Shown: piece by piece, positions 1-64,000 of the stretch
How positions within the stretch are numbered: the stretch's first letter is position 1
How the letters are laid out: each line of letters opens with the position of its first letter
Assembly (NCBI GenBank): GCA_964542025.1
Contig: CAZISY010000001.1
Location: 8,749-72,748 of the forward strand
Length of the DNA: 64,000 nt
Origin: an uncultured Verrucomicrobiota bacterium
GTDB lineage: Bacteria > Verrucomicrobiota > Kiritimatiellia > RZYC01
Direction of reading: 5' to 3'
Position numbers and translations under genes: made by a program
Notes under the pieces: model-generated
The model's database searches: none
The model's input: the letters and a program-made list of their open reading frames with translations, nothing else
Told to the model about the DNA's origin: nothing

Positions 1-817
1 CGGACTGGCCGTGGCTTCCAATGATCCGCAGTTGATCGTCTTTTCCACCTTCTCGGCCTTCTTTGCCGGGATTGCACGGGAAGGATTCGAGATGTGGCGC
101 TATCAGCGGAATCTGAACGGCGTGAATGAGGGGCTGAATGTCACCATGCACCTTTCACACGTCGGCGCCTGCACCGGACGCGACCACTTTTCCGGCTGGG
201 ATCTCGATTGGATCAATCTGGCGCTGACCTATCTGCCTTATCTGCGCCGGTTCTATGCCCCCGCCGATGCCCGCAGCGCCTTTCTGGCCGTGCGCGATCT
301 GGCCGCCCATTACGGCGCGCACATTATCGGCATCCCGCGCGACAATCTGCCGATTCTGACAAAACAGGATGGCACGACGCCGCTTTGGAATCCGAATGAT
401 TCCTGGAGCAACATCACACCCTGCCGCTCCTATCCCGGCGCTCAAAAGGCGATTCTGTCCATGGGAGCGCCCAGTTTCCTGGCTGTGGAAGCCGCGGAAC
501 AGCTGCATCAGGCCGGAACTCCCGCCGACGTGCATATCATTAACGCCTTCCCGATTCCGCCCGCAGAACTAGCCGCCCTGATTCAGCGTTATCCGAAAGG
601 GCTGGTCACGGTGGAGGACGGACTCGTCTGCCACGGAACCGAATGCCTGCGCGGATTGGCCGGGATCGTGGCTGAATCCGCCGCCGCATTCAACATTCCC
701 GTGGACTTCATCGGCATTACCGATCCCCGGATTGCTCCGGCGGACGGCTACCTGGAACTCTGGGCGCACTTCGGCATAACAAAAGAAGCCATTGCCGGGG
801 CGGTCAGGGGTCTCTGA
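1..817 (+). CDS. Transketolase-family protein, C-terminal part (pyrimidine-binding plus TK_C domains); 5' end lies outside the window
   Basis: ORF 11..817 translation has the TK C-terminal pattern (ADVHIINAFPIPP...LVTVEDG). The frame runs open to the window edge. Alternatives DXS or PDH-E1beta cannot be excluded. Confidence 0.55.
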   Translation, partial: GLAVASNDPQLIVFSTFSAFFAGIAREGFEMWRYQRNLNGVNEGLNVTMHLSHVGACTGRDHFSGWDLDWINLALTYLPYLRRFYAPADARSAFLAVRDLAAHYGAHIIGIPRDNLPILTKQDGTTPLWNPNDSWSNITPCRSYPGAQKAILSMGAPSFLAVEAAEQLHQAGTPADVHIINAFPIPPAELAALIQRYPKGLVTVEDGLVCHGTECLRGLAGIVAESAAAFNIPVDFIGITDPRIAPADGYLELWAHFGITKEAIAGAVRGL

Positions 818-1656
818 TGCTGGATTTGCACCTGCATTCGACCTTTTCAGATGGATCCTGCACGCCGGAGGAATTGGTGCGGAAGGCCGTCGAACAGGGC
901 GTTTACGGCATCGCGCTGACCGATCATGACACGACCAAGGGTATTCCCGTATTCATGCAGGCCGGCGCGCAGTACGGCGTGGTCACGGTGCCCGGCGTGG
1001 AAATCAGCGCCGACTACGCCCCCGGAACCATGCACATCCTCGGCTACTACGTTGACCCCGAACACGGCCCGCTCAATGAACACCTGAAATGGATTCGCGA
1101 GGGGCGCGAGGAGCGTAACCGCGAAATTTATGAAAAACTGAAACAGCAGGGCGTGGATATTCCCTGGAGCGCCATTACCGCCTATGCCGGAGACGATGTG
1201 GTCGGGCGCCCGCACTTCGCGCAGGCTCTGGTGGCGGCAGGCTATGCCAGAGATCCCAAAGATGCCTTCAGAAAATTTCTGGCACGCGGACGCAGCGCCT
1301 ATTGCGAACGGCGTCGTCTGAATCCGGCGCTGTGCGTACAAATCATTGTGCAGGCCGGCGGAGTACCCGTACTCGCTCATCCCTCGTCCCTGGCCGTGGG
1401 TGGGCTGGACCTCCGCGAAGAAGTTAAAAAACTGGTGGATGCCGGTCTTCAGGGCATTGAAGTGATTTATCCCGAACATACCCAGGAAATGCGCAAGAAA
1501 TTCCGAACCCTCGCGGAGACCTTTGATCTGGTGGTTACCGGCGGAACCGATTTTCACGGCGCACTGACTCCGGACCTCCTGATCGGGCGCGGCTTCGGGA
1601 ATCTGAATGTGGAAAATGACGTGCTCGACTGCCTGATGCAGCGGCGTAAGCGCTGA
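817..1656 (+). CDS. PHP-domain metal-dependent phosphoesterase (TrpH/YciV-like)
   Basis: N-terminal LHLHSTFSDGS...GIALTDHD motif and C-terminal GGTDFHG are typical of PHP domains. The start overlaps the stop of the upstream gene. Confidence 0.7.
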   Translation: MLDLHLHSTFSDGSCTPEELVRKAVEQGVYGIALTDHDTTKGIPVFMQAGAQYGVVTVPGVEISADYAPGTMHILGYYVDPEHGPLNEHLKWIREGREERNREIYEKLKQQGVDIPWSAITAYAGDDVVGRPHFAQALVAAGYARDPKDAFRKFLARGRSAYCERRRLNPALCVQIIVQAGGVPVLAHPSSLAVGGLDLREEVKKLVDAGLQGIEVIYPEHTQEMRKKFRTLAETFDLVVTGGTDFHGALTPDLLIGRGFGNLNVENDVLDCLMQRRKR

Positions 1657-1717
1657 GCATCGCCCCGCGCCAAGCCCTCCGCCCTCCGGCGCAGGGGAAC
1701 GCCCTGCCGCCAAACGA

Positions 1718-2302
1718 TCAGTACTTCCGGATCACGGCTTTCACGACTCCTCCGATTTCAAGCGAATGGACCGGACGAATGCGTGTATAGCGGGCATTGG
1801 CGGGGTCGAGATATACGCCCTGCCGGTCTTTCCCGAAGTACTTCAGCGTCCATTCGCCATCCACCTGCGCGATGACAATCTCATTCGCCTTCGGTTTGGC
1901 GCTCTTATCAATCAGCACAATGTCGCCGGGATGGATCCCGGCCTCAATCATGGAATCCCCGCTGACCGTGAGCATGAAGGTGGATGCCGGTTTTTCGATG
2001 AGAAATTCATCCAGACTGATGGTGTCCACCAGTTCCTCTTCCGCAGGCGAGGGGAATCCCGCGCGGATGTTGCCCAGGAGTTTTACGGTTCCGGTCAGTT
2101 TACCCGTAAGGGCGATTTTCCCCTTTTCGTTGCGTATCAGAAAGCCGTTTTCCTCCAGCTTGCCCAGCAACCGGTGAACGGCGTTTTTAGATCGGTAGCC
2201 GAAAAGAGCCAGCATTTCGGTGTAGCCCGGAACACGGCCCTCGCGCTGATAAAAGGTGCGCAGGAGATCAAGTTTGCTGTGGAGATCGGTGGTTCTGGCC
2301 AT
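1718..2302 (-). CDS. lexA: LexA SOS repressor (S24 peptidase)
   Basis: The translation has an N-terminal winged-HTH region, the cleavage region and the S24 Ser/Lys catalytic core (VSGDSM...KPKANEIVIAQV). Length 194 aa. Confidence 0.9.
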   Translation of the reverse strand: MARTTDLHSKLDLLRTFYQREGRVPGYTEMLALFGYRSKNAVHRLLGKLEENGFLIRNEKGKIALTGKLTGTVKLLGNIRAGFPSPAEEELVDTISLDEFLIEKPASTFMLTVSGDSMIEAGIHPGDIVLIDKSAKPKANEIVIAQVDGEWTLKYFGKDRQGVYLDPANARYTRIRPVHSLEIGGVVKAVIRKY

Positions 2303-2335
2303 ACGTTTCTTCCATGAAGTACGCAGAAAACATAC

Positions 2336-2351
2336 GTGAACGAACGTTCAC
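2336..2351. promoter_or_regulatory. Putative LexA operator (Cheo-type GAAC-N4-GTTC) about 35 nt upstream of the lexA start
   Basis: The sequence gtGAACgaacGTTCac sits in the lexA 5' leader, consistent with autoregulation. Confidence 0.5.
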
Positions 2352-2370
2352 CATTCAAGCCTTTCTTCCA

Positions 2371-2407
2371 AAATAAAAAAGGCGGCCTGAAAGGCCGCCT
2401 GATGTCA
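2371..2407 (-). terminator. Rho-independent terminator for the minus-strand PEP-CTERM gene
   Basis: Hairpin GGCGGCC-tgaaa-GGCCGCC (2381-2399) is followed on the minus strand by UUUUUUAUUU. It lies between the stop of the PEP-CTERM gene and the lexA promoter. Confidence 0.6.
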
Positions 2408-2423
2408 AAGCAAACTCGTACGC

Positions 2424-3062
2424 TTACTGCCTGCGTATTTTCCGGCGTATCAAACCAATCGCCACAATACCCAACCCCAAAAGCGTGGCCGAAACCGGCT
2501 CGGGGACGGCAGCGAAATCGAAGGTGTCGATGTACATGGTCGCACCGCCATTGAGCGCTTGGAAATTAACTTCGCAATATGTGGCACCCACTGGGGCAAC
2601 GATGCCTGCGGGATCAAAGAGTGTGGCTTGATTCCACTGCGCGGGGGTATAACCGGCATAGTTGATCGCGGCAGCATTCGAGGAAATCAACCCCGATGAT
2701 CCATTCCAGTTGAATGTTCCGACTAATGTGCCGGTAAAGCCGGAAAATTCAATGGCGTAGTAGAGTGAAAGATTATAGGACGTTCCCGCGACTACGTTTG
2801 GTTTTTGTTCCACTCCGCTATTAGGGGCACCGCCGCTCCAAGTGAACAGCATAACGGCATTACTTCCGGCCTGAGGAGCGACACCATATCCGGAATCAGA
2901 GGTCTGAGCACCCCATCCATACCAATTCGTTACGTCGCAACCTGTTGCCCAGCTGTTATACGACACCCCGGGACCATCAAACCCGGGATTCACCAGAAGA
3001 TTTGCCTGAGCAGAAATGGTTAATGCACAAACCATAACCATTAAACAACCAGCTATTCTCAT
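2424..3062 (-). CDS. PEP-CTERM sorting-domain secreted protein (lectin/CBM-like body)
   Basis: Signal peptide MRIAGCLMVMVCALTISAQA; C-terminal VPEP motif, TM helix and RRKIRRQ. A strong RBS AAGGAGG precedes the ATG at 3062. The ORF track extends to 3119. Confidence 0.75.
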   Translation of the reverse strand: MRIAGCLMVMVCALTISAQANLLVNPGFDGPGVSYNSWATGCDVTNWYGWGAQTSDSGYGVAPQAGSNAVMLFTWSGGAPNSGVEQKPNVVAGTSYNLSLYYAIEFSGFTGTLVGTFNWNGSSGLISSNAAAINYAGYTPAQWNQATLFDPAGIVAPVGATYCEVNFQALNGGATMYIDTFDFAAVPEPVSATLLGLGIVAIGLIRRKIRRQ

Positions 3063-3397
3063 CTCATCCTCCTTATGCTGTTTTAAAGCGCCAACAACAC
3101 CGGACGCCAGCGAACACACAACACGAACACTGTTTGGAGAGTAGGTATTTAAACATTAAACGCAAGGAAAAAAATGCTGATGAATGTTGAAATGTATGGC
3201 GACGGTCCTCCTCCCCGAAACGCGTGGCCGTACGTAAAGAATGACAAAACCATGAAAATGTTTGACAAACAGGCGGTTTGAGTTGCTTAGTCAAACAAGA
3301 TTGTGTGTGGGGACGCCGGATGCCGCTTGTATCTCATTCATTTCAAGGGCACCAAGCCATTCCCTCTGTTGTAATACCACAAAGGAGTTTGTTCGTT

Positions 3398-3670
3398 ATG
3401 ATGCGTTCAAGAAATGGGACCGCGCTCATTTATGCGCTGCTTTTGTTTCACTTCGTTACGCTTGAGGGGATTTGTGATGATGGGCGATTCATTTGTGATC
3501 TGGTTCCATCTTTTGAGCAGGACGTCACGGGTGGATATACTATACGACTCAGCACGTATGAATCCAAGTGGGACACCTTGACGGCTGTAGTCAGCCTGTC
3601 AGGCATACAATGGCTTTCCATTCCGAATGGTGCTGCAGTGGGAATCGCGTGTATTATGATGGCGTCATGA
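3398..3670 (+). CDS. Hypothetical small protein in a low-GC leader
   Basis: RBS AAGGAG is 8 nt upstream of ATGATG. Hydrophobic N-terminus. No recognisable family. Confidence 0.3.
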   Translation: MMRSRNGTALIYALLLFHFVTLEGICDDGRFICDLVPSFEQDVTGGYTIRLSTYESKWDTLTAVVSLSGIQWLSIPNGAAVGIACIMMAS

Positions 3671-3828
3671 TCCTGAACGCCAATCACGGTATGACGAACT
3701 ATGCGCAGGTGTTTGCGCATGGACTCCATCCGCATATTGATTTCCAAAGTAATAACACGACGGATGGCATTATCGGATTGGAATATATCAAGTGTAGTAT
3801 ACGAGACGAATTTGGGGAGCCGGAATAA
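3568..3828 (+). CDS. Hypothetical small protein; its stop overlaps the start of the downstream FGE-like gene (TAATG)
   Basis: Overlaps the previous ORF in another frame. The two may be one frameshifted gene or alternative reading frames. Coupling to the 3828 start supports co-translation. Confidence 0.3.
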   Translation: MGHLDGCSQPVRHTMAFHSEWCCSGNRVYYDGVMILNANHGMTNYAQVFAHGLHPHIDFQSNNTTDGIIGLEYIKCSIRDEFGEPE

Positions 3829-4811
3829 TGACCGTATGTGTCCGCATGTTAATAGTTGCCGGGTGCCTGCTTGGTGTGTGTGCAACCCTGCATGCGGACA
3901 TTGTTTGCGACATGATCACGATAGGGAATCCGGGGAATGCAGCGGATACGCCCTATATGGATACATCCTTCCACATTGGCGCGGTATCCTACGTGTATCA
4001 GATCAGCACCTACGAGGTAACGGTGGGGCAATACACGGAGTTTCTGAATGCGAAGGCGGCGAGCGATCCATATGATTTGTATCACCCGGATATGGAAAGT
4101 GGGTATTTGGTCGGTGGAAGTTTCATTCTCCGCAGCGGGGAATCGGGATCCTATACGTATACGGCGGTTTCGGGCAAAGAGAATCAGCCGGTTCGCATGG
4201 TGAGTTTTTTTGATTCGCTCCGATTCTGTAACTGGCTGCACAACGGGCAGGGCGCCGGGGATACGGAAGCCGGCTCCTATACGATCAGCGACGGGGTCTG
4301 GTTGCTTCGCAATGAGGGGGCTTCCTGGGTGCTGCCGTCGCTGGATGAATGGTTCAAGGCGGCGTATTATGATGCGGAGGCGGAGGAATACCGGCAATAT
4401 CCCAATGGGCGCGATGCCATTGAGTATCCCACGGATGAAACGACCCCGAGAGAGCAGAATTTCGGGGGGAGTCAATATGAGTGGTACGGTAACGTGTGTT
4501 TCACGTCCACCGGTGAAACGACGGGACAGAGCGCCTATGGGGTCTGCGACATGGGAGGCAATGTCAGGGAATGGACCGATACGCTCAATCCGCCGGGAAA
4601 TGGGTTCTATCGCAAGGTGCGTGGGGGATCATTTTCTTCGTTGGCATCAAGTCTTTCCCGGCCTGGAGAAGTATCGGAAAATCCTGATCTTTCCAGCGAA
4701 GGTCTTGGGTTTCGGCTGGTCTACCTGATCCCGGAGCCGGGGACGGTCGGGCTGCTGGTTGTTGGCATGATGGGGATTTGTTATATGCGCAGGCGGAAAT
4801 CATCGGGTTAA
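3828..4811 (+). CDS. FGE-sulfatase (SUMF1/DUF323) domain protein with a PEP-CTERM anchor
   Basis: RGGSF...GFRLV C-terminal FGE-fold motifs. The catalytic Cys pair of true FGE is missing. IPEPGTVGLLVVG...RRRK PEP-CTERM tail. Signal peptide present. Confidence 0.75.
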   Translation: MTVCVRMLIVAGCLLGVCATLHADIVCDMITIGNPGNAADTPYMDTSFHIGAVSYVYQISTYEVTVGQYTEFLNAKAASDPYDLYHPDMESGYLVGGSFILRSGESGSYTYTAVSGKENQPVRMVSFFDSLRFCNWLHNGQGAGDTEAGSYTISDGVWLLRNEGASWVLPSLDEWFKAAYYDAEAEEYRQYPNGRDAIEYPTDETTPREQNFGGSQYEWYGNVCFTSTGETTGQSAYGVCDMGGNVREWTDTLNPPGNGFYRKVRGGSFSSLASSLSRPGEVSENPDLSSEGLGFRLVYLIPEPGTVGLLVVGMMGICYMRRRKSSG

Positions 4812-4813
4812 CC

Positions 4814-5812
4814 ATGAATACGGTATTGAATATCCGAATAATCAGGTGCGTGGCTCTATTCCTGTCCGTTTGTGCGGGGCCATCCGCCTTGGCGGAATTG
4901 GTGTTTAATATGACCACTATCGGCAATCCGGGCAATGTGCCGGATCATCCTTACCCGGACCCGGATGTGGTGGTAGGCGCAGTAGATTATGTTTATCAGA
5001 TCAGCAAGTATGAGGTGACGGTTGCGCAGTATGTGGAATTCCTGAATGCGAAGGCGGCCAGTGATCCGTATGGGTTGTACGACAGTCGAATGGCTGGTGC
5101 GCCTGGGATTATAGGTGGCGCGATTATCAACCGGGCCGGCGAAGACGGCACCTATACGTATACGGCTGTTTCCGGAAGAGAAAACCAGCCGGTGAGAATG
5201 TTAAATTTCTATGATGGCCTTCGCCTGGCGAACTGGTTGCACAATGGTCAGTGCGACGGGGATACGGAAGATGGAAGTTATACATTAAGCGGTGGTGTTT
5301 GGTTGACCCGTAATGAAGGGGCCTCCTGGGTGCTGGCTTCGCAGGACGAATGGCACAAGGCAGCCTACTACGACCCGGAAACGGGAAGCTACAATAAATA
5401 TCCCAACGGCAGGGACACGGTCGAATACCCCACCGATGAAACCACGCCCAGAGAGATGAATTTTGGATCCAGCCCCCAATGGCAGGGAAATGTATGTTTT
5501 ACCTCCATCGGCGAGACGACGGGGTATAGTGCGTATGGGGTATACGACATGGGGGGGAATGTCGAGGAATGGACGGATTCACTCAATCCTCCCGGTCAGG
5601 GGGCTAATCGAGCGGTTTACGGCGGAACCTACAGTACCGCAGACTCTTATTTGGCCCATGACGGCGATATTTCCCGCGATCCGGCGATTGATTCCGATGC
5701 GCGAGGTCTTCGTTTAGTTTATTTGATCCCGGAGCCGGGGACGGTCGGGTTGGGGGTGTTGGGGTTGGTTTCATGCTGGTTCTATCGTAAAAGAAAAACG
5801 GGGCAGCGGTGA
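4814..5812 (+). CDS. FGE-sulfatase domain PEP-CTERM protein, tandem paralogue of the previous gene
   Basis: Co-linear similarity to 3828..4811 (TIGNPGN, YVYQIS, NQPVRM, IPEPGTVGL). The ATG at 4814 follows the stop of the previous gene by 2 nt. Confidence 0.75.
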   Translation: MNTVLNIRIIRCVALFLSVCAGPSALAELVFNMTTIGNPGNVPDHPYPDPDVVVGAVDYVYQISKYEVTVAQYVEFLNAKAASDPYGLYDSRMAGAPGIIGGAIINRAGEDGTYTYTAVSGRENQPVRMLNFYDGLRLANWLHNGQCDGDTEDGSYTLSGGVWLTRNEGASWVLASQDEWHKAAYYDPETGSYNKYPNGRDTVEYPTDETTPREMNFGSSPQWQGNVCFTSIGETTGYSAYGVYDMGGNVEEWTDSLNPPGQGANRAVYGGTYSTADSYLAHDGDISRDPAIDSDARGLRLVYLIPEPGTVGLGVLGLVSCWFYRKRKTGQR

Positions 5813-6398
5813 TGAAAAGACGAATGTTGTCATTTTTCCAACCCATGATGGCACCGAAAGATATTCCGGCACCCCGTTTGGGGGGCATGGGGCACAGGGG
5901 AATCAGAACCCCAGGGTCTGCCGAACCTGGGCTATATGCCTGCACCCGCTCAGGGGTGTTGGCTCGTTTCTTCTCGGATCGGCTGCGGCATGTTGAACCC
6001 GCGAAAAAAGAAAATAGGGCTACGATGCACGCCTGCAAATTGAAATTATTAAAATATAGGACTGAGGCCAGCGGCCCTCCAGAGGGGTCATAATCTGTGA
6101 AAATCGGTGCAATCTGTGGACGACGTCCTTTGCGTTTTGCTGCTCCGTGTCTCCGTGCCCTCCAGCGCCAGCGGGTGGTGAAAAATACAATGGAGAGTTT
6201 GGCGCAGTGGAAATCTCGTTTTTCCGTCGGGAGTGAGATTTTAAGTTACTAATGAGTCCTTCATTCGTTGCTTTCTGATTCGTTGGAGGAGCGTGGTGGT
6301 CTTTGGTCATTGATTCTGCTGAGAAGAACATTCCGCATGTTTCGCGGCGACAGCCGGCAATCGAAATCCTTGTTGGACGAAAGAGGCTTTCTAAACGT

Positions 6399-6476
6399 TT
6401 TCCAATGGTTGGAAAATTCGTTCAAAAAGTTTCCAATGATTGGAAGTTTTCTCAACCCGTTTTCCAATGATTGGAA
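6399..6476. repeat. Three 15-bp palindromes TTCCAAT-G-(G/A)TTGGAA spaced about 31 bp apart
   Basis: Direct reading gives centres near 6406, 6438 and 6469. Two of the three are perfect palindromes. Confidence 0.8.
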
Positions 6477-6896
6477 GGGTAGTATCCAGGCAGTGTTCAG
6501 ATATTTTCGCGCATTCGTAATAAGGTCCTCCATTAACTTCACCGTTCCTGCTTGCCGGGCGGCGGCCTCTGTGTTCCGGCCGGCGAGAATGGGTATCCTT
6601 GCTTCGTTGCCTTTGCGCCCTTGAGCGAAGCGGGTGTGAATGTGATTCTGAACAGAGAAAACGAACCTTTTGAGTTACCTTTTTTGACAGGATCGAGAGC
6701 ATTTGGATTTTTGAACAGAAGGAAACGAAGGTAACGAAGAGGTAATCAAACCGGTTGCGACAGAGCGCAACCCTCCATCAATTCCTTTATTCGCGCCCAT
6801 TGGCGCTCAGTCGCGGTTAACACTCTCCGCATCTCAAATCTGTGCAATCCGCCTTCGTTCTGACGGAACTACGGCGCGACACGTCTGCGGAGAATT

Positions 6897-6942
6897 TCCA
6901 ATCGTTGGAAACTTTTCGGGCTGTTTTTCCAATCATTGGAAA
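6897..6942. repeat. Two 15-bp palindromes TTCCAATC(G/A)TTGGAA 31 bp apart
   Basis: Centres near 6904 and 6935. Same family as 6399..6476 and 53099..53236. Confidence 0.8.
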
Positions 6943-6955
6943 TCCGGGGGGCGTT

Positions 6956-7894
6956 TCACGGGCGATTCTTTTGCCAGGCGACCTGGGCGGCGAGTCCCTC
7001 GCGGACGGTGGTGGTGGGCGAGTAGTTGAGGAGTCGCCTGGCTTTTTCAATGTTTGCGGAGGTGTGTTTCTGGTCGCCGGGACGCATGGGGAACCGCTCG
7101 ATGATGGCCTGTTCGCCGATGAGTTCCTGGAGGAGGGCGACGACCTGATTCAGGGATACGGTTTCGCCGCCGCCCACGTTGAAGGTTTGGCCGATGGCTT
7201 TTTCGCGATGCTGCCAGGCGAGGAGGGTGGCTTGTACGCAGTCGGCCACGTAGGTGTTGCTGCGCGTCTGTTCGCCGTCGCCGTATTGTTTGAAGGGTGT
7301 GTGTTCCATCAGGGCGCGGATGAGGATGTTGTAGGCCATATCGGGGCGCTGGCGGGGACCGTAGACGGAAAAGTAGCGGAGGATGGTGATGGGGAGCCCG
7401 AAGTTGACTTCGTAGGCGCGGCAGAGGTTTTCGGCGGCGAGTTTGGTGATGCCGTAGGGGGAGAAGGGGGCGAGGGGGGAGTCTTCGGAGCCGGTGGCCT
7501 GTTTGCCGTATACGCTGGAGGTGGAGACATGAATGAGCTGGGGGATTTTGTGTTTGCGGGTGGTGTCGAGCATGCGCTGAGTGGCGATGAGATTGCAGGA
7601 GGAGTAGAGTTCAAGGTCGCTCCAGCTCAGCATGAGGCCGGCCATGGCGGCCAGGTGGAAAATGACGTCGCATCCTTCCGCGAGGTGATCGGGGACAGGG
7701 TTTCGCAGGTCGGCTTCATGGAAGGTGAAGCGGGGGTTTTTGAGTATTTCGGTGAGGTTGGTTTCTTTGATGGGGCGCGGATAATAGGGAATGAAGGCAT
7801 CCACCCCGACGACTTCGTGTCCGTGCGCGAGCAGGGTTTCCGTGAGGTGTGATCCGATAAATCCGGCGGCGCCTGTAACCAAACAACGACTCAT
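6956..7894 (-). CDS. NAD-dependent epimerase/dehydratase (UDP-sugar epimerase/decarboxylase family)
   Basis: GAAGFIGSHL Rossmann motif and YxxxK (YGITK) catalytic motif. Confidence 0.8.
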   Translation of the reverse strand: MSRCLVTGAAGFIGSHLTETLLAHGHEVVGVDAFIPYYPRPIKETNLTEILKNPRFTFHEADLRNPVPDHLAEGCDVIFHLAAMAGLMLSWSDLELYSSCNLIATQRMLDTTRKHKIPQLIHVSTSSVYGKQATGSEDSPLAPFSPYGITKLAAENLCRAYEVNFGLPITILRYFSVYGPRQRPDMAYNILIRALMEHTPFKQYGDGEQTRSNTYVADCVQATLLAWQHREKAIGQTFNVGGGETVSLNQVVALLQELIGEQAIIERFPMRPGDQKHTSANIEKARRLLNYSPTTTVREGLAAQVAWQKNRP

Positions 7895-7916
7895 TGTTCA
7901 CCACTCCTGATGATAT

Positions 7917-7956
7917 GAAAAAAGTATTGGCAGGCATCATAGCGATGATGCCTGCC
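7917..7956 (-). terminator. Hairpin plus U-tract on the minus strand between the secreted-protein gene and the epimerase
   Basis: GGCAGGCATCAT-agcg-ATGATGCCTGCC (12-bp perfect stem, 7929-7956) is followed on the minus strand by UUUUUUC. It sits just 5' of the epimerase RBS. Confidence 0.55.
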
Positions 7957-7998
7957 AATTCAACCCATTTCCCGCGTTTCGGACGGGTGTTTTCAGCT

Positions 7999-10623
7999 TC
8001 AGGGCGCGGCGATGCGGGCGAAGGGCGCGGTGTAGTGGTCGGTATCGCTCCACTCGAAGGAGGAGTTATAGGATTCCACGCCCGGGGTATCGGTGGTGGC
8101 GGCATCGTTGGGAATGGTATCCATGGCGGAGGTGGACCCGGCGCCGAGCATCACGCCGATGCCGCCGGCTTCAAGGGTGGCGCGGGTGAGTCCGATGGAA
8201 GCGAGGGGGATTTTAATTTCGTAGAAGCTGTCACGGCTGGTGTTGTTGTGGCCGCTGGTGAGGAAGTTCTGCAGGGCGGATTCTCCGTTGTTGCGGTTGT
8301 CGCAGTCGGATACGCCGTAGAGGATGGAGGGGACGAGCAGTGCGCCGTTGTCGTAGGTGATGCTGCGAGCGGCGCAGGAGTAGTACTCGCCGGAATCGAC
8401 GGGGAACACTCCGCCGCTCTGATGGGAGATGTAGCCCTGCCAGAGGCTGCCGGCCATGTAGATCATGTAGTCGGGTTGGTCGGCTCCGCCCCACGTCTGT
8501 TTTTTATTCCACATATCGTTGGTGGCGCCGCCGGATTCGGTGTCGAGCACCATCCAGAGGAGAATGCCGTCATTGCGGCTGATGGGGTCGCCGCTGCCGG
8601 CGTTGGCGCCGTCGATGGCGTCGGTGATGTCCACGAGTTGCCAGGCGACGTACAGATAGTTGTCATCCCAACAGGCCCAGAGGTGGGAGAAGTCGAGGGG
8701 AGCCTCGTGGGTGGTCCAGTTGCTGCCGAGCGTGCGGGGGTCGTCATTGGCCACATCAAGGGCAATCAGCATGGAGTCGGACCATTCGCCGGCGGTGTTG
8801 GCGCCGTCGATGGTGATTCCCGATGAGCGGAAGGCGCCGAGGGTGGGGTTGGTGGAGTAGGGCTTGTCGGGTCCGGGTTCAAAGTCGGAATTGACGCGGA
8901 TGCTGTAGTTGGCGGAATTGTTGTTGTCCCACTGCTGGGTACCTTCGGCGTCGGTGACGACGAATGCGAAGCGGATGGTGGTTCCTTTGGGATAGGCGCT
9001 GAGAGTGATGGACCAGAGGTCATTGGTGGCATTGCTTCCGGTTTTGGTCAGTGCGGCGCTGCTCCAGGTGGCGCCATCGGAGGAGTAGACGATGCCGGCG
9101 GACGCGGCGGCTCCGATGGGGGCTGTTTTGAAGGAGATGGTGAGGGTTTCTTCGGCGTCCCAGTTTCCGGAGGTGGGATCAGTGGCGGAACCGCCGAACC
9201 AGGTGACGGGCGTGGCGGAGGTGCTTTCGGAGAACGTGTACATTTTTTGGGTGGTGATGCCGCCGGCGGTTTCGCCGTAGAGGGTGAGGGTCCGGTAGTC
9301 GCCTACGTTCATGTCGGCTCCGAAGGTGATGACGGTTCCATTGGTGTAGAAAACGGGACTGCCGCTCTGGATGGCGTAGGTGGCGTATGACACATTCACG
9401 CCGCTGACGCGGAGCGTGACCGGAATGCCGTTGCTGTCGCCATCAGAGAATGAACCGCCGGCAGGCGAGGCGGAGATGGTGACGGATTCAACCACGATTC
9501 CGCCGGATGGAATTTCGGCGCGCAGCTTGTAGTACACGCTGGGGTGGTTGGTGGTGAAGGTGTCGGTATAGCCGGACTGCGGGAGCGCGCCGACGATATT
9601 GCTTTGAACGAGGGTGAAGGGGCCGGAGGTCAGATTGGTGGAACGGTAAAGGGTGTAGCGGCGTCCGGTGTCGGCCACGGGCCAGAGCAGTCGGATCGAT
9701 CCGTTTTCCAGAAGGCTGTGGCTGAGGGCGAGGGAGGAAAGGGCATTGGTGGGATTGGTGCCGGCGACATATTCCTGGTGGTTGCTGAATCCATCGCCGT
9801 CGGTATCGGCTGAGGCGTCCGACGGGCTGTTGGGGTTGAATCCATACTTGGATTCCCATTCATCCTGCATGCCGTCGCCATCGGTATCGTCTGATTCGCA
9901 GGGGGCGAGGGTGATGGTCCAGTTGGAGGAGGTGTTGTTATCCCAGTTTCCGCTGCCGTCGGTGAAGCAGATTTCAATGGCGAGGCAATCGCTGGGAATA
10001 CTGAGGGTGACGGTCCAGTTTTGGCCGGTGGCTGTCATGGGGGCTCCGGCCCAGTTGGTGGTGGTTGCGTAGAAGCAGCCGTAGATCATGGTGACGGCGG
10101 AGGCGGCGGAGAGGGCCCCGCTGTTTGGGGCGTAGGTGACGGTGACGGTGCTGCCGAGGCAGTTATCGGGCGTTTCGGGCGTCCAGGAAACCGAGGAAGC
10201 GGCTCCGGCATTCACGGTGGCGGTGAAGTCGTTATTGTTGTTGTTATCCCAGACATCACCGGAGGCTCCCTGCACGCAGATGGCGTATTTAATGGTGGCG
10301 CCGCCGGGAAACTTACCAAGGTTGGCGTGCCAGCCGTCGGCGGAGGTGACGGTGTCGTCGGCGGACATTACGGTGGTATTCCAGTTGGTGCTGCCGTTCA
10401 CGGAATACACGACGAAGGCATTGGTGGTGGAATTTTCCGGCGTGGCGGAGGTGTTGATCCAGAGATCATCCACGGCGTTCAGTGCGCCGTTGGTGGGCCA
10501 GTGGTAGGTGTTGGCGACGGTGAAGTCGGCGGCCAGAACGTGTGATGCGGAGCCGAAGAGCGCCGCGAGGAGTAGAGCGCTTAACCGTTGATGGTTAAAA
10601 AAAAGACTAAAAATGGCCGTCAT
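7999..10623 (-). CDS. Large secreted multidomain protein with repeated carbohydrate-binding-like modules and thrombospondin type-3 Ca-binding repeats
   Basis: Signal peptide at the N-terminus. At least three W-D-N-N-N repeats (starch-binding-CBM-like: VWDNNNNNDF, NWDNNTSSNW, QWDNNNSANY). DTDGDGxxDxxE repeats. C-terminal CBM9-like region. Confidence 0.65.
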   Translation of the reverse strand: MTAIFSLFFNHQRLSALLLAALFGSASHVLAADFTVANTYHWPTNGALNAVDDLWINTSATPENSTTNAFVVYSVNGSTNWNTTVMSADDTVTSADGWHANLGKFPGGATIKYAICVQGASGDVWDNNNNNDFTATVNAGAASSVSWTPETPDNCLGSTVTVTYAPNSGALSAASAVTMIYGCFYATTTNWAGAPMTATGQNWTVTLSIPSDCLAIEICFTDGSGNWDNNTSSNWTITLAPCESDDTDGDGMQDEWESKYGFNPNSPSDASADTDGDGFSNHQEYVAGTNPTNALSSLALSHSLLENGSIRLLWPVADTGRRYTLYRSTNLTSGPFTLVQSNIVGALPQSGYTDTFTTNHPSVYYKLRAEIPSGGIVVESVTISASPAGGSFSDGDSNGIPVTLRVSGVNVSYATYAIQSGSPVFYTNGTVITFGADMNVGDYRTLTLYGETAGGITTQKMYTFSESTSATPVTWFGGSATDPTSGNWDAEETLTISFKTAPIGAAASAGIVYSSDGATWSSAALTKTGSNATNDLWSITLSAYPKGTTIRFAFVVTDAEGTQQWDNNNSANYSIRVNSDFEPGPDKPYSTNPTLGAFRSSGITIDGANTAGEWSDSMLIALDVANDDPRTLGSNWTTHEAPLDFSHLWACWDDNYLYVAWQLVDITDAIDGANAGSGDPISRNDGILLWMVLDTESGGATNDMWNKKQTWGGADQPDYMIYMAGSLWQGYISHQSGGVFPVDSGEYYSCAARSITYDNGALLVPSILYGVSDCDNRNNGESALQNFLTSGHNNTSRDSFYEIKIPLASIGLTRATLEAGGIGVMLGAGSTSAMDTIPNDAATTDTPGVESYNSSFEWSDTDHYTAPFARIAAP

Positions 10624-10990
10624 GATACACCTCCAGGTTCAGTTATTCAGCTTATCCGGCGATTAAAACGTTACACCTTGGAGTTAATACGCTGTAGAAA
10701 TGCTTTTGTAAAGGAATAGGTCGGAGTTCATTTTTCCAGTGCGCATCTGCGAATTGGGGACCTTCGCTTTGTTTTCCGTGATGTCTCCGGAGGGGGGCGT
10801 GGAGCCGGGACCGGGATCGAATGAACACGGGAAGACGGGAATAAACACCCTCGGCTCTCCCGGACGGGGTGGGTATTCGAGTCAAGCACTTCCAGATGCG
10901 CCGGCGGCCTGTGGTGCGCAAAGAGAATGCTTGATTTTTCGCTTATTTTGCTGATTATACGCGGCCGCGTTCAAGGCCGTTCGGTCAGGG

Positions 10991-11308
10991 TTGAATCAAT
11001 GGGAATTATTAAAAATGACATGCAGTGGCAGACATGCGGAAAAAAGGTCGTGCGGAGGAGGTTGCAGCGGGTGTTCGTCGGTGGATTGTACGCCTGCGGG
11101 GGATGCGCCGTTCGGGCTGCGTTTGGTGATGATGGCCGGGCTGGTTTTTATCCTCCCATTGCTGGCGCTGTTGGGGATCTCCTTTTTTGCGCATGACCAC
11201 GGTCTGCGGAGTACGGGTATGGTGATCGGCAGCTTCCTGATTCTCCTGGCTGTATTGCCGATGATCTTTCGGCGTATTTTCAATCGAAAGGTGCAAAAGA
11301 CGAAATGA
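10991..11308 (+). CDS. rseC: RseC/MucC-family small membrane protein (SoxR-reducing-system type) preceding rnf
   Basis: Cys cluster CGGGCSGCSSVDC followed by two TM helices. The stop overlaps the rnfC ATG (ATGA). The start is TTG at 10991 or ATG at 11015. Confidence 0.45.
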   Translation: MNQWELLKMTCSGRHAEKRSCGGGCSGCSSVDCTPAGDAPFGLRLVMMAGLVFILPLLALLGISFFAHDHGLRSTGMVIGSFLILLAVLPMIFRRIFNRKVQKTK

Positions 11309-12657
11309 GTGCCAAGAGCAGTTTTCCGGGCAAGGGAAGTTTTGCCCGCGGCGTACATCCGCCCGATAGCAAATGGCTTTCGGCGGATCAGAAAATCGAA
11401 GTCGTCCCCGCGCCTTCCGAGGTGATTATTCCTCTTTTGCAGCATACCGGCGCGCCGTGCAAAACGACGGTGACCCAAAAGCAGTCCGTGCGGGTGGGGG
11501 ATCGTGTCGGCGATGCGGATGCTCCGGTGTCCGCGCCCGTGCATGCCAGCCTCAATGGCGTGGTGGGAAAATTGAGTGTGGTGACGCTGCCGAATGCGCG
11601 CCACGTCAATATGCTTCCGATCCAGGCGGAGGGCGAACAACTGGAAGGGCAGGCGCTGTATGACGAAGTGCTCGGAGGCAACTGGGCGCTGGACAAACTG
11701 GAAGAGTGGTCCCCGGAAGCGCTTACAATGCGGGTGCGGGAGGCGGGCATCGTCGGGTTGGGCGGAGCGGCTTTTCCCACGAGCGTCAAGTTGGTGCGCA
11801 ATGCCAAAAAACCGGCGGAAATTCTCCTGCTGAATGGCTGCGAGTGTGAGCCGTATCTGACCGCGGATTACCGAATCATGATCGAAGCACCCGCCGCCGT
11901 AATCGCCGGCGCGCTGATTGCGGCCATAAGCTGCGGCGTGCGGGAAACGGTCATCGCGATTGAAGATAATAAGCCGGAGGCCATTCAATCGCTTCGAACG
12001 GCCGCTGCGGGAACCGGCGTGCGGATTGCAGTTTTAGAAACCAAGTATCCCATGGGTGGCGAACGCCAAACCGTGCCGGCGGTTACGGGAAGAGCCGTGC
12101 CAACCGGTGGTTTGCCCCTGGATGTCGGGGTGGTGGTCATCAATGTGGGTACGGCTATGGCTGTGGCGGGCGCCGTGCTGCGGGGGCGGAATCTTACGCA
12201 TCGGGTGGTGACGGTCACGGGAGAAGGCGTCCGGCAGCCGAAGAATCTTCTGGTGCCCATCGGGATCAGTTACAGGGCGCTCATTGATTACTGCGGAGGA
12301 ATGACCGCCGATACGACACGTATCATTTCCGGAGGACCCATGATGGGGTTTGCGGTGAATACGACGGATATTCCCGTTACGAAAGGTACGTCGGGCATTC
12401 TGCTGCTCACAGAGAAAAATATCCGAATGGCGGAGGAAACATCCTGCATACGCTGTGGGCGCTGTGTGGATGCCTGCCCGCTGAATCTGATCCCCACGCG
12501 TTTGGCGATGGCCGTACGCCACCGGGAATGGCTGGTGGCCAAACGATATCATCTCACGGCCTGTATGGAATGCGGATGTTGCGCTTACGTTTGTCCGGCG
12601 TCTATTCCGCTGGTACAGTTGATCCGTATGGGCAAAGTGCAGATGCCCCGAGACTAA
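11305..12657 (+). CDS. rnfC: Rnf complex subunit C
   Basis: SGGPMMG motif, two 4Fe-4S CxxCxxCxxxCP motifs and the NADH/FMN-binding region. Confidence 0.9.
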   Translation: MSAKSSFPGKGSFARGVHPPDSKWLSADQKIEVVPAPSEVIIPLLQHTGAPCKTTVTQKQSVRVGDRVGDADAPVSAPVHASLNGVVGKLSVVTLPNARHVNMLPIQAEGEQLEGQALYDEVLGGNWALDKLEEWSPEALTMRVREAGIVGLGGAAFPTSVKLVRNAKKPAEILLLNGCECEPYLTADYRIMIEAPAAVIAGALIAAISCGVRETVIAIEDNKPEAIQSLRTAAAGTGVRIAVLETKYPMGGERQTVPAVTGRAVPTGGLPLDVGVVVINVGTAMAVAGAVLRGRNLTHRVVTVTGEGVRQPKNLLVPIGISYRALIDYCGGMTADTTRIISGGPMMGFAVNTTDIPVTKGTSGILLLTEKNIRMAEETSCIRCGRCVDACPLNLIPTRLAMAVRHREWLVAKRYHLTACMECGCCAYVCPASIPLVQLIRMGKVQMPRD

Positions 12658-12704
12658 ATAAAAAAAACACCGGGCTGACAGAAAACACAGTGAGGATTGA
12701 AAGT

Positions 12705-13676
12705 ATGGCCGTGAATGACGAAAATAAAACAGTGTATGAGGTCGCATGCAGTCCTCATGCCCATGCCGCCGTGACAACAGCCGGTATCATGACGGATGTG
12801 CTGATCGCCCTGATTCCTTTGATGCTCGCGGGGGTACTGGTGTTTGGCCTGGCTGGGGCCAAACAGATCCTGGTGGCCGTTGGAAGTGCCTGGCTCGCAG
12901 AGGCGGTATTCACCGGGATGCGAAAAAAAACATTCAGTTTGAAAGACGGCTCGGCAACCATCACCGGCGTGATTCTGGCGCTGTCCCTGCCGGCCTCCGC
13001 CCCCTGGTATATTGCCGTGATCGGCTCGTTCGTGGGGATCGGCATTGGGAAAATCATTTTCGGCGGGTTGGGCTGCAACCTTTTTAATCCGGCCATGGTC
13101 GGTCGGGCATTTGTCATGATTGCGTTTCCCTCGATGATGGGCGCCTCTGCCTACATAGTGGCGGGAAGTCATGTGGATGCCCTTACGGCCGCCACCCCGT
13201 TGACTCTTTTTAAAATGGAGGGCATCACCACGGGGCTCCGTGCGCTTTTCCTGGGAACCACCAATGGGTCCGTCGGAGAAACGAGTGCGCTGGCCTGTTT
13301 GCTGGGAGGCGCCTATCTGTGCATCCGGCGTACGGCCGCCTGGCAAATCCCCGCCGCCATGATCGGAACCATGGCGCTGATCAGCGGCCTGATCGCTCAT
13401 TTCAACGTGCTTGCGGTTCTTCACGAAATCATGTCCGGGGCCGCCCTGTTCGGGGCCTTTTATATCGCGACAGATCCGGTTACCAGCCCGGTCACTCCGA
13501 AGGGCCGCTGGATCTTTGGTGCCTTTATCGGCGCAATGGTTATGTTGCTCAGAACACTCAGCGGATATCCGGAAGGCGTCATGTTTGCGGTGTTGCTCGC
13601 CAATGCGGTAACGCCGTTGATTAATCGGTGGACCGTTCCGATGCCCGTGGGCGGGCCTGTGCCGCGTAAAAAATGA
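12705..13676 (+). CDS. rnfD: Rnf complex subunit D
   Basis: Polytopic membrane protein in the NqrB/RnfD family; the ORF track's upstream extension is spurious. The start is estimated at MAVNDENK (+/-1 nt; my nucleotide count and the ORF track disagree by one base). Confidence 0.85.
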   Translation: MAVNDENKTVYEVACSPHAHAAVTTAGIMTDVLIALIPLMLAGVLVFGLAGAKQILVAVGSAWLAEAVFTGMRKKTFSLKDGSATITGVILALSLPASAPWYIAVIGSFVGIGIGKIIFGGLGCNLFNPAMVGRAFVMIAFPSMMGASAYIVAGSHVDALTAATPLTLFKMEGITTGLRALFLGTTNGSVGETSALACLLGGAYLCIRRTAAWQIPAAMIGTMALISGLIAHFNVLAVLHEIMSGAALFGAFYIATDPVTSPVTPKGRWIFGAFIGAMVMLLRTLSGYPEGVMFAVLLANAVTPLINRWTVPMPVGGPVPRKK

Positions 13677-13720
13677 GAATGTCAAATGTCAAGGGCTGAC
13701 CCCATATGAAATGACCCCAT

Positions 13721-14302
13721 ATGAAAACATATATCAGGGATGGTTGGTTGATTCTGCTGCTGGCAGTACTTTTTGGCGCCGGGCTTTCCGGTGTTCAAAA
13801 GGGGCTCAGCGGAAAAATTCAGGAGAACAAAAACGCGGATACCATGAGTCAGATTCCGAACCTGACGCCCGGCGCCGTGCGGGGCGATCCGGAACAGTAT
13901 GGCGAATTGCTGGTGTATAAAACATGGACCGCGCAGAACGAACAGGCCGGATGGGTGGTGGCGGCTTCCGGTCAGGGCTTTGCCGACCGTATTGAATTGC
14001 TGATCGGACTGAATTCCGATGCGTCTATCATCACGGGGCTGTATGTGCTGTTCCAAAATGAGACTCCCGGGCTGGGCAACAAAATCGTCGATGATGGTGA
14101 GGGCACCTATCGCGCACAGTTTGTCGGGAAATCTGCCCTGGAACCGCTCGCGGTAACCAAAAATCGTGAAGCGGCAGTGAATAATAATAAGATTGATGCG
14201 GTCACGGGGGCCACGATTTCATCCGACAGCGTGGTGGATATTGTGAATCGCGCCGTGCGTAGTTTTCGCGCTCAGCTTGCCATGCAGAAGGAGGCCCAAT
14301 GA
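13721..14302 (+). CDS. rnfG: Rnf complex subunit G (FMN-binding)
   Basis: Single N-terminal TM helix and the FMN-binding motif region (GATISS). Standard position in the operon. Confidence 0.85.
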   Translation: MKTYIRDGWLILLLAVLFGAGLSGVQKGLSGKIQENKNADTMSQIPNLTPGAVRGDPEQYGELLVYKTWTAQNEQAGWVVAASGQGFADRIELLIGLNSDASIITGLYVLFQNETPGLGNKIVDDGEGTYRAQFVGKSALEPLAVTKNREAAVNNNKIDAVTGATISSDSVVDIVNRAVRSFRAQLAMQKEAQ

Positions 14303-14925
14303 ACACTGATCAGGGACCCACACCGCTTGAACGTTTTCTCCGGGGTATACTGCCCGAGAATCCCGTGTACCGCCAGGTCCTGGGCACCTGCCCGACCCTG
14401 GCCGTGACCAACGGTATGCAGGCCGCGCTGACCATGGCGGTATCCACCATGTTTGTCCTGGTCTGTTCCAATGTGATTATCAGCCTCATCCGCGGACTGC
14501 TGAAGCCGTATTTGCGCATTCTGGTTTTTACATTGACCATCGCTGCTTTTGTGACGGTCGCGGACAAGGTGGTGGCCGCCTATCTGTATGCCATGAGCAA
14601 GCAGTTGGGCCCTTATTTGCCGCTGATTGTGGTGAACTGCATCATTATCGGCCGCGCGGAAATATGCGCCTCCAAACAGGGTCCGGTCACGGCGTTGTTT
14701 GACGGATTGGGGCAGGGGCTTGGTTTCACGCTTGCGCTGGCGAGTCTGGCCACCGTGCGTGAAATTCTGGGATCGGGCACTTGGATGGGGCTGCCGGTGC
14801 TTTCACCGTTTGGATGGCCATCGTGGGTGGTGATGGTGCTCCCTCCGGGCGCATTTTTCACGCTGGGCATTCTGCTGGGCATTGTGAATCGGATCGGTGA
14901 GTTGCGCGCTCAACGCTCCAAATAA
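14299..14925 (+). CDS. rnfE: Rnf complex subunit E
   Basis: NqrD/RnfE family membrane protein. ATGA overlap with rnfG. Confidence 0.9.
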   Translation: MNTDQGPTPLERFLRGILPENPVYRQVLGTCPTLAVTNGMQAALTMAVSTMFVLVCSNVIISLIRGLLKPYLRILVFTLTIAAFVTVADKVVAAYLYAMSKQLGPYLPLIVVNCIIIGRAEICASKQGPVTALFDGLGQGLGFTLALASLATVREILGSGTWMGLPVLSPFGWPSWVVMVLPPGAFFTLGILLGIVNRIGELRAQRSK

Positions 14926-14931
14926 AAGGGG

Positions 14932-15678
14932 ATGACGATGGATTATTTCGTTTCGATTATGCTGATTGCGATCAGTGCGGCGATCGTGAATAACTTCGTC
15001 CTGCACTTCTTTGTGGGGATCTGTCCGTTCATCGGGGTTTCCCGACGGGTGGATGTGGCGTTCGGGATGGGGTGTGCAGTGACCTTTGTGATTACCATTG
15101 CCGCCATGATGTGCTGGGCGCTCACCAATTATGTGCTTCGTCCGGGCGCGGCGGTTCCCCTGTGGCTGACCGGACACGCCATGGACCTTTCGGTGCTGAG
15201 CTATATCGTCTATATTTTCGTCATAGCGGCATCTGTGCAGTTTGTGGAAATGTACATGCGGAAATATTTCCCTCCGCTGTATAAGGCGTTTGGTGTTTAC
15301 CTGCCGCTGATCACCACGAATTGCTGCATTCTCTTTGCCTGCCTGAACATCATGGCGCATGTTTCCGGAGTGGAGAATCCGGCCGATCGATGGGGGCTGC
15401 TGGAAGCTGTAACGTACTCTTTTTGCGGGGGTGCGGGATTCACCCTCGCGATCATCATCATGGCGGGGATACGCGAGGAACTGGATCTCTGCGATGTGCC
15501 CGGCTGTCTGCGCGGAGTCGGGATTACGCTTTTGGTGGCGGGAATCCTGTCACTGGCTTTTATGGGGTTTACCGGGGTGGATCGCGGCATGGAGAAGGCT
15601 TTGAAGCGCTGGGCCGGGCAACAGGAATCGGCACCTGTTTCATCCCCGCAACACGAAGCGCCGGCGCATGAGGCGTAA
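14932..15678 (+). CDS. rnfA: Rnf complex subunit A
   Basis: NqrE/RnfA family membrane protein with a short C-terminal extension. Confidence 0.9.
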
Positions 15679-15700
15679 TCGTTCTCTCAAGGAGTGAAAC

Positions 15701-16609
15701 ATGGATATCGTTTTTGTAGCGGCAGTGATCATGCTGGTTTTGTCCGTGGCGGGCGCGCTCATTTTGGGATGGGCCAATAAAGCCTTTCATGTGCCTGTGA
15801 ATCCGCTTGTGGAAAAAATTAACGGAGTGCTTCCGGGAGCGAACTGCGGCGGGTGCGGATATGTGGGTTGCAACGAGTATGCCGAGGCCGTGGCTTCCGG
15901 CGCGGCTCAGCCGGATAAATGCACGGTGGGCGGCGAAGAGGTCGCCGCAAAAGTTGCCGAGATTCTCGGCGTCACGCTCGAGGCCTCGTGGCCGTATCGT
16001 CCGGTGGTGCATTGCGGGGCCACCTATGGTCAGCGTAAGGGACGTATGGATTATCGGGGCGAACGAACCTGCGCGGCCGCCAATCTGGTTTGCGGTGTGC
16101 AGTCGTGTACGTACGGATGTCTGGGATTCGGCGATTGTGAACAGGTTTGTGCGTTTGATGCCATTCATGTGAAAAACGGCCTGGCGACCGTGGATTATAC
16201 GAAGTGTACCGGATGCGGCGCCTGTGCCGGAGCGTGCCCGCGCAATATCATCAATATGGTTCCGTTCAAGAAGGAACGGATGCTGGTGATTTCCTGCTCC
16301 AACAAAGATATGGGCAAAGAAGTGCGTGAGGTATGCGAAGTGGGATGCATAGGCTGTCGTGCCTGCGAGCGGGCATCGGGCGGGGCCATTCGTGTGGAAA
16401 ACAATCTGCCGACGATCAATTATGAAGAGTACAACCCGGAGACCATGAATGCCTCCATCATGGCTATGCAAAAATGCCCGATGCAGCGCATTCTTTACGT
16501 CGGCAAACCGTCGCCGGAGGACGTCGGCAGCGTTCAGGATCAGCCCGTTCCGACAGTGGTTACCGCCGATTTTAAATCCACGGTGGATCAGACCACATGG
16601 CGCGGATAG
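15701..16609 (+). CDS. rnfB: Rnf complex subunit B (ferredoxin-like)
   Basis: N-terminal TM helix, CGGCGYVGC motif and several 4Fe-4S ferredoxin motifs. Confidence 0.9.
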   Translation: MDIVFVAAVIMLVLSVAGALILGWANKAFHVPVNPLVEKINGVLPGANCGGCGYVGCNEYAEAVASGAAQPDKCTVGGEEVAAKVAEILGVTLEASWPYRPVVHCGATYGQRKGRMDYRGERTCAAANLVCGVQSCTYGCLGFGDCEQVCAFDAIHVKNGLATVDYTKCTGCGACAGACPRNIINMVPFKKERMLVISCSNKDMGKEVREVCEVGCIGCRACERASGGAIRVENNLPTINYEEYNPETMNASIMAMQKCPMQRILYVGKPSPEDVGSVQDQPVPTVVTADFKSTVDQTTWRG

Positions 16610-16645
16610 CGGCGGACGCAGTCAATCATGGACACGGTGCCTGGC

Positions 16646-18031
16646 TCACAGAACCGGCCAGCGGGGTTTAATCTCCAGTCCGCTGCGTTTGGCCAATGCG
16701 CGTTGACGAACACAGGCCTCTTCCACGATGGATTCCTCATCCAGCGTCAGCACCTTGCGATGCCGCATAACGAGGTCGCCGTCGATAACCACTGTATCCA
16801 CATCGGAGCCGTGTGCCGAGTAGGCCACTGCGGAAACCGGATCCCAAATGGGCGTGAGGTGCGGCGCATCGGTATTGATCAGAATGAAGTCGGCCCTTTT
16901 CCCAACTTCCAGTGAGCCGCACTGGTCGGCGATTCCCATGGCTTTGGCGCCGTTAATGGTGGCCATTTCAAGAATAGTCTCGGCAGGCAGCGCGGTGGGA
17001 TCATTCTGTTTCAGAGCGGCCAAATAGCTGACCATGCGCATATCGCGGATCATGTCGTAGGTGTTGTTGCTGGGCCCGCCGTCGCAGCCCAGCGCCACAT
17101 TGACGCCCGCATCCAGCATCCCCCGGATGGGTGCAATGCCGGCGGCGGTTTTAGAATTGGATGCCGGGTTGTGCGAGACGTGCGTCCCGGTTTCCTGCAT
17201 GACGCGCCAGTCTTCTTCATCGGTCCATACACAATGCGCGAGAACCGTTCGGGGGCCCAGATAGTGGTGCTTCAGCAGAAAATCCAGCGCGGAACGGCAC
17301 CCGACGGAGCGTGCAAAGTCGAGATCCTGCATGACTTCCGAATTATGAACCGTCATTCCCATGTTGCGTTCACGGGCCAGGAGGGCCATCTCGTCAAAGA
17401 GCGACGGTGTGACGCCGCCGGGGGTGCGTGCCCCGAACCAAACCTGGATGCGTCCATCTGCCGCGCCGTTCCAGCGGTCATACATGTGGAGTGTGTTTTC
17501 GATGCAGCGGTGACCGTCGGCTTCCACCATGCCCGGATACATCGTCAGTTCGGATTTGGCGTAGGCGGGTTTATCCATCACAATTTTTCCGATGGCGGCG
17601 CGCAGGCCGGATTGCTCCACCACATGGGCCACGCCGTCAAAGCCGTAGCGTTCCGCGAGCATACATTCGATGAATCCGGTGGTTCCGGATTTGATCATTT
17701 CGAGCGCGCACAGAGAGGCGCTGGTGCGTCCATCATCGGCGTCGTAATTGCCTTGCAGCACCCATACCCGCTTGAAAAGCCAGTCAATCAGGCTGAGGTC
17801 ATCCGCACAGCCCCGGATCATGGCCTGAGCGGTATGCACATGCGTGTCGATCAGTCCGGGCATGAGAATCCACCCATGACAGTCGATCACGGTTTCGCCG
17901 GGATATTTTTCTAAAAGTTCGGAGGATTTTCCCAGATCGGCAATCTGTTTTTCGCGGGTGAGAAGTGCACCGTTGGCAATGATATGCCGTTGCGGATTGA
18001 CGGTGATCAGTGTGGCATTTTTGAATAGCAT
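16646..18031 (-). CDS. Amidohydrolase-superfamily deaminase of the MtaD/SsnA/ATZ-TRZ family
   Basis: GLIDTHVHTAQ metal-binding motif and a conserved HxxxE...D C-terminal part. The start is taken at MLFKNATL with RBS GGAGGG. The ORF track's 5' extension to 18220 is probably spurious. Confidence 0.8.
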   Translation of the reverse strand: MLFKNATLITVNPQRHIIANGALLTREKQIADLGKSSELLEKYPGETVIDCHGWILMPGLIDTHVHTAQAMIRGCADDLSLIDWLFKRVWVLQGNYDADDGRTSASLCALEMIKSGTTGFIECMLAERYGFDGVAHVVEQSGLRAAIGKIVMDKPAYAKSELTMYPGMVEADGHRCIENTLHMYDRWNGAADGRIQVWFGARTPGGVTPSLFDEMALLARERNMGMTVHNSEVMQDLDFARSVGCRSALDFLLKHHYLGPRTVLAHCVWTDEEDWRVMQETGTHVSHNPASNSKTAAGIAPIRGMLDAGVNVALGCDGGPSNNTYDMIRDMRMVSYLAALKQNDPTALPAETILEMATINGAKAMGIADQCGSLEVGKRADFILINTDAPHLTPIWDPVSAVAYSAHGSDVDTVVIDGDLVMRHRKVLTLDEESIVEEACVRQRALAKRSGLEIKPRWPVL

Positions 18032-18294
18032 GAGAATCCCTCCGGCGGATAATTGCATTGATTCCATTGCGTTCAGCGGAAGAGGATACGCCGCGTAACC
18101 GCGGTTATGTAATGAAAATTGAAAATAAATTGAAAAAATAACTACGGATCCGGTATATAGATACGTGTCTAAGGGACTTGAAACTTGACATTGCCTGCAG
18201 GATGCGGGCAGTATTTGCAAGAGAAACCAGTTGTCAGTTTAAAACCGAAACGGAATCCGTTGAAACCTGGCACTTCATAGGAGGAGCTCGTCCG

Positions 18295-18999
18295 ATGAGT
18301 GCAGCGTATCTTGACCGATTAAAAGCAGCTATTCTCGAAGGGGAAGAGGATGATGCCGCTCTGGCCGCCCGCGAGGCGTTGGAAGCCGGTGTGGCGCCCA
18401 TTCAACTGATCAATGAGGGCATTCAGCAGCCGCTGGAAAAAATCGGGAAGGATTTTGAAAACGGCGAATGCTTTTTACCTGAACTCATTCTCGTGGGAGA
18501 CGCAGCGCGTGCCGCGACCGACGTCATCATGCCGAAACTTTCTGCCGGGGAACGTGCGGATGGTTTGCATGGCACCGCCGTTATCGGCGTGGTGTCCGGC
18601 GATTTGCATGACATCGGAAAGAACATTGTTTCCGCTTTTCTGGCGGCCCAGGGGTTGAAGGTGATTGACCTGGGTTGCGATGTGAGCCCCAAGCGTTTTG
18701 TGGATACGGTGGCGGAGCAGGATGCGCGTTTCATTGTGATCTCCACGCTGCTGACCACCTCCCGTCCATTTTACCGGCAAATCGTCGACAATCTCAAATC
18801 GCGCGGTCTGCGTGAAAAAACCTATGTGCTGGTTGGCGGAGGGCCGGTGACTCCGGCGTGGGCCCGCGAAGTGGGGGCGGATGCCTACGGACGTGATGCC
18901 AAGGATGCCGTGGCCTGTTGCCGGGAGCTGTTGGCTTCCAGCGCAAAAGCGCCGCTGGCCGAACCGCTGATTATCAATGCGCTTCAGAGCAAGGCTTGA
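18295..18999 (+). CDS. Corrinoid (cobalamin-binding) protein cognate to a methyltransferase (MtmC/MttC-like)
   Basis: B12-binding cap helix bundle followed by a Rossmann B12-binding domain with a DxHxxG-type motif (GDLHDIGKN). RBS GGAGGAG. Confidence 0.85.
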   Translation: MSAAYLDRLKAAILEGEEDDAALAAREALEAGVAPIQLINEGIQQPLEKIGKDFENGECFLPELILVGDAARAATDVIMPKLSAGERADGLHGTAVIGVVSGDLHDIGKNIVSAFLAAQGLKVIDLGCDVSPKRFVDTVAEQDARFIVISTLLTTSRPFYRQIVDNLKSRGLREKTYVLVGGGPVTPAWAREVGADAYGRDAKDAVACCRELLASSAKAPLAEPLIINALQSKA

Positions 19000-19044
19000 T
19001 CATCAGCTATCTCATCCCTGTAAAATCCGAACCAAGGAGTCACC

Positions 19045-20430
19045 ATGCACCAGAAGCCTGATATTGTTGAAATTCTGCGCCGTACAAACAGTGGGGAATA
19101 TTGTCCGCTCAAAGAATGGGACGTGAAGCGGATTCCGCGAACAGTCCGGGCCATGCTGAAAAAGTATGGCCTGGAAAAGACGATGAATCCGGAGCAGCCG
19201 GTCAATTTGGATCCGGCACTGGCCGATACCTTTTTCAAAGCCGGTTTCGAGCTGGCACTGGAACTGGGTATGCTGTGCGAGCCGACCGAACGTATTATAA
19301 AAATTTCCGAAGATGAGCTGCGCAGTGCGTTGAAACACGCGCCTTCGCAATTGGAACTCGGCTTTGGAAAAGATAAGCGCATCATGAAGTCGCGAACCCC
19401 GTCGGATCCCTATCCGATGATGTTTGGCGCCTCGCTGGGCATCACGATTTCTGAAGACGTGTGGCCATACTACATTGAAGGCATTGTACGGCAGAAAGAA
19501 GTGGATTTGCTCGAAGGCGGGTCGCTGGTTTCCGTGTTTGGGCTGGATGTCATGCCGGGTACGCCATCGGAAACGCTGCTGGGTTACGTGCAGGGGCGCC
19601 GTCACCGGGAGTTGCGCAAGCAGGGCGGGCGCGAAGGGATGCCGGGCATCGGCAATATCTCGGCGGTCACGGAGTTTGGTCAGTTCTGCTATGGCACCAA
19701 GGGCGGTTTCTATAACACCGACCTTTCGCTGATTTTGTTCCCGTCCGAGTTAAAGGTGAACAATCAGACGCTGCACAAAGTGGTGCATACGCTGGCGATG
19801 GACGGCTTGGTTTTTGCGGGATCGCCGGCCATGATCGGCGGTATGCCGGGTCCGGCGGAAGGCGCCGTGCTGTCCTGTATTGCCTGTGCGCTGCTTCAGT
19901 ATGCCGTGCTGCAGGCGAGTGTCGGCGGCGGAGAAATTTACGACATCCGTTACCTGGCGAATGTGAACCGCGAGGGCCTGTGGGCATTGAGCGTGACGCA
20001 TCAGGCGCTGAGTCGGAATACGCATATCCTGACGCACGGCATAGCCAACGAAGTGTCCGGACCGGGCACGGAAGCCTTTTTGTATGAAATCCTGGTGGGG
20101 GTGGCCGTGATTGCTGCATCGGGTGCTTCCTTTTCCACCGGCCCGCGCGCGGCAGGCGGCAAGCTGCAGGATTACATCACGCCACTGGAATGCCGATTCT
20201 GCGCCGAAGTGGCGCATGCGGCCTCGGGCATGGAGCTTTCGAAGGTCGCTGAATTGGCGAAGCATTTCCTGCCGAAATACGAAGCACGGATCAAAGATCC
20301 GGACATCGGAAAACCCATTCAGGAGGTTTGGGATCTCAGGAATTTCAAACCGACTCCGGAATATCACGCGATCTATCAGCGTGTGAAACAGGAAGCCATT
20401 GACTTCGGCGTGCCGATGGATCCTTTTTGA
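19045..20430 (+). CDS. MtmB-family (monomethylamine methyltransferase family) protein with no amber codon (non-pyrrolysine)
   Basis: Co-linear similarity to methanogen MtmB as I recall it (N-terminal CP-KEWD-KRIP...KKYGL...FKAGFEL; C-terminal TPEY..Y). The 461-aa ORF is uninterrupted. RBS AAGGAG. Confidence 0.8.
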   Translation: MHQKPDIVEILRRTNSGEYCPLKEWDVKRIPRTVRAMLKKYGLEKTMNPEQPVNLDPALADTFFKAGFELALELGMLCEPTERIIKISEDELRSALKHAPSQLELGFGKDKRIMKSRTPSDPYPMMFGASLGITISEDVWPYYIEGIVRQKEVDLLEGGSLVSVFGLDVMPGTPSETLLGYVQGRRHRELRKQGGREGMPGIGNISAVTEFGQFCYGTKGGFYNTDLSLILFPSELKVNNQTLHKVVHTLAMDGLVFAGSPAMIGGMPGPAEGAVLSCIACALLQYAVLQASVGGGEIYDIRYLANVNREGLWALSVTHQALSRNTHILTHGIANEVSGPGTEAFLYEILVGVAVIAASGASFSTGPRAAGGKLQDYITPLECRFCAEVAHAASGMELSKVAELAKHFLPKYEARIKDPDIGKPIQEVWDLRNFKPTPEYHAIYQRVKQEAIDFGVPMDPF

Positions 20431-20510
20431 TCGGTGAGTGTAGAGGATCTCGCGGGCGTGTCCGTCGGAATTGGCTGCAACCATAACAGTCAACAGAAAG
20501 CGGGAGGTGT

Positions 20511-21530
20511 ATGATGAGCAAAGGACCGTGGAAACTTTGGGTCATGCTTGTTTTGTTAGGTGCGGCGGCAGTCGTGCAGGCAGAGCAGCCCAAAAAACTG
20601 AAAGTGGCCTTGATCACCAACACCACCGTGGAAGAACCGTGGAACACGGCCGCGATTCAGGCATTTGACCGGGTGATTGCCTTGAAGCCGCATGGACTGA
20701 ACATGGAGCTGAAGGTGCAGGAAAATGTCGCCATGACGGATGGGGAGCGCGTACTGCGCACCTATGCGCAAACCGGCGAGTATGGCATCATCTGGTGTCA
20801 GGGGCAATATCCGGATGCGGTGGAAAGTCTGCATGAGGAGTTTCCTGACATCTGCTGGGTGGAAGCGGGGTCGGCCTATAAGCCGCTTGGCGGGAATGTC
20901 TATTGGGTGCAGATGTATGTGCATGAACCGGCTTATCTGCTCGGGATGCTGGCGGGAATGATGAGCAAAAACAACACCATTGGTGCGGTTGCGGCTTATC
21001 CGTTTCCGAATGTCAATCTGCCGATCAATGGATACATTTCCGGAGCCAAATCGGTGAATCCCGCGATCCAGGTGAAGATGACCTACATCGACAGCTGGTT
21101 CGATCCGGCCAAAGCCAAGGAGTCGGCCCTGGCGCAGATTTCTGCAGGAGCTGATGTGATCTATGCGGAACGCTTTGGTCCTTTCGAAGCGTGCGCGGAC
21201 AGGAACGTATTCGCGTTCGGACATTACGTGGATCAGAGTTCGCTGGCACCCGATGCGGTTCTGGGATGCACACTGGCTCTCTGGGATCCGGCCATTCAGT
21301 ACATCGTCAATGTATGGCGGGATCATGTGGTGAACGGAAAAGCGTATGATGGCCCGATGGCTGAAATCGTATTCAGCATGGCCCAGGGCGGAAGCGGAGT
21401 GGCCTTGTCGTCCACACTGGCTGAAAAAATTCCGGCGGAGGTTAAGGCCAAATTCGATACCGCCCGGCAGGGCATCATGGATGGATCGCTGAAAGTGCCG
21501 TTCAGCGAAGTGCAGGTTCTTTCCGACTAG
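20511..21530 (+). CDS. BMP-family (Bmp/PnrA/TmpC nucleoside-type) ABC transporter substrate-binding lipoprotein
   Basis: Signal peptide, then the BMP-family fold pattern (KVALITN..., GAD.IYAE). Confidence 0.8.
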   Translation: MMSKGPWKLWVMLVLLGAAAVVQAEQPKKLKVALITNTTVEEPWNTAAIQAFDRVIALKPHGLNMELKVQENVAMTDGERVLRTYAQTGEYGIIWCQGQYPDAVESLHEEFPDICWVEAGSAYKPLGGNVYWVQMYVHEPAYLLGMLAGMMSKNNTIGAVAAYPFPNVNLPINGYISGAKSVNPAIQVKMTYIDSWFDPAKAKESALAQISAGADVIYAERFGPFEACADRNVFAFGHYVDQSSLAPDAVLGCTLALWDPAIQYIVNVWRDHVVNGKAYDGPMAEIVFSMAQGGSGVALSSTLAEKIPAEVKAKFDTARQGIMDGSLKVPFSEVQVLSD

Positions 21531-21547
21531 TCGGGTGAAGGCATTTC

Positions 21548-21581
21548 GTCACGGCGGGGCGAGCGCCCCTGCCGTGACGGA
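21548..21581 (+). other. Intercistronic stem-loop between the SBP gene and the ATPase gene
   Basis: GTCACGGCGGGGC-gagc-GCCCC(t)GCCGTGAC, a 13-bp stem with one bulge and no U-tract. Confidence 0.4.
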
Positions 21582-21661
21582 TCATGCGGGACGGAAATCA
21601 ATCCGGTTTGACGGCCGGGCGGGGAGACGGCTTTTTGTGCAAAAAAACGGCTGATAAAGAT

Positions 21662-23215
21662 ATGAAAAACGAAACACAGAGCCCCGTGACAAGCCGTGAA
21701 ACGGATGAGCAGCCGGTTCTGCTTCGTGTCGAAAACCTTTGTAAAAAATTCAGCAGTGTCCAGGCCAACGACCAGGTGTCGTTTGAGGTTCGGAAAGGGG
21801 AGATTCATTGTCTCCTTGGGGAAAATGGCGCCGGAAAATCCACCATGGCGGAGTGTCTGTACGGCACGTATCAGCCGGATTGCGGCACAATAACGTTTAA
21901 AGGGAAACCGATCAAACTGTCTGCGCCCCGGGATGCGATTGAAATGGGCATAGGCATGGTGCATCAGCATTTTGTGCTGGTGCCGCCGATGACGGTGGTT
22001 GAAAACATTATCATCGGGACGCAGCACAAAGGGTTGGTTCTGAAAACGGCGGATGCTGAAAAGAAAATTCAGAAACTGTGCGATGAGTACGGCATTGATT
22101 TGAATATCCACGCCGCGATCAAAGAGCTTTCGGTCAGTCAGCAGCAGTGGGTGGAAATTCTGAAGGCTCTTTATGTGGGTGTGGAGCTGTTAATTCTGGA
22201 TGAACCCACCGCCGTACTCACACCGCAGGAAATTACGGGTCTTTTCAATACGGTCAAAGCCATGGCGAAACAGGGGCTTTCCGTGATTCTGATTACCCAT
22301 AAATTTGCCGAAGTACTGGATATTTCCGACCGTATCACGGTATTACGGAAAGGAAAGTTGATCGGTACGGTGAATACCCGGAGTGTGAATGAGCGGGAAC
22401 TGGCTCAGATGATGGTGGGACGGGAAGTGGTGTTCCGCGTGGAAAAGGAGCAGCTCGCTCCAGGGGATGTCGTCCTGCGCCTGGAGGGTGTTTCGCTCCG
22501 AAATGCTGCAAAAACAAAGAAACTGGATGGGATCAGCCTGCAGATTCGAGAGCATGAAATTCTGGGGTTGGCCGGTGTTGGGGGGAATGGGCAGCGGTCG
22601 TTATATGATGCGATCATCGGTGTTTCGCCTGTGGATGAAGGGCGTATTCTGCTTTTGGAAAATGATTTGGTCTGTCAAAACGTGGCGCAGCGAATGCTGG
22701 CGGGATTGGCAGGCATTCCGGATGATCGCATTAAACAGGGACTTCTGATGGATTTTTCTGTTCAGGAGAGCATTATCCTGGGGCGTCAAAATCAACCGCA
22801 GTTCTCCCGGGCCGGGTGGCTGTGCAAGCGAAGCATAAGGCAGTTTGCGGAACGGGCGATTGCCGATTACGAAATTGCCGTTCCGCATTGTGATGGGCGA
22901 ACTGCCACGCTTTCCGGCGGCAATCTGCAGAAGGTGATTCTTGCGCGCGAATTATCCAATAACCCGAAGTGCGTGATTGCCAGTCAACCTACGCGCGGAT
23001 TGGATGTGGGGGCGATTGAATATGTGCATCGCCGCCTGCTGGACCTGCGCCGTGACGGGGCCGCCATTCTGCTGATTTCCGAAGATTTGGACGAATTGTT
23101 TACGCTGTCCGACCGGATTGCCGTGATCTACAAAGGGCGAATCATGGGAGACTGCGGGGTCCATGAAATTACCCGTGAAAAAACAGGACTGCTGATGGCG
23201 GGGATCGCTTCATGA
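21662..23215 (+). CDS. ABC transporter ATP-binding protein with duplicated ATPase domains (sugar/nucleoside type)
   Basis: Two Walker A motifs (GENGAGKST, GVGGNGQ), two signature motifs and two Walker B motifs. The start is taken at MKNETQ; the ORF track starts at 21584. Confidence 0.8.
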   Translation: MKNETQSPVTSRETDEQPVLLRVENLCKKFSSVQANDQVSFEVRKGEIHCLLGENGAGKSTMAECLYGTYQPDCGTITFKGKPIKLSAPRDAIEMGIGMVHQHFVLVPPMTVVENIIIGTQHKGLVLKTADAEKKIQKLCDEYGIDLNIHAAIKELSVSQQQWVEILKALYVGVELLILDEPTAVLTPQEITGLFNTVKAMAKQGLSVILITHKFAEVLDISDRITVLRKGKLIGTVNTRSVNERELAQMMVGREVVFRVEKEQLAPGDVVLRLEGVSLRNAAKTKKLDGISLQIREHEILGLAGVGGNGQRSLYDAIIGVSPVDEGRILLLENDLVCQNVAQRMLAGLAGIPDDRIKQGLLMDFSVQESIILGRQNQPQFSRAGWLCKRSIRQFAERAIADYEIAVPHCDGRTATLSGGNLQKVILARELSNNPKCVIASQPTRGLDVGAIEYVHRRLLDLRRDGAAILLISEDLDELFTLSDRIAVIYKGRIMGDCGVHEITREKTGLLMAGIAS

Positions 23216-24282
23216 AAATCGGTTACTACAAGCTTGAAAAACGGCCGCATGTCTCCTGGTTAATCCAGTTTCTTTCCATATTGATTGCCCTGGCGGGCGC
23301 CTTTTTGCTCGGGGCGCTGCTGATCGTGAGTACGGGTGCCGGGGTGGGTGAGGCGTATGCCGCACTTTTCAAGGGTGCCTTTGGAAGCAGAAACGCCTTT
23401 CTGGAAACGCTGGTACAATCCACACCGCTCATTCTGTGCGGGCTGGCGATGATTGTCGCGTTTCGTGCGCGGGTGTGGAACATCGGAGCGGAAGGTCAGT
23501 TCTTTGCGGGGGCCATGGCGGCAGCCTGGGTCAGTATGAACCTGAACGACAAGCTTCCGTACGGGCTGCTGATTGCCGTGATTCTTCTTGCAGCGATGCT
23601 GAGCGGCGCATGCTGGGCGGTAATTGCCGCGTACTGCAAAGTGCGGTTCAATGCCAACATAATCATCGTAACCGTCATGATGAATTATATCATTACGTTT
23701 CTGCTCTCTTATCTGCTCGGCAATCCCTGGCGGGAACCCGGTTCCTACTTCATGCAGACGGCGCGTTTTGAGCCGATCACCTATCTGCCGCGCTTCTTCT
23801 CCAGTCGTTTGCACCTGGGCTTTTTCAATGCGCTGATTGCGGCGCTGGCGGTGTATGTCATTATCTGGAAAACATCACTGGGCTACACCATTCGCGCGGT
23901 CGGCGTGAATCCGGTGGCATCGCAGTACAAGGGCATCCAGATTAAAAAAACCATTTTGATCGTCATGATACTCAGCGGCGCGCTGGCCGGGCTGGCGGGC
24001 GGAGGAGAAATCGCGGGATTGCAGCATCGATTGCGCCTGGATATTTCCACGGGCTACGGCTTCACGGGCGTGATCATTGCGCTGCTCGGACGCTTGAACC
24101 CCGTGGGTGTGATTCTGGCAGCCGTCTTTTTCGGGGCGCTGGTGAATGGTTCAACGCACATGCAGATATTCACCGGGGTGCCGGTGGCGCTGGTGCAGTC
24201 ACTGCAGGGAATCGTGTTGATCTTTCTGCTCATGTCCGACGTGCTGACGCGGTACCGAATCAGGAGGATATCCCCATGCTGA
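23212..24282 (+). CDS. ABC transporter permease (BPD_transp_2 family)
   Basis: Polytopic membrane protein. ATGA overlap with the ATPase gene. Confidence 0.8.
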   Translation: MKIGYYKLEKRPHVSWLIQFLSILIALAGAFLLGALLIVSTGAGVGEAYAALFKGAFGSRNAFLETLVQSTPLILCGLAMIVAFRARVWNIGAEGQFFAGAMAAAWVSMNLNDKLPYGLLIAVILLAAMLSGACWAVIAAYCKVRFNANIIIVTVMMNYIITFLLSYLLGNPWREPGSYFMQTARFEPITYLPRFFSSRLHLGFFNALIAALAVYVIIWKTSLGYTIRAVGVNPVASQYKGIQIKKTILIVMILSGALAGLAGGGEIAGLQHRLRLDISTGYGFTGVIIALLGRLNPVGVILAAVFFGALVNGSTHMQIFTGVPVALVQSLQGIVLIFLLMSDVLTRYRIRRISPC

Positions 24283-25226
24283 CTGATCTGCTCACCCTGA
24301 ATTTTCTGGAAAGCCTGTTGTCGGGCATGATGCGCATTTCAACGCCGCTGCTGCTGGCTGCTCTGGGCGAGTTGATCACGGAGCGGGGCGGCGTGCTCAA
24401 TCTGGGCGTGGAGGGGACCATGCTGGTGGGCGCGTTTACCGGATTTGTGGTGTCCTACTACTCCGGGAATCTTTATCTGGGTGTTTGCCTGGCCATGGTA
24501 TCGGGCGGATTGCTCAGTCTCCTGATGGCGTTCATGACGTGTACGCTCAAACTCGATCAAATTGTCTCCGGACTGGCGCTCAATATTTTCGGCGGGGGTT
24601 TGGCGTTTTACGGCTACCGGGTGGCTTTTCAGGATGTGGGCAGCAAAAATCTGCCCACCATCACTACGTTCAGCGCCGTAAAAATCCCCGGCCTTTCGCA
24701 GATCCCCGTCATTGGTCCGGTTTTGTTTTCTCAGCATCTGCTGACGTACATCGCCGTATTGCTGGTTCCGTTGATCGCCTGGTTTCTGTACCGGACGGTA
24801 CCCGGCCTTACGCTGCGGTGCGTGGGGGAAAATCCGCGTGCGGTAGATATGCGCGGAATCCCGGTGATGCGTTATCAGTATCTGGCCGTCATTTTCGGGG
24901 GCATGATGTCCGGGATGGCCGGCGCCTACCTGACGGAGGCCGCGGCGGGACTCTTTGTTCCGGATATTGCGGCGGGCCGGGGATGGATCGCCATTGCGAT
25001 CGTGATATTCGGCGGCTGGCGTCCGATTCCCATTCTGCTGGCCGCTCTGTTTTTCGGCATGCTGGATTCCTTCCAGCTTCAGGTGCAGGGCATCGGCATA
25101 CGGTTTCCGTATCAGATTTTATTGGCCCTGCCGTATATCCTGACGATTCTGGCCATCATCCTGCGCGGCACACGAACCGGCGAACCCATTTCCCTGGGGA
25201 TCCCGTATCAGCGAGAGAAAAGCTGA
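24276..25226 (+). CDS. ABC transporter permease (second permease)
   Basis: Polytopic membrane protein that overlaps the previous permease by 7 nt. Confidence 0.8.
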   Translation: MLTDLLTLNFLESLLSGMMRISTPLLLAALGELITERGGVLNLGVEGTMLVGAFTGFVVSYYSGNLYLGVCLAMVSGGLLSLLMAFMTCTLKLDQIVSGLALNIFGGGLAFYGYRVAFQDVGSKNLPTITTFSAVKIPGLSQIPVIGPVLFSQHLLTYIAVLLVPLIAWFLYRTVPGLTLRCVGENPRAVDMRGIPVMRYQYLAVIFGGMMSGMAGAYLTEAAAGLFVPDIAAGRGWIAIAIVIFGGWRPIPILLAALFFGMLDSFQLQVQGIGIRFPYQILLALPYILTILAIILRGTRTGEPISLGIPYQREKS

Positions 25227-25228
25227 CC

Positions 25229-25990
25229 ATGAATGGCGTCCGATTATCCTTTCGCGAACTGCCGGATTCGGGGTGGCAGCTTCAAAAGCAGATTACCGCC
25301 GACGACTGGCCGCTGTCAGTGCGCGCAAAGGATGTTCTGAAAAGTCAAAAAATGGACCCGGATCAAATCCGCTCGCGACGCCCGGCCCTTTTTGAAATCG
25401 CCGAGCGCATGCAGCATGAAGCCTCCCGCCTGCTGGCTCCAAAACTAACCTATCGGATTTGGCCTGTGGAGTCGTTAGAGGGTACGTTATACCGGTTGGG
25501 CGGAGGCGCTCTGCTGGATCGTACGCCAATCGCCGAGTATGTCCGGGATGTGCGATTCTTCGTGGCCGTGCTTTTTACCGTAGGCGGAGAATTGGATCAA
25601 TTGGTACGCGAAAAATCGGCCTGTCGAATGGCGGAGAGCCTGATGGCCGATGCTGTCGGCAATGCCGCCATGGCACAGTTTTCGCACATGATCAGCCGCA
25701 CCCTTCAGCGCATGATTGAAAACGCCGGTTCGGGTTCCGCCGGGCTTCTGCTGCAGCCGGGTATTCGCACCTGGCCCCTGGCCGATGGGCAGAAAACCAT
25801 ATTCGGGCTTGTGGACGGTTCTGAAATTGGCGTAGAAATTCATGAGAGCGGCCTGATGACGCCGAACAAAACGTGCTCGGGAATTATGGCCATAGGAAAT
25901 GATGTGACTACGCAAAACCAGATAGCGCCATGTGACATGTGCATGATGCACGATACCTGCCCCTACCGCGGAACCTATACGCATGACTGA
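25229..25990 (+). CDS. Uncharacterised protein translationally coupled to the RACo gene. It may be an accessory of the corrinoid system; an activation-domain-like fold is only a guess.
   Basis: Starts 3 nt after the permease stop. Its last 8 nt overlap the RACo start. C-terminal Cys/His-rich motif CDMCMMHDTCPYRG. Confidence 0.4.
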   Translation: MNGVRLSFRELPDSGWQLQKQITADDWPLSVRAKDVLKSQKMDPDQIRSRRPALFEIAERMQHEASRLLAPKLTYRIWPVESLEGTLYRLGGGALLDRTPIAEYVRDVRFFVAVLFTVGGELDQLVREKSACRMAESLMADAVGNAAMAQFSHMISRTLQRMIENAGSGSAGLLLQPGIRTWPLADGQKTIFGLVDGSEIGVEIHESGLMTPNKTCSGIMAIGNDVTTQNQIAPCDMCMMHDTCPYRGTYTHD

Positions 25991-27782
25991 ACCATCCTGT
26001 GTGATTACTTTCGAGCCGATCGGCCTGCGCGTAATGGCCGGCCCCGGCCGGACATTGCTGGAGGCCGCGCGTGATGCCGGTATACGCATGACGTCGGTTT
26101 GCGGCGGCCTGGGCACCTGTGGAAAGTGCCGCGTTCAGGTCATTAAGGGAGAGGTGACTGCGCCGCGCGGAGACACGGCTCATATCACAGACACAGAATG
26201 GGCCCAGGGCGTGCGGCTGGCCTGTCTGAGCATTCCGCGAGGCGATGCGGTCACCGTATACATTCCCCCGGAATCGCTTGAACTGCGGCAGCAGCTTCAG
26301 GTGGAATGTCAATTCGTGCGCTCCGCGCCGGATAACGATTTGCAGCTGGTGCGCCTGAATCCGCCTGCTCCGACGCTGTCTGATTTGCGCGATGATGTCT
26401 CGCGCATATGCGATCACCTGAAATCCGTTCTGTACCGCGATATCACAATACCTCATGCGTTAATGAAGACGCTGTCCAATACGGTCCGCGCCGCCGGTTG
26501 GGATGCGACCGCCGTCGTGCTGCGCGGAAGGCTCACAGCACTTCTTCCGGCGAACCGAAAACCGTTCGGTTTGGCCGTGGATATGGGTACCACAAAAGTG
26601 GCCGCCTATCTGGTGGATCTGCAGGAAGGGCGCGTTGTGGATTCGGAAGGCGCCATGAACGGTCAGGCGGCGTACGGGGAGGATGTGGTCAGTCGCATCG
26701 CCTGCGCCAACGAAAGCCGCGGAAATGCGGAACGGTTGCGCGCCGTTCTTTGCGATACCGTCAATCAGCTCGTGCAGACACTCTCGGAACGACACGGGCT
26801 GATTCCTGAACAATGGGTGGATGCCGTATTGGTGGGCAACACCGTCATTCATCATCTGTTTGCCGGTTTCCCGGTTCGCCAGTTGGGAATGGCGCCCTAT
26901 ATCCCGGCTGTGACAGAACCCATAACGCTGGAGGCCGAAAACACGGGCCTTTCCATTCATCCGGCGGCACGGGTTTATCTGCCCTCCAATCTGGCCGGCT
27001 ACATCGGGTGCGACCATGTCGCCGCACTGACCGCAGAACAGATTTATGATTCTGATGAAACCGTGATGCTGTGTGATATCGGCACCAATACGGAAATTAC
27101 GCTTCGGCACAACGGAAAAATGAGTTGCTGTTCCTGCGCATCGGGTCCCGCCTTTGAAGGCGCACACATTAAGTTTGGAATGCGCGCCGCATGCGGTGCG
27201 ATTGATCATGTGGTGATTCAGCAGGGACGGGTGACCTGCACGACCATTGATCAGGACCAGCCTGTGGGCCTTTGCGGCAGCGGCGTATTGGATGCCGTGG
27301 CCCAGAGCCTGGCTGTCGGAGCGCTTTCGGAAGCCGGCGGACTCATCGCCGGGCATCCGCTGGTGGAAGCGTTTGGAAACGAACGCGCCGTATGCCTGAA
27401 CCGGGATGCGCCGGTTTTCCTTGCGCAATCGGATGTCAGCGTGATCCAACTGGCCAAAGGAGCCATCCGGGTCGGGATCGACATTTTGCTGGAAGACGCC
27501 GGCATCCAGCCGCACGACGTGAAGCGATTTATTCTTGCGGGCGCGTTCGGCACCTATATCGATCCTGAAAGTGCGTTGACTATCGGCATGTTTCCACCCT
27601 GGCCGTCGGCCGTGATTCATCAGGTAGGCAATGCCGCAGGGCGCGGGGCGGTGCATCTGCTGCTTTCCGATTCGATGAAGCAGCGCGCACGAACCATCCG
27701 GGATCACATGCACTATGTGGAATTGACGACCTATCCAAAATTCAGCCGAAAACTGGCGCAGGCCATGCTTTTTCGTCCGTAA
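25983..27782 (+). CDS. RACo-type reductive activator of corrinoid enzymes (2Fe-2S ferredoxin domain plus ASKHA ATPase, COG3894/DUF4445)
   Basis: N-terminal plant-type 2Fe-2S motif (CGGLGTCGKCRV...C). The remaining ~500 aa is an ASKHA fold with a C-x-C cluster (MSCCSCASGPAFEG). Length 599 aa. Confidence 0.8.
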   Translation: MTEPSCVITFEPIGLRVMAGPGRTLLEAARDAGIRMTSVCGGLGTCGKCRVQVIKGEVTAPRGDTAHITDTEWAQGVRLACLSIPRGDAVTVYIPPESLELRQQLQVECQFVRSAPDNDLQLVRLNPPAPTLSDLRDDVSRICDHLKSVLYRDITIPHALMKTLSNTVRAAGWDATAVVLRGRLTALLPANRKPFGLAVDMGTTKVAAYLVDLQEGRVVDSEGAMNGQAAYGEDVVSRIACANESRGNAERLRAVLCDTVNQLVQTLSERHGLIPEQWVDAVLVGNTVIHHLFAGFPVRQLGMAPYIPAVTEPITLEAENTGLSIHPAARVYLPSNLAGYIGCDHVAALTAEQIYDSDETVMLCDIGTNTEITLRHNGKMSCCSCASGPAFEGAHIKFGMRAACGAIDHVVIQQGRVTCTTIDQDQPVGLCGSGVLDAVAQSLAVGALSEAGGLIAGHPLVEAFGNERAVCLNRDAPVFLAQSDVSVIQLAKGAIRVGIDILLEDAGIQPHDVKRFILAGAFGTYIDPESALTIGMFPPWPSAVIHQVGNAAGRGAVHLLLSDSMKQRARTIRDHMHYVELTTYPKFSRKLAQAMLFRP

Positions 27783-27831
27783 TTTTATAAAACGCTCAGG
27801 GGGGAAAATGATGGCAAAGGAGGGAGAACCG

Positions 27832-28935
27832 ATGTTTAAGAAAGCCGTGTTTCCGGGTAAGTACATTCAGGGTTCCGGTGCGATCAGCGAATTGCCCGGG
27901 CTGCTCGACCTGCTGGGCAGGCATGGCTTGATTTTGGCTTCGCCCACGACGTGCAAAAAAATTCTGCCGGCCTGCGGCGTGGATTGGGCTGCACGCGGGA
28001 CGCTGGTTGAACCTTTCACGGGCGAGTGCAGTGAAACGGAATTGTCCCGGGTGAGTGAAATTATTCGCCGCAACAAGGTGGATGTGATTGTGGGCATGGG
28101 CGGCGGAAAAACCATTGATACAGCCAAGATTGCCGCCGACCGGGCAAACATTCCGGTTATCGTTGTGCCGACCATTGCCTCGACCGATGCGCCGTGCAGC
28201 GGGTGTGCGGTGATCTATTCGGATGCCGGAGTTTTTGAGTCGGTGTATTACCAGAAAATGAATCCGTCGGCGGTGCTGGTGGATGAACGGATCATCGTGT
28301 CGGCTCCTGTGCGGTTTCTCGTGGCCGGAATGGGAGATGCGCTGGCCACATGGTTTGAGGCGGATTCGTGCCGGCGAACGCAGTCGGAAAACGCCTGCGG
28401 CGGACTGGGTACGGAAGCGGGATATTCCATTGCGCGGCTTTGTTATGACATGCTGTTGGAATATGGGCGTTCTGCCAGGGTGGCCTGTGAAAACCAGGTG
28501 GTTACGCCTGCGTTTTCGCGTATCGTGGAGGCCAACATACTTCTGAGCGGCATCGGTTTTGAAAGCGGGGGCCTGGCCGCTGCGCATTCGATACACAATG
28601 GGTTCACCGCGCTGGCGCCGACGCATGCGTTTTATCACGGCGAAAAGGTGGCTTTCGGGGTGCTGGCCGGACTTCAGCTTAATGGGGCCCCGACGGCAGT
28701 TGCAGATACGGTGTATGGCTTTTGCGAGGCAATCGGCTTGCCGACGACGCTGGAGGCTCTGGGCCTGGCAAAGGTTACGCGTACCGAGTTGATGAAGGTG
28801 GCGGAAAAGACCTGTGCGCCGGTGGAGTGCGTTCATCACGAAGCGGGCATGATCACGCCGGAAAATGTACTGAACGCCATAATCGCCGCCGATGCGATCG
28901 GGCAGCAGCGTAAATGCGCATCCGGCCGGGCATGA
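27832..28935 (+). CDS. gldA: Glycerol dehydrogenase (iron-containing ADH family)
   Basis: PGKYIQGSG N-terminus, GGGKTIDTAK and TIASTDAPCS motifs, co-linear with GldA. Strong RBS AAGGAGGGAG. Confidence 0.8.
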   Translation: MFKKAVFPGKYIQGSGAISELPGLLDLLGRHGLILASPTTCKKILPACGVDWAARGTLVEPFTGECSETELSRVSEIIRRNKVDVIVGMGGGKTIDTAKIAADRANIPVIVVPTIASTDAPCSGCAVIYSDAGVFESVYYQKMNPSAVLVDERIIVSAPVRFLVAGMGDALATWFEADSCRRTQSENACGGLGTEAGYSIARLCYDMLLEYGRSARVACENQVVTPAFSRIVEANILLSGIGFESGGLAAAHSIHNGFTALAPTHAFYHGEKVAFGVLAGLQLNGAPTAVADTVYGFCEAIGLPTTLEALGLAKVTRTELMKVAEKTCAPVECVHHEAGMITPENVLNAIIAADAIGQQRKCASGRA

Positions 28936-28938
28936 CGG

Positions 28939-29901
28939 TTATGGCGCGGTCGTGGTGAGTGAAGCGGGGAGCGTCAGATTGATGTCCCGCGCAACGGTTG
29001 TATTGTAGCCGATACGCTTGGGCAGATCGCCGTCGTTTTCAAACGGAATAGAAGATGGATCTTCTCCTTTTACCACGCGAACGGCCATTTGCGCGAAGCG
29101 GCGCCCGATTTCCCCGCGGTCGGTTGAGCAGGCAATCACTGCGCCGATTTTTTCCATATTGAAGACCACTGAAAAAACGGGAATTTTCTGACGCGAGGCA
29201 TTTTTAAACAGGGCGGGGAACGTGACATCCTGCGATGGATCCTGAAGATGAATAACGGCGTGCGGTTTTTCAGCCATGAGGGCATCGGTGGCCGTCAGGA
29301 TTTCGTTTTGGGCGGTGTAGGGAATGGCAACGACCTCCATGTGATGCTCGGCAGCAACGCGTACGAGGTCGTCTTTGCGATATACGGAGTCATCATTGCC
29401 GGAATCATAGATAACACCCAGCCGGGTGATGGCGGGTTTGCATTCGCCTGCGAGGTCGAGCAATTCTTTGTACGGAGGAATCAGATACATGCCGGTCAAA
29501 TGCTCCAGGTGATTGGTATCCGATTCGCCCGCTCCAAGTATGAACGGGTTTTGCAGGAGCGTGAACATTTTATTCACGGTGGGCGCGCGGCGAATCGCCG
29601 TGAAGAGGGTGGGCGATTGGAACGTGATGAGCAGGTCCGTTTTCGAGTTTTCGGCGGCATCCACCAGCATGGTCAGCGAGGACATATCGCCCTGCGCGGA
29701 TCGTATTTTCAGTTGAAAATCCTGTCCGGCAATCAACCCCGCGCCGGTGAGTCCGGTCATCAGTTCATCTTCAAAGCAGCGGGTATAGGAATTATCCAGA
29801 TATTTAATCAGGGTAATGCGAAAGGCTTTGTTGTTGCGGCTGCACGATATGCCCGACAGGAGCAGGCACGCCAACATCAGGAGAATCAGTATTCTTTTCA
29901 T
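28939..29901 (-). CDS. ABC transporter substrate-binding lipoprotein (PF04392 ABC_sub_bind type)
   Basis: Lipoprotein signal (LLSGISC) followed by a periplasmic binding fold. Confidence 0.65.
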   Translation of the reverse strand: MKRILILLMLACLLLSGISCSRNNKAFRITLIKYLDNSYTRCFEDELMTGLTGAGLIAGQDFQLKIRSAQGDMSSLTMLVDAAENSKTDLLITFQSPTLFTAIRRAPTVNKMFTLLQNPFILGAGESDTNHLEHLTGMYLIPPYKELLDLAGECKPAITRLGVIYDSGNDDSVYRKDDLVRVAAEHHMEVVAIPYTAQNEILTATDALMAEKPHAVIHLQDPSQDVTFPALFKNASRQKIPVFSVVFNMEKIGAVIACSTDRGEIGRRFAQMAVRVVKGEDPSSIPFENDGDLPKRIGYNTTVARDINLTLPASLTTTAP

Positions 29902-29945
29902 GGATTCACTTTACGGAAAGCAGCGCGGGTGTGACAAGCGTGAAA

Positions 29946-30611
29946 TCAGGCGAAGCCGGGAATACGCATACGGTGCTGAATGCCCCTGGCGAGCAGCGTC
30001 AGCAGCGTGACCAGGATCAGATAGACGGCGGCGGCGAAAAGATAGCCGCGGAAAAAATAAAAGTTTTGTGCCGTGAAATTCTGGATGAATGCCAGGAAGC
30101 CGTTGAATTGAATGAGGAATGCCACGGAAGAATCCTTTAGATTGCTTATCGCCTGGCTGATGAGCCCGGGGAGTGCGTAGCGGAGCGATTGCGGAAGAAT
30201 AAGGTGACGGAAAATCTGGCGCTTGCGGAAACCCATGGATTGCGCGGCGGTCCGTTCGATGGATTGAATGGCTTTGTAGCCGCTCATCAGGTAACGCGCG
30301 TTATACGCGGAGACATTGAGCGTAAAGCCGATGAATGACGCGGCGAACGGCGAAAGGTCAAGCCCGATGGGCGGCAGGCCGTAGTACATCAGAAAGAGCA
30401 GCGCGAGCAGCGGCGTTCCGATGAAGAAGGTGACATAGGCGTTGGCAATGAATCGGAGGCATTTTGAAGAATGCGTCAACAGGAACAGCAGCACGATGCC
30501 GCCAAGCAGACCCGACAGAGTAATGGATCCGGCCAGGATGATCGTCCAGTTCAGCGCCTTGAGCAGAGCCGGTCCTTCAAGCCACAATTCCTGGAAAAAG
30601 AGGTCTGTCAT
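29946..30611 (-). CDS. Polar amino-acid ABC transporter permease
   Basis: His/Glu/Gln/Arg/opine family permease with the EAA loop. Confidence 0.8.
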   Translation of the reverse strand: MTDLFFQELWLEGPALLKALNWTIILAGSITLSGLLGGIVLLFLLTHSSKCLRFIANAYVTFFIGTPLLALLFLMYYGLPPIGLDLSPFAASFIGFTLNVSAYNARYLMSGYKAIQSIERTAAQSMGFRKRQIFRHLILPQSLRYALPGLISQAISNLKDSSVAFLIQFNGFLAFIQNFTAQNFYFFRGYLFAAAVYLILVTLLTLLARGIQHRMRIPGFA

Positions 30612-31345
30612 CAGACATCCCTCGCCATTTGGAAAAATTGGCGGATACGTTCATCTTCCGTCTGCGCATAGAGTGTTTCCGGGAGCTGCTCCGTCAGAAT
30701 TCGTCCATGATCCAGAAATAGAATTTTGTCACAGACGTACTTGGCGAAATGGGCATCATGGGTGACGCACAGCATGGTGACGTTGTCCAGAAACAGCTTA
30801 TTGATGATGATGGAGACTTCACGCGAAAGTTCCGGGTCCAGAGCGCTGGTGGGTTCGTCGAACAGGATGATCTGCGGATCCATGGCCAGGGCGCGGGCAA
30901 TGGCCACGCGCTGCTGCTGTCCGCCGGACAGCTGTGCCGGATACTTGTGAGCATGCTCCAGCATGTTCACACGCGCGAGTTCCTGCTCGGCTTTTTCCAG
31001 GGCATTTTTGCGGGGCAGTTTAAGGAGTTTGTTCGGTGCAAGCGCGACATTGTGCAGAGCATCCAGATGACGAAAGAGACCGAACTGCTGAAAGACAAAG
31101 CCGATCTGCAGGCGCACGCGGCGCACATCGGTGCCCGGTGCCGTAATATCCTCTCCATTCAGCAGAATTTTTCCACCGGTGGGTTTTTCGAGCAGATTCA
31201 GGCAGCGCAGGAGCGTTGTTTTTCCGCTCCCGGAAGGGCCCATCACCACCTTGACTTCCCCGCGGTTCAGAGAAAAGCTTACGCCGTCGAGAATGTTTTT
31301 TTCACCGAAGTGAAGAGACAGGTTTTGAACTTCCAGTAGCGTCAT
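30611..31345 (-). CDS. Polar amino-acid ABC transporter ATP-binding protein (GlnQ-like)
   Basis: Walker A GPSGSGKTT, LSGGQQQRVAIARAL, Walker B ILFDEPTSALD. Confidence 0.9.
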   Translation of the reverse strand: MTLLEVQNLSLHFGEKNILDGVSFSLNRGEVKVVMGPSGSGKTTLLRCLNLLEKPTGGKILLNGEDITAPGTDVRRVRLQIGFVFQQFGLFRHLDALHNVALAPNKLLKLPRKNALEKAEQELARVNMLEHAHKYPAQLSGGQQQRVAIARALAMDPQIILFDEPTSALDPELSREVSIIINKLFLDNVTMLCVTHDAHFAKYVCDKILFLDHGRILTEQLPETLYAQTEDERIRQFFQMARDV

Positions 31346-31349
31346 GGCG

Positions 31350-32003
31350 TCAGGACTCCTCGAAACCCGGGATATGGAACCGGCGGTAGATAAGATGGAA
31401 AAGCGCGTGGCATCCCAGGTAAAGCAAAAGGAAAATCAGGGCGGCGGCGGTGTAGACCGGCAGACCGCGCGAAGTGACGGCTGTGAGTGTTTGTGCTTCT
31501 TTGAGGATTTCCGGAACTCCGGCCACATAGGCAAACGGCGAAGCTTTCAGCACGGATGTAAATTCGTTGATAATGCCCGGTACGGAAAGCCTCCACATTT
31601 GGGGCATCAGTATGGACCAGAAGACGCGCCGCCTGGACATCCCCAGCGCGATTCCGGCTTCACGCTGGAGGCGATCAATGGAATCGAGCGCGCCGCGGAA
31701 AACCTCCCCGATGTAGGCGGATGCCACCAGTCCGAGGCAGGCGGCCACGGTAAGGAAGGGCGGGGTCCGGATGCCGATGAGCGGAAGGCCGTACAAAGTC
31801 ATGAAAATAAGTACCAGCGACGGGATGCTTTGCAGGGTGTAGACGCAGCAGCGGTGCATCTTTTTCCCGAAGGGGCCGGCCAGCTGGTAAATCAGCGACA
31901 GCAGGAGTCCGCCGGTCAATCCGATGGTCATGGCGGAAAACGTGATCAGAAGAGTGTTCAATATCCCCGCCGACAGCGCCCGGACAATCTGAAGAAAAAC
32001 CAT
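31350..32003 (-). CDS. Polar amino-acid ABC transporter permease
   Basis: Paralogue of 29946..30611. Confidence 0.8.
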   Translation of the reverse strand: MVFLQIVRALSAGILNTLLITFSAMTIGLTGGLLLSLIYQLAGPFGKKMHRCCVYTLQSIPSLVLIFMTLYGLPLIGIRTPPFLTVAACLGLVASAYIGEVFRGALDSIDRLQREAGIALGMSRRRVFWSILMPQMWRLSVPGIINEFTSVLKASPFAYVAGVPEILKEAQTLTAVTSRGLPVYTAAALIFLLLYLGCHALFHLIYRRFHIPGFEES

Positions 32004-32024
32004 GTGTGCAGCCTTTTCGTGGAG

Positions 32025-32786
32025 TTACCTGGTCATGAAACGGTCGATAATGGCCTTCACTTCCGTGCCGTGCTCCTGAAGGAACTGATTAAACGCGTCG
32101 CGTAAGCCGCTGTTTTTCGGGAAGGCGAATCCAAATCGGTCATCTTCTGCCAGAGTAAACGCCGTAATCAGGTTGTAGATGCCTTTTTCCTTCTGATCGG
32201 CCAGTACAAGGCTGTCCATGAAAGCACCGTCAATTTTTCCGTTGCCGAGATCCGCGAGCAGTTCGTTGTACGATGGGTACTGCTTCAAATCTTCATACGC
32301 ATAAAACTCTTTGTATGTGGTTTTAATCAGATCGGCGAAATACTGGCCGCGTACAAAACCCAGTTTATACTTTTTCCAGTCAGCAGGCGTGGACATGATC
32401 ACGCCCCGATCAGCGATGGCGGCAATGACCAGGGTATTGATCATGTAAACGTCCGAAAAATCCATGGTTTGCTTGCGTTTTTCGGTAATGGAAATGCCGG
32501 AAAAAGCCACATCGGCCCGATTGGCGATCAGTGCGCCGAGCATCCCGGCCCAATCGTAAGCCGTGATTTCGAGTTCATATCCGGCGCTCTGGCAAAACGC
32601 GGTAAAAATTTCGATATCAATGCCGGTATAATTCTGTCCGCTTTGAAAACAGTTTGGCGGAGAGGTTGGGCAAACCGCCGCCTTCAAGATTCGGTTGGCC
32701 ATCGGCGCCGGTTCCGATTCGGTTCCTGTTTGTTTTCCGCAACCCGCCAAAAGCCCCGCCAACATAAAAATCAACACACGATACAT
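32025..32786 (-). CDS. Amino-acid ABC transporter substrate-binding lipoprotein (SBP_bac_3)
   Basis: The start is taken at MYRVLIF...AGCG (lipobox) with RBS AAGGAG. The ORF track extends to 32957. Confidence 0.75.
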   Translation of the reverse strand: MYRVLIFMLAGLLAGCGKQTGTESEPAPMANRILKAAVCPTSPPNCFQSGQNYTGIDIEIFTAFCQSAGYELEITAYDWAGMLGALIANRADVAFSGISITEKRKQTMDFSDVYMINTLVIAAIADRGVIMSTPADWKKYKLGFVRGQYFADLIKTTYKEFYAYEDLKQYPSYNELLADLGNGKIDGAFMDSLVLADQKEKGIYNLITAFTLAEDDRFGFAFPKNSGLRDAFNQFLQEHGTEVKAIIDRFMTR

Positions 32787-33015
32787 AGGTAAAAACTCCT
32801 TTAAATCAGCAATCTGGTGAGTCATGTTATCGTTCGAATTTTGCAGAACAAGGGAATATTCCGGAAATCGCCGGGTGATGCTGGGCAGCGGCTGATTCGC
32901 CTGGTTTTTGGTATTGAGACGTTGACGGCCATTTGCATTTTCCGATAGCCTGCGCACTCCTGATTGTTATTATGCCAATTCGGTATTGCATCAGGAAAAC
33001 CCAAAGGAAGCGATT

Positions 33016-34674
33016 ATGTCTGAAACATTGATTGGTTTTCCACAGGTTGTGGAAATGATCACTTATTTGTTCGGTGGTTTAAGCGTATTCCTCCTGGGTA
33101 TGAAATATCTTTCCGATGGTGTACAGGCCACGGCCGGAGATCGGCTGAGCCGAATGATCGCCATGGTGACCGATAATCGTCTGGCCGCCTGCGGGACCGG
33201 CATCTTTGTGACCGGTCTGATTCAGTCCAGTTCCATTACCACCGTGATGCTGGTCGGGCTGGTGAATGCCGGAGTGATGAATCTGACACAGTCCATCGGC
33301 GTTATTCTGGGGGCGGATATCGGCACGACCGTGACGGCCTGGATTGTTGCCGTGAAAGTGACCAAGTACGGGTTGCTCATGGTGGGCGTTTCCGGGTTGC
33401 TATATCTTTTTACGCGGCATGAACGCACCCGTTTTGTGGCCATGCTCGTTATGGGACTGGGCATGGTTTTTTTCGGATTGCAGCTGATGGAGCAGGGGGT
33501 TGCTCCGCTGCGTTGCGATGAGCGTTTCACCAACCTGCTTGCGCGCTTTTCGCCGACCACTTATTGGGGGGTGATCAAGTGCGTACTGATTGGCTCTGCG
33601 GTAACCGGAGTGATTCAATCGTCCTCGGCGACGATTGCCATCACAATCACCCTTGCACGCGCCGGCATTGTGGATTTTGATACCTCCGTGGCGCTGGTGC
33701 TTGGACAAAACATAGGCACCACGGTGACCGCCTTTTTGGGATCTCTGGGGATGAGTGTACAGGCACGCCGGGTGGCCTATGCGCACATCATCATCAAAAT
33801 AGCGGCTGTGGCGCTCATGATTCCGTTCTTTTTCCTCTATATGGACATGCTTGGCCAAATCCTGAATGCCAATACCGGGATTGCCACACGTATTGCGCTG
33901 GCTCATACCGTGTTTAACGTGCTGCTTGTGCTGGCCTTTTTACCGTTTACCAAACAACTGGCGCGGCTTCTGACTCTGGTGTTTCGTGATCGTCCGCTTA
34001 TCGTTCCGAAGCTGACCCACCTCGATATCCGCATGCTGGAAGCCCCCCTGATTTGTCTGGAACAATCCCGGCGTGAAATTCTGCAAATGGGCGCCATCGT
34101 CGGCGAGATGATGAACACACTGCGTGAGATTGAAGTCAGGGGCGTTGGAAGCTGTCGCCAGCTGGTCGCTGATTTATTCGCCCAGGAAGAGCGATTGGAT
34201 GTCATGCAAAAAGAGGTGGTGGTTTTTCTCACGCGGCTGCTTACCCAGGAAATTTCCACGGCTGTTGCCAAAGAAACGCATGAACAGCTGCGCAGGGCGG
34301 ATGAATATGAATCCATCAGCGACTATTGCGCATCCATTCTTAAGTTGCATCTGCGTCTATCCAAGGCGGGTATTGAGTTGGATGAGGACGACAACGTCGA
34401 TGTGCTGGCCATGCACGATGCAGTGTATGCCTATTATCAAATGGTGTATGCCGCGCACGAAAAGAGGGACCTGACCATTCTCACCACCGCGTATCCGCAG
34501 GGCGATGCCCTCAAACACCAGTTCAAGGAAGTTCGCAGTCGCCATTTGGCCAAGTTGCATGTCAAACAACTCGATCCATTGATCTGTACCCTGTATCCTG
34601 ACATCTTAAATGGCTACAGGCGTATCAAGGAGCACTTAATTAACGTGGCTGAGGCCGTGGCCGGAGTGAAGTAA
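33016..34674 (+). CDS. Na/Pi-cotransporter family protein with C-terminal PhoU-like domains
   Basis: Two Na_Pi_cotrans repeats and a PhoU-like C-terminus. The start is taken at MSETLIGF. Confidence 0.8.
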   Translation: MSETLIGFPQVVEMITYLFGGLSVFLLGMKYLSDGVQATAGDRLSRMIAMVTDNRLAACGTGIFVTGLIQSSSITTVMLVGLVNAGVMNLTQSIGVILGADIGTTVTAWIVAVKVTKYGLLMVGVSGLLYLFTRHERTRFVAMLVMGLGMVFFGLQLMEQGVAPLRCDERFTNLLARFSPTTYWGVIKCVLIGSAVTGVIQSSSATIAITITLARAGIVDFDTSVALVLGQNIGTTVTAFLGSLGMSVQARRVAYAHIIIKIAAVALMIPFFFLYMDMLGQILNANTGIATRIALAHTVFNVLLVLAFLPFTKQLARLLTLVFRDRPLIVPKLTHLDIRMLEAPLICLEQSRREILQMGAIVGEMMNTLREIEVRGVGSCRQLVADLFAQEERLDVMQKEVVVFLTRLLTQEISTAVAKETHEQLRRADEYESISDYCASILKLHLRLSKAGIELDEDDNVDVLAMHDAVYAYYQMVYAAHEKRDLTILTTAYPQGDALKHQFKEVRSRHLAKLHVKQLDPLICTLYPDILNGYRRIKEHLINVAEAVAGVK

Positions 34675-34676
34675 TC

Positions 34677-35621
34677 ATGCACCCAAAAACCATGAGTTCC
34701 GCTGATCACGACAAAACATCCCGCGCTGTACCGCCGGTCTCTGAGGGGTACATTCCGTTTCACGGCTTTCGCGTGTGGTACCGGGTGGTTGGCGACCTTG
34801 CTTCAGAGCAGGTTCCGATTCTTTGCCTGCATGGAGGGCCCGGTATAGCTCATGACTATCTCGAACCGCTGGAATGCCTCGCGGACACAGGACGCCCAGT
34901 GGTCTTTTATGATCAGCTGGGTTGCGGGAAATCCGACCATCCGCACGAACCCGCGCTGTGGACGATGAACCTGTTTGTCGAGGAGCTTTCGGCGGTTAGG
35001 ACGGCCCTTGATCTTCATCGCGTTCACCTGTTCGGGCAGTCATGGGGTGGAATGCTGGCGTTGGAGTATCTGTTGGGTAAACCGCAGGGCGTGGCGTCGC
35101 TGATTTTAGCCAGCGCCCCCGCGAGCTCCGCGCAATGGGCTGAAGAGACCGGGCGCCTGCGCGCTGAACTGCCGCCCGGCGTACGGGAAATTCTTGATCG
35201 CCATGAAGCGGCGGGAACCACCGATTCGCCGGAATATGCCGAAGCTATGATGGTATTTTATAATCGTCACGTCTGCCGAATGAACCCCTGGCCGGACTGT
35301 ATGATGCGTTCCATCAACCAGATGATGGCCGATCCGGAGGTGTACTTCACGCTGTGGGGACCGAGTGAGTTTTATATAACGGGTAAACTTCAAGACTGGG
35401 ATGTGACGGATCGACTGGGCGAAATAACGCTGCCGACTCTGATCACTACAGGTCGCTATGACGAGGCGACTCCGACGGTGGCGGAAACGCTGCTGCATGG
35501 AATTCGCGGGTCGCGCTGGGAGTTGTTTGCCCATAGTGCGCATGCCGCGCACATCGAAGAGGCGGATCGCTACGGTCAGGTGCTGGCTGATTTCATAACC
35601 GGCGTGGAAACCGTAAAATAA
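34677..35621 (+). CDS. Proline iminopeptidase-family alpha/beta hydrolase (S33)
   Basis: HGGPG oxyanion motif, GQSWGG nucleophile elbow and a C-terminal catalytic His region. Confidence 0.75.
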   Translation: MHPKTMSSADHDKTSRAVPPVSEGYIPFHGFRVWYRVVGDLASEQVPILCLHGGPGIAHDYLEPLECLADTGRPVVFYDQLGCGKSDHPHEPALWTMNLFVEELSAVRTALDLHRVHLFGQSWGGMLALEYLLGKPQGVASLILASAPASSAQWAEETGRLRAELPPGVREILDRHEAAGTTDSPEYAEAMMVFYNRHVCRMNPWPDCMMRSINQMMADPEVYFTLWGPSEFYITGKLQDWDVTDRLGEITLPTLITTGRYDEATPTVAETLLHGIRGSRWELFAHSAHAAHIEEADRYGQVLADFITGVETVK

Positions 35622-35642
35622 AATGGAAGAAAGGGAGGGGTC

Positions 35643-36125
35643 ATGTTCAGTGTAATTCTTTTGCTCGCGGCGCTGGCAGGGGCCTGCCTGACGATCATCC
35701 TTCGCAAACAAGCCGGTATTCGCCGTGTTCAAACACTGATTGCCTGGCTGATGGGGTGCTGCATCGGATTGGGTGGCCTGTGGGCATTCGTGGGCCATGC
35801 CTTTTTTGCACAGCGCGTGGCGGAGTCCATCGGCTGGGCGCCGAGTCCGTTTCAGTGGGAAATTGCAATGGCGAATCTGGCCTGCGGCATTCTCGGTATT
35901 TTCAGTGTTTTTATGACAGGGCGTTTTCGTTTGGCGACGGCCATTTTCGTGAATGTGTATCTGCTGGGTTGTGCCATCGGACATTTTCACCAGATCATCA
36001 CGGAGCATAATGTGTCCATTAACAATGCCGGTCCAATTCTTTGGGTGGGTGACATCGCCGTTCCACTTCTGGTGCTTGTGACCGTCCTGATTGCCGAGGG
36101 AAAACGCCGGACCGATCAGGCCTGA
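35643..36125 (+). CDS. Hypothetical polytopic membrane protein
   Basis: Four predicted TM helices. No recognised family. Confidence 0.5.
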   Translation: MFSVILLLAALAGACLTIILRKQAGIRRVQTLIAWLMGCCIGLGGLWAFVGHAFFAQRVAESIGWAPSPFQWEIAMANLACGILGIFSVFMTGRFRLATAIFVNVYLLGCAIGHFHQIITEHNVSINNAGPILWVGDIAVPLLVLVTVLIAEGKRRTDQA

Positions 36126-36146
36126 CATGTTCCCGGAGAGTCGCTG

Positions 36147-37481
36147 TTAATCGGCGATTTCCTGGCTGATTCGCATAGAGCAGAATTTAGGTCCGCACAT
36201 GGTGCAGTAATGGTGGCTGCCATCATCTGTGCAAGTGGTTTTCATGGATTCAGGATCCATCGCCTGCTGTTCCCCGAGAGCTTCCGCACGAAGCGCGCGC
36301 GCCCGGTCGGGATCAAGGGCGAGCTCAAATTGGCGTTTCCAATCGAAGGCGGCGCGTGCGCGGGAAATTTCATCATCCCGATCGCGGGCATGAGGCCGCT
36401 TGAGCGCGATGTCGGCGGCATGGGCAGCTATTTTATAGGCGATCACGCCCTCGCGGACGTCACGGTCGTTGGGGAGGCCGAGGTGTTCTTTCGGGGTCAC
36501 ATAGCAGAGCATGGCCGCACCGTGAAAGGCACCGAGCGTGGCGCCGATGGCGGAGGTAATATGATCGAATCCCGGGGCGCAATCGGTGACGACCGGACCC
36601 AGAATATAAAACGGCGCGTCATCACAGAGTTCCCGTTCCCGCTCCATATTCATCTGAATTTCATCAAGCGGAATGTGCCCGGGACCTTCCACCATCGCCT
36701 GGACTCCCGCTGCGCGTGACCGGCGGACCAGATCACCGAGTACGGTAAGTTCGGCGAACTGAGCCGCGTCGGATGCATCAGCGAGGCAGCCGGGCCGGAG
36801 GCCGTCGCCCAGCGATAGGGTCACATCGTGGGCGCGGCAGATATCCAGCAGATCGTCAAAATGAGTGAAGAGCGGATTTTCCAGTTTGTGTTTCATCATC
36901 CATTTGGCGGTAATGGATCCTCCGCGGCTGACAATACCCAGAAGCCGTTTTTTTGCCAGTGGGACGTGTTCTTTCAGTAGTCCGGCATGAACGGTCATGT
37001 AATCCACGCCCTGCCGTGCCTGGAAGTCGATGACTTCCAAAAGCTGTTGCACGGTGATGGCCATGGGGTCATCCACCTGGTTGAGTGCCTGATAAATCGG
37101 AACAGTGCCGACCGGAACCGTTGCGTGTTTAAGAATCTGCGCACGGATCTCATTCACCTGGGCGCCTGTACTCAGGTCCATCACCGTATCCGCGCCATAT
37201 TGTACAGCGCAGTGAAGTTTGGTCAGTTCCTCGCCGATACCGCTGCTGAGCGCCGAGTTGCCAATGTTGGCGTTGATTTTGGTGGTGAGCTCGCGGCCGA
37301 TGCCGATGGGCTGAAGGGCCTCATGATGAATGTTGGCCGGAATCACGATTCGGCCTGCCGCGACGCCTGCCCGAATGGTTTCCGGGGAAAGATATTCCCG
37401 AGAGGCGACAGTGATCATCTGCGGAGTGATGTGCCCCTGTGCGGCGGCTTGCTGTTGCGTCTGGTGTTTGCTCATGTTCAA
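36147..37481 (-). CDS. thiC: Phosphomethylpyrimidine synthase
   Basis: Full-length ThiC similarity including the C-terminal CxxCxxxxC radical-SAM-type cluster motif (CTMCGPKFC). Confidence 0.95.
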
Positions 37482-37519
37482 TTCCTTTCCGCGCCGCAGA
37501 ACCTTAAGGCCGATCGACG

Positions 37520-37630
37520 TGGAAAGGACGGAACTGTCCGTTCCAACTCGCGGTCCCTGCGCTGGTATTATCCAACAGGTTCGTGGGGTATTTTCTCAGC
37601 ACGGCGCAAGACGCGCGCCGGCACCCCCGG
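37520..37630 (-). promoter_or_regulatory. TPP riboswitch (THI element) in the thiC 5' leader
   Basis: The minus-strand RNA reads GGGGGUGCC...GCUGAGA...ACCC...GAACCUGUUGGAUAAUACCAGCGCAGGGA, matching the THI-box consensus. Confidence 0.9.
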
Positions 37631-37743
37631 CGATATGAGCGCAGAGCATGCCCGAACCTTTTGAAAAAGCGAGCGTATATTCAGGAGAATTAGATTCCCG
37701 CTTCAACGGTCGGAGGACGGTTTTCGGGATGCTTCCGAAACGC

Positions 37744-38124
37744 TTATTCAAAATCCTCTTCGTCGGGATCTTCATCGAAGTCCTCATCTTCTTCGGTGTT
37801 TTCCCGGGTGCGGGGAAGCGTTCCGTGATCATTCAGATAGCTGATAACGGCTTCCGGCAGTTTGCCTTCGCCGGACCAATGCACTTTAGAGGAACCGCCG
37901 AATCCTTTGGACAGGTAGAAATCCACCGACGTTTCGGGCAGGAGCATAAACGGCGGTTTGCGGCCGGTTCGTTGAATATGCTGAGTGATTTCCTCAGGCA
38001 TGGGGCCTTTTCCGTTATACTGCACATAGCGCCCGCCACCGACGGCATAGAGCTTTTCTCCATCATAGTAAGGGTCAATTTCACGGATTTCTTTGGCTTT
38101 TGCTTTGGCCTTCTCTTTTTTCAT
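37744..38124 (-). CDS. Hypothetical small protein with a lysine-rich N-terminus and a highly acidic C-terminal tail
   Basis: 126-aa ORF between glgX and the thiC riboswitch. KAKAKAKE N-terminus, EEDEDFDEDPDEEDFE tail. Confidence 0.45.
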   Translation of the reverse strand: MKKEKAKAKAKEIREIDPYYDGEKLYAVGGGRYVQYNGKGPMPEEITQHIQRTGRKPPFMLLPETSVDFYLSKGFGGSSKVHWSGEGKLPEAVISYLNDHGTLPRTRENTEEDEDFDEDPDEEDFE

Positions 38125-38217
38125 GCCCGTTCTCTCCTCGGCTTTGTGCGATATATATCAAAGGTTTGACGATTTGTTTATCATTCTTTCGATTGATTGT
38201 GTGTTTACGGATACATT

Positions 38218-40296
38218 TTACAGCTTCGTGGATCGAAACACGGTAATACTGCGCGGTTCCACCTTGACGGTTTTTTGCATGGTGCGCCACGCGGGCAGCC
38301 GTTCCTGAGTGCTGAAAGCCAGATTCCAGGCGCGGAAATCGGGTTCGGGAAATTGAAAGATCTGAGGGACGGTTTCATCCGCGTTGATCAGGATATACAA
38401 ATCCTCCATTTCCTGTTTGTCCTGTGCGTGCAGCCAGCAGGCAATGCTCTTGCCGTTATCCCAATCCACATGGGTTCCATTTGGACCGAACCAGCGGACA
38501 TCCGGCGTTTTCCCGGAGTCCTGTTTGTCATTCAAAAAATGCGTTTTCCGGAGGATTGGATGCGTCTTGCGGAAGATAATCAGGCGCCGCACAAAACTAA
38601 ACAACTCTTTGTTTTTTTCCAGCAGCGACCAGTCAACCCAGGAAATTTCATTGTCCTGGCAGTAGGCATTGTTATTGCCGGATTGTGTACGGGCAAATTC
38701 ATCACCGGCCAGCAGCATGGGGACGCCCTGCGAAAGCATCAGCGTCGCCAGCAGGTTTTTCATTTGCCGCATGCGCACCGAACAAATGGCGGGATCGGTG
38801 GACGGTCCCTCCACGCCGTAGTTGAAGCTGCGGTTGTGGTTTTCACCGTCGCGGTTGTTTTCTCCGTTATCCAAATTGTTTTTTTGATTGTAGCTGACGA
38901 TGTCGTTCAGCGTGAATCCGTCGTGACACGCAATGAAGTTGATGCTCTTTTGCGGGTTCTGGTTGTTTTTGGCGTAGAGATCCGGGCTGCCGATAAAGCG
39001 GGTGACGAGGGTGCGCAGATCGTGACGCGCGCCGTTCCAGAACTCGCGGATATCATCGCGATAACGCCCGTTCCATTCGGACCAGCGGCGATTCGGGAAG
39101 GAGCCGACCTGATAGAGCCCCGCGGCATCCCACGCCTCGGCGATGAGTTTGGCATCCCGCAGGGCGGGATCCTCGGCGATGGCTTCCACGACCGGCGGGT
39201 TATTCAGTGGTTCGCCGTTCTGCCCCCGCGTTAAAATGGAAGCCAAGTCGAAGCGAAACCCGTCCACATGCATGACCAGGTGCCAATATCGAAGACAGTC
39301 CAGAATGAAATTGCGCACCACGGGGTGATTGCAGTTGACCGTATTTCCGCATCCGGTGTAGTTGCAGTTTTTTTTGCGGTCGGCTTCCAGCATATAATAG
39401 GTGGAGTGGTCGATTCCCCGCATGCTCCAGGCGTGGCCGTTTTCATTGCCTTCATCCGTGTGGTTGAACACGACATCCAGAATGACTTCTATGCCGGCCT
39501 TATGGCAGGCCTTCACCAATTTTTTGAATTCGCGTATTTGTTCTCCGCAGATTCCTGAAGCGGAAAACCGGCCCATCGGTGCGAAGAAGGAGCGTGTGCT
39601 GTATCCCCAGAAGTTGCGCAGTTTTTTGCGGGCGCCGTTTTCCAGGTAGTATTCCATTTCGTTGAATTCGTGAATCGGCAACAGCTCCAGCGTGGTGATT
39701 CCAAGCTTTTTCAGATAGGGAATTTTTTCAATCAGGCCCGCATAGGTCCCGGGGTTCGAGGTTTTGGCGCTGGGATGAATGGTGAAGCCGCGAACGTGCG
39801 TTTCATAGATGACGGAATCGGCGAGCGGGATGCGCGGGAAGGCGTCATCGCCCCAGTTGAATGACTGATCCGCGACCACGCATTTGGGAAAAGCAGAGCC
39901 GTTGCGCAGTGGTTTTCCCGGAATCATCCCTTCGGCTTTTCCCCAATTAGGCTCACCGGAAATGGCGAGGGCATACGGGTCCAGCAGCCACTGGTCTGGA
40001 TTGAAATAAGCGGCCTCGGGAATTTTTAACTCCGAGGCCATGCGATAGAGGTACAGCTGGCCGGCGCGTATGCCGGGAATAAAAATATGCCAAAGATCCC
40101 CGATGCGGTGCAGCGTCGGATCCAGCTTGATTTCGCGCGTTGGTTTTGCGGCATCAGGAGCGCTGAAAAGCATCAGCCAAACCTCTGTAGCGTGTCGGCT
40201 GAAGATGGTGAAATGGGCGCCTTTATTGGTTAAATGCGTGCCGTAGGGAATTGGCAGTTCGAAGGGAGATGGTCGTTTTTTCAGTCCAATTTGCAT
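38218..40296 (-). CDS. glgX: Glycogen debranching enzyme (GH13 isoamylase type)
   Basis: N-terminal CBM48-like region and GH13 catalytic regions (GFRFDLAS, EAWD, NFIACHD) over 692 aa. Confidence 0.9.
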   Translation of the reverse strand: MQIGLKKRPSPFELPIPYGTHLTNKGAHFTIFSRHATEVWLMLFSAPDAAKPTREIKLDPTLHRIGDLWHIFIPGIRAGQLYLYRMASELKIPEAAYFNPDQWLLDPYALAISGEPNWGKAEGMIPGKPLRNGSAFPKCVVADQSFNWGDDAFPRIPLADSVIYETHVRGFTIHPSAKTSNPGTYAGLIEKIPYLKKLGITTLELLPIHEFNEMEYYLENGARKKLRNFWGYSTRSFFAPMGRFSASGICGEQIREFKKLVKACHKAGIEVILDVVFNHTDEGNENGHAWSMRGIDHSTYYMLEADRKKNCNYTGCGNTVNCNHPVVRNFILDCLRYWHLVMHVDGFRFDLASILTRGQNGEPLNNPPVVEAIAEDPALRDAKLIAEAWDAAGLYQVGSFPNRRWSEWNGRYRDDIREFWNGARHDLRTLVTRFIGSPDLYAKNNQNPQKSINFIACHDGFTLNDIVSYNQKNNLDNGENNRDGENHNRSFNYGVEGPSTDPAICSVRMRQMKNLLATLMLSQGVPMLLAGDEFARTQSGNNNAYCQDNEISWVDWSLLEKNKELFSFVRRLIIFRKTHPILRKTHFLNDKQDSGKTPDVRWFGPNGTHVDWDNGKSIACWLHAQDKQEMEDLYILINADETVPQIFQFPEPDFRAWNLAFSTQERLPAWRTMQKTVKVEPRSITVFRSTKL

Positions 40297-40431
40297 GTAT
40301 CAACCCGCGTTGTTTTGTTCCTGGATAAATATGCCGATGCTATATAGTGAATGTTGTTCCAATTGTAAACAGGGATATGTTTTGAATGATTCAATCGTTT
40401 TACATGGCATATGCAGGAGATTCCCGGCCGA

Positions 40432-41652
40432 TCAATCGCTCAGGCCGGAGGTGTATTTCACCCGTTGGGTGAATGTGCGGAGAACGCGGGTTATGCCGCG
40501 ATAGGTATGGGTGCCTGCTGTTCGGGTGACGCGTATGGCGGCTGTGCCGGCGCGCGTGGCGGATCGGGTGCCGGCGACCGCGGGCTGGAGGAGCAGGGCG
40601 TCCATCGTACTTATGGTGTTGTCCACGGAGGTCGCGATACCCTGGAGCAGCGTGTTCCAAAAACCGGGATCATCGCTATTGGCCGGCATGGCGGCGGAAA
40701 GAGAAATGCGCGTTTTCAGATGCGGAAATACATCCTGTGTGAATATGTTTTTCACGTCGTTGAAAAATACGCGCGACTGACCGGCAATGGAGGAAACAGC
40801 CTGATCGCGTTTCCAGGGACGGAACGCGGCGCAGCGCAAAATCGCGGCATGGCCGGTGGCTGAGGTCAGCAGGCCGGCGCCGAGCCCCTGTGAAATATCA
40901 TCCATGACGCGCCCAATCAACGGCACATTGGCGAAGAGTCCTTCAATCAGTGTTCGGCCCATATGCAGAATATTGACGGCAACGACGGTTCGCAGGGTGT
41001 CGCGCAGGATCAGCGCCTGCTCGGATTTATGAGGGCGGCCGTCAAAGAGGTCGGCGATGCGCAGCACCATGACAGCGTTGCGGTAAAGCACAATCAGCAG
41101 ATCCATGCTGTGGTACGGGCTCAGCGAAACACCCAGCATGATGTCGCGCACGCTGTGGCGGACTTCTTCATTGGCCTGCTGTTCCAGTTGTTCAAGAACC
41201 GGAATGACAGCGGTGTTTTCCGTTTTTTTTATTTCGCGTATCAGGTCGTCGCGCAGCGGGTGCGCTGAGAGAACGTCCTGAATTCCCGCGATGGCGGCAT
41301 TCAGGGCAGAAAGGTCGTCCGGTTTCAGCAGCGGATTGGCCATCAGCCGCTGCATATAGCGGATCAGGTAGCGGGAATAATCGCGAAGCTGATTGAACGA
41401 AGCATCAGGCAGATGGTCGGGGAGAGGAGGCGGAGTCAGCGCTTTCGGCAGGCGCAGCCAGTAACGGAAAAAGAAAATAAAGACATAGCCGACAAGCGCA
41501 ACAATGAACAGTGCAAAAGCCCAGCCTGCGAACGGATGAATGCGGTAAAGAAAGGAAAACCCGCGCAGAACTTCCAGGATGGCGATGACCGAGAAGAAAA
41601 CGCCGGCGATCAACGTGATTCGGCAGGCCAGATTCCAGATGGTCTTAAACAT
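40432..41652 (-). CDS. DUF697/YcjF-like membrane protein
   Basis: N-terminal TM pair and a C-terminal domain resembling the UPF0283 family. The start is taken at MFKTIW. Confidence 0.55.
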   Translation of the reverse strand: MFKTIWNLACRITLIAGVFFSVIAILEVLRGFSFLYRIHPFAGWAFALFIVALVGYVFIFFFRYWLRLPKALTPPPLPDHLPDASFNQLRDYSRYLIRYMQRLMANPLLKPDDLSALNAAIAGIQDVLSAHPLRDDLIREIKKTENTAVIPVLEQLEQQANEEVRHSVRDIMLGVSLSPYHSMDLLIVLYRNAVMVLRIADLFDGRPHKSEQALILRDTLRTVVAVNILHMGRTLIEGLFANVPLIGRVMDDISQGLGAGLLTSATGHAAILRCAAFRPWKRDQAVSSIAGQSRVFFNDVKNIFTQDVFPHLKTRISLSAAMPANSDDPGFWNTLLQGIATSVDNTISTMDALLLQPAVAGTRSATRAGTAAIRVTRTAGTHTYRGITRVLRTFTQRVKYTSGLSD

Positions 41653-41802
41653 AGAACAACTCCTTTGCCGGGGACGCACACGTCTCCGCAGCTGAGCAGG
41701 TCTGGCTTAACACAGGTTCCGCCGCGGAATCTACTGAAAAAAGACGGTTTCCGCAGATACACGGATTGACTTGAAGGGCTAACTCCCTTAGATTCCAACG
41801 CC

Positions 41803-42585
41803 ATGAGCAGATCAACCCGATATTTTCGTTATTTCAGTTATTTTTTATCCGTTTTTTGCGTACTTATCATGGCCGGATGCGGGCAGGATGCGGAGAGCCT
41901 CGATAAGCAGGAGGAAAATGATCCCGCTTTGCGCCGTGCGCGGGTACGAAAAAAAGCCCAGGACATTGACGGGGCCATTGAGCTGTACAATAAAGCCCTT
42001 GAGCGCAAGCCGCAACTGGCCCGGGCTCACCTCGAAGTGGGGCTGTTGTACGACAGTTACAAAGAGGATTACAACCGGGCCATTTATCATTATCAGCGTT
42101 ATTTGGAGTTACGCCCCGAGAGCGAAAAAGTGCAGCTGATTCAGGATTTGATCCGCCGTGCCCGATTGTCCTACGCGGTATCGCTTCCCGATACGCCGCC
42201 GGGCGCCATTGAGGAAATTGCCGAACTTCGCAAGGAGAACGCGGCGTTGAAAGCCAAGTTGTCCGACGCCGTAGTAGACTATTCGGCCAATACGGCGGAT
42301 GGCGCTGTGCAGCCTGAGCCCGTGCGCCAAACTTCGATCCAAACAGCATCGTCAAGCTCCGCGGCGGTGCGCAATTCTACGTTATCGGAGCCTGCGCCTA
42401 AGCCGGCGCCCGCCCAACCGCCGGTCAGAACTTATCGGGTGCAGAAAGGCGATACGCTCAGCAGTATTTCCACGAAAATGTACAATGATTCCGCTGCATG
42501 GCAGAAAATTTACCAGGCGAACCGAAAAACATTAAAGTCGCCTTCCAGTCTGGTGGTTGGCCAGACGCTTATCATACCGCAGTGA
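41803..42585 (+). CDS. Lipoprotein with TPR repeats and a C-terminal LysM domain
   Basis: Lipobox LIMAGCG. TPR-like ELYNKALERKPQLARAHLEVGLLY. C-terminal YRVQKGDTLSSIS...QTLIIP LysM. Confidence 0.7.
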   Translation: MSRSTRYFRYFSYFLSVFCVLIMAGCGQDAESLDKQEENDPALRRARVRKKAQDIDGAIELYNKALERKPQLARAHLEVGLLYDSYKEDYNRAIYHYQRYLELRPESEKVQLIQDLIRRARLSYAVSLPDTPPGAIEEIAELRKENAALKAKLSDAVVDYSANTADGAVQPEPVRQTSIQTASSSSAAVRNSTLSEPAPKPAPAQPPVRTYRVQKGDTLSSISTKMYNDSAAWQKIYQANRKTLKSPSSLVVGQTLIIPQ

Positions 42586-42601
42586 GCAGGAGGAATAGGT
42601 T

Positions 42602-43354
42602 ATGTCGAATACGGATTTTTTTGATGATGATTTGATTCAGAAACGGGAGGGCGCCAAGCGTGTGCGGCTCGGCGCGGGTGATGAAGTGGAGCCGCTGGCG
42701 CCGCCGGCTGCTCCGTCGGATACGCTGCCATCGCGGATTGTGGGCGATCTGAATCTGACCCGGATGGCCAAACACCGCGAGGAAATTGAAGATTCCGTGG
42801 CCAAGACGACGGAAGAACTGGAACGTCTCCGTCAGCGTCAGGAAGCCCTGGAGCGCGAACGAAAGGAATTGCAGGAACTGCGTACGCGCCAGGATGGGTA
42901 TGAATCGGGGCGGCGTGAAATCATCGACAAACTGGGGCAGACCATTCTTACGCTTGAGCGGGATGAAATTCGGGCCGCTCAGGTCACCGATTTGCTGAGC
43001 ACAACGCGCGGCCGCTTCAAGACGATGCTCTCGGAACTGGAGAATCTGGACCCGGAATCCTGGGAAGACAGCAAGATCCGGGACGAGCTGGGCAAGGCGC
43101 TTGCGATCATCGAAGATGCACGAATGGAATACAAAAAATCCATGTCGAAAATTGAGACGATCCGGGAGCGCAATCTGGCGTCCGAGCAGAGCGGGCCGAC
43201 TATTTACGAAGAGCCCGTCATTCGATCAGGCGATCAGCAAAAGACGTGGATGTACTGGTTCAAAGTGGGCGTGGCGGTCAGCCTGCCTTTAGGGATTATT
43301 CTGCTGCTGATCACGGTGATGACGATCGTGCTGCTTGCCCAGGGAATTATCTGA
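42602..43354 (+). CDS. Hypothetical coiled-coil protein with a C-terminal TM anchor
   Basis: Charged heptad-rich sequence followed by a C-terminal hydrophobic helix. Confidence 0.5.
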   Translation: MSNTDFFDDDLIQKREGAKRVRLGAGDEVEPLAPPAAPSDTLPSRIVGDLNLTRMAKHREEIEDSVAKTTEELERLRQRQEALERERKELQELRTRQDGYESGRREIIDKLGQTILTLERDEIRAAQVTDLLSTTRGRFKTMLSELENLDPESWEDSKIRDELGKALAIIEDARMEYKKSMSKIETIRERNLASEQSGPTIYEEPVIRSGDQQKTWMYWFKVGVAVSLPLGIILLLITVMTIVLLAQGII

Positions 43355-43369
43355 TAAGAAGGTGAGCGT

Positions 43370-43756
43370 ATGGCCCTCTCTTTTCTCAAGAAGGACGATA
43401 GTCCCCTGGAAAAAAAACTACGCCACATCGAGAGCCAGAGCAGTCTGATTGAGAATCATATCCGGCAACTGGAAAGAAGCGTTCGGAAAAAAAACGCGAC
43501 GGCACCTTCCATGCCCGGTTCCGCCGTAAAAACGGTATCTGACGCGCCGGCCAGAACGGTGCAGAGCGATGCGGTGCGTGCGCCGGTGAGTGTTCATACG
43601 CCGGCCGGACGAAAATTGGGGAAATACCTGGTGACCGGCAGCTTTAAACCGGCGGCGGAACGGGAACTTTCCGATCACGTCCGGAGAAACCGGCGGATTT
43701 TCTTCATTGTGCTGGGCTTGATCCTGTTGCTCATTTTTCTTTGGTTGGTGCTGTAG
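43370..43756 (+). CDS. Hypothetical small protein with a C-terminal TM helix
   Basis: 128-aa ORF with no recognised family. Same strand and tight spacing as its neighbours. Confidence 0.4.
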   Translation: MALSFLKKDDSPLEKKLRHIESQSSLIENHIRQLERSVRKKNATAPSMPGSAVKTVSDAPARTVQSDAVRAPVSVHTPAGRKLGKYLVTGSFKPAAERELSDHVRRNRRIFFIVLGLILLLIFLWLVL

Positions 43757-43838
43757 GGGAGGCCGTCGCAGGAAAAATTAAGAGATGGACGGCCGTGCGC
43801 GGGGTGTTGTATACGGTGAACTCTTTTTCGGAGTCGGC

Positions 43839-45068
43839 ATGGATTTACCCTTTTCACTTTTTATTGCATTAAAATATTTGCGACCCAAACGCACCTTTAT
43901 CTCCGTGGTGACCGTCATTTCCATTCTTGGCGTGTTACTGGGCGTATCCGTTTTGGTGATCGTGCTTTCCGTGATGAGCGGATTTGACAATATGTGGCGC
44001 GACAAGATTCTGGGTTTCAATGCGCATCTCACCGTCGCCGGCTGGGACCTGATCGAAAACGATCAGGAGATCATTGAAACCGTGGAACGTGTTCCCGGTG
44101 TTCTCGGCGCGGCTCCCTATGTGCAGGGGTTGGTGTTCATCCAGCGGGGCGAGCGTATTTTCACGCCGTTTGTGCGTGGTATACAGCCCGACGAAGAGCG
44201 GAGAATAAGCCGCATCCCGGAGCATATGAGCGAGGGAGAATTTGCTCTCGAAGATGATGAAGTGCTGATCGGAAAGGATTTGGCGCTGCGCATACAGGCC
44301 GGCGTGGGCGACAAGCTGCTGCTTTATTCCCCGCGGACTTTCTCCACAGCCACCGATGAGCTGTATCTGCCGGAAGAACTGACTATTCGTGGAATTTTCG
44401 ATTTGGGTATGTGGGATTTTGATATGGGCTTCATACTTACCACCCTGGATACCGCACGCAATCTCTACGGCATCGAAAGCGGAGTCCACGGCATTCAGGT
44501 GATGACCGATGATCCATACAAGGCCGGTGATACCGCTCATCTTGTTCGGCGGGCTCTTGGCGGCGGCTACAATATCCAAACCTGGATGGAAATGAACCGC
44601 CAACTCTTCTCCGCCCTGCGCGTGGAAAAAAACATGATGTTCTTCCTGCTCATTTTCATCACCGTGGTGGCGGCCTTTGGGATTACCAACACGCTCATCA
44701 CCCTGACTGTCCAGAAAACCCGCGAAATCGGACTGTTGAAAGCGCTGGGTTACACGTCCGGCCACATCATGCGCATATTCATTTGGCAGGGTCTGATTTC
44801 AGGAGTCATCGGAACCATCGCAGGCATCGGCACCGGGTTGCTGATTCTTCACTACCGCAACGACCTGATGCGCGGCATGGCCACGCAATTCGGATGGGAG
44901 CTTTTCCCGAAAGAACTGTATCACCTGACGGAAATTCCCGCCGCCACTTCCGCGATGGACATCGCGATCATTGCCATTTCGGTCATGGTAATCTGTACGC
45001 TGGCCGGAGTGATACCGGCCTATCGCGCGGCCCGATTGGACCCCGCCAAATCATTGAGGTATGAATGA
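43839..45068 (+). CDS. Lipoprotein-release ABC transporter permease (LolC/LolE, FtsX-domain)
   Basis: MacB-like periplasmic domain and C-terminal FtsX 4-TM module. The start is taken at MDLPFS. Confidence 0.75.
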   Translation: MDLPFSLFIALKYLRPKRTFISVVTVISILGVLLGVSVLVIVLSVMSGFDNMWRDKILGFNAHLTVAGWDLIENDQEIIETVERVPGVLGAAPYVQGLVFIQRGERIFTPFVRGIQPDEERRISRIPEHMSEGEFALEDDEVLIGKDLALRIQAGVGDKLLLYSPRTFSTATDELYLPEELTIRGIFDLGMWDFDMGFILTTLDTARNLYGIESGVHGIQVMTDDPYKAGDTAHLVRRALGGGYNIQTWMEMNRQLFSALRVEKNMMFFLLIFITVVAAFGITNTLITLTVQKTREIGLLKALGYTSGHIMRIFIWQGLISGVIGTIAGIGTGLLILHYRNDLMRGMATQFGWELFPKELYHLTEIPAATSAMDIAIIAISVMVICTLAGVIPAYRAARLDPAKSLRYE

Positions 45069-45801
45069 TATGACGGAGTTAACCAGCGACGCACAACCGA
45101 TTCTCCGCTGCAATCAGGTATTCAAGCGCTACCTGTTGTTTTCGAAACCCATTGAGGTTCTGCACGGATTATCGCTGGAGGTGCGCGAGGGCGAGTCGGT
45201 ATCCATCATGGGAGCCAGCGGTGCCGGGAAAAGCACGCTGCTGCACGTCATGGGAGGGCTTGATCGGCCGGACAGCGGAACGGTGAGTTTTGGGGGGAAA
45301 GACATATACCGCTTTTCAGCGCGCCGCCGTTCTCAATGGCTGGCTCAGGAGGTGGGATTTGTGTTTCAGTCGTACCACCTGCTTCCCGAGCTCAGTATTT
45401 TGGAGAATGTGATGCTGCCGGCGATGAGCCTCAAAGGATCCCTGCGCCGCAGCGCCGCCAACCGGGCGCGTGCGCTGGAACTGCTGGATCGCGTCGGGTT
45501 ATCCGCCCGCGCGCAGCACCGCTCAACGGAACTTTCCGGGGGCGAGCAGCAGCGGGCATCCCTGGCCCGTGCGCTGATGAACAGTCCGTCGCTGCTGCTG
45601 GCGGATGAGCCTACAGGCAATCTGGACTCGACCACGGGTGATCTGGTGCTCGGCTATTTGTTTGAATTGCAGAAGGAATATGGGCAGACGCTGATTATGG
45701 TGACGCATAATGAGGCGGTATCCCGGCGGACTGATCGGCGGGTGATCCTGCGCGACGGGATGATCGTCGGTCAGAATGAAAAGGAACAAACGCATGAATA
45801 A
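45061..45801 (+). CDS. lolD: Lipoprotein-release ABC transporter ATP-binding protein
   Basis: Walker A GASGAGKST, LSGGEQQRASLARAL, Walker B LLADEPTGNLD. Overlaps the permease gene. Confidence 0.85.
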   Translation: MNDMTELTSDAQPILRCNQVFKRYLLFSKPIEVLHGLSLEVREGESVSIMGASGAGKSTLLHVMGGLDRPDSGTVSFGGKDIYRFSARRRSQWLAQEVGFVFQSYHLLPELSILENVMLPAMSLKGSLRRSAANRARALELLDRVGLSARAQHRSTELSGGEQQRASLARALMNSPSLLLADEPTGNLDSTTGDLVLGYLFELQKEYGQTLIMVTHNEAVSRRTDRRVILRDGMIVGQNEKEQTHE

Positions 45802-46234
45802 ACGAATGGTGGGGTTGTTTGGTGTATGGGTGCTGGCCCTGTTCATTGCGGCGGGGGCGCGGGCGGAAGAAGCGGACGATTTGTGCGGGAAGTATGACAT
45901 ACAGGGCTGGGAGCCGAATGGCGATATCTGTTCCACGCCGGACTATGTCGGTACAAGTGAGTTTTCAAAAAAAGGCGGGGTCTATGTTTATCGGGGTTCC
46001 GTGGATCAGGTGACATTTGAAGGTATCGGATATGCCGAAGGCAAAACCGTATACTTTGCCTATCGCGGCACGGATGGCGACTCCGGAATTCTGCGCGGCA
46101 AAAACAACAATGGAATTTGGGTGTGTGAATGGGTATCCGCGAACAGTGCGGACGGAAAACCCGGGAAAGAGATCTGGAAAAAGCAGCGGCCGCCGGTTTC
46201 TGCGGGTGCTTCCACTTCAGAAGACAAGCCCTGA
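45794..46234 (+). CDS. Hypothetical secreted protein
   Basis: Signal peptide MVGLFGVWVLALFIAAGARA. No recognised family. Confidence 0.5.
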   Translation: MNKRMVGLFGVWVLALFIAAGARAEEADDLCGKYDIQGWEPNGDICSTPDYVGTSEFSKKGGVYVYRGSVDQVTFEGIGYAEGKTVYFAYRGTDGDSGILRGKNNNGIWVCEWVSANSADGKPGKEIWKKQRPPVSAGASTSEDKP

Positions 46235-46246
46235 AAGGGACACGGA

Positions 46247-46549
46247 ATGAGTATACAGTGCGCCATTCAACCGAGAACGCAGGGCGGTGTTACGTTGTCC
46301 GTGACGGGACGTGTGGATTCTGCCACAGCTTCGCTCTTTGATGAGCAGGCGGAAAAAGCGATGAACCATTTGGCGGATGGAAGCCCGATCGTTTTGGACT
46401 TTTCCCGGGTTACCTTCATCAGCAGTATGGGTATTCGATCGCTGCTGAAACTGCGAAAAGCGCATCAGGCCCGGGGCGGCGCCGTCAGTATTATTCACAT
46501 GCAGCCTCAGGTGGCTTCCGTGCTGCAAATGGCCAATCTGTATTTCTAA
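46247..46549 (+). CDS. STAS-domain protein (anti-sigma-factor antagonist SpoIIAA-like)
   Basis: About 100 aa with the STAS fold pattern, including conserved Ser in FISSMGI. Confidence 0.7.
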   Translation: MSIQCAIQPRTQGGVTLSVTGRVDSATASLFDEQAEKAMNHLADGSPIVLDFSRVTFISSMGIRSLLKLRKAHQARGGAVSIIHMQPQVASVLQMANLYF

Positions 46550-46600
46550 CGCGCATCCACCGCAATGGTGGGTTTGGCGCATCAACGGAAAATCACGAAT

Positions 46601-46628
46601 AAAAAAAGCGGCGCTTCAGCGCCGCTTT
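46601..46628 (-). terminator. Bidirectional terminator hairpin with the strong U-tract on the minus strand
   Basis: AAAAAAA-GCGGCGC-ttca-GCGCCGC-TTTG lies between the convergent STAS gene and the fusion gene. Confidence 0.6.
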
Positions 46629-46653
46629 GCAGAGATTCCATTTAATCGAATGT

Positions 46654-48825
46654 TCAGGGGACCGGGAACCCGGCCGTCAATTCGATCACCTTGCCGCGCA
46701 CGGCTTCAATCACTTTTTCATTATCGGTGTTTTTCAGTACATCCACAATGAATCCGGCGATGGCGCGCATTTGATCTTCCTTCATGCCGCGGGTGGTCAG
46801 TGCGGCTGTTCCAAGCCGAACGCCGGAGGTGACAAACGGACTCTTGGAATCGAACGGGATCGCATTTTTGTTCACCGTGATGCAGGCCTTATCCAGAGCG
46901 GTGGCTGCGTCCTTGCCGGTGACGTCGATGGGTGAAAGGTCGACCAGCATCATGTGATTGTCGGTACCGCCCGAAACAATACGCAGTCCGGCATCCTGCA
47001 GGGAGGTGGAAAGCGCCTGGGCATTTCGGATCACCTGTTGCGCGTAATCTTTGAAGGCGGGTTGAAGCGCCTCTTCAAAGCAAACCGCTTTGGCGGCGAT
47101 GACGTGCATGAGCGGCCCGCCCTGAATACCGGGGAACACCTGGCGATTGATATCTGCCGCGAAACGTTCCTGGCACAGGATCATGCCGCCGCGCGGTCCG
47201 CGCAGGGTTTTATGCGTTGTGGTGGTGACAAAATCGCAATAGGGCACCGGATTGGGATGGCACCCGGCCGCGACGAGCCCGGCGATGTGGGCCATATCCA
47301 CCATCAGGAGCGCGCCGACGCCGTCGGCAATCTGGCGGAGGCGTTTGAAGTTGATGATGCGGGAATAGGCGCTGGCGCCCGCCACAATCAATTTAGGATT
47401 GTGCTGCTCGGCCAGTTTCTGGACTTCATCGTAGTCAATGGTTTCCGTCTGACGGGAAACGCCGTAGGAGACGATGTTGTACATGCGGCCGGAGAAGTTC
47501 ATTTTATTGCCGTGCGTCAGGTGTCCGCCGTCCGCAAGGCTCATGGCCAGAATGGTATCGCCGGGGTTGAGCACGGTGAAATAAACGGCCATATTGGCCT
47601 GGCTTCCGCTGTGCGGCTGCACATTGGCCTGTTCCGCGCCGAAGAGTTTGAGCGCGCGATCAATGGCCAGGCGTTCGGCGGCGTCCACAAATTCACAGCC
47701 GTTATACCAGCGCTTGGCGGGATAGCCTTCGGCATACTTGTTGGTCATAACGGAACCGGTCGCGTCGCGCACGGCCCGGCTGGCGTAATTTTCCGACGCA
47801 ATCAGCTCCAGATTTTCGCGTTGGCGTTTGGCCTCGCTGCGGAGTGCGTTGTATATCTCCGGATCCGTGTCATAAATAGCCACAGGATCGGCATTTTGGT
47901 TCATGCAGGCCTGAATTTTGGCCACGCGGCGCTCGTGGCGTCCGCCGGCTTCAAAGGCGGCATCCAGCCAGGCGTTGATGATGGCCTCGGCCTCTTCCGG
48001 CGTGGTGAGCGAAGCGCCGAGAGCGAGGACGTTGGCATTGTTGTGGGCGCGGGCCAGCTGAGCCATTTTCGCCGTGGTGCAGAGGGCGGCACGCACGCGC
48101 GGGAATTTATTGGCGACGATGGAAACGCCGATGCCGGTCGTGCAGATTACGATCCCCATATCGACACGGCCTTCATTGATTTTGAGGGCGACGGCGGCGG
48201 CATAATCCGGGTAGTCCACGGCGTCCGCGCTGTTACATCCCTGATCCAGCACTTCGAGTCCCTTGCCGGAGAGAAATTTGATCAGGTGGGTTTTTAATTC
48301 AAAACCGCCGTGATCCGATCCGATTGCAATTTTCATGGTACACATCCTCTCTGCGTTTTTTTGCAGGGGCGCTCCCTGGTGTTTCATAAACAAGGCCAAA
48401 TCCGGGATGACGGCATTCAGTTCATCACGGGTTTTTCTGTATTGACCCGGCGACTGCCCGAACGGATCGCTCACATCCTCATCGGTGAGAGCCACGCCGA
48501 ACGAACGAAACAGGCGCACTTTGGAGGCGGCTTCCGGCGATAATCGGCACACAGCCTCCCGATGGGCGCAGGTCATTACCACGATCAGGTCTGCTTCGTC
48601 AATCATCTCCCGGGTCAAAGATCGGCTGCGGTGTCCGGATAAATCAATGCCCAGTTCGCTCAGAGCGCTTTGGGCATATGCGGAAGCGGGCATGCCGTCC
48701 GCTGCGGAAATCCCGGCCGATGAGCACTGCACATCAAGCGAACCGCCGACCATGTGGCGGAATAAATACTCCGCCATGGGGCTTCGGCAGGTGTTGCCGG
48801 AGCAAACGAATAGAACACGTTTCAT
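46654..48825 (-). CDS. glyA: Tri-domain fusion: low-molecular-weight protein-tyrosine phosphatase, ribose-5-phosphate isomerase B and serine hydroxymethyltransferase
   Basis: One uninterrupted 723-aa ORF. Residues ~1-150 carry the LMW-PTP CX5R motif (VCSGNTCRS). Residues ~163-305 are RpiB/LacAB ([11 protein letters not shown]). Residues ~310-723 are full-length SHMT ([11 protein letters not shown]-Lys region [11 protein letters not shown]). Confidence 0.8.
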
Positions 48826-49667
48826 TACAGGATCGTCGTCTTGGTCAGCGCCAGCATGGTCTTCCAGAGTTTGTCAGAATCTTTTTGTTCCAGAATTTTA
48901 TCACGGGCTTCCTTTTTCTGAAAAATCTGAGCCATGCCCGCGAGCAGTTTCAGGTAGAACGCGCTGGCGGCGGTGGGAATCACCACAAAGATCACGATGC
49001 GGGTCAACTTGGAGGCGTCGTTGTCGTATTTGAATCCGTTTTTGCTGGTGGCAACGGCGACGGTTAAACCGCCGCCTTCCACGCCGCGAACGTGCGGGAA
49101 GGCGAGGCCGTGGTCCAGCGCGGTGCTGACAATAGCTTCGCGTTTCAGAGCGGCTTCCGTCAGGGCGGCAGCATCATTGATGAAATTTTCTTTCTGCATA
49201 CGGGCGGCGAGTTCCGCAATGATTTCTTCTTTGGTCGTGGCCTCGCTGTGGGCGATCATGAGGTTCGGCGAGGAGAAACGGCTTAAGCCGGCCTGGACCT
49301 GTCCGGCGAATCGGTGCGTTTTCTGGGCGATGCGCGTCGGCAGTTCTTTGGAAGGGGCGTAGAGGATGCGGGCGCAGTTTGGGCAGACGTGCAGCTCCGT
49401 GGCGGCTTTGACGGCGTGTACGCGGCTGACCGGAAGGCCCATTCCGCACCCGGTGCATGTGCCGTTGGAAATGGGAACGATGGCGATGTGATGTTTGTTG
49501 TGCAGCTTGGTGAATTGGTCGCGGATTTCAGAGGGGAGGCTTTCGAGGTAGGTTTCGATGGATTTGTTCAGCTGTTCCAGGCGTCCGTTGGTTGATGTGG
49601 CGCTTTGCTGGGCCAGCGCCTCCATGAGTTCCTGTAACTGGATGAGCTGATTGATGATTCTTTTCAT
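48825..49667 (-). CDS. PtsN-like PTS EIIA type-2 (nitrogen-regulatory) domain protein with an N-terminal C4 zinc-ribbon/coiled-coil domain
   Basis: C-terminus has the GLAFPH(V) phospho-His motif in an EIIA-2 fold. N-terminus has CTGCG...CPNC. Overlaps the fusion gene start by 1 nt (TAATG). Confidence 0.6.
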
Positions 49668-49792
49668 GACAATCCTGTTTGAGGTTGATCTTGAAACGTC
49701 GTCACCGTGGCGGCGTATGCGAATTAAGTTGCTTCTCTATCATAAATTATCGGGGATGCAATGAAGAATCATGCGGATTCCAGGTTGAGCGA

Positions 49793-50701
49793 TTAACTGG
49801 CATAGAAGCGTTTTGAAATGCGTTTTGACAGGGGGTAAAGCAGGATCAGCAGCACGGCGGCGGGATAGCCCTGAGGGATCAGATACGCGCAAAAGGCGGC
49901 CTGAATCCACAGCAGGTTTCGGATGAGCGAGCCGATGAGGCGCGGGGTTCGGGTGGGGTTCAGGTGTGGGCCGAGCAGGTGTCCCGCATGAGCAGCCAGG
50001 GCGACGGAAACGAGTGCCGGCAGCATGGAGAGCGGGCAGAGGGGATGAGTGCCGTAAAATAAAATCCAGGCGATCAGCAGAACGCCTGCGGGGGCCCAGC
50101 GTTTGATGGGCGCCGGCTCCGTGCGGGTTTCGCGTAAGGCGATCCACGTCACGGCTGCAATGAAGAGGGTGGTGATCAGTGCGGCGGAGGCGACTGTTCC
50201 CGTCAGGTGGGGCGTTTGCGGCAGTGCGCCCAGCAGCAGGCCGACGCCGCGGCACGCGCCCATCACCAGCGGCCCGATGACGGGAACCGACTTCGCCGCG
50301 AAATTGTAGAGCAGGATCAGGCCAGTCAGCAGCAGCGACGCGTAAACAGCGGGGCCGCCGGAAAAAGCTGCAACAAAAATGCCCGCGGCGGTCAGCCCCG
50401 CGAAGGCATATGCGGCTGCGCGCGGGGTGATGCGTCCGGACGGGATCGGGCGGCTCGGGCGTTCACGGGCGTCTTCGCAGCGGTCGGCCAGGTCGTTGCT
50501 GATGAGTCCAGCCATATAGAGCAGGGTAACGGCGAGCATGGGGCCCGGGGCGTGAGTGAACGGAACAGGGTTGGGTGTGAGCGATTGAGCCAGAAAAAAA
50601 CCGGCCAGCGGATCGCCGGGCACGGTGAAAAGATTGGGCGGCCGAAGGAGTTGCATCCAGGCGCGCAGGGACTCGCGATGGGCGCCGGCGGGAGCCGTCA
50701 T
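49793..50701 (-). CDS. UbiA-family prenyltransferase
   Basis: NDLADRCEDARERPSRPIPSG (Asp-rich motif) and about 8 TM helices. The start is taken at MTAPAG, which forms an ATGA overlap with the upstream DedA gene. Confidence 0.75.
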   Translation of the reverse strand: MTAPAGAHRESLRAWMQLLRPPNLFTVPGDPLAGFFLAQSLTPNPVPFTHAPGPMLAVTLLYMAGLISNDLADRCEDARERPSRPIPSGRITPRAAAYAFAGLTAAGIFVAAFSGGPAVYASLLLTGLILLYNFAAKSVPVIGPLVMGACRGVGLLLGALPQTPHLTGTVASAALITTLFIAAVTWIALRETRTEPAPIKRWAPAGVLLIAWILFYGTHPLCPLSMLPALVSVALAAHAGHLLGPHLNPTRTPRLIGSLIRNLLWIQAAFCAYLIPQGYPAAVLLILLYPLSKRISKRFYAS

Positions 50702-51339
50702 GCGGACTCCTTTCGGCGCATGATCAGCATGGCCGCCAGGGGGAGAAGGATGGCTCCGGCGAAAGAAGCAAAAAAAGAGACCGCGCCGGAGGTCAGGCTG
50801 CCTGTGAGTGAATACACGAGGGATATGCCGGTATTGGAAAGGATCGAGAGAATAAAGAAGCGCTTCAGCGGCATTCGGCCCATACCGGCAAAGAGGACGG
50901 CGGCTTCTGCCAGAACGGGTACGGCGCGTGTGACCACGATCAGCCAATCGCCGGTGCGGCGGTAGAGCCGGTCGAGTCGGTCCAGGTCATGTTCTGAAAG
51001 CAGGCGGCGGCGTACGGCCGTGCGCCCGAAACGCCCCAGGGCATAACCGAGCGCGCAGCTGACCGTCATGCCGGTCAGTGAAACGAGCGTCCCGGGAATG
51101 AAGCCCAGCAGCAGCCCGCAGGCGGTACTCACGAGGCTGGATGGCGTCGGCAGAATGAAATCCGCGGCGAGCAGGCCGCCGAGAACGAGCGCGACGGTTG
51201 TCCGGTGTTCGCGGGCGGAATCCAGAAACGCTGCGGTCCAGAGTTCCAGGCGTTCTCCAAAGAGCGCAAAGGGAACCAGAATCAGCGCCAGGATTAACGC
51301 AGCCAGCAGACACCAGCGTATGGATTCGTTCTTGATCAT
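50698..51339 (-). CDS. DedA/SNARE-associated (TVP38/TMEM64) family membrane protein
   Basis: DedA family pattern (VTRAVPVL...). The start is taken at MIKNESIRW; the ORF track extends to 51366. Confidence 0.7.
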   Translation of the reverse strand: MIKNESIRWCLLAALILALILVPFALFGERLELWTAAFLDSAREHRTTVALVLGGLLAADFILPTPSSLVSTACGLLLGFIPGTLVSLTGMTVSCALGYALGRFGRTAVRRRLLSEHDLDRLDRLYRRTGDWLIVVTRAVPVLAEAAVLFAGMGRMPLKRFFILSILSNTGISLVYSLTGSLTSGAVSFFASFAGAILLPLAAMLIMRRKESA

Positions 51340-51390
51340 GGCCAATCCATTTTCGCCGCGCTCCAAAAGGCGGAAACGCGGTGGCCTGTT

Positions 51391-52914
51391 TCAGTACGAC
51401 TTGGCGAAGATGACGCGGCGCTCGCTGGGTTTTCCGGTGAAGATGCAGGTGCCGGGTTCCTTCGGGCCATCCATCGGAATACAGCGGACGGTCACGTTGA
51501 GGTCGTCCTTAATTTGTTTTTCCACTTCGGCATCGCCGCACCAGTGGGCATAGGCAAAGCCGCCGTGGACCTCGGGTTTCTCCGCATTTTTCGGGGTGAA
51601 CCAGGCGTAAAATTCGTCACGACTGTTGATGATGCGGGAATTTTGCTCGCGGTTTTTGAGGGCGCGGTCAAAGAGGGTCTGCTGGATTTCCTGCAGCTGC
51701 GCGGAAATAGTGGCCACAAAGTCGGCGCGTTTTTGTCCGCTGCGGTCTTTGGCGTCGAGGGTGCGCTTGCCGACGAATACGGAATCCTGCTGCATGTCGC
51801 GCGGTCCGATTTCGACGCGTACGGGGACGCCTTTTTTGACCCACGACCACATTTTTTCGCCGCCGCGCAGATCGCGGGCGTCGATTTCGACGCGTACGGG
51901 GAGGCCGTCGTAAGTTTGTGCGCGCAGTTCATCGGCCACGCGGTTGCAGTAATCCATCACGGCCTGGCTGTCGCCGTCTTTGTGGATGACCGGCAGAATG
52001 ACCACCTGCGTGGGGGCCAGGCGCGGGGGCAGGACGAGACCGTTGTCGTCGCTGTGAGTCATGATGAGTCCGCCGATGAGTCGGGTGGAAACGCCCCACG
52101 ACGTGGTCCAGGCGAGGGTCAGTTCGCCCTGTTCGTTTTGGAATTTGATGTCGGAGGCTTTGGCAAATTTCTGGCCGAGGAAGTGCGAGGTGCCCGCCTG
52201 GAGGGCTTTGCAGTCCTGCATCATCGACTCAATGCTGAAGGTGTTTTCAGCGCCGGGGAAGCGCTCGCCGGGTGTTTTCTCGCCCTTAATGACGGGCATG
52301 GCCATGTAGTCTTCCGCGAAACGGGCGTAGACTTCCAGCATGCGCATGGTTTCTGCCATGGCGTCCTGCGCGGTGGCGTGAACGGTATGGCCTTCCTGCC
52401 AGAGAAATTCCGTAGTGCGCAGAAAGAGGCGCGTACGCATTTCCCAGCGGACGACGTTGGCCCACTGATTGATGAGCAGCGGCAGATCGCGATAGGACTG
52501 CACCCACTTGGCAAACATGGCGCCGATGATGGTTTCCGACGTCGGGCGGACGACCAGCGGTTCTTCCAGCGGAGAGGCCGGATGCAGTACGCCTTTTTCA
52601 TCGGCTTCGAGCCGGTGATGCGTGACCACGGCGCATTCTTTGGCGAAGCCTTCCACATGCTCGGCTTCCTTCTGCAGAAAACTCATCGGAATGAACAGCG
52701 GGAAGTAGGCGTTTTTGTGTCCGGTGGCCTTGAACATGCCGTCCAGGACGCGCTGGATATGTTCCCAGAGCGCGTACCCCCAGGGCTTGATCACCATACA
52801 GCCCCGCACGGGCGACGCTTCCGCGAGATCCGCCTCTTTAATGACCTGCTGATACCACTCCGGATAGTCTTCCAGACGCGTGGGGTTGATTGCCGTTTTT
52901 TCCTGCTTGGCCAT
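51391..52914 (-). CDS. proS: Prolyl-tRNA synthetase (class II, archaeal/eukaryote-like type with C-terminal Zn-binding domain)
   Basis: The start is taken at MAKQEKTAINPTRLEDYPEWYQQ. Class II motifs 1-3 and a C-terminal anticodon/Zn domain. The ORF track's N-terminal extension reads through the palindromic repeats and is spurious. Confidence 0.9.
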   Translation of the reverse strand: MAKQEKTAINPTRLEDYPEWYQQVIKEADLAEASPVRGCMVIKPWGYALWEHIQRVLDGMFKATGHKNAYFPLFIPMSFLQKEAEHVEGFAKECAVVTHHRLEADEKGVLHPASPLEEPLVVRPTSETIIGAMFAKWVQSYRDLPLLINQWANVVRWEMRTRLFLRTTEFLWQEGHTVHATAQDAMAETMRMLEVYARFAEDYMAMPVIKGEKTPGERFPGAENTFSIESMMQDCKALQAGTSHFLGQKFAKASDIKFQNEQGELTLAWTTSWGVSTRLIGGLIMTHSDDNGLVLPPRLAPTQVVILPVIHKDGDSQAVMDYCNRVADELRAQTYDGLPVRVEIDARDLRGGEKMWSWVKKGVPVRVEIGPRDMQQDSVFVGKRTLDAKDRSGQKRADFVATISAQLQEIQQTLFDRALKNREQNSRIINSRDEFYAWFTPKNAEKPEVHGGFAYAHWCGDAEVEKQIKDDLNVTVRCIPMDGPKEPGTCIFTGKPSERRVIFAKSY

Positions 52915-53098
52915 GAAAAACTCCTCGATTCGTTGGGTTGAAAACAGTGGTGCGTACCATAATTGAACGCATTCTGATTGCAAGCCTTCTTCAAGGGATT
53001 CGGCGCGGCCTCCGCGGGATTTACGCCGCATTTTTCCTGATGAACTTATTGCACTTGGAAAACGAATCCGTAGGATTCTGCAGCTGAACCCAGAAGTT

Positions 53099-53236
53099 TT
53101 CAACGATTGGAAAAACGGCATCGAAAAGTTCCAACGGTTGGAAAAACGCCGGCGGAAAGTTCCAACGGTTGGAAAAACAGCACAGGATTTTTCCAACGGT
53201 TGGAAAAACGGCATTTGAATTTTCCAATGATTGGAA
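53099..53236. repeat. Five phased 15-bp palindromes (TTCCAAC-G-GTTGGAA / TTCCAAT-G-ATTGGAA) with exactly 31 bp between centres, in the proS / efpL divergent promoter region
   Basis: Centres near 53105 (degenerate), 53136, 53167, 53198 and 53229. The last ends about 20 nt before the efpL GTG start. A possible half-site sits at 53056. Confidence 0.85.
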
Positions 53237-53256
53237 AAGGATGAGGAGAACGGATT

Positions 53257-53823
53257 GTGATTAAGGCATGCAATATTAAAAAAGGGGACATTGTGGATAT
53301 CGGCGGCACGCCGCATATTACGGAAAACGTGACGGTGCAGTCGCCCTCGGCCCGCGGGAGCGCCACGCTGTATAAGGTGCGTTTCCGGAATGTGCAGACG
53401 AAGCAGAAGGTGGATCAGACGCTGCGGGGGGATGATATCTTCAAGGATGCGGATTTTGAAACGCGCGAGGCGCAGTATCTGTATAAGAACGGCGATCAGT
53501 ATACGTTTATGGATTTGACGGACTATACGCAGTATGACCTGCCGGAAAGCGATGTGGAGGAGGCGACCCCGTTTCTGGTGGATGACATGGAGGGGATTTT
53601 GCTGCTGCTGTCTGACGGTCGCATTTTGGGAATTCAGATGCCGGACGTGGTGGAGCTGAAGATTACGGAGTGCGATCCTTCGATGCGCGGGGCGTCGGCG
53701 ACGTCGCGCACGAAGCCGGCGAAACTGCAGACGGGTTTGGTGGTGCAGGTTCCGGAATACATGTCCCCCGATGAAGTGGTGCGGGTGGATACGCGCACGA
53801 GTGATTTTTTATCCAGGGCGTGA
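53257..53823 (+). CDS. efpL: EF-P-like protein EfpL (YeiP family)
   Basis: The loop region QSPSARGSATLYKVRF is co-linear with YeiP (QSPTARGAATLYKMRF). GTG start with RBS GAGGAG. Confidence 0.8.
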   Translation: MIKACNIKKGDIVDIGGTPHITENVTVQSPSARGSATLYKVRFRNVQTKQKVDQTLRGDDIFKDADFETREAQYLYKNGDQYTFMDLTDYTQYDLPESDVEEATPFLVDDMEGILLLLSDGRILGIQMPDVVELKITECDPSMRGASATSRTKPAKLQTGLVVQVPEYMSPDEVVRVDTRTSDFLSRA

Positions 53824-55622
53824 GTATGGCTGCGGAAATACCCGTTCGAGGCGAGATGGATCCGGCGTATCAGTGGGATATTTCCCGGATTTACGCGACG
53901 TGCGATGACTGGGAACAGGATTTCGCGCGGATCGGCGAGCTGCTTGAACCGCTCGCGGCCATGAAGAAAACGCTGCACGATCCGGAGCGGCTGCTGTTGG
54001 CGCTGGAGCGGGAAGAGGAACTCTCGCGGCTGATGGACCGGTTGTATGTGTATGCGCATTTGCAGGAGGATCAGGACACCGGGAACGGGCAGAGCCAGAG
54101 CCGGATGGCCCGAGTCCGGGCACGCTTTACGGAAGTGCAGGGGCGGCTGGCGTGGATGACGCCGGAGATTCTTTCAAATCGGAAGAAGGATTTGCAGCAG
54201 TGGGTGAAGTCGGAGGCGTTCGCGGCGTTTCGTTATCCGCTGCAGAAACTGATCCGGCGCAAGGCGCATACGCTTTCGGAAAAGGAGGAGACGCTGCTTT
54301 CGAAGGCGTCGGATATTTTCGCGGCATCGGCCAGAACCTATACGTATCTGACGAATGCGGATCTGCGATTTCCGAAAATACGGGACGACCGGGGCGAAAT
54401 GAGTGAGATGTCGGATGGGCGGTATGTGCAGTTTTTGCTCAGCCGTGATCGCGGGGTGCGGCGGGAAGCCTTTTCGGCGATGTACGACACCTATGGATCG
54501 ATTAAGAATACGGTGGCGTCCACGCTTTCGAGTACGGTGAAGTATCACAATTACTGCGCGCGCATCCGGGAGTTTGGTTCGGCGGTGGAGGCGTCGCTCT
54601 TCAATGATCAGATTCCTGTGGCGCTTTACAGTACGCTGATTGAAACGGTTCGTCGGGAGCTTCCGCTCTATTTTCGCTATTTGGCGCTGCGGGCGCGTCG
54701 GCTGGGGTTGGAACGGCTGGATATGTACGATTTGTATGTTCCGTTGGTGTCGCGTGTGGACATGCAGGTGCCGTATGAGCAGGCGCGGGACTGGGTGCTG
54801 GCGGCCTGTGAACCGCTGGGCGATGCGTACAATGAGGTGCTGCGTACGGCGTTTTCGGACGGGTGGATCGATGTGTATGAAAACCGGGGAAAACGCTCCG
54901 GGGCCTATTCGAGCGGAAGCTATGAGACGCTGCCGTATGTGCTGATGAATTATCAGGGTACGCTGAATGATGTGTTTACGCTGGCCCATGAGCTGGGACA
55001 TTCCATGCACAGTCGGCTGGCGAATCAGGCGCAGCCTTCGCAAACGGCGGGCTATCCGATCTTCATCGCGGAAATCGCATCGACGCTGAATGAAGAACTG
55101 CTGCTCCGCTATTTGCTGAAGCAGGCCGCGGACCCCGTATTTCGGGCGTATCTGCTGAATCATTACTGCGACAGTTTCAAGGGAACGGTGTACCGGCAAA
55201 CGATGTTCGCGGAGTTTGAACGGATGATTCACGAGCTGGATGCCGACAGCCGCCCCCTGACACATGAAACGCTCTGCGGGGAGTATGGCAGGCTGAACCG
55301 CGACTTCTTCGGGCCGCAGATGGATGCCGATCCGCGCATTGCGCTGGAATGGGCGCGCATCCCGCATTTCTATTACAATTTCTATGTGTATAAATATGCG
55401 ACGAGCTTTTGCGCCTCGCAGATTTTCGCGGATCGCGTGCTGGAGTCGGCGGATGGTCGGGATCAGTATCTCCAATTGCTGCAGGCGGGCGGTTCGGATG
55501 ATCCGCTGGCATTGATTCGCCGGGCGGGGGTGGATTTAACGGACCGCGAGACCATGGAAGGAGCGTTTAACCGGTTTGGAAAGGTGTTGAGCGGGCTGGA
55601 GGCGGCGCTCGAAGGGACGTAG
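53820..55622 (+). CDS. pepF: Oligoendopeptidase F (M3B family)
   Basis: HELGHSMH zinc motif and M3 fold over 600 aa. The start overlaps the efpL stop. Confidence 0.85.
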   Translation: MSMAAEIPVRGEMDPAYQWDISRIYATCDDWEQDFARIGELLEPLAAMKKTLHDPERLLLALEREEELSRLMDRLYVYAHLQEDQDTGNGQSQSRMARVRARFTEVQGRLAWMTPEILSNRKKDLQQWVKSEAFAAFRYPLQKLIRRKAHTLSEKEETLLSKASDIFAASARTYTYLTNADLRFPKIRDDRGEMSEMSDGRYVQFLLSRDRGVRREAFSAMYDTYGSIKNTVASTLSSTVKYHNYCARIREFGSAVEASLFNDQIPVALYSTLIETVRRELPLYFRYLALRARRLGLERLDMYDLYVPLVSRVDMQVPYEQARDWVLAACEPLGDAYNEVLRTAFSDGWIDVYENRGKRSGAYSSGSYETLPYVLMNYQGTLNDVFTLAHELGHSMHSRLANQAQPSQTAGYPIFIAEIASTLNEELLLRYLLKQAADPVFRAYLLNHYCDSFKGTVYRQTMFAEFERMIHELDADSRPLTHETLCGEYGRLNRDFFGPQMDADPRIALEWARIPHFYYNFYVYKYATSFCASQIFADRVLESADGRDQYLQLLQAGGSDDPLALIRRAGVDLTDRETMEGAFNRFGKVLSGLEAALEGT

Positions 55623-55624
55623 GA

Positions 55625-55702
55625 TGGGGTGAGTGACGGGGTTCGAACCCGCGACCTAAAGAGCCACAATCTTTCGCTCTAACCAGCTGAGCTACACCCA
55701 CC
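55625..55702 (-). tRNA. tRNA-His (anticodon GTG) with encoded G-1 and CCA
   Basis: Folded by hand: acceptor GTGGGTG/CACTCAC with G-1 opposite discriminator C. D-arm GCTC-AGCTGGTTA-GAGC. Anticodon stem AAAGA/TCTTT with loop TTGTGGC. T-arm GCGGG-TTCGAAC-CCCGT. Confidence 0.9.
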
Positions 55703-55860
55703 GTCCTAATCCGGCAGAAAACGCAGGAAGATTAACGGTGATGCGGGAGAAATCAAAACAAAAGATAAAAAAAATGCCCGGTGGGGCATGAAAGTCGCTT
55801 GGCAAAGAATAACGGGCTGTGCATAGTACCCGCTTTCCAACAAAAAAGACGAGGTGAGTT

Positions 55861-56424
55861 ATGTATGATGTTTCTGAATTACGCAAGGGATTGAAAATTG
55901 AAATCGACGGCGCGCCGTATGAAATCACGGATTTCTCGTTTGCCAAGCCCGGCAAGGGCCAGGCCATTTACCGCTGTAAACTGCGGAATCTGCTGACCGG
56001 TTCCACGCAGGATAAGACGTATCGCTCCGGGGACAAGGTTGATCAGCCGGACCTGGCGCAGCGCGACCTGATCTATTCGTATCAGGAAGGCGAGCATTAT
56101 GTTTTTATGGAAAAAGAGACCTATGAGCAGGTCATTGTGGACGGCAGTGTTTTGAAAGATCAGCACTATTTCCTGATTGAGGATATGGAAGTCAAAGTGC
56201 TCTTTTTCAATGACGGCGCGATCGAAGTGACGCTACCCAACTTCATCGAAAAACGCGTGGCCGAAACCGAACCCGGGGCCCGCGGTGATACCGCCACCAA
56301 CGTGACGAAGACGGCCAAGCTGGATAACGGGTATGAAATCCAGGTGCCCATTTTCATCAATGAGGGCGACACCATCCGTGTGGATACGCGAACCGGAACC
56401 TACAACGGACGCATCAATGCCTGA
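55861..56424 (+). CDS. efp: Elongation factor P (Lys-type)
   Basis: KPGKGQA loop carrying the conserved Lys for beta-lysylation. Full three-domain EF-P. Confidence 0.9.
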   Translation: MYDVSELRKGLKIEIDGAPYEITDFSFAKPGKGQAIYRCKLRNLLTGSTQDKTYRSGDKVDQPDLAQRDLIYSYQEGEHYVFMEKETYEQVIVDGSVLKDQHYFLIEDMEVKVLFFNDGAIEVTLPNFIEKRVAETEPGARGDTATNVTKTAKLDNGYEIQVPIFINEGDTIRVDTRTGTYNGRINA

Positions 56425-57361
56425 TCAGAATGCCCGGGAGGTCCGCAGCGATTGTTCGCCGGCGTCCTATGCCGGAATCTTACAGGCCCGTCATCGTCTT
56501 CTCCAGGCGGTGCGGGCCTTTTTCTGTGCCCGCGACTATCTGGAAGTGGAAACGCCGATCCGTATTCCGCGTCCGGCGCTGGAGGATCACATTGACGCGG
56601 AGCCGGCCGGAAAATGGTATCTGCGGACGTCGCCGGAACTGCACATGAAGCGGTTGCTGGCGTCCGGCTATCCACGGCTGTTTCAACTGGGGCCGTGCTT
56701 TCGAAAAGGCGAACGGGGGGCGCGGCATAATCCGGAGTACAGCATGCTGGAGTGGTATCGAGCCGGCGTGGATTACCGGAGCATTTTGGAAGAAACGCGT
56801 GAGCTGCTCATTGGATCGGCCCAGGCGGTGATTGGTTCGAGCTGCCTGCCGGGGGCGTACGGCCCGATCGATATTGCCGGAGATTGGCTCATCCTTCCGG
56901 TACGCGAGGCGTTTTTGACGTATGCGGGATGGGATCCGGTGAAGGAACAGAATCCGCTGCGGTTCGATATGGATTTAATGGAACGCGTAGAACCGGCCCT
57001 GCCGAAGGATCGACCGACCGTGTTGATGGATTATCCGGCTTATCTGGGTGCGTTGGCGCGCCGGAAACCGGGTGCGGGGGAGCTGGCCGAGCGCTGGGAA
57101 TTGTATGTGGATGGTCTGGAATTGGCCAATGCGTATTCGGAGTTGATTGATCCTGTGGAACAGCGGATGCGGTTTGAGCAGTGCGCGGAAGGACGCGCAT
57201 CGCGCGGGCAGGACGTGTATGAGCCGGATGAGGCCTTTCTTGCAGCGCTTCCCGGGATGCCGGAGGCCGGGGGCATTGCCCTGGGGGTGGACCGTCTCTT
57301 GATGGTTCTTTGCGGGGTGCGCGATCTGGACCGGGTTCTGCCGTTTCGAAATGACACCTGA
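56417..57361 (+). CDS. epmA: EF-P (R)-beta-lysine ligase (PoxA/GenX)
   Basis: Truncated class-II LysRS-like catalytic core, co-linear with EpmA. Overlaps the efp stop by 8 nt. Confidence 0.85.
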   Translation: MPDQNAREVRSDCSPASYAGILQARHRLLQAVRAFFCARDYLEVETPIRIPRPALEDHIDAEPAGKWYLRTSPELHMKRLLASGYPRLFQLGPCFRKGERGARHNPEYSMLEWYRAGVDYRSILEETRELLIGSAQAVIGSSCLPGAYGPIDIAGDWLILPVREAFLTYAGWDPVKEQNPLRFDMDLMERVEPALPKDRPTVLMDYPAYLGALARRKPGAGELAERWELYVDGLELANAYSELIDPVEQRMRFEQCAEGRASRGQDVYEPDEAFLAALPGMPEAGGIALGVDRLLMVLCGVRDLDRVLPFRNDT

Positions 57362-57407
57362 CCGGACGCGCAGGCCGTACTTTGGCGGCGGGCAGGATGA
57401 AAACAGA

Positions 57408-57881
57408 TCAGGGCGCGAGCGGATTCAGAAAGCCGCTTTGCAGTTCCGCTTCTTCGATGGCCGTGACAATGCCGCTTTCAAATTCAATCCGCTTCTTTTC
57501 GTATTCATGCAGCTGATCCACATCGACCCAGACGGAATCGTTGACCGTGCGGTAGCGTCCGGAGGCATCTTTGACGCGAAAGGAGCCTTCCACACGCTGT
57601 TGATGCGGGGTGGTGTAGGTGTCGGTGTAGGACCAAACGGAAATGCGCTGCGTGGCCGTGATTCGGGTGTATTTGCGGTCGGGATCGCCGAGGGCCATGA
57701 ACACCATGTCCTCTGTGAAGCCGGGATTGACCAATCCTTTCCTGATGGAATCCTGAATTTCGGGCGGATAGGCATCAAATTCCGTCTGGTGTTTTTTAAT
57801 GCGTGAATCGGTGGTTGAACAGGCCGTGAAGAGCAGTGGGAGAAGAAGTACGGCTGAAAGCAGGCGGAACATTGTTTTCAT
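57408..57881 (-). CDS. Hypothetical lipoprotein
   Basis: Lipobox LLFTACS after MKTMFRLLSAVLLLP. No recognised family. Confidence 0.5.
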   Translation of the reverse strand: MKTMFRLLSAVLLLPLLFTACSTTDSRIKKHQTEFDAYPPEIQDSIRKGLVNPGFTEDMVFMALGDPDRKYTRITATQRISVWSYTDTYTTPHQQRVEGSFRVKDASGRYRTVNDSVWVDVDQLHEYEKKRIEFESGIVTAIEEAELQSGFLNPLAP

Positions 57882-58046
57882 GGTGCGGAATCCTCGTGTT
57901 TCGTTGGTTACGTGAAGCATGCTACGTTTTCACGGACGGCCTGCCAAGAAAATGTTGGGTTCAATTAGGCCAAGAAGTAGCTGCATGTTTTTCTTGAAAA
58001 GAATTCCGTGGGCGATCAAATTGAGATGGGATGTCGTTAGTGGAGC

Positions 58047-61000
58047 ATGAATAGGTATTTAACGAAAGACGATTTGCTAAAGTGGGCCGGGAAGAAGGTG
58101 TATGAAGAGGGGCAAAACCTCTTTGACGCCGGACGCGTCCGCGAGCTCAACGCGCAGCAGTGGCCGATATTGGAAGGTTCCATCGGCTATGGGGACCGTG
58201 TTTTCAGTACGCGTTTTGAAGTGCTGCCGGATGGGACCGTGGAGAATCAGTGTCCCTGTCGGGATTCACGCGAGCGCGGGATTGTCTGTTGTCACGTCAT
58301 CGCCGTTGCGCTGGCCTGGGTGGATCAGACGTCGGATCCCTGCCGCGAACGGGCTCACCGCATTCAGCAGCGCAAAATGACCCTGGGTGAAAAAATGCCA
58401 GGCGGGTACATTCAGCGACTTGCTGCCGATGCGCCGGGCGCTGTTCCGGCGTCGCTCCGTTTTCGGATCCCTGAAGGATGGCGTGAAGTTTTTTCCAATG
58501 GCGTTTTGCTGACCACGCAGGTGTTGTTTAAAAACAGTAAAAAGAAAATCGATCAAGTAGATACGACGCTTCCATTGGCATTCAGTGAGCAGGACACGCG
58601 GATGCTCTGGGTACTGGAAGATCTGTGCGATGAAAAGCCTGTGCCGGGCGAGTTGATCTTAACGCCGGACGCCTTTTTGGAATTCCTCCACGAAATGGCC
58701 ACGGGGGAATTGCATGTCGAGGGAGACTCCGCCACACTTAAAATTCATTCGGTAGCCGTGCAGCCGCATCTGGTGGTGCGGGCTGATAAACAGACCGGTT
58801 CTTTAATTGTTCAGCAGCACCTGGATTTGCCCGGCGAAGCAAATCCGCCCTGTTTTTTAACAGGTCGCCGTTTGGCCTGGGTGGGGCTTGGCGACGGATT
58901 GCATCCGCTGGATCCTGTTTTGCCCGGCGCGATTCGCGGCCTCTACGAAGGGCCGATGACTCTCGCGCCCGAACGGGTGCCTGAGTTTTTGTTTGAAGTG
59001 CTGCCGGAGTTGGAAAACCGGATTTTGGTGGACTCGGACATTCAGCGGGAGAATTGCGTGCTTGAGCAGGGAACGCCCTCTTTTGAGTTGGAACTGAGCG
59101 GGCGGCTGGACGTGCTTCAGCCGGCATTGTACGTACGGTACGGCGGGGGGCGTGAACGATTTGCGGCCGGTCAGCATGGCGGCAGTTTTCGCCAGGCCAT
59201 TCCTTCGCCGGAGGAGCGTTTCCGTTATCTGCTGCGGAATTACGAGCAGGAGGACGATGGATTGAAAGTCCTGCTTGGACACGGCATCAAAGGGATGCAC
59301 GGCGGTGTTTTGGAACCGTTAACCGGACGACGGGAAGCGCTCAACTTCCTCGCCAACCACGTTCCGGAATTGCGGATGAAGAGTTGGAATGTCCGTTTTG
59401 CCGGAAGTCTGGGCGCGGAAATGGGAGATGTGGAATGGGTCCGTCCGCAGCTCAATATTGCGAAGGTTCGGCGCGCGGGGTGGTATCAGGTGGATTTTCG
59501 GTTTCCCACCAAAAGCGGGAAGTGTCTCGATGAAATGGCGATTGAGGATGCGGTACTGCTGGGCGACCATTTTGTTGAACAGGATGAAAAGCTGTATTTA
59601 CTGGATGGGGTGCTGGTGGAGCGGGTGAATGCCGTATTTGACGATTGCTCGGTTCGCGATGAAGTGCCGTATCGGAGTTTGCAGGTGGGGGATATTCATG
59701 CAGGCTATGTGATGTCCTCCATCGAATCCCTTGCAGGCATTCAAGTGACCACGGATGAACATTGGCAGCGTCAGGTGGAGCGTCAAAACAGGAAAGAGCG
59801 TATGGACCCGCTGGTGCTTGATCCTGCGATGGAGGAGGTGCTTCGATCCTATCAGAAAAGCGGTGTCAGTTGGCTTCGTTATATGGAAAACGGAGGGTTC
59901 AGCGGCATTTTGGCCGATGAAATGGGATTGGGAAAGACGGTTCAGACGCTGGCCTGGCTTCAGCTGCCGCGTGTGGATGAATCGGCCCGCGGTTGTCCGG
60001 CGCTGATCGTGTGCCCGACCAGTCTGGTGGAGAATTGGGAAGCCGAGGCGCGTAAATTCACGCCGTCGCTCAAGGTTCATATTTCCAGCGGGGCGCATCG
60101 GCAGAAAAGCTGGGATCACATGGAAGGGGCTGATCTTGTAATTACCTCCTATGCGCTGCTGCGGCGGGACATTGATTTCTATGCTCGATTGCGTTTTTCA
60201 GTGGCCGTGCTGGATGAAGCGCAGCATATCAAAAATCATTCCACACAAAATGCACGCTCTACAAAACGCATTAAGGCGACTTATCGTCTGGTGCTTACAG
60301 GCACGCCCATTGAAAACAGTGTAACGGATTTGTGGTCTATCCTGGATTTTCTGATGCCCGGCTATCTGGGATCACATCAGCAGTTCAAATATGTATACGA
60401 AATGCCCATTGCCAACCGCACGCCGGATGCCTCGGCGGCACAGGAACGACTGCGCAGGAAGATTCACCCGTTTTTGCTGCGGCGCCTGAAATCCGAAGTG
60501 GCGAAAGATCTTCCGCCTAAAATTGAACGTGTGGCACTGTGTACGATGACGCGGGATCAGCAGGAGGTGTACCAAAAGCTGCTCGCTCATTATCGGACGC
60601 AAATTTACGACCTGGTGCGCGATCAGGGGTTTGAAAAAACGCGGTTTGAAATTTTCAAGACACTTTTGCGGTTACGCCAAACCTGTTGCCACCTGGATTT
60701 GCTGAAGGATCCGAACATCAAGTACAAGGAGCCTTCCGGCAAACTGGATTTGTTTCATGAGTTGCTGGACGAAGCCATTGATGGAGGAAACCGCATTCTG
60801 GTGTTCAGTCAATTTGTCTCCATGCTGCAAATTTTGAAAGCGGAATTGGATAAGCGGGGCATTCGGTACAGTTATCTGGATGGTTCCACTAAAGAGCGTT
60901 TGGCCGTCGTCAATGATTTTAACGGCGATGACGGGATTCCGGTCTTTCTGATCAGTCTGAAAGCCGGCGGAACGGGATTGAATCTGACGGGTGCGGATAC

Positions 61001-61244
61001 GGTCATTCATTTCGATCCCTGGTGGAATCCCGCCGTGGAGGATCAGGCCACCGACCGGGCGCATCGTATCGGTCAGCGCAGAACCGTGTACAGTGTGAAG
61101 CTGATTACAAAAGACAGTATTGAGGAAAAAGTGCTCGAGATGCAGCGCCGGAAAAAAGCGGTGATAGACGCGACGCTGGCGCGTGAAGAGCAGATCCTGG
61201 AAAAACTGACGTGGGATGATGTCCAGGAACTCCTCAAGGTCTGA
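58047..61244 (+). CDS. SNF2-family helicase with an N-terminal SWIM zinc finger
   Basis: SWIM CxC...CxH (CPCRDS...CCHV). SNF2_N motifs (ILADEMGLGKT, DEAQHIKN). Helicase C motifs (QATDRAHRIGQ). Confidence 0.85.
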   Translation: MNRYLTKDDLLKWAGKKVYEEGQNLFDAGRVRELNAQQWPILEGSIGYGDRVFSTRFEVLPDGTVENQCPCRDSRERGIVCCHVIAVALAWVDQTSDPCRERAHRIQQRKMTLGEKMPGGYIQRLAADAPGAVPASLRFRIPEGWREVFSNGVLLTTQVLFKNSKKKIDQVDTTLPLAFSEQDTRMLWVLEDLCDEKPVPGELILTPDAFLEFLHEMATGELHVEGDSATLKIHSVAVQPHLVVRADKQTGSLIVQQHLDLPGEANPPCFLTGRRLAWVGLGDGLHPLDPVLPGAIRGLYEGPMTLAPERVPEFLFEVLPELENRILVDSDIQRENCVLEQGTPSFELELSGRLDVLQPALYVRYGGGRERFAAGQHGGSFRQAIPSPEERFRYLLRNYEQEDDGLKVLLGHGIKGMHGGVLEPLTGRREALNFLANHVPELRMKSWNVRFAGSLGAEMGDVEWVRPQLNIAKVRRAGWYQVDFRFPTKSGKCLDEMAIEDAVLLGDHFVEQDEKLYLLDGVLVERVNAVFDDCSVRDEVPYRSLQVGDIHAGYVMSSIESLAGIQVTTDEHWQRQVERQNRKERMDPLVLDPAMEEVLRSYQKSGVSWLRYMENGGFSGILADEMGLGKTVQTLAWLQLPRVDESARGCPALIVCPTSLVENWEAEARKFTPSLKVHISSGAHRQKSWDHMEGADLVITSYALLRRDIDFYARLRFSVAVLDEAQHIKNHSTQNARSTKRIKATYRLVLTGTPIENSVTDLWSILDFLMPGYLGSHQQFKYVYEMPIANRTPDASAAQERLRRKIHPFLLRRLKSEVAKDLPPKIERVALCTMTRDQQEVYQKLLAHYRTQIYDLVRDQGFEKTRFEIFKTLLRLRQTCCHLDLLKDPNIKYKEPSGKLDLFHELLDEAIDGGNRILVFSQFVSMLQILKAELDKRGIRYSYLDGSTKERLAVVNDFNGDDGIPVFLISLKAGGTGLNLTGADTVIHFDPWWNPAVEDQATDRAHRIGQRRTVYSVKLITKDSIEEKVLEMQRRKKAVIDATLAREEQILEKLTWDDVQELLKV

Positions 61245-61272
61245 GTGCAGTCACTTGATGGGGCGGGTCAGG

Positions 61273-62565
61273 TCAGGTGTTTTTTTTCACCGTGCTTGCC
61301 AAAAAATGTTCGTAGAGGAAATTCCAGTCGGGGCGGGCCTGTTCACGCAGAACACGCCGGAGGGCGGGCGCCAGTACATTCCAGAAATCGGAATGGATGG
61401 GGACGCGGCTGAGTATCTGTTCCGTCGCTTCGGGATTGTTCGTTCGGGCGTACAGCAGAGCCTCGGCCGCACAGGTCAGGTCGTGATCGGGGTCCGATGC
61501 CGTCAGGCGTTTAATAAGTGATCGCGCCTGGGCATAATCGTTGTGTTTCAGACAGCTCATGGAGGCGATCCATCCGGCGCGCCATCCGTTCAGCGTGCGG
61601 TCCGGAATGGACTCCGCCGGAGGTTCTGCGGGTGAAATTCCTGCGCGTACAAGCATTTGCGGAATCAGGCGGTCAAATGAGTAGTCGTTTTGAACACGGC
61701 GCATTCCGGCTTCTGCAATGGCTTGGCGTTCCTCGTCATGCGTGAGGTAGTGGCGTATCAGGTCCGCCAAATGATCGGGATTCTGATAAACAACCAGTTC
61801 TTTGCCGGGATTGAAAAGCGTATGGGCATCTTGCTGATCATCAGTGAGGAGCAGTCCGCCGCAGGCCAGCACGTCAAATACGCGTACGGGAAGCGCCGTG
61901 CGGAGCTGTTCACTGGTAATATTGAGATTGATTTTGGAGGCGCGGTACAGGTGGGGGCAGTCCTCGCGATAGGACGCATATCCTTCATAGTGCAGGTTGG
62001 GATGGGCAACGGCTCGCCACGCCTCGTTGCCAAACAGGTGTACTTCAATATTTCGCTCGGCGAGCGCGAGCAAAAGCGATTCGCGCCGTGGAGAGTGCCC
62101 GCCAATGAAGGAAACATCATGAAGAAATGGGCCATCGTACGATTCTTCCCGGAAAAATGACGATGGGGCTCCGAACGGCTGATAATACACATGGGTAAAT
62201 CCCAATGCCCGCACCGGCTCCATATAGGCGGCGTCCCAGAGAAAAAGATACAGACGGTCTTTAATCAGGCGATCCAGCGGTTGCAGAATTTTGAGGGGAT
62301 TATCATAAAACCAGCTGATGACCGGCGGCGGATGAATGAACGCATTCAGAATGGCCGGAAGTACGCCGCAGTGATCGACGGTGAAAAGGAGATCGGGGCG
62401 GCGCTGTGCCAGCGTGTCCGCCAAAAGGACCATGCGGACAGGCGGTGCCGCTCTGCGCAGATCAAGGCGATCCACTTCGTGCCCGGCCCGGCGCAACGTA
62501 TCCTGCACATCCTGCAGGGTATGCGGCAGAATGCGTCCATCGGCTTTGAATGACAGTATTCTCAT
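61273..62565 (-). CDS. CgeB-family (DUF3880 plus glycosyltransferase-like) protein with a C-terminal TPR-like region
   Basis: Resembles spore-maturation CgeB-like glycosyltransferases (Glyco_trans_1_2 C-terminal part). Confidence 0.6.
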   Translation of the reverse strand: MRILSFKADGRILPHTLQDVQDTLRRAGHEVDRLDLRRAAPPVRMVLLADTLAQRRPDLLFTVDHCGVLPAILNAFIHPPPVISWFYDNPLKILQPLDRLIKDRLYLFLWDAAYMEPVRALGFTHVYYQPFGAPSSFFREESYDGPFLHDVSFIGGHSPRRESLLLALAERNIEVHLFGNEAWRAVAHPNLHYEGYASYREDCPHLYRASKINLNITSEQLRTALPVRVFDVLACGGLLLTDDQQDAHTLFNPGKELVVYQNPDHLADLIRHYLTHDEERQAIAEAGMRRVQNDYSFDRLIPQMLVRAGISPAEPPAESIPDRTLNGWRAGWIASMSCLKHNDYAQARSLIKRLTASDPDHDLTCAAEALLYARTNNPEATEQILSRVPIHSDFWNVLAPALRRVLREQARPDWNFLYEHFLASTVKKNT

Positions 62566-62735
62566 GGCAGAACGTATGCGGCTTTATCCACCATATGGAT
62601 TCATCGGGCAAGTGCAATTCTTCCGACCCGAACGTTTGCGAACAGGCGGTGTAATCAATCTCATGGAGAATGGTTTGACAGGAGGCAGCTTGTTGACTAT
62701 TCATCCAAACATTCGCGTGTTGAGCCGGAGCGTGT

Positions 62736-63479
62736 TTGGATTTGAATGTGGAGAACGCAGTGCCGCATAAAACGTATACCATTGAGGAAATTGCAGGCTA
62801 TCTGCATCTGTCTGTACCGGATGTTGAGCGGTTGGTGCATGAACGGGATATTCCGTTTTCCTGGCAGGGGAAACGGTTGGTTTTTCGTCGGCGCGAAATC
62901 GATGGTTGGGCCAATCAGCGGATAATGCGCATGAGCACGGATAGTCTCCGCAACTTTCATAAAAAAACGACCAGTCACGTCCACGATTTATCCTTCAATC
63001 ATGCCATTATCACCGAATTGCTGAAGCCTGTCTGTATTGATCCGGCGATGAGCGCAAAAACCAAACCATCGCTGATTCATTCCATGGTGGCGTTGGCGGA
63101 GAAAAGCGAGTTTCTCAATTTATCGAATGAGTTAAAGGACAGCATTATCGCCCGAGAGCGGCTGGGATCGACGGCGATGTCCGGCGGATTTGCATTGCTG
63201 CATGCGGAGTATCATGATTCGTTCATGTTCGAGGATTCCTTTATCGCTTTGGGGCGCTGCGTTCATCCGATTGCCTTTTCCTCGCCGGACGGGCAGCTGA
63301 CCGATGTGTTTTTTCTTCTGTGTTGTCAGGATGAGCGGATACATCTGCATGTGCTTGCGCGTATGTGCATGCTTTGTCAGCAAACCAGTCTGTTGCTGGA
63401 GCTGCGTGACTGCACAACGGCGGAAGAGATGCGCCGCGTGGTGGCCGAAAAAGAAGCGGAACTCATTCGCATTGCCTGA
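62736..63479 (+). CDS. PtsN-like PTS EIIA type-2 domain protein with an N-terminal helix-turn-helix DNA-binding domain
   Basis: N-terminal YTIEEIAGYLHLSVPDVERLV (MerR/excisionase-like HTH). C-terminal EIIA-2 with GFALLHAE His motif. Start is TTG at 62736 or GTG at 62748. Confidence 0.6.
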   Translation: MDLNVENAVPHKTYTIEEIAGYLHLSVPDVERLVHERDIPFSWQGKRLVFRRREIDGWANQRIMRMSTDSLRNFHKKTTSHVHDLSFNHAIITELLKPVCIDPAMSAKTKPSLIHSMVALAEKSEFLNLSNELKDSIIARERLGSTAMSGGFALLHAEYHDSFMFEDSFIALGRCVHPIAFSSPDGQLTDVFFLLCCQDERIHLHVLARMCMLCQQTSLLLELRDCTTAEEMRRVVAEKEAELIRIA

Positions 63480-63524
63480 TCCGGCGGGCGGCACTGCGTC
63501 AATAAATTCTACCTGCGCCGGTAT

Positions 63525-64000
63525 TTATTCATAGACCGATTTAACGGCGTCCATGAATTCGTAGCCGGTATGATCCAGGGCAATGGGGGTAATGGAAACG
63601 AACCCATCTTCAACAGCCTGCAGATCCGTGTTCTCCGCGTAGTCCCGGCGATCTTCCAGTACTTCAATATCGCCATCCAGCCAGTAATAGTTGCGGCCGC
63701 GGGGATCCTGACGCCGGTGAAAGCGTTCGTTGAACCGGGATCGGCCCGTACGTGTGACTTTGAATCCCCTGATTTGTTCAAAAGGCAGATTGGGGATGTT
63801 TACGTTGATTAGGCAGTCCGGGGGTGGCGGCGTGCGCAGAAAACGCTCAATGACCAGGCGCGCGCAGCGTTCAGCCGTGTCCCATCGGGGTTCCGTAAAG
63901 GTCGATAAGGAAATGGCCATGCCGGGAATGCCCAGAATGGCCGCTTCCGTGGCCGCCGAAACAGTCCCTGAGTAAATGACGCTGATTCCCGTGTTCGGCC
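63525..64000 (-). CDS. surE: 5'/3'-nucleotidase SurE (3' part; continues beyond the window end)
   Basis: The SurE C-terminal half (...RGRNYYW...) is in the listed ORF. The frame stays open upstream through VIYSGTVSAATEAAILGIPG to the window edge. Confidence 0.8.
   Translation of the reverse strand, partial: PNTGISVIYSGTVSAATEAAILGIPGMAISLSTFTEPRWDTAERCARLVIERFLRTPPPPDCLINVNIPNLPFEQIRGFKVTRTGRSRFNERFHRRQDPRGRNYYWLDGDIEVLEDRRDYAENTDLQAVEDGFVSITPIALDHTGYEFMDAVKSVYE

Follow-up and report, generated by a model that had tools for sequence, protein, structure and literature searches.

The sequences described here are related by kind to dispersed palindromic repeats and to phased operator arrays, both of which are known. 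REPs are imperfect palindromes of 20–40 nt, found in alternating orientation with defined linkers, associated with RAYT transposases and transcribed into hairpins, and BIMEs are bound by the host proteins IHF and gyrase. Rickettsia palindromic elements span ~100–150 bp, have a conserved body and are tolerated in frame within protein-coding genes. DUS/USS and the cyanobacterial HIP1 are short, exact, lineage-wide motifs that are over-represented in and between genes and that may be maintained by drive. NrdR boxes (reportedly described by Rodionov and Gelfand in 2005) are tandem palindromes of ~16 bp whose centres lie 31–32 bp, or three turns, apart.

Kiritimatiellae are abundant degraders of polysaccharides in rumen, gut, sediment and hypersaline systems, and to our knowledge almost nothing has been reported on their gene regulation and chromosome organisation. 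Arrays of the Lrp/AsnC family are clusters of boxes with centres two or three turns apart, each box bound by one dimer and all dimers on the same face; binding is cooperative and wraps ~100 bp of DNA, and the Ss-LrpB box of Sulfolobus solfataricus, TTGCAA-AAT-TTGCAA, is 15 bp long in a 6-3-6 format (PMC1802622, PMC2715240, PMC2995911). Here, we describe an array of 15-bp palindromes from an uncultured member of the Kiritimatiellae and the family of arrays to which it belongs.

Phased palindromes between proS and efpL

The 341-bp spacer between proS and efpL, which an earlier note on this DNA had read as a divergent promoter carrying a cooperative operator array or a nucleoprotein-forming element, contains five 15-bp palindromes of the form TTCCAA-YSR-TTGGAA. 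Their starts lie at 53098, 53129, 53160, 53191 and 53222, giving start-to-start distances of 31, 31, 31 and 31 bp. The description of five palindromes exactly 31 bp apart ahead of efpL was borne out by direct reading, by a pattern search and by Tandem Repeats Finder, which called a period of 31 with 4.5 copies (53101–53238); a separate repeat search gave an identical register. The copy types that the note had distinguished (three copies, one copy and one degenerate copy) were also recovered. Sites 2 (53129–53143), 3 (53160–53174) and 4 (53191–53205) all read TTCCAACGGTTGGAA, with the rare symmetric C..G centre, site 5 (53222–53236) reads TTCCAATGATTGGAA, and the degenerate copy, site 1 (53098–53112), reads TTTCAACGATTGGAA, which has one mismatch against TTCCAAYSRTTGGAA and is perfect (TTCCAACGATTGGAA) in the strain variant L114. 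The entire array occupies 53094–53240 and consists of five 31-bp units, each made of the core, a T-rich 5′ and an A-rich 3′ flank and a free mid-spacer; neither sites nor arrays are assigned to a strand. Spacers 1 and 4 have ACGGCAT in common and three sites share a CGG centre, evidence of recent tandem duplication; half of the symmetric C..G centres of the family data set described below come from these three sites.

In the window, by which we mean the whole 64-kb stretch of DNA that was analysed, the motif matched 10 times with up to two mismatches, against 0.89 matches expected, and none of 100 shuffles reached 10. All 10 matches fall into three arrays phased at 31 bp. Besides the array at proS/efpL, these are an array in a gene-free gap with three perfect sites spaced at 31 bp (6400–6476, starts 6400, 6431 and 6462) and an array of two perfect sites at the same spacing (6896–6941, starts 6896 and 6927), which lies 17 bp past the 3′ end of a gene on the minus strand (6959–7882). 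The other five matches thus lie where the earlier note had placed them, in the gap at 5813–6955 and nowhere else in the window.

The gene efpL (53243–53823, plus strand, including its RBS) has the RBS GAGGAG at 53243–53248 and a GTG start at 53257, and encodes 188 aa. Its product is 86% identical to EfpL of the MAG CAZBEO01, and NCBI names its close homologues EfpL/YeiP. Site 5, the last, ends at 53236, 20 nt before the GTG, in agreement with the ~20 bp claimed earlier, and 6 nt 5′ of the RBS, so the array overlaps efpL promoter or 5′UTR DNA. On the other side, proS (51391–52914, minus strand) encodes 507 aa from a real start at ATG 52914, on which external gene calls and our own agree. Genes were called with a self-trained dicodon model, and its calls for the window match the external ones; GC3-based calling, which did not separate shadow frames, was dropped. 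A longer proS ORF (51391–53316, 641 aa) reads the array as FSNHWK/FPTVG, and the coding potential of its extension is negative, confirming the earlier suspicion that this N-terminus is spurious and is the array in translation.

A candidate proS promoter (52956–52983, minus strand) has the −35 element TTGCAA at 52978–52983, a 16-nt spacer and the −10 element TATGGT at 52956–52961. It is kept in the alignment with L118, the locus with the 86% identical EfpL, and scores below the threshold of the promoter scan. If TTGCAA-16-TATGGT does serve proS, the promoter would lie ~115 bp from the nearest array site. The promoter scan of the locus found no sigma-70-like promoter for efpL, and a scan of the same locus found no terminator-like site.

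Anatomy, spread and evolution of the array family

A scan for paired sites at 31-bp spacing covered 185,579 species, with one genome each. The matches listed comprise at least 110 stretches from at least 31 genomes, and their labels are Kiritimatiellae, Kiritimatiellia, Kiritimatiellales, Pontiella and Tichowtungia; the rest of the matches listed carry older labels (Verrucomicrobia, Lentisphaerae, Spartobacteria; PVC) or just ‘uncultured bacterium’. The sole exception among them is a 5-kb ‘Bacteroidales’ contig, which is probably mis-binned, as the protein flanking its array is 50% identical to a Kiritimatiellae protein. A search of 2.9 million viral contigs gave only 3 stretches on 2 contigs. 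A profile of the translated arrays was run against 5.8 billion proteins and matched 35 tiny ORFs, the named ones all from Kiritimatiellae; this search is informative on taxonomy and not on copy counts. Arrays thus create small ORFs annotated as ‘hypothetical proteins’ (these 35) and spurious N-terminal extensions (proS here), and many arrays lie at contig ends. The 20 kb sampled of the Kiritimatiellae genome L117 (JAQUPZ01) had no site, and Pontiella sulfatireligans had single sites only, one of them directly after a sigma-70-like promoter, indicating that the system is not universal in the class. Where present, arrays occur at a density of ~1 per 20–40 kb (3 in the 64-kb window), and each genome probably holds arrays or sites in the hundreds. 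Literature searches with the motif sequence and for palindromes in Kiritimatiellae found no description of the motif or of such arrays, and this class-wide repeat family is apparently previously undescribed.

The listed scan loci and the window form a data set of 128 arrays with 2–7 sites each. Across the family, the 12 outer core positions are near-invariant. Position 7 carries T in 74% of sites and C otherwise, position 9 carries A in 82% and G otherwise, and the centre holds C or G in 441 of the 441 sites tallied, under a search pattern that permitted any base. T-rich sequence flanks the core on its 5′ side and A-rich sequence on its 3′ side, T never directly follows the core, and the middle 8–10 nt of the spacers have an information content near zero. 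Symmetric C..G centres are depleted (6 observed versus 22.7 expected) and asymmetric ones over-represented. Half-sites at the ends of arrays are no more degraded than those within, and single sites are almost absent from array-bearing genomes.

Among sites with at most one mismatch, the spacings were 31 bp (244 cases), 22 bp (45), 30 bp (34), 32 bp (10) and 20–21 bp (7), with rarer spacings of 42–43 bp (3), 52 bp (2) and 29 bp (2). The scan imposed a spacing of 31 only, and the 103 other spacings were not imposed; 101 of these 103 lie within ~1.5 bp of a multiple of 10.5, equivalent to 2, 3, 4 or 5 turns of B-DNA, where a uniform spread over 16–70 bp would give ~19. Rumen MAGs show ordered patterns of 22, 30, 22, 30 and 31 bp, and other genomes use 31 bp nearly throughout. 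Genomes have dialects in the centre triplet (CGA versus TCA), the +1 base (C or G) and the use of the 22-bp spacing, as expected if sites co-evolve with a binder. Within non-rumen genomes, flanking 8-mers were shared by at most 2–3 of 20–22 flanks. When folded as RNA, each unit can form a hairpin of 8–9 bp with a 3-nt loop and two G–C pairs at ~−6 kcal/mol, and the array has a z of −4.6. Searching the whole window against Rfam at the gathering threshold gave tRNA-His only, with no match to the array, and searching the gap at 5600–7100 at E ≤ 1 gave chance-level matches only.

The array and its neighbours can be followed between the window and L118, where the synteny of proS and efpL is kept. 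The five units align in register, the L118 array has one extra degenerate unit, and the last site lies at the same distance from the RBS. Of the fixed core positions, 59/60 are identical between the two arrays, compared with 8/15 positions of the central triplets, 18/30 of the A/T flanks and 19/50 of the mid-spacers; at this orthologous locus core and spacers evolve differently, and the core is under selection. Further afield, an array 5′ of pheS differs in size between orthologous loci (3 versus 6 sites; proteins 83% identical), and an array 5′ of yggS is retained at the same position at 54% protein identity. Orthologues of efpL at 71%, 66% and 62% identity have no array upstream; in one of these loci three sites form an array after pepF, and another has no site in 20 kb.

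Arrays occupy every kind of intergenic spacer. They lie in tandem, divergent and convergent spacers at 59:17:14, compared with 478:89:90 for all spacers of the same loci, and 3′–3′ spacers are not depleted of them. At five loci (L071, L073, L085, L086 and L100), two long, high-scoring genes converge and the array fills the short gap between their stop codons. A test of whether arrays stand in for intrinsic terminators is confounded, as the arrays themselves score as a hairpin with a T-run. Of the adjacent gene starts on the array-facing side, about 30% are no more than 31 bp away from the array, efpL among them, and promoter or 5′UTR DNA must then overlap it. The 108 genes that have their 5′ end towards an array, including pheS, ruvB, gyrA, dnaE (PHP domain), trpS, metG, glycogen synthase and transporters, match 126 Pfam families, none more than twice, and clustering of 238 flanking proteins found no recurrent flanking family. 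The regulon that the earlier note had hoped to derive from a genome-wide motif search did not emerge from these genes, which have no functional coherence. Nor does the motif mark the proS/efpL promoter in particular: it is dispersed over all spacer types near background proportions and also occurs in genes. High-copy, promoter-independent dispersal, which that note had set against a promoter-specific array, is largely what we found, and the MITE-like nature it had mentioned alongside was not borne out.

Some arrays lie in frame within genes. A sugar-phosphate nucleotidyltransferase (NTP-transferase) from three genomes, with 53–55% identity between the proteins, has an in-frame array in the same place each time, of 3, 3 and 6 sites. 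In an alignment with human GMPPB, FQSLE from the first site falls on the native motif FQAMV (FQxxV), and the remainder is a 12-residue insertion. A PfkB kinase has two in-frame sites with its Pfam alignment unbroken, and MBOAT and GH127 proteins also contain in-frame arrays. As 31 is not divisible by 3, successive sites within a gene read FQxLE, FPxIGK and SNxWK. An open-frame test for arrays inside ORFs carried no information: the motif lacks stop codons in most frames, open frames are long in genomes as rich in G+C as these (56% in the window), and the window array itself was scored as ‘inside’. The conservation of the core is deep: it extends to at least 31 genomes among the matches listed and is retained at 53–55% protein identity.

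A proposed phased docking platform and its alternatives

On balance, we lean towards the reading that the arrays are phased multi-dimer binding platforms, with Lrp-like geometry, for a conserved DNA-binding protein, the putative binder. The helical spacings, the selection on the full palindrome and the lack of pairing covariation together argue for recognition of the duplex by interacting dimers on one face. Each 15-bp site, TTCCAA-Y-S-R-TTGGAA, usually with its T-rich 5′ and A-rich 3′ flanks, would bind one dimer; neighbouring sites 2, 3, 4 or 5 turns apart would set all dimers on one face of the duplex, and interactions between dimers would produce a bent or wrapped higher-order complex of ~60–220 bp. 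We would expect the binder to be abundant and global, a protein of the nucleoid-associated or global-regulator type and not a dedicated regulator, given the density of arrays and their presence in every kind of intergenic spacer and occasionally in genes. At the locus studied here, an occupied array should occlude or roadblock transcription of efpL, and it would sit ~115–250 bp upstream of the candidate proS promoter. Against a platform of this kind, a tblastn search with E. coli Lrp at E ≤ 1 found no match in the window and 118 loci (~0.9 Mb). Clustering and a Pfam tally of neighbouring genes found no DNA-binding family recurring beside arrays, and tblastn searches with the window’s HTH_17-EIIA and Zn-ribbon-EIIA proteins found no recurrent DNA-binding neighbour.

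The earlier note’s more specific proposal, in which one regulator would control efpL, proS and a small regulon through a dedicated cooperative operator array, is largely refuted already and we now consider it very improbable. Phased palindromes do lie in the divergent spacer and abut the efpL RBS, and the array is kept at this locus in the 86%-related genome, but efpL orthologues at 62–71% identity have no array 5′ of the gene, the array-adjacent genes are functionally incoherent, and arrays also lie at 3′ ends and inside genes. What stands is the broader half of that proposal, a cooperative array or nucleoprotein element: palindromic, helically phased sites fit dimers on one face across all 128 arrays, and it is the operator specific to proS and efpL that falls away. 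A different origin, which we regard as unlikely, is a selfish, self-propagating repeat family, comparable to REP/BIME sequences, to Rickettsia palindromic elements or to the molecular drive of uptake sequences, which would start from chance near-matches, grow by tandem duplication of 31-bp units and be kept uniform by copying or conversion, with no host function for any one array. Dispersal over all intergenic classes in background proportions would follow from such a family, as would the filling of 3′–3′ spacers, the in-frame arrays in the NTP-transferase (with its first site over the native FQxxV), PfkB, MBOAT and GH127 genes, the genome-specific dialects, the many arrays at contig ends and the duplication signatures of the window array. 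Copy number also varies at orthologous loci (3 versus 6 at 83% identity; 3, 3 and 6 in the NTP-transferase gene). However, REP-type sequences are species-specific, and here the same 12 core bases are fixed in at least 31 genomes, including Kiritimatiellales, Pontiella and Tichowtungia. The arrays of one genome have no flanks in common, and neither terminal repeats nor a conserved element body are present. Slippage alone would generate a single unit length and not a set of 20–22, 30–32, 42–43 and 52 bp in helical register, perfect sites in a coding region at 53–55% protein identity need active maintenance, and arrays are almost absent from the 2.9 million viral contigs.

The arrays might instead act as RNA, with runs of hairpins in 5′ and 3′ UTRs modulating mRNA stability, translation or termination, for instance as weak bidirectional terminators. 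Each unit can form its 8–9-bp hairpin with a 3-nt loop, the folding z of −4.6 and the T-rich runs after many units fit this role, arrays are the sole structured element in several convergent spacers, and, should the promoter sit upstream of it, the efpL array has to be transcribed. We nevertheless find an RNA-level role quite improbable: the hairpins are weak, at ~−6 kcal/mol with two G–C pairs, the proS/efpL locus has no terminator-like site, the array has no Rfam family match, and the variable stem-closing positions show no covariation, with C..G even depleted. In addition, phasing by helical turns is meaningless for RNA, and the element is identical on both strands and present in divergent promoters. 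The same 31-bp spacing could be produced by stacked promoters, in which the right half-site TTGGAA would serve as a −35 element and the next left half-site, TCCAAT, 17 bp downstream, as a −10 element, on both strands. A spacing of 31 bp leaves exactly 17 bp from TTGGAA to TCCAAY, local sigma-70-like promoters have TTGnnA −35 elements (TTGGCA-17-CATAGT before efp and TTGCAA-16-TATGGT before proS), and ~30% of array-facing adjacent starts are within 31 bp. This arrangement is nonetheless hardly credible, as TCCAAY lacks the A at −10 position 2 and the scan gives no efpL promoter, a 22-bp spacing leaves an 8-bp spacer, outer half-sites that a promoter would not need are fully conserved, and arrays also lie between convergent genes and inside genes.

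Near-perfect sites in the hundreds, arrays in 3′–3′ spacers and in-frame arrays are unusual for transcription-factor sites, which weighs against the platform, and the same features are also expected of a self-propagating repeat. Three further candidates were considered and rejected. The arrays have no terminal inverted repeats, target-site duplication or conserved body of a MITE, their flanking 8-mers are rarely shared and their spacers are unrelated; with a 15-nt repeat, a 16-nt spacer and 3 arrays in 64 kb, they do not have the sizes or locus numbers of CRISPR; and they show neither the G+C-rich stem with a U run nor the pairing covariation of an intrinsic terminator or structured RNA. We know of no match to the sigma-54, ECF, IHF, Fis, CRP or LacI consensus sequences, by informal comparison.

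The platform reading has a bolder form, which we put forward tentatively and consider somewhat unlikely: Kiritimatiellae may have an undescribed chromatin-like system in which phased dimers of a lineage-specific protein would assemble on arrays of exact sites, 60–220 bp long and present in the hundreds, and would wrap the DNA, forming boundary elements across the genome that would act as promoter occluders at 5′ ends and as roadblock terminators or insulators at 3′ ends and in convergent spacers, and that would be actively maintained even in coding sequence. In either form, the exact, class-wide palindrome offers a direct experimental handle, since the binder should be recoverable by pull-down with a 62-bp probe. 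For a binder that is a global regulator or a nucleoid protein, the arrays would give the full target set for each genome or metagenome bin from sequence alone. If the arrays are self-propagating instead, they would represent a new type of bacterial repeat, with sequence stasis at the level of a class and in-frame colonisation of enzymes.

Comparison with known systems

The arrays resemble CRISPR in their repeat-spacer layout, with invariant palindromic repeats and unrelated spacers, but their repeats are 15–19 nt and their spacers ~12–16 nt, compared with ~23 nt or more and ~26 nt or more in CRISPR. CRISPR also occupies one or a few loci per genome, whereas the arrays here are many and small, and some lie in genes. 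DUS/USS and HIP1 differ in being single short motifs that are not known to form phased arrays. Rickettsia palindromic elements share the in-frame insertion of palindromes, but are not built as 15-bp sites in arrays with free spacers. With the REP/BIME sequences of enterobacteria and pseudomonads, the arrays have in common that they are high-copy, intergenic and palindromic and also occur between convergent genes. They differ in that the core is a perfect 15-bp palindrome and the spacers hold no information (mid-spacer identity of 19/50), whereas REP arrays are not known to combine helical phasing with free spacers. NrdR boxes come closer in spacing, being palindromic tandem boxes three turns apart like the Kiritimatiellae arrays, although they occur as two boxes only, have another sequence and are known only from ribonucleotide reductase promoters.

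The closest known geometry is that of the Lrp/AsnC family, a likeness of layout rather than an assignment of the putative binder to that family. Lrp centres consist of A/T only, whereas the central base here is always C or G, and Lrp boxes are degenerate and lie in particular control regions, whereas Kiritimatiellae sites are near-perfect and also lie at 3′ ends and within genes. Both are palindromes built as half-site, 3 bp and half-site (TTCCAA-YSR-TTGGAA versus abcdeWWWedcba), and both occur in clusters at spacings of two or three turns, with 20–22 and 30–32 bp dominating in the arrays described here.

The proS/efpL spacer and the EF-P cluster

The 341-bp spacer between proS (minus strand) and efpL (plus strand) contains palindromic and half-palindromic sequence beyond the five sites of the main array. 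Upstream of site 1 (53098-53112), at a centre-to-centre distance of 34 bp, is a perfect 6-3-6 palindrome of different sequence, GAATCC-GTA-GGATTC (53064-53078). Comparison with L118, a locus of the same proS/efpL synteny from another genome, revealed no conservation of this palindrome, and a single such palindrome in a spacer of this length comes close to what chance would give. At 53055-53060 we found TTGGAA(AA), a right half-site lacking its partner. Because a full site here would have its centre 52 bp, or five helical turns, from site 1, this orphan half-site may be a decayed sixth site of the main array. About 80 nt upstream of proS (52915-52995) are well conserved relative to L118, whereas the remaining spacer is not; this stretch includes a candidate proS promoter, TTGCAA-16-TATGGT, and a short leader.

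On the other side of the spacer, efpL (53257-53823) belongs to an EF-P cluster (53257-57358) that also comprises an M3 oligoendopeptidase gene with Peptidase_M3 domains (53820-55622), tRNA-His on the minus strand (55625-55701) and efp (55861-56424). Its remaining gene (56417-57358), probably epmA, is class II tRNA-synthetase-like and truncated. Within the cluster, only efpL has an array.

The gap with the sister arrays and candidate regulators

Both sister arrays (6400-6476 and 6896-6941) lie inside a 1.15-kb gap separating convergent genes (5810-6958). Coding potential was negative in all six frames of this gap and an Rfam search returned no match; the gap may encode an unannotated RNA or be no more than array-rich spacer.

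The window also encodes two fusions that carry a PTS EIIA(Ntr) domain, HTH_17+EIIA (62736-63476) and Zn-ribbon+EIIA (48828-49667). Both were weighed as candidate global regulators; no homologue adjoined an array in the other loci.

Array contexts in other genomes

Nine instances of a conserved box, GCNAGCRGATTGTGC, occur in four genomes, 26-27 bp (16 bp in L029) past that end of an array at which the sites are spaced by 22 bp. The loci concerned (L024, L029, L040, L048, L079, L081, L094 and L109) are all from rumen-lineage MAGs, and their arrays mostly have successive spacings of 22, 30 and 31 bp, with longer variants in L040 and L094. L024 carries two such modules facing each other, 2.9 kb apart. 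In L015 (MAG MHBK01), 2-site arrays at 976-1021 and 2488-2533, 1.5 kb apart, share a near-identical upstream flank of ~40 nt that includes the hairpin TTTTGTCGGATATGCCGACAGGGG; this looks like a module that was duplicated locally.

Other arrays abut or enter genes. A 4-site array (L046:5037-5200) immediately adjoins the 3' end of a minus-strand tRNA gene, and orthologous sugar-phosphate nucleotidyltransferase genes carry in-frame arrays at one shared position (L034:609-778, six sites; L077:3552-3629 and L107:3503-3579, three each), the first site overlying a native FQxxV motif that human GMPPB also has.

Sites in Pontiella sulfatireligans are single rather than arrayed, some within genes. Within L115:8209-8262, one lone perfect site, TTCCAACCATTGGAA, lies 8 nt ahead of a start codon and immediately downstream of a sigma-70-like TTGACC-18-TACTGT, a placement classical for an operator.
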